Of a DNA stretch of 16,997 nt, positions 1 through 16,997 are shown piece by piece (positions within the stretch are counted from its first letter, which is position 1; every line of letters begins with the position of its first letter). The translations under genes and the position numbers were made by a program. The DNA comes from a virus (lineage: Duplodnaviria; Heunggongvirae; Uroviricota; Caudoviricetes), in IMG/VR virus record IMGVR_UViG_3300009008_000023, positions 64,001 through 80,997 of that record. One strand, 5' to 3'. Below the pieces are notes generated by a model. It was not told the origin of the DNA and searched no databases. It worked only from the letters and a program-made list of their open reading frames with translations.

Positions 1-2
1 AG

Positions 3-1406
3 GACGAGTATCCCCAATACAGCGAACTTCAACAAGATATTTTTTCCAGTCTCTACAAATATACTCCTGAGTTATTTGAAGAGATAAAAGTTAAAGCTGA
101 GTATTTGCTTAATCGCGCTGTCATGGATGAAGTTATGCAATCTCCTAGGTACAAAGAACTTAGGAGTTTAACTAAATTAGACAGAGTGAATGCTTCCATT
201 GGAACTGAGGTTCTCAATGAAGAAGTTAAAGAGCTAATTAAAGAGCTCCAAGAAAAGTTTGCTCAGGCAATGGAAGAATTAGATCAACTTCACGGTGATG
301 CTGTAAATGCAGGAGAAGGTGAAGAAGGCGAAGAAGAGGGCGAGGAAGGCAAAGAGGGTGACGCCAATGCTGAAGACAGCCCTCAGTACACTTTAGAAGA
401 AGCTCAAAAGAGATTAAAAGAACATCTTAAAGAGACCAAGAACCAGGTCAAAAAAGAAATCAAAAAGAAGAATGTTGGACGATCTCTTGAAAAGGCTATT
501 GAGAAAACTAAAGAAGTTACTGACATGATCCGTAATTGGGGATTAGATCAAGATTCCTCTTTCGAATACAGATCGTATGAAGAAAAGTTGGAAGTTCTTG
601 ATCAACTTCGTAATAACTCTAAACTACGAGAAATTGCAAAACTTGCTGGTAAAATGAAGCGTCTTGCACTTCAATCACAGCATACCAAAATTAAACGAGG
701 TACTGATGAAATATATGATATCACACAGGGTGGTGATATTGGACGATTAATTCCATCAGAAGCCATGAAATTCAAACACCCGCTTTATAAAAAAGTCTTT
801 AAGAAAGACTTAACTGAAGGAACTCTTTTCCAATACGAGTATCGCGGTAAGGAAAAGAAGGCCAAAGGTCCTATTGTTTGTTGTATTGATTCATCTGGAA
901 GTATGAGTGGACAGCCTGAAATTTGGTCAAAGGCAGTAGCTATGGCTTTGCTAGATATTGCTAGAGCCCAAAAGCGAAGCTTTCATGTTATTCACTTCTC
1001 CTCTGGTGGCTGGCACAGCGAAGAAACTTTACATACAAACACTTTCTTAAAAGATGACCCTTACAATTTTGAAGAAGTCATTGATATGGCTTCATTCTTT
1101 ATTGGCGGGGGCACACAATTTGAACCTCCGTTAAACGCTGCAAGAAAATGCATCGATGACGAAGATAATTTTAGTAAGGCTGACATTGTGTTCATTACTG
1201 ATGGCGAATCAGCTGTAACTGATGAATGGAATAGGGAGTACAATAAATGGAAGAAAGAAAAGAAGATTAGTGTGTTTTCAATTCTTATTGATGCAGGCTG
1301 GTCCTCAACTACCGTTTTAGATCTTTTCTCAAACACCATCGAAAAATTATCTTCTTTGCAAGACAACGGAGATTCTGTCGCCTTAACTTTATTTGACCAG
1401 TTTTAA
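3..1406 (+). CDS. VWA (von Willebrand factor A) domain protein, ViaA/MoxR-partner-like; 5'-truncated by the window edge
   Basis: The frame is open from base 3 (DEYPQYSELQQDIFSSLYKYTPE...), so TTG105 is probably not the real start. MIDAS elements are present: CIDSSGSM (DxSxS), GGGTQF and VFITDGE. An acidic linker (GEGEEGEEEGEEGKEGD) and a helical N-terminal half precede the VWA domain. Confidence 0.88.
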   Translation, partial: DEYPQYSELQQDIFSSLYKYTPELFEEIKVKAEYLLNRAVMDEVMQSPRYKELRSLTKLDRVNASIGTEVLNEEVKELIKELQEKFAQAMEELDQLHGDAVNAGEGEEGEEEGEEGKEGDANAEDSPQYTLEEAQKRLKEHLKETKNQVKKEIKKKNVGRSLEKAIEKTKEVTDMIRNWGLDQDSSFEYRSYEEKLEVLDQLRNNSKLREIAKLAGKMKRLALQSQHTKIKRGTDEIYDITQGGDIGRLIPSEAMKFKHPLYKKVFKKDLTEGTLFQYEYRGKEKKAKGPIVCCIDSSGSMSGQPEIWSKAVAMALLDIARAQKRSFHVIHFSSGGWHSEETLHTNTFLKDDPYNFEEVIDMASFFIGGGTQFEPPLNAARKCIDDEDNFSKADIVFITDGESAVTDEWNREYNKWKKEKKISVFSILIDAGWSSTTVLDLFSNTIEKLSSLQDNGDSVALTLFDQF

Positions 1407-1477
1407 TTAGTAAAAGGAAAACAAAAATCTAATTAAACTGTAACTGTAGACAAAACCTTATTTTAGAGCGCTTCGCT

Positions 1478-1505
1478 TTAACAGACGGCTTAAACAGCCT
1501 AGTAT
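1478..1505 (+). promoter_or_regulatory. Possible sigma70-like promoter for the retron ncRNA
   Basis: TTAACA (1478-1483), 16-nt spacer, TAGTAT (1500-1505), about 25 nt upstream of the a1 repeat. The match to consensus is weak. It is followed by the hairpin TAGTGTA-GGAGT-TACACTA (1505-1523). Confidence 0.3.
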
Positions 1506-1529
1506 AGTGTAGGAGTTACACTAGGCAAA

Positions 1530-1722
1530 GTACAGTTCTAGCTGAACAAATGGAGTAAGATTTGCGATACGCATGTCTGGACTGCTTACACGAAAGGAAT
1601 ACTTTAAAGCTATAAATCCGGGTCACGGCAAGGAACCTTCGCCCGCTGGCGTAGAGCCTCCGGGCGAAATTTCCATTGCCTACACCCGATTTACAGCGTG
1701 CCGTGTTACTGGTAGAACTGAC
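1530..1722 (+). ncRNA. Retron msr-msd non-coding RNA
   Basis: Inverted repeat a1 CAGTTCTA (1533-1540) / a2 TAGAACTG (1713-1720), extendable by GT/AC. a1 is followed directly by G1541 in a TAGC context, as in Ec86. msr-side stems: TGCG-ATA-CGCA (1563-1573) and GTAAG/CTTAC (1555-1559/1585-1589). Long msd hairpin 1609-1697: GCT/AGC, TAAATC/GATTTA, GGGT/ACCC, GGCAA/TTGCC, GGAA/TTCC, TTCGCCCG/CGGGCGAA, GGC-GTAGA-GCC. It lies directly upstream of a retron-type RT. Confidence 0.82.
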
Positions 1723-1723
1723 T

Positions 1724-1750
1724 AGGGGAGAGGGATTCCTCTCCCCTTTT
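1724..1750 (+). terminator. Intrinsic terminator-like hairpin between the ncRNA and the RT gene
   Basis: Perfect 10-bp stem AGGGGAGAGG-GATT-CCTCTCCCCT (1724-1747) followed by TTT, ending 8 nt before the RT ATG. Confidence 0.65.
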
Positions 1751-1758
1751 AATATTCT

Positions 1759-2685
1759 ATGATAAAACAAAAAACTTTTGAAGAAATAGTTGGCTTGCCA
1801 TATGAGCAAGCTAAAGACTTATCCGATAGTGTTGAAGAACATTATTATTCTTTTCCAATTACTAAAAGTAGTGGAAAACGACGTTGGATTGACGCTCCAG
1901 ATGACGAGCTAAAACAAATCCAACTTAACATACTACATGAATTTCTGTATCAATTTTCTCCTCATTCCTGTTCCTTTGGATTTGAAAAAGGTAAGAGTGT
2001 GAAAGATGGAGCCTTACAGCACCAAGGTGCTGAAGTGTTATTAACAATGGACATAAAAAATTTCTTTAATTCATTCAATGCTAAGAGTGTTAGAGATGGT
2101 TTACAATTCTTTGCTGAAAAAGTATTTAAAACAAAAAAAGATACGGAAGAGTACTTAAATGAATTGCACTGTATTGTTGGATTATTAACTTTTATGAATC
2201 ATGTACCTCAAGGAGCTCCATGTAGCCCTGCTTTAACAAACTTATTATTTTATGTATTAGATGCACGGTTAAATGATCTAGCTGCACAATATGGATGTAT
2301 TTACACTCGTTATGCAGATGATATGACCTTTAGTACTAAAAACAAGAAACTTGATATGGCCGTATTAAAGCACCCAATTACAAAATTGGTGCAATCATAT
2401 GGTTTGGGATCCTTACACATTAATGCCAAGAAAACAAGAATTCAGCGGAAACATAAACGTATGTCCGTTACAGGAATTGTAATTAATAATGGGTTATCAG
2501 TTCCTAGATGGAAGTGGAGAAATTTTCAAGCTGAACTTTATAACCTGTCACGAGATAATAAAACAATTAGTTTGACTAAGTATCAACAATTACGAGGTTA
2601 TATTGAATGGATACGAACACTGAATCCAAAGAGAGCTCAGAAATTCATGACCTTACTTGGAAAGATCACTTTAGAAACCTCTTAG
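1759..2685 (+). CDS. Retron-type reverse transcriptase (308 aa)
   Basis: IxKxSGKxRxIDAP, region-X DGALQH (NAxxH variant), MDIKNFFNSF, PQGAPCSPALTN, catalytic YADD (nt 2311-2322), NAKKTRI and region-Y VTG (nt 2467-2475). There is no maturase, endonuclease or other fused domain. Confidence 0.93.
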   Translation: MIKQKTFEEIVGLPYEQAKDLSDSVEEHYYSFPITKSSGKRRWIDAPDDELKQIQLNILHEFLYQFSPHSCSFGFEKGKSVKDGALQHQGAEVLLTMDIKNFFNSFNAKSVRDGLQFFAEKVFKTKKDTEEYLNELHCIVGLLTFMNHVPQGAPCSPALTNLLFYVLDARLNDLAAQYGCIYTRYADDMTFSTKNKKLDMAVLKHPITKLVQSYGLGSLHINAKKTRIQRKHKRMSVTGIVINNGLSVPRWKWRNFQAELYNLSRDNKTISLTKYQQLRGYIEWIRTLNPKRAQKFMTLLGKITLETS

Positions 2686-2699
2686 AACTTAAGAAGGTA

Positions 2700-3176
2700 A
2701 TGGGTAAATATTTAAGCAGTTTTAGAATCTTCTTACCTTTTGCTTTTGATACTCGAGAGGCAAAAAGCTCAAATACAATGACGCCTTTCAAAGAATTAGA
2801 CGAGTCTAAAATGGATGTTTATTGGGCAGCCAATAACATTCGAGGCCGAGCACAGAAACGTAAACGGTACTCACATACTATTCATTTTATGCTTCTCGGT
2901 GCTGAAAGGCATGACGATAAGACAAGGTTATTTTTAGAAATGACCTTTCCTATTACGTTCAGCCCAGCTCTTGTCACGAAAGAGGATGGGTTTAACTATA
3001 AGTGGAACAAGAAACGTACCACTATTAGACGTTTTTTAGGTACTAAGAAACCTGAAATGGTAATGAAGCAGGCACGAAAGCTTTTAAAAGAATGTAATCG
3101 TTTTTACTTCATGTACCACACACCTAAAGAAAAGAAGTCTAAGAAAAAAAAGACGTTATTTTTTAACCAACCTTAA
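2700..3176 (+). CDS. Hypothetical basic protein (about 158 aa); candidate retron partner
   Basis: ATG2700 lies 14 nt after the RT stop, with AAGAAGG just upstream. This start is more plausible than ATG2607, which sits inside the RT gene. The protein is K/R-rich with a KEKKSKKKK tail, and I do not recognise a family. Confidence 0.7.
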   Translation: MGKYLSSFRIFLPFAFDTREAKSSNTMTPFKELDESKMDVYWAANNIRGRAQKRKRYSHTIHFMLLGAERHDDKTRLFLEMTFPITFSPALVTKEDGFNYKWNKKRTTIRRFLGTKKPEMVMKQARKLLKECNRFYFMYHTPKEKKSKKKKTLFFNQP

Positions 3177-3182
3177 GATTAA

Positions 3183-3278
3183 TTGAAAGATTCAATTAAA
3201 CATGGGTTAATTTTTATCGGTCTCTCCGCATTAGCAAAGTTCATATTGCTAATCGTTGATGAGTATGGTAAAAAGTAA
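3183..3278 (+). CDS. Possible 31-aa single-pass membrane peptide
   Basis: TTG-started ORF MKDSIKHGLIFIGLSALAKFILLIVDEYGKK fills the gap between neighbouring genes and has one hydrophobic stretch. There is no clear SD, and it is not in the supplied ORF track. Confidence 0.35.
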   Translation: MKDSIKHGLIFIGLSALAKFILLIVDEYGKK

Positions 3279-3301
3279 CTCTAATTGCCTTAGGAGGTTT
3301 A

Positions 3302-3487
3302 TTGCACTTCCTTATCAGTCTAACGACTGGAAAAAATGGAAGTGGCCAAAAACATTTGTACGTTAATTGCGAAAGCATTGTTTGTGCTCTGGATATAAGT
3401 AAAAAGATTAGAAGTGGACGCCTTTTTTATATCAAGCGAATCAGTCAAGACGAATACTTTGAGGGGATAGCCCAGAAGTATGATTGA
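3302..3487 (+). CDS. Hypothetical protein (61 aa)
   Basis: Strong SD AGGAGG just upstream of TTG3302. The 3' end overlaps the start of the next gene. Confidence 0.7.
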   Translation: MHFLISLTTGKNGSGQKHLYVNCESIVCALDISKKIRSGRLFYIKRISQDEYFEGIAQKYD

Positions 3488-4298
3488 AGAAGCTACAACA
3501 GAGATTGCTATTAGGCCCGGTAAAGGGCAGGTCCACAAAAGATGTATTTGTAAACATAACATCGATATTACTACTGGAGGGTGCCCTATAGCACTCGATG
3601 AAGGTGGTAATTATAAGAAAGAAAATGAATGTGATTATTGTTATGCCAAGTATGTTCATCGTAACTTTGTTAAAAATAAGCAAGTTAATGATAAAATCTG
3701 GTATAAGAATAAGGATCGGTTAGAGACACCCATTATTCGTATTGGGAAAATGTCTGAACCGGGAGGAAGAGAATCACGAAGTGTTTTAGTTAAAGTTTTA
3801 GAGTTAAATAATGAAATAGGTACAAAGACAATCCTTGTCACTCGTCTTTTAGACTGGGATGAGGAAGTGTCTCGTTTATTGTCTGTAAAGAATAGTGTAG
3901 TTCATTTCTCAATGGGTATTGAATCCTTGGAAATTGGAGCTATTGCTCGTGGAGCAACAAACGAATTCAGAATTAAACAGGCATGCCGCTACAAAGCTGC
4001 AGGCAATAAAGTCTATCTACGAATAGTGCATGATGTCACAGGCCCTATTCCTGATTTCATCAAAGAATGGGAAGTACATCAGATACCATTCCTAGTAACT
4101 CCTATAAGATTTTTCAAAAAAGACCTAGTGTCAACTTTTATTCCAGGCGAGACCTGGGAATCTCTCAAAGATAAAGGCCGTTATACGTATAGCGGCGGTG
4201 CACTTAGCCCAGTCAGCATGCACCCTGAGTGGGAAAAATACAACGAGAGATGTGGACATGTAGGTGAAAAATTTTATTGTAATAACTGCGGATTATAG
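3480..4298 (+). CDS. Radical-SAM-like Fe-S protein (SPL-like lineage), with extra Cys clusters
   Basis: GC-x15-CDYCYAK resembles the GCxxxCxYCYA cluster motif with an insertion. IRIGKMSEP resembles the SPL-family segment that follows it. There is also a C-terminal CGH...CNNC. Confidence 0.55.
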   Translation: MIEEATTEIAIRPGKGQVHKRCICKHNIDITTGGCPIALDEGGNYKKENECDYCYAKYVHRNFVKNKQVNDKIWYKNKDRLETPIIRIGKMSEPGGRESRSVLVKVLELNNEIGTKTILVTRLLDWDEEVSRLLSVKNSVVHFSMGIESLEIGAIARGATNEFRIKQACRYKAAGNKVYLRIVHDVTGPIPDFIKEWEVHQIPFLVTPIRFFKKDLVSTFIPGETWESLKDKGRYTYSGGALSPVSMHPEWEKYNERCGHVGEKFYCNNCGL

Positions 4299-4404
4299 TT
4301 CGTGAACACTATATGAAATGAAGTGACAAAACACTTAATTTTTCATAGTTTAATTTAATATCATAAGTTTTTATGTATGATACGTACATAAAGATAAACT
4401 AGAG

Positions 4405-5030
4405 AGTTTTGTATCGTAGCCGAGACGATCGTCTCGTCATCGTACAAAACTTTAGGTTACATTCCAAAGAACGACAAAGGTTCGAATTAAGAAGACGTGC
4501 ACTACACGTGGGTACTCTAGAGACCACACTGGTGTGGCCATCAATCATGGGCCCACAAGGGTGTGGAACTCTAATACTTGAATGCATGCATTATAGGTGA
4601 GACTCGAGGTCAATATCATGACTGGGGTAGACCGTTTTGTTTTCTCTCCAGGTACCAAAGAAGTTAGAGCTCAGTTCCTTTAAATTTGAAGGTGTTATTA
4701 TTCGGAATTAATATCTTTTTAATAGAAGGCGCCTGTACACGTTTTTCCTTATAAGACTTAAGCGCATGCGTGCCAAGGGGTTACTTGTGTACAAAAAATT
4801 GGTAGCATCGTGTGACAATACTAGTTTAACAAAATTTAATAAACATCCGTCACATGCCTCCTCGGGCACCCGACTAAAGTAGTCATACAAAGAGTGTGGG
4901 TCCCGGATCCTGAGGTCTCTCGAGCATACTAACAACTGTTAACAGCTGAGGCCTGGTACCCAGACGTCGTACGTTAAATCTCCACCTTTGTTCGGTATGA
5001 AAAATAAAAAGGATTCTCTTCCTTTTTTTT
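4405..5030 (+). ncRNA. Putative large structured non-coding element (ncRNA or cis DNA element), palindrome-dense
   Basis: An 804-bp gap (4299-5102) with no credible gene. Nested long-range stems: 4474-4480/4985-4991, 4509-4515/4956-4962, 4515-4525/4914-4924 (partly alternative to the previous stem) and 4549-4557/4895-4903. It also has internal hairpins and 32 perfect 6-bp palindromes in 4481-4973, and it ends in a terminator-like hairpin. The strand is inferred only from that terminator. Confidence 0.5.
5006..5030 (+). terminator. Intrinsic (possibly bidirectional) terminator
   Basis: AAAAAGGA-TTCTCT-TCCTTTTT with a run of 8 T (5023-5030) and an A run on the 5' side. Confidence 0.55.
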
Positions 5031-5041
5031 AGCATAAAAGC

Positions 5042-5070
5042 TTGACAATAATAGATAAGTTCTTTAAATT
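5042..5070 (+). promoter_or_regulatory. Sigma70-type promoter for the GT4 gene
   Basis: TTGACA (5042-5047), 17-nt spacer, TAAATT (5065-5070), 32 nt upstream of ATG5103. Confidence 0.7.
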
Positions 5071-5102
5071 CATGAAGAACCTTAAACCAATAATCTAGCT
5101 AG

Positions 5103-6410
5103 ATGAATAAACCTAATTTGTTTGTATGGTGTGACTTCCTTTGTGACACCGGGTTTGGTATAGTTGCAGAGAATCTTCTTGACGATATGCATGAAGATTA
5201 TGATGTAACGGTATTAGGAATTAATAATCACGGGTATAAAAAATACGATACTAGTAAGTATTTTGTGTATCCAATCCATTCCCCTGATATTCTTGGCTTA
5301 AAAGCCTTACCAAAGCTCTTAGAAGAAGAGCAGCCAGAAATTATTTTTCTCTTTCAAGACATTTTTCACATTAGTGCAGTCTTGAAGGATGTTAAAAAAG
5401 CATCCCCAAATTCAAAAATTGTAATCTATTTCCCCATTGATGGCTCACCAGTCTCCATCGCATGGAATAATGTTTTTGAAGATGAAGCAGTTGATGCTGT
5501 TATTACTTATACAGACTGGGCGATCGATCAGATCAAACAAACTTACCCAGACATTAAGTTTCCGATCCACAAACTCTATCATGGAGTGAATAATGAAGTG
5601 TTTTACCCCCATGCTCAACCCCATATTGAAAAGATCAGAAAAGTTTGGGGATGGAAAGGTAAGTTTGTTGCTTGTAATGTAAATCGTTTCCAACCTAGAA
5701 AAGCAATACCACTGGGCCTTCGTGCATTTTCAATGTTTGCAAAGGGTTATAAAGTGTGTAAGTGTGGAAACTGGATGCCTATTAATCGTACAAAGTGCGA
5801 TGTAAATATGTGTCCTGAAGAAGATATTATCGAAGTAGTTGAACGAGATCGTCAAGACGTAATGTTATATTTACACATGATGGCTCAAGAACGTGGCATG
5901 GGTCCAGGAAATGCAAACTTTCTACAGTCCCACTTATTAAATGCCGGGTTCGAGGATAAAGACGTTCAAAACATTCTACAAATTAATAAACGTAATATTT
6001 ATAAAGGCGAGGTACCAAACACTATTATAAATGATATTTATAATGGGTCTAACGTTAATATTTCTACTACGTTAGGAGAAGGTGCTGGATTATCCTTATT
6101 AGAGTCCGCAGCGTGTGGTACTCCAAGTATAGCGCCAAGAAATTCGGCAGTCCCTGAAATGCTTAACGGCACAGGAACATTAGTCAAGAATACTGGAGTG
6201 CTTAACCAAGCATTAGACAATGCCCATATTCGGCCTATTGTGGATATACCCGACTTCGTACGTGCATTAGATGCTGAATATGATAGATGGAAAGCTGCTG
6301 GAAAAGAAAAAGCTCTCGACACAGAATGTATCGAGAACATTAAAGAAAATTTCCAGTGGGGAGATAAAGTCGAAGCATTAAAGAAAGTATTTAAAGACGT
6401 ACTAACTTAA
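5103..6410 (+). CDS. Glycosyltransferase, GT-B fold, family GT4-like (435 aa)
   Basis: N-terminal DTGFGIVAENL, IYHGV-like LYHGV, NVNRFQPRK, and C-terminal E-x7-E motif GEGAGLSLLESAACGTP. A Cys-rich insert CKC-x10-C-x4-C is present. Confidence 0.88.
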   Translation: MNKPNLFVWCDFLCDTGFGIVAENLLDDMHEDYDVTVLGINNHGYKKYDTSKYFVYPIHSPDILGLKALPKLLEEEQPEIIFLFQDIFHISAVLKDVKKASPNSKIVIYFPIDGSPVSIAWNNVFEDEAVDAVITYTDWAIDQIKQTYPDIKFPIHKLYHGVNNEVFYPHAQPHIEKIRKVWGWKGKFVACNVNRFQPRKAIPLGLRAFSMFAKGYKVCKCGNWMPINRTKCDVNMCPEEDIIEVVERDRQDVMLYLHMMAQERGMGPGNANFLQSHLLNAGFEDKDVQNILQINKRNIYKGEVPNTIINDIYNGSNVNISTTLGEGAGLSLLESAACGTPSIAPRNSAVPEMLNGTGTLVKNTGVLNQALDNAHIRPIVDIPDFVRALDAEYDRWKAAGKEKALDTECIENIKENFQWGDKVEALKKVFKDVLT

Positions 6411-6438
6411 ATTAGACTACCTTAGAAATATTATAGTG

Positions 6439-6471
6439 AAAAAAGAGGAGGGCCTTTATAGGTCCTCCTCT
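6439..6471 (-). terminator. Intrinsic terminator ending the - strand late operon (convergent junction)
   Basis: 12-bp stem AGAGGAGGGCCT-TTAT-AGGTCCTCCTCT (6444-6471, one non-Watson-Crick pair, G6452/T6463). It is preceded by AAAAA (6439-6443), which reads as a U-run on the - strand. Confidence 0.75.
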
Positions 6472-6638
6472 AATTCTTCTATCCACCAAATAGTAACTCT
6501 AGCACGACCTTGTTTGTCGTAACTGAAGTTCTGATCTTTTACTTCAATTTTTTCTTTTAGCTCTAAATTTAGTAATTTCTCATACTCATCTTTATCAACT
6601 AAATCATTAAGGCAAAAAGTCTCAACCTTTGCTTTCAT
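6456..6638 (-). CDS. Hypothetical acidic protein (60 aa)
   Basis: SD GAGGAGG/GAGG upstream of the ATG; last gene before the terminator. Confidence 0.7.
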   Translation of the reverse strand: MKAKVETFCLNDLVDKDEYEKLLNLELKEKIEVKDQNFSYDKQGRARVTIWWIEELEEDL

Positions 6639-6780
6639 CCTCAGCCTCCTCGAACTGTTCAGTCCAAGAGGCTGATTTTTCTAATACATCAGCCTCATCA
6701 GAGTCAATTAATACTTGTTTAGTTTCTTGAGTTTCGGGATTAATGAAAATTCGGTATGTCCCATATTTAGTCATAGTCAT
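6622..6780 (-). CDS. Hypothetical acidic protein (52 aa, MTMTKYGTYRIFINPETQETKQVL...)
   Basis: The ATG overlaps the portal stop (TAATG coupling), and the ORF fills the gap and overlaps the next gene. It is below the ORF-track cutoff. Confidence 0.65.
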   Translation of the reverse strand: MTMTKYGTYRIFINPETQETKQVLIDSDEADVLEKSASWTEQFEEAEDESKG

Positions 6781-8663
6781 TATGCTTGTCCTTTAGTAGG
6801 CCCTTTTTTCTTTTCACCACTAACCTTTACTTCATCTTTTTTAGTAACGGGCTTCTTAGGTGCGCCTTGATCCCCTGTTAAACTAGCAGCCTCTTCCATT
6901 AATGGCATTGCAGACTGCATTAAACGCATCTCAATAGACTGCATTCGAGTATTAACTAAACCAGCAGTAATAGGCATTTTCTTACTTAACTGTGCCATTA
7001 CTTGCGCTTGCTGTGGTTCTGGGTAAAGCATAATTTCATTTGCATACTTATCAACAAGAGTTGCAGGGTCTTCAGGAATTGCTCCATGCTCCTCTGCTAA
7101 CTCATTCTGGAATAGTTCTGTCTGTAGTTTAATCTGCTCACGGTCGGCGGCGTCTTGCGCTCTAACCTGATAAGCGGCCATAATAACAGTAGCTTCGCCC
7201 TCAGCCATGGCTTTAGCCTTCATCTCATCAACCATATTCTCATAGAATTCTTTTCTACTCTTACTAATCTCTTCAGCTTCTACCTCAGAGTCATAACCAA
7301 ACTCATCAAGTAAGTTACTATCAGATAGTTTGCCTGTAGCATTAAGATTAATAGCCAGCTGTTTAGCTTCAGCGTCATCAGACATTTTAAACTTTTTAAA
7401 TTTAAGCTTAACATCAGGATAGCCTAGATTACCACGAATCTTAGGCACAACAAAGTGATTCAAGAAATCAAGTAACAGCTCTCTGTATGTAAGAAAATGG
7501 TTCTCTACAATACGTAAAGAAATACTAGAGCCTGTCCATGTAGTTCCACCCTTAATAAATTCAATGGGAACACCTAGTGAGTTAATAATCGTCTCTTCTA
7601 GGAACTTCATCTCAGGAGTTAGTAATAGCGCTCTTGCGTTTCCACCCAGTTCTTGGTACCCAATAGGAATGGGGAATATACCAATATGGTTAGGATCGCG
7701 TTTCCATTTTTTAATCTGCTCTTCCATTTTGCCACTCCACTTACCTAGATTCATCTGTGTAAATGGATCCATTTGTGTCGTATTGGCCGGGAAGATAGAT
7801 TTTTTAGGTATTACATGCTCATGGGCAATCGCTTCATTACCTTTCTTAAGCATTTGTAAGTAATAGATTTCTTTAAGAGCAGGAAGAATAATAGGCTTTC
7901 CCCAACCCATATCTTCTTCTGCTAATGTGGGTCTCTTAAAGTGGAAAAAGTTTAAGGGGTCTAATTCAATCTTTTTGTTTTCACGTAGAGAGTCTAAGAA
8001 TACTGCTGGTATAGTCTTCAGTATTTTTCTGTCCGCTTTAGTAATCTTTGATTTAATTTTGCCTGGAATTGTATAAAAGTATGTAATATCACCAGTTATC
8101 GGATTATAGTCAACATCGATACTTTCAGGAGAATACCGAACAAATTTTAAGTTCTTTACGTTTTTTGGATATGTATCACGAATAGTAAACTTTGCCTCAC
8201 TAGCTTGACAGTGTGGGCAAGTTCCATAGATCACATATTTTTTTAGCTTAATTTTTTTAAGGTCATCAAACTTAATTTCTTCTGCACACTCACTACACTT
8301 TAAAAAGCGTATTGGAGTCATTTGTGCTGCTACGAAAGCATTTCCGTAAGTGAAGTAATCAAGACCAATGTCTATAAGTAAGCTTTTAATTTTTAAGTTT
8401 TCATTTAATATTGCATTGTATTGCTGTTTAGCTGGTTGCCCTATTTCTCCATCATATAGTATCTCTGTAATAGGGTACTCCGCTAACTTTGTAACTACAT
8501 TATTTAAGAAAGAGTTAGTATAAAAGAAACTCCTACAATATTTAAATAATGTTTTAATGTTCTTAGGAACAAAGGTACTTGCAATATCAAAGAAAGGGTT
8601 TGGATATTTTTTGATATTACCGCTGGTAAAATCAGTTTCAGTGGCGTTTCGTACGACTGCCAT
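6780..8663 (-). CDS. Putative phage portal protein (627 aa)
   Basis: Portal-like segments: helical YTNSFLNNVVTKLAEYPIT, FFHFKR...GWGKPIILPALKEI, HVIPKKSIF and II-x-SLGVP. It also has a CxxC...CxxC insert and a long coiled-coil/low-complexity C-terminus. SD GAGAGGA upstream. The call is by pattern recognition only. Confidence 0.7.
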   Translation of the reverse strand: MAVVRNATETDFTSGNIKKYPNPFFDIASTFVPKNIKTLFKYCRSFFYTNSFLNNVVTKLAEYPITEILYDGEIGQPAKQQYNAILNENLKIKSLLIDIGLDYFTYGNAFVAAQMTPIRFLKCSECAEEIKFDDLKKIKLKKYVIYGTCPHCQASEAKFTIRDTYPKNVKNLKFVRYSPESIDVDYNPITGDITYFYTIPGKIKSKITKADRKILKTIPAVFLDSLRENKKIELDPLNFFHFKRPTLAEEDMGWGKPIILPALKEIYYLQMLKKGNEAIAHEHVIPKKSIFPANTTQMDPFTQMNLGKWSGKMEEQIKKWKRDPNHIGIFPIPIGYQELGGNARALLLTPEMKFLEETIINSLGVPIEFIKGGTTWTGSSISLRIVENHFLTYRELLLDFLNHFVVPKIRGNLGYPDVKLKFKKFKMSDDAEAKQLAINLNATGKLSDSNLLDEFGYDSEVEAEEISKSRKEFYENMVDEMKAKAMAEGEATVIMAAYQVRAQDAADREQIKLQTELFQNELAEEHGAIPEDPATLVDKYANEIMLYPEPQQAQVMAQLSKKMPITAGLVNTRMQSIEMRLMQSAMPLMEEAASLTGDQGAPKKPVTKKDEVKVSGEKKKGPTKGQA

Positions 8664-9151
8664 TAATTATTTCCTCTCTTCATATATTCTAAAATAGCAA
8701 GGTAATGAAATGCCTGTATACCAATGTAGTCTTCTTCTAAAGGAAAGGGACCGTCTGTTGCTCGGTTCATAACAGAAGTTATGACAGGATTTTCTAATCC
8801 AATGTCTAAAGGGTAAAACCAAAGACCATAATCATTGAAGATGTACTTAATGTACATTAAGACTTCATGTGAAAGCTCAATATCTTTATGAAGAGTGTTT
8901 ATTATACCGATAGCTTTCCAGATATGTTTTGGCTCACATCCTTCAACCTTTGCAGAGTCGGGACTAATTCCATTTAAAACAAGAACTGCATTTTCAAATA
9001 CATGCAAATCTTCGTAAGCTGCCCTAGTATTGCGTAACAAGGAAATCACTTGCAACTTTTCCACTTCTAGATTAGAAAGAAGTGGAAATTGGTTGCGAAT
9101 GGTCTCAGGTTCTACAACATCTAAGGATTCAGCGAGTTCAAATAAATTCAT
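8663..9151 (-). CDS. Hypothetical protein (162 aa), likely morphogenesis-associated
   Basis: Its stop overlaps the portal start, and it abuts the upstream gene's stop. No family recognised. Confidence 0.8.
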   Translation of the reverse strand: MNLFELAESLDVVEPETIRNQFPLLSNLEVEKLQVISLLRNTRAAYEDLHVFENAVLVLNGISPDSAKVEGCEPKHIWKAIGIINTLHKDIELSHEVLMYIKYIFNDYGLWFYPLDIGLENPVITSVMNRATDGPFPLEEDYIGIQAFHYLAILEYMKRGNN

Positions 9152-9520
9152 TTATAGTGTTGTTTTAGTGTATTTTTTATCGAAGTTTTTAAGCTGGCTT
9201 TTGACTGCGCCATAGGTTGCGAAACTAATAGCTGCGGTAGGAACAATCTTAAGCTGTTTAGCACCCATACCACTATAATACTTACCTACTCTTTTATTCC
9301 AGAGTTTAGCGGCGGGTACAAAGTGCTTTAATACTTTTCTTCTTTTCCAGCCAGAATGTCTAAGCTTTCTAAACTTTCCTTTTGATTGTGCTGAAGTAGC
9401 CATCGTATCAAGTGGGTGTGTAATGGCTGTTGCAACACCACCACCAGCAGCTCCCGCAATTAAATCATCAAAAGAGCTGTTTCGTTTAGCCTGTTTATTA
9501 AAACCTAGCTCATGTAACAT
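9152..9520 (-). CDS. Single mitochondrial-carrier (Solcar/SLC25)-like repeat protein (122 aa)
   Basis: Odd-helix-like LIAGAAGGGVATAITHPLDTMAT (Px[DE] signature, K/R replaced by A) and even-helix-like YYSGMGAKQLKIVPTAAISFATYGAVKSQL, separated by a basic loop. Confidence 0.6.
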   Translation of the reverse strand: MLHELGFNKQAKRNSSFDDLIAGAAGGGVATAITHPLDTMATSAQSKGKFRKLRHSGWKRRKVLKHFVPAAKLWNKRVGKYYSGMGAKQLKIVPTAAISFATYGAVKSQLKNFDKKYTKTTL

Positions 9521-10578
9521 TAGAACAACTTTCTGATTTCATCCCTAATAGGACGAGGTAAGCTTTCATACACATCTAAAGCGTCGGGCCCTTGAAGTTC
9601 TTTAACAGCATCACTACCAACAATTACTGATAAATCATCTGCTGGTAATGTATGTAGATCTGATTCTTTAATTAAGGTACCGTCAACTGTACGCTCTGAA
9701 ATACTAGTATCTAGTGTTGATAGAATAGGATCTTCAATGCCCTTAGAGTACATTCTGCACAAGTTAGCCTGCTTATCAAGTTCATAAAGAGCTTTAATTG
9801 TTTCTGAAGTTCCCTTATTATCTGCTTCTTTTAGAAGTGTATCATAAGCTTCTAACAGCTCTTCATCTGAATCAAGCAAGTAGCTTTTTCTGATTTGTAT
9901 ATGATCATAGAAATCAGGATTAAAGGTTGACGAACGATGTGCATACTTAGTAATCGAGTGTGTAGTTAAGTTAACGTTCTGCTCTTGTGCAGCTTCTAAC
10001 GTATTTAGCGCAAACAAAGCTCGGTCTGTGACAGAAAAGTTTTTAGAGTAACTATCAAAATAAGCAGCAGCCTTTGTAATATCTTCTTCAGTATTTAAAG
10101 GATACTTATTCTCTAAAGCATACTTCCCTTCAACAGCCAGACTAGCTCGTTTATTAATGAAATCTTTTTCATTAAGTTCTGTAATATTAATTACATTATC
10201 AGTATACTTTGTTGCTTGGAACTCTTGTAAAGACTCGGGTACATTTACTCCAAAGTTTTTAGCGGCACAAGTTAAATTGGTTGCTGCTACTTTAATAACT
10301 TCATCAGGAAGCTTATCTTTGTTGCTATCTAAGATAGCTAAATTAAGCTCTGTCAACTCTTTATTATAACTAGCATATTTTTTAATTGAACCGGTGTGAG
10401 GATGAAAGAGTATTACAGCGAAATTTTTATCATCCATCGCCTCTTGTTCTTCTAAACTAGGAATATAAGCAGTCTTCGCTTCTTCAGTTAAAGGCTCTAC
10501 AAGTTCGGCAACCTTTTCTAAATTGCCTTCAATAACTTCATCAGTTATATCTAGAGGTATGGATAATAATTGTTTCAT
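9520..10578 (-). CDS. Hypothetical acidic protein (352 aa), putative head/scaffold-associated
   Basis: Coupled to both neighbours in the portal operon; contains 10 KxA motifs. No catalytic motif recognised. Confidence 0.75.
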   Translation of the reverse strand: MKQLLSIPLDITDEVIEGNLEKVAELVEPLTEEAKTAYIPSLEEQEAMDDKNFAVILFHPHTGSIKKYASYNKELTELNLAILDSNKDKLPDEVIKVAATNLTCAAKNFGVNVPESLQEFQATKYTDNVINITELNEKDFINKRASLAVEGKYALENKYPLNTEEDITKAAAYFDSYSKNFSVTDRALFALNTLEAAQEQNVNLTTHSITKYAHRSSTFNPDFYDHIQIRKSYLLDSDEELLEAYDTLLKEADNKGTSETIKALYELDKQANLCRMYSKGIEDPILSTLDTSISERTVDGTLIKESDLHTLPADDLSVIVGSDAVKELQGPDALDVYESLPRPIRDEIRKLF

Positions 10579-11172
10579 CTACGCCTCTTCCTTTCTTCGT
10601 TGAATATAATTATATAACGTAGTTCCGGGACAGGCTGGCTTACCAAAGTCTTGGTGACCATAAACATCTGCCGCAGTAAAATTTAAACGTATTTCTAAGT
10701 GAGTAAGTAAGTATTCTAAAGCATCTAATTGTGCTTGAGTAGGATCTCCATCGCTACGTGCTACACTCTCATAACTAAAATCACCTGCAACTAAAATTCC
10801 AACAGACTTAGTATTTTGGCCCTTAGTATGCCAAACTAAATCTGTTAATGAGTTACAAGCTAGAATTTGTCCTTGACGATCGATTGCATAATGATACGCA
10901 ATGTGGGGAGCGCCTTCTTTTGATAAATGATTCTCGGGTCCTGGCGTTATATGATAATTATTAATAGCAGCAACTGAGCCCTGAGAAAGGGCTTGATGCA
11001 CAATAATTTTTTGAATTTTAGATAGAGGGCGCCGACCCCATTTACGTAATGGATTCCAAGGTAGACTTTGAATAGCATCTACAATAGTAAATTGTTTAGG
11101 CTTTTCTGGTTCAGAGGGAGTCTTTTTAAAGAAATCCTTAACCATATACCAAATAAGTGATAAATCAATCAT
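10579..11172 (-). CDS. N-acetylmuramoyl-L-alanine amidase (Amidase_2/T7-lysozyme-like endolysin)
   Basis: IIVHQA, IAYHYAID, VWHTKGQN, SVGILVAGDF, YGHQDF and ACPG match the Zn-binding His/His/Cys pattern of Amidase_2. Confidence 0.9.
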   Translation of the reverse strand: MIDLSLIWYMVKDFFKKTPSEPEKPKQFTIVDAIQSLPWNPLRKWGRRPLSKIQKIIVHQALSQGSVAAINNYHITPGPENHLSKEGAPHIAYHYAIDRQGQILACNSLTDLVWHTKGQNTKSVGILVAGDFSYESVARSDGDPTQAQLDALEYLLTHLEIRLNFTAADVYGHQDFGKPACPGTTLYNYIQRRKEEA

Positions 11173-11510
11173 TAGTTACTCACCCAACCTAGAGTTGCAA
11201 GAGCCATTAATACCCACTCACTTATAGTAGGCCATCTCCAAAACCCTAGATTTTCATTCTCATCTAACTCTTTATATTCGAGTATTAGTGAGTCTTGAAG
11301 CGCTATAATCTCAGCATTAATTGAATCTGCTTCCGCACTAGTTTGTAATGTTACTAGTAAAGTATCAAATTCAGCTTCAGTAAATACCCAAGAAGACTCG
11401 TCTAGACATTCTCCTTCGACTTTAAATTCTTGGGCACTTGCTAGTGGTGCAAATAATAGACTACTTAAGACGATCAAGAAGATCGAGATACTTGTCACGC
11501 TTTTCATCAT
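11172..11510 (-). CDS. Secreted/membrane protein (signal peptide plus C-terminal hydrophobic tail); possible lysis accessory
   Basis: Signal peptide ending in ASA-Q, an acidic helical middle and C-terminal WVLMALATLGWV. It sits directly upstream of the endolysin. Confidence 0.6.
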   Translation of the reverse strand: MMKSVTSISIFLIVLSSLLFAPLASAQEFKVEGECLDESSWVFTEAEFDTLLVTLQTSAEADSINAEIIALQDSLILEYKELDENENLGFWRWPTISEWVLMALATLGWVSN

Positions 11511-11733
11511 TCGGGATACCTTCTTTAATTTCCTTTTTAAGCTCTTCCGCTTTTTCTGTTTTACCAGATGCTTTTAAGTGTTCAAGCTTATTAAGTTGTC
11601 GCTCGATAAGGTTTCTCTTTAACTCAACTTCAGCATCATCCAAGGGCATAAACTTTTTCTTTAGAAAATAAAGAAAAATAAATGCAGCTACAAGAGAAAG
11701 TTGTTTAACGAGGTATTTAGTATTTTTTTCCAT
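11461..11733 (-). CDS. N-terminally anchored coiled-coil membrane protein (90 aa); holin- or i-spanin-like candidate
   Basis: One TM segment LSLVAAFIFLYFL followed by a KKK motif and a charged coiled coil. It overlaps the next gene by 50 bp. Confidence 0.6.
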   Translation of the reverse strand: MEKNTKYLVKQLSLVAAFIFLYFLKKKFMPLDDAEVELKRNLIERQLNKLEHLKASGKTEKAEELKKEIKEGIPNDEKRDKYLDLLDRLK

Positions 11734-11990
11734 TAGTCCTCTTTAGGAGTTTCTTCTTCCTTAGCTTCGGGCTCAACTTCTAACGGAGGGGTAGCAGGTG
11801 CAGGCTGTTGTGTGATTCCAGCAAGAGCATCAAGCTGACCACGGGTAAAATCAAATTCTTCTTTGATTTTATTAATTTTGTCCAACGCTTCTTTTCGAAC
11901 TTTTTGCAGCTGGTCAACGTCTGAAACTCTCTTTTCTTGAGCCTCTTCAAGCTTAGTAATAAGTTCTTTAATCTGTTCTTCATTCATCAT
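11733..11990 (-). CDS. Hypothetical coiled-coil protein (about 85 aa from ATG11990)
   Basis: Heptad-rich helix with a Pro/Glu-rich tail. ATG11990 is preferred over TTG12032 because a promoter -10 abuts the TTG. Confidence 0.7.
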   Translation of the reverse strand: MMNEEQIKELITKLEEAQEKRVSDVDQLQKVRKEALDKINKIKEEFDFTRGQLDALAGITQQPAPATPPLEVEPEAKEEETPKED

Positions 11991-12033
11991 TTTATGTTTA
12001 ACTGTTTCGGTTAATAGGTTGTTTAGATACAAT

Positions 12034-12062
12034 AATATACAAAGTTTTTAGTGTAAAAGCAA
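12034..12062 (-). promoter_or_regulatory. Sigma70-like internal promoter upstream of the lysis/portal genes
   Basis: On the - strand: TTGCTT (12062-12057), 17-nt spacer, TATATT (12039-12034), in the only intergenic gap of this block. Confidence 0.5.
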
Positions 12063-12064
12063 AT

Positions 12065-13504
12065 TTAAATAAGTTCTTTTATTAGCTTTTTTCCTTGTAA
12101 CCCGTGCCAATGAAATATTGTGGCAGCAGGATTTTCTCCGTCAACACGAACCCAATGGTGCTCTTCTGGTATTACTTCGGGCTGATATCTTTTTTCAAAC
12201 ATCATTCGGACTAAGAGTTCATTATCTCCTCTATGCTCGCCATGATGTTTGGGAGTGTACTCACACCAGTTTTCAACAACAGGGTCACCATGAGATACAG
12301 CAATAACACCGTTCTGATACATAATTTCTCCTGGTTTAAAGATATCCGGTCTACCAAACATGTAGTTTCTGTCAAGTGCTAGAGCAATCTTTTTGTTCCC
12401 GTACCCGTCTATGAGAGGTTGTAAGTTCTGCTGTACTTGACAATCTAAGTCTATCCACAGTAACTTCTTAGCCCTAGCTTCCAGGAAAAAGAATGGCTTT
12501 TTAAACCACACTTTTTCATATTTAATACTGGGATCTAATTCAATAACTTCACCACGATCAAGGCACCAATCTCTAGCTTTGTTGCTCATTCCAAAGTCAC
12601 AAAAATAAAGTGGGTAATTATATGAGTTTTTGATGTAGTTGTCATACCACCACTCTAACATCCACTCTTGTTCTTCATCACACCCTGTTAGAACCGCTGT
12701 TTCATACTCAAGTGGCTCATCAGTCCAGTGATAGGGCTTCTTAACACGCGATGCGTGCATAATATTACCTGGAGGCAACAGTGCCCTTTCTTGGCTTTTT
12801 ACAAGAGCACACTCAAGAGGTACATACTCAATATACTTGTTAATGGGAGAATCTGGAGTACATGAAATTAGAGTAGTTTTACTTCCGTCTGTCCACGTAT
12901 TGGATTGTTCTACAAACCACTTAACAAAATCAGTTTGTGTTTTATAGAACCTTTTGTTTTTATCGCGTTCTTCATCTGAGAGTACTCTGTCATCATAGTA
13001 GTCTTTTGATCCGCCCATGTCACAGCCTAACAAATGAATACGCTTGAATCCCATATGCATAAGAATGTGTAAGGTAGTGATGAAAGTGCTTTTTTTCCAA
13101 ATGAAGACTTCATTAGCACCGTGATTGGAAGGATTAAAAATTTGGTTTTCGTTATCGTACTTTTTATTATCAGCCCAATACACATTAGGATAATACTTTA
13201 CAAGCTTCCCATTAACGTGCATCTTTTCACTACGACCGCCTCTAGCGATCTTCATAAACGGCTCATTCCAGAGGTTACGATCATAACACTCTGGGTAATC
13301 CATTCCTACCCAGAGATGGGGTTTGATTTTGGGATATGTAGTGTTAATACCTACAACATACACACCTAATTTATCTTGTAAATCTTCGTTCTTTACATCT
13401 GCTAAATTAGGTCCGGGGCAACAGAGGTAAGCATCTAAACCTGCGTTGTCTCGGTAAAAATTGTCTTTTACTAGACCGTTCCCGGTCTCGTGCCAAATTG
13501 CCAT
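12065..13504 (-). CDS. Two-domain glycosylation protein: DUF115/MptE-like N-terminal domain fused to a GT8-like GT-A domain
   Basis: N-half: YLCCPGPNL, VVGINTT, IHLLGCDMG. C-half: WFKKP, LLWIDLDC (DxD), YQNGVIAV and terminal IFHWHG. Confidence 0.7.
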   Translation of the reverse strand: MAIWHETGNGLVKDNFYRDNAGLDAYLCCPGPNLADVKNEDLQDKLGVYVVGINTTYPKIKPHLWVGMDYPECYDRNLWNEPFMKIARGGRSEKMHVNGKLVKYYPNVYWADNKKYDNENQIFNPSNHGANEVFIWKKSTFITTLHILMHMGFKRIHLLGCDMGGSKDYYDDRVLSDEERDKNKRFYKTQTDFVKWFVEQSNTWTDGSKTTLISCTPDSPINKYIEYVPLECALVKSQERALLPPGNIMHASRVKKPYHWTDEPLEYETAVLTGCDEEQEWMLEWWYDNYIKNSYNYPLYFCDFGMSNKARDWCLDRGEVIELDPSIKYEKVWFKKPFFFLEARAKKLLWIDLDCQVQQNLQPLIDGYGNKKIALALDRNYMFGRPDIFKPGEIMYQNGVIAVSHGDPVVENWCEYTPKHHGEHRGDNELLVRMMFEKRYQPEVIPEEHHWVRVDGENPAATIFHWHGLQGKKLIKELI

Positions 13505-13507
13505 TTT

Positions 13508-14251
13508 TTAAAAGTTTGGTTTAAAAGGATCGTGTGATAGTGTTGTATGATCCTTAACTAAATTAGTGCACTGGTTACGTTTATAACTCCGGTAATGTTT
13601 TCCATTACCGCCCTGCTCCCAGTTACGTTCTGTCATAATTTTTCGTGTGCCATGCTCAAGGCTGCGAATTGGGTAATGTTTTAAAATATATTTCTTTCTA
13701 GATAATTGCCAAGGGCGCCATTCTTTTCTGTGACGGCCTCTTCCAATTCGGTCGCCCATTGCAGGGATTAACCAGCCTCTGTTAATTCCTCCCCATATAG
13801 ATGAACGTTTAAAACCTCTAAATTGCACTCGGTCAAAGTAATTATCAGCATTATTATCATCAGCGTCTGTAATCCAGTATTCGTGAATATCTGCCCTAAT
13901 AACCCCAAATCCTGCTTTTATGTCTGCATGTATAGCCTCAGCCACAGTAGAAAAAGTTCTAGGTGGAACTAATACCTCATCTGCGTCAATCCAAGTAACC
14001 CAGCCATACTCAGGATAGGATTCATTTATAAACTTACAAATTATATCATATAAATCAGGTGCGCCCGGAGCCGAGAACGGCACTTTTCTATCTACATAGT
14101 GGTAAGTTGCGCCAGAATCCTTTAACACTTCTTTAGTATTATCAGTTGATCCATGATCAAACACATGTACATCATGGCCTACTAAACATTTAACTGCATT
14201 AAGGACACAGTCTTCTTCGTTATAAGTGTGCACAATTCCCAGTAACTTCAT
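13508..14251 (-). CDS. Glycosyltransferase family 2-like (247 aa)
   Basis: VHTYNEED, VFDHGSTDNT, WIDADE (DxD) and ILKHY. Confidence 0.85.
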   Translation of the reverse strand: MKLLGIVHTYNEEDCVLNAVKCLVGHDVHVFDHGSTDNTKEVLKDSGATYHYVDRKVPFSAPGAPDLYDIICKFINESYPEYGWVTWIDADEVLVPPRTFSTVAEAIHADIKAGFGVIRADIHEYWITDADDNNADNYFDRVQFRGFKRSSIWGGINRGWLIPAMGDRIGRGRHRKEWRPWQLSRKKYILKHYPIRSLEHGTRKIMTERNWEQGGNGKHYRSYKRNQCTNLVKDHTTLSHDPFKPNF

Positions 14252-14928
14252 CTCGCTAACTTATCAATCTCTCCCCATCCACGGAGGTGAGCGTGTTTAA
14301 CCCAGGCAGAGTGTACAATTACTCCGTGCCCACCCTTTTTCTTCATGAGATTAAACCAGCGGTTGTCATTACCCCGGAAAGGTCTAGTTGGGTCAAAATA
14401 ACAGTGAGTGTTAAAGCGATTGGCTTCCATTGTTTTAGCTGTAGCTGCCCAACAAAAACCATTAATTGGGTGCGCCGGTCTAACACCATCTGTAATAGTT
14501 ACGCCCTCATGTGGACCAGGAGCCATTTGCTCTCTATATCCACATTTATTTGTAAGTGGACCATAAGATGCTAGTGTATCTTCTTCGTAGGCAAGGTCTA
14601 AAAGATTTGTAATACTTTCCGTGAGTTCGACATCATGATTTTGAAAAAGGATAACATCACATTCACAGTCTATAAAAGTTTTTGTAGCCGCTTCCCATGT
14701 TCCCGTAAGTCCACCATTAGCAATTTGGTCATCAATGCGAATATACTTTATATCAAAATACTCTTCGGAAATTGATAACACTCCAGGATCTGTCGACTCA
14801 TTGTCATAGACAAGTATATCCCTAGGTTCAGGGATATACTTAAGTGCTGATTCAATTGCTTTTTTAACGTGATCCCAGTTATTATGCGCTGTAATTACTA
14901 CGCCTGTTTTATATTCTTTTTGTTCCAT
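14248..14928 (-). CDS. Glycosyltransferase family 2-like (226 aa)
   Basis: VVITAHNN, LVYDNESTD, LFQNHDVE, NGFCWA and VKH. It has an ATGA-type overlap with the next gene. Confidence 0.82.
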   Translation of the reverse strand: MEQKEYKTGVVITAHNNWDHVKKAIESALKYIPEPRDILVYDNESTDPGVLSISEEYFDIKYIRIDDQIANGGLTGTWEAATKTFIDCECDVILFQNHDVELTESITNLLDLAYEEDTLASYGPLTNKCGYREQMAPGPHEGVTITDGVRPAHPINGFCWAATAKTMEANRFNTHCYFDPTRPFRGNDNRWFNLMKKKGGHGVIVHSAWVKHAHLRGWGEIDKLAR

Positions 14929-14931
14929 AAC

Positions 14932-16997
14932 TTATCCACAGTGATAGGTACAACCCACAAATGCTTTCTTGTAGGTAGTTCCATTATACTCAAATTCTTC
15001 TACTTTGTAAAGATCTTTTTGCTCTAAATCAAAGTCACAATCCATAGTGATTTTAGCCACTGTATAATTATGTAAAAGATCGTCCGCTTGACGCATTCCG
15101 TAACCTGGGATTTTTGAAGAAGTTATATAATCGCCGTTGGTGAAGTTGCCATTGATATTTGTTACCCAAATTGCTCCTTCTCCTAGAGCATTAACAAAGA
15201 CTCGGTCATCACCTTTTTCTTTGTTAAAAGTTGTTACCCACGCTCCAACGGCATACTGTCGTTCAAGATTGTCAGGATCTTCTACATCCGATACAACACC
15301 ATACACTGCAACATCTTTGGCTACAGAGGACAGTTGAATTTTTGGCAGTGCTTCACTTATAACGATATTATCGATTTGTTTAGTTTTTGCCTTAACACAG
15401 TACTCACCTGTAGCACTGACAATTAATCCAATATTTTGGTCCTGGTAATAATCAATTGTACCATCTACAGGAAGGCTACGATGTTGTCCTGTAAAGTCAA
15501 GAGCGCCCTGATCAGAAGTATGTGATATGAAACCTCCGCTATTAGTACCATTATATCTGAAGTTTAAAAATGGGTATGTCGTAGCGCCTGCATAACCTAC
15601 ATACACTCGCCATTCTTCTGCTAACTCAGCTGAGTTAGCTAATACCATGCAATAGGGCTCTTCATCATCATAGTCAGTGGCCGGGGCTATAAGTGTTACA
15701 GCGCCTTGTGACCTACTCGACCCATACCCTAAAGGCGCGCCAAATCCATGGCTAGTGCCCTCATTAGAGAATACTCTGAATAATGAAGGACCGTTAACTC
15801 TTACCGCATAACTCCCAGATCCCACAGAAGAAGTTGTATGAATAGTTTCTCCTGCATCATGAACAATTTCTACCGCGTGTACTCTATGACTCATATCATC
15901 GGCACGATGTGATAACACCCTAATTGCTGGCTCAAAGAAATCCGAATCTTCTGCTCTATTTGAAATAAATAGCGTTGAACCATTTGGTCCTGCAAAAAGA
16001 GAGGCGCGCTCAGTCTCAGGGTAACTCCCGTGACGAACTTGAATCGCTGGACGCTCACCGAGGACCCCTTTATATTCTCCAGTTAGAGTAGGACCATAAC
16101 CATAAAACGGGTCATCGTCCATTACGAATACATTTTCACTATCTACTGAATGCATTCGCAGCGCATTATCATCTGAGTCATTAATAACAATTCTTTTCCC
16201 AGTTTCAGCTGTTTGAAATGTAGAGCCAGTAATCGTGGAACCTGTAATGTCACTTGCTTCTATATCTCCATGGATTACCAACTCACCCTGTTGGCCCACC
16301 CAAGCTAATGAGTGTGATCCAGGAGCGTCTGCTAAGGAGTTAAGAAAGAAATTACCCTCATCATCCATTAAACTCCACCATGTAGAGTCACCTGCCACAA
16401 CTGTAACATATCCGAGATAACTATCTGTCATTAACAGACCGTCATGATCTGTAGGAACAGCAACATCAAGGAAATCATAAGATTGGTTATCGTAGCTAAT
16501 ACTAAGAGTCCATGTTAAATATTTTTCAAATACTCCACTATCACCTTGAGCAAATCGTCCTGTAACTAGTAAAGAAACATAAAAGATAGCATTGTTACCG
16601 CCATCAATATCTAAGGCAGAAACATTTATTTGAGCCCGATCACTGACATCAGTAATATTAACAGTAATGTCTCCAGTAGGATAATAAGACAAAACTGCTA
16701 CTGTATAGTAACCTACTAATGAGGGTGTTCCACCTCCACTATCATACTCATAACTATATTCACCATCAATACCGGCATAAACAACAGCTTCTAATTCGGA
16801 CTCACTTATTAATAAAGCGCCATCAGTATCTAAGGGTATAGTGACATTATTAGGAGTAATGAAAGAATCGCTGAAAGTTCCAGTTGTCGCAAATCCGACA
16901 ATTAGTTCTTGTCCTGCTGCAAGTTCTTGATCTTCAGGCATTGTTCCATCTAAACCACCGCTACCACCACTAACTAACTCAAGATATAATTGAATCC
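14932..16997 (-). CDS. Tail fibre/spike-like protein, C-terminal part (5'-truncated), with a terminal Peptidase_G2/IMC-like chaperone domain
   Basis: The frame stays open upstream of ATG16941 to the window edge (IQLYLELVSGGSGGLDGTM). The protein is beta-rich and G/S/T-rich, with fibre-like ITGSTITGSTFQTAETGKRIVIN. The C-terminus reads DFTGQHR...GEGAIWV...GDYITSS...GYGMRQADDLLHNYTVAKITMDCDF...VGCTYHCG. Confidence 0.72.
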   Translation of the reverse strand, partial: IQLYLELVSGGSGGLDGTMPEDQELAAGQELIVGFATTGTFSDSFITPNNVTIPLDTDGALLISESELEAVVYAGIDGEYSYEYDSGGGTPSLVGYYTVAVLSYYPTGDITVNITDVSDRAQINVSALDIDGGNNAIFYVSLLVTGRFAQGDSGVFEKYLTWTLSISYDNQSYDFLDVAVPTDHDGLLMTDSYLGYVTVVAGDSTWWSLMDDEGNFFLNSLADAPGSHSLAWVGQQGELVIHGDIEASDITGSTITGSTFQTAETGKRIVINDSDDNALRMHSVDSENVFVMDDDPFYGYGPTLTGEYKGVLGERPAIQVRHGSYPETERASLFAGPNGSTLFISNRAEDSDFFEPAIRVLSHRADDMSHRVHAVEIVHDAGETIHTTSSVGSGSYAVRVNGPSLFRVFSNEGTSHGFGAPLGYGSSRSQGAVTLIAPATDYDDEEPYCMVLANSAELAEEWRVYVGYAGATTYPFLNFRYNGTNSGGFISHTSDQGALDFTGQHRSLPVDGTIDYYQDQNIGLIVSATGEYCVKAKTKQIDNIVISEALPKIQLSSVAKDVAVYGVVSDVEDPDNLERQYAVGAWVTTFNKEKGDDRVFVNALGEGAIWVTNINGNFTNGDYITSSKIPGYGMRQADDLLHNYTVAKITMDCDFDLEQKDLYKVEEFEYNGTTYKKAFVGCTYHCG

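Follow-up and report, generated by a model that had tools for sequence, protein, structure and literature searches.

The window, i.e. the whole stretch of 16,997 nucleotides that was analysed, is the final 17 kb of an 81-kb IMG/VR virus record (CheckV completeness ~40%) of a phage found in marine metagenomes. Its minus strand carries an operon of abutting or overlapping late genes, which are read in the order tail-fibre-like protein, two GT2 glycosyltransferases, a 479-aa, a 99-aa, a 90-aa and a 112-aa protein, an Amidase_2 endolysin, a 352-aa protein, a 122-aa protein, a 162-aa protein and the portal. The gene of the 122-aa protein, which is the subject of this analysis and is called the one-repeat gene below, runs on the minus strand from the ATG at 9520 to the stop at 9152. 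It and its closest neighbours are the following:

11461-11733, minus strand: 90-aa protein, TM segment at the N-terminus, charged helical tail (KD19 1.54)
11172-11510, minus strand: 112-aa protein with a signal-like N-terminus and a hydrophobic C-terminus, no lipobox (KD19 2.26)
10579..11172, minus strand: Amidase_2 endolysin, in the same operon and upstream of the one-repeat gene
9520..10578, minus strand: 352-aa acidic (-27) phage protein; its stop codon and the start of the one-repeat gene overlap
9152..9520, minus strand: 122-aa one-repeat SLC25/Solcar protein (P0001) with a net charge of +19, supported by Pfam, phmmer, a family profile and dN/dS
8663..9151, minus strand: 162-aa acidic protein, whose start abuts the stop of the one-repeat gene
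6780..8663, minus strand: portal, 627 aa (phrog_16240, E 3.7e-9); its start and the stop of the 162-aa gene overlap

The portal is thus the second gene downstream of the one-repeat gene, as a preliminary description of the DNA, which gave no strand, had stated; the gene of the 162-aa protein lies between them. The 352-aa protein resembles uncharacterised phage proteins of ~350 aa and gives a weak DUF6582 hint. The endolysin and the 112-aa and 90-aa proteins likely make up a lysis set, within which the overlapping 112-aa/90-aa pair are candidates for spanin-like or holin-like proteins. Further upstream in the operon, the two GT2 glycosyltransferases and the 479-aa protein (weak MptE-like hint) occupy 12065-14928 (-), and the very acidic (-60) tail-fibre-like protein (14932-16997, -) runs past the window end; on the related contig L004 it measures 1671 aa. 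A GT1 glycosyltransferase is found at 5103-6410 (+). Located between the genes for tail fibre, lysis and portal, these four genes may serve to glycosylate the virion or the surface of the host. Within the portal, residues ~122-152 form a CxxC...CxxC insertion (C-S-E-C ... C-P-H-C), which looks like a zinc-ribbon and is conserved in the 63%-identical portal of the related contig L011. The other end of the window encodes a reverse transcriptase (RVT_1, E 9e-22; 1759-2685, +) just downstream of a VWA-domain protein (3-1406, +). This arrangement is conserved in the sister and 34%-identity lineages introduced below, and related contigs have a bpMoxR-type AAA ATPase on the far side of the VWA gene. 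No template/variable repeat pair for the reverse transcriptase was found in the window or in the 81-kb record, so that no diversity-generating retroelement is confirmed.

With the portals of Salmonella phage Arash and Vibrio phage D181, the portal of the window shares 30-33% identity; its relation to the phage G portal is distant. The source is a large phage of the Arash/D181 kind with a host that has peptidoglycan. As the 81-kb record is ~40% complete, the phage genome should comprise roughly 200 kb. Because the Amidase_2 endolysin implies peptidoglycan, the host is taken to be a bacterium without mitochondria. The 122-aa protein occurs, identical letter for letter, on 9 contigs from several marine samples. 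The sequencing runs that contain the sequence are DNA only and come from one marine study, with no RNA run listed. The same record includes RtcB and RNA ligase genes as well as an adenylosuccinate-synthetase-like gene (L039:1620-2651, +) that matches the PHROG '2-aminooxy adenylosuccinate synthetase' (E 1e-58). The latter is possibly PurZ-like, and in that case the phage DNA might contain modified adenine.

The preliminary description had recognised in the 122-aa protein both helices of one Solcar repeat, the repeat unit of the mitochondrial carriers (SLC25), and had proposed a search with PF00153 (Mito_carr) as a check. Both strings on which this was based are indeed there: AGAAGGGVATAITHPLDT occupies residues 22-39, and residues 82-107 read Y-S-G...VP-T-A-AISFATY...K. 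The PF00153 match is significant (E 6.6e-12) and reaches 45.4 bits, compared to a curated cut-off of 22.3 bits; it aligns residues 14-111 with positions 3-93 of the 96 profile positions. An exhaustive phmmer search of 1.84 billion representatives returned 869 matches at E<=1e-3, nearly all of which are three-repeat proteins with a match in each repeat. When a profile of the one-repeat family was compared with the bovine ADP/ATP carrier 1okc, all three AAC repeats were aligned (E 4.8e-21). Profiles built separately from eukaryotic repeats 1, 2 and 3 gave 59-66 bits on the 122-aa protein, with repeats 1 and 3 scoring about equally and above repeat 2, all within a few bits. Whereas an SLC25 chain has three tandem repeats and six TM helices in ~300 aa, one repeat in 122 aa is found here. 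At the level of the sequence, the protein is confirmed as a stand-alone single repeat of the SLC25 fold encoded in a phage late operon, as had been supposed.

Proteins of this kind form a family of at least 20 members with a length of 99-155 aa (one member has 211 aa), and one domain was found in each of 20. Identity within the family ranges from 22 to 74%. All members lie on viral or metagenomic contigs and none comes from a named organism. A tblastn search against 50,697 deposited phage records gave no match, close relatives in prokaryote genome contigs were not found, and PHROGs has no family for the protein. A 'mitochondrial carrier homolog' annotation in FNU1 is a chance BLAST match (E 8.5). 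Two subfamilies can be told apart: subfamily A has the N-terminus MLxELGFxK, the other has PLDTISDxQKQWRN and a longer linker. We calculated a tree from the 20 one-repeat proteins and 108 repeats of 36 eukaryotic carriers, in which the 20 one-repeat proteins fall on one side of a branch with an SH-aLRT of 97. The phylogeny that the preliminary description had suggested therefore yields one clade set apart from the eukaryotic repeats, but the point at which it attaches to repeats 1-3 is weakly supported. The phage clade is placed beside a few repeat-3 rows, and a pre-triplication and a derived origin are not separated. The one-repeat family is monophyletic and is so far found only on phage or metagenome DNA. 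A comparison with the 74%-identical gene of a sister phage gives a dN/dS of ~0.06 (pN 0.17, pS 0.74), i.e. the one-repeat gene is under strong purifying selection.

To locate the functional residues of carriers, the family was mapped onto bovine AAC1 by profile alignment, using the motif definitions of PMC7611774. The 122-aa protein is divided as follows:

9494..9520, minus strand: N-terminal tag MLHELGFNK (residues 1-9), conserved in subfamily A
9383..9478, minus strand: odd-numbered carrier helix (residues 15-46) with G23, G27, P36, D38 and Q45, and with A41 at the salt-bridge Lys/Arg position
9278..9382, minus strand: very basic linker with a short helix (residues 47-81), the counterpart of the loop and helix on the matrix side of a carrier repeat
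9167..9277, minus strand: Y82-x-G84 linker motif and even-numbered helix (residues 82-118) with K91, P94, A97xxxA101 and Y103-G-x-x-K107

The small-residue motifs piGpixpiG and pixxxpi allow close packing of carrier helices (PMC7611774). Both are present, the former on the odd helix as A22-G23-A-A-G26-G27, in which G23 and G27 are invariant or nearly so across the family, and the latter on the even helix as A97xxxA101, in which A97 is invariant. The kink proline P36 is conserved, as are the Y82-x-G84 linker and P94, and 20/20 members have the acidic residue (D38). A glutamine occupies the brace position P+9 (Q45 here) in 11/20 members, and the remainder have Q at P+8 and P+10. K88 is nearly invariant and K91 invariant; K91 aligns to R79 (repeat 1), G182 (repeat 2) and R279 (repeat 3) of bovine AAC1. 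R79 and R279 are the equivalents of R88 and R287 of TtAac, which are contact points I and III (PMC7611774). A substrate contact-point position on the even helix thus appears to be retained as K91.

The residues of the gates present a different picture. A Lys/Arg at the matrix salt-bridge position P+5 is found in 0/20 family members vs 98/101 sampled eukaryotic repeats; instead, the family has Ser (8), Ala (6), Ile (3), Gln (2) or Gly (1). In the 122-aa protein the signature reads P36-L-D-T-M-A41, just as the preliminary description had given it, and the altered salt-bridge gate that was deduced from this one protein is a trait of the whole family. The cytoplasmic motif reads Y103-G-A-V-K107 and not [YF][DE]xx[KR]. 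Its acidic residue is absent here and in most members, and few members have a complete motif (e.g. YEVIK, YDFIK). As far as the alignment can tell, the helix-shaping and packing residues are conserved and the residues of the two gates are not. Due to the absence of the P+5 Lys/Arg and the degenerate cytoplasmic motif, neither salt-bridge network can form, and the protein is thus not expected to perform alternating access like a canonical SLC25 antiporter.

Structure prediction yields a helical hairpin. The AF2 monomer obtained with a 49-row alignment (mean pLDDT 71.5) has helices at residues 15-53, 69-81 and 85-118, which is the helix order of a carrier repeat. In a Foldseek search of the PDB, this model ranked the ADP/ATP carrier 6gci_A first with a TM of 0.61 by query and an E-value of 0.64, which is not significant, and UCP2 second with a likewise non-significant E-value. 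With a 19-row alignment the pLDDT decreased to 61.7, and the Foldseek PDB search with this model returned nothing. An exhaustive structural search with VIA-align, again using the 49-row model, delivered generic helical hairpins (Z<=6.1); carriers were absent from the top rows, which for a two-helix query carries no information. Since the 49-row alignment includes carrier repeats, the AF2 model adds little beyond the sequence evidence, and the hairpin that it predicts with middling confidence is a generic fold. A homotrimer prediction of the 122-aa protein scored 0.00 in a run in which the protein's own fold was also uncertain, and so speaks neither for nor against self-association.

The explanation that we favour, though tentatively and with limited confidence, is that the protein is a self-associating membrane-active hairpin, probably a trimer, which forms a gateless carrier-like bundle for head assembly or genome delivery; insertion, oligomeric state, topology and function are what we infer here. 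The hairpin would consist of the kinked odd helix (~15-46, with P36-L-D38), the basic matrix-side linker with its short helix (47-81) and the even helix (82-118), and would insert into the cytoplasmic membrane of the host, its basic loop facing the cytoplasm. A basic loop without acidic residues fits the cytoplasmic side according to the positive-inside rule; residues 47-81 include 14 Lys/Arg and zero acidic residues. As the packing motifs, the contact-point lysine and a carrier-like hydropathy are conserved, we take the hairpins to pack against each other like carrier domains, and in the simplest case three copies would rebuild the six-helix bundle. Such a bundle without gates would be a conduit or a membrane anchor and not an antiporter. 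The position in the head/lysis operon and the N-terminal tag point to the head-assembly or genome-delivery stage of infection as the time of action, and the protein might be carried in the capsid and enter the membrane from the outside. It counts against this explanation that, to our knowledge, mitochondrial carriers require a dedicated insertion machinery that is absent from bacteria. The peak hydropathy and the extreme charge of the protein, which are taken up below, likewise speak against it. PF00153 has one match in the 81-kb record, and the genes flanking the one-repeat gene are unrelated to carriers. Because ~60% of the phage genome is outside the record, additional repeat genes and hetero-oligomers may nevertheless exist.

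A capsid-loaded cargo or ejection protein is a possible, if somewhat doubtful, alternative. MLxxLGFxK would then be an address tag into the head, which the protein shares with other very basic proteins; it would exit together with the DNA and insert from the periplasm, where the membrane potential would pull the basic loop inward, as happens with carrier modules in mitochondria. With regard to the final structure this is compatible with the favoured gateless bundle, from which it differs in route and timing. The pattern MLxxLGFxK starts exactly one other ORF in the 81-kb record, with the sequence MLRTLGFEK:

G000:C1:446-1672 (= L025:446-1672), minus strand: 408-aa tagged protein, +47, Gly/Ala/Lys-rich, 71 kb from the one-repeat gene and outside the window

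This protein has Gly/Ala-rich hydrophobic stretches and belongs to no Pfam or PHROG family. Its gene comes after the gene of a 579-aa acidic protein and near a CIS_spike_tip gene, and both tagged genes overlap the stop codon of the acidic gene upstream of them. In the sister phage both proteins retain the tag (MLQELGFEKQS and MLRDLGFEKEA; 7/11 identical, E 0.006), and apart from it there is no similarity between the one-repeat and the 408/427-aa proteins. The sister copy of the tagged gene (427 aa, L033:9547-10830) precedes the genes of several very basic proteins (+13 to +58), and the tagged gene has spike genes as well as a group of genes for very basic proteins beside it. Moreover, a 2020-aa protein with several RNA-polymerase beta-subunit matches is encoded in the same record outside the window (L039:9236-15298, -), and jumbo phages that inject virion proteins encode giant RNA-polymerase beta-like proteins of this sort. 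However, the tagged proteins found are two in number, and two record fragments of the 34%-identity lineage (32% and 23% complete) contain neither a 408-aa homologue nor a second tagged ORF. No head protease or capsid gene was detected among ten large ORFs scanned in the rest of the record, which leaves no cleavage motif for comparison, and other roles of the tag are conceivable, e.g. as a helix at the membrane interface or as a binding site for a chaperone. An MNK[LI]A similarity in L021 was considered as a counterpart of the tag and rejected as weak and not above null. By analogy, the tag pattern resembles phage capsid-targeting tags, which with two tagged proteins makes it a lead, and the virion protein proposed in the preliminary description gains some support from it.

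The gene neighbourhood could also indicate a portal membrane anchor or assembly factor, i.e. an inner-membrane protein that nucleates prohead assembly and reuses the carrier fold as a hairpin only. In T4, gp40 assists the gp20 portal. The genes of the 352-aa, one-repeat and 162-aa proteins and of the portal form a tight operon with overlapping starts and stops, and the order one-repeat gene/160-aa gene/portal is conserved in three phage sub-lineages, namely the window phage, its 74%-identity sister and a third lineage. In the latter the order is retained at identities of 63% for the portal, 52% for the 160-aa protein and 34% for the one-repeat protein. However, the cultured relatives Arash and D181, whose portals are homologous, lack a one-repeat gene at this place. 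In the more distant contigs L016 and L021 the one-repeat gene is followed by ~600-aa genes, but BLASTP, PHROGs and Atlas did not identify these as portals. We thus claim portal synteny for the window's own lineage only. An anchor would furthermore leave the conservation of the contact-point lysine and of the packing motifs unexplained, and we consider this function rather unlikely. The gene upstream of the one-repeat gene varies: it encodes the 352-aa acidic protein in the window and an actin-like protein in the L011/L018 lineage. The actin-fold protein (L018:6744-7733, L011:6203-7198) has the N-terminus LDCGTGN and matches Pfam Volactin and, faintly, MreB_Mbl; in this lineage a LysM protein precedes the actin-fold gene, replacing the amidase.

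A true minimal transporter, in which a homotrimer would carry e.g. phosphate or nucleotides by alternating access for the phage metabolism, would account for the invariant K91 aligned to contact points I and III, for the nearly invariant K88 and for the retained packing motifs, and nucleotide-metabolism genes such as the adenylosuccinate-synthetase-like gene are present. Nevertheless, we regard it as quite improbable: the matrix network is missing, with K/R at P+5 in 0/20 members, and the cytoplasmic motif is Y-G-x-x-K here and degenerate in most of the family. The gene is located among late structural and lysis genes and not among metabolic ones. In addition, a three-fold-symmetric site is ill-suited to asymmetric substrates, and carriers have evolved asymmetric sites (PMC7611774). 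Among the functions named in the preliminary description (a transporter or pore formed by homotrimerisation, a membrane-inserting virion protein that acts at ejection, a relic of SLC25 origins), the canonical gated transporter therefore ranks last in likelihood, since neither gate network is complete.

Even by the standard of carriers, the protein is extremely basic (net charge +19 in 122 residues), and this would suit a nucleic-acid-binding or capsid-internal protein as well. The protein could thus be a soluble, very basic hairpin of carrier ancestry that has no membrane role and binds DNA or acidic proteins, either as an internal head protein or as the chaperoned partner of the acidic protein encoded upstream. 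Its hydropathy peaks at 0.97, which does not exceed the values of soluble proteins in the window and is below the heuristic cut-off of 1.5 for TM-like segments used in that scan, and the protein is paired with an upstream acidic (-27) gene in the same way as the other tagged basic protein. However, across the family both helices match those of real carriers in hydrophobicity, with median KD19 values for the odd/even helices of 1.27/0.97 vs 1.21-1.31/0.88-1.17 in genuine carrier repeats. The Gly/Ala packing motifs and the kink Pro, which serve the packing of TM helices in carriers, are conserved. There is accordingly little probability in our view that the protein is soluble.

It is very unlikely that the protein is a holin, an antiholin or another membrane protein that times lysis. 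It is small, has two helices with charged ends and shares its operon with the Amidase_2 endolysin two genes upstream, but the 90-aa and 112-aa proteins that flank the endolysin are better candidates (KD19 1.54 and 2.26), whereas by this hydropathy heuristic the one-repeat protein appears to lack a strongly hydrophobic segment (peak KD19 0.97); moreover, no endolysin is called near the one-repeat gene in L016, L017 and L021. A recently captured, functionless fragment of a eukaryotic or giant-virus carrier gene, for which it speaks that eukaryotic carriers are the only other homologues, can practically be dismissed, as it is contradicted by the dN/dS of ~0.06, by the conserved synteny and by a diverse (22-74%) and monophyletic family with its own conserved N-terminus and motif changes.

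The explanation of mitochondrial carriers as the triplication of a ~100-residue unit dates from the early 1980s. We give a small chance to the phage family being a descendant or a sister of the single-repeat ancestor from before the triplication, still homotrimeric today. If this were true, its members would be living examples of that state, and the SLC25 fold would predate mitochondria in the bacterial and phage world. If the trimer is true, the protein would be the smallest natural version of the carrier fold and would provide both a direct test of the triplication hypothesis and a symmetric, bacterially encoded system in which carrier folding, lipid binding, insertion and gating can be studied. 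The family-wide loss of the gate residue suggests that the fold serves here in a different way, be it as pore, as anchor or as a membrane protein that is delivered, and phages would in that case have a membrane protein of a new kind. The presence of a eukaryote-type fold in phages of bacteria also raises the question of the direction of gene transfer. In our literature search we found no paper that describes natural one-repeat carrier proteins, in phages or otherwise. The SLC25 family is known, but a stand-alone one-repeat form from phages that has lost the gate residue family-wide appears in none of the papers searched. The one-repeat phage protein is thus a natural test case for how carriers are built and how they arose.

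With respect to the tag, the closest known system is the capsid-targeting sequence of T4, which sits on the internal proteins IPI-III and Alt. As in T4, a short N-terminal peptide is common to very basic proteins of one phage that are otherwise unrelated. However, the tag described here is on two proteins and has an unrelated sequence, and no protease motif was identified for it.

Three-repeat SLC25 homologues are known from outside the eukaryotes. One of them is VMC1 of mimivirus. Others are LncP and Lpg1137 of Legionella, which are delivered effectors (PMC5621508). Like the phage protein, all of these are carrier-family proteins encoded by a parasite of cells, but they are three-repeat chains with six helices that act in the mitochondria of a eukaryotic host, while the phage host is bacterial.

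Prokaryotic 'fraction' transporters such as SemiSWEET oligomerise and so rebuild a fold that is a single chain in eukaryotes. Should the trimer model prove right, the phage protein would resemble them in having one structural repeat per gene and in forming its bundle by self-association. The two have no relation in sequence or fold, however. The oligomer is established for SemiSWEET and inferred for the phage protein, which moreover is without the gating residues of its full-length relatives.

The SLC25 carriers themselves (1okc, TtAac 6gci, UCP1/UCP2) have three repeats in a chain of ~300 aa, compared to one repeat in 122 aa in the phage protein. The latter is also far more basic, has an N-terminal peptide of its own and is encoded by a bacteriophage, and its family has no K/R at the matrix salt-bridge position and a degenerate cytoplasmic motif. 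What both have in common is a repeat unit that is homologous from end to end, including the kink Pro, the acidic residue and the P+9 Gln, the piGpixpiG and pixxxpi motifs, the [YWF]xG linker, a basic contact-point residue and a comparable hydropathy.
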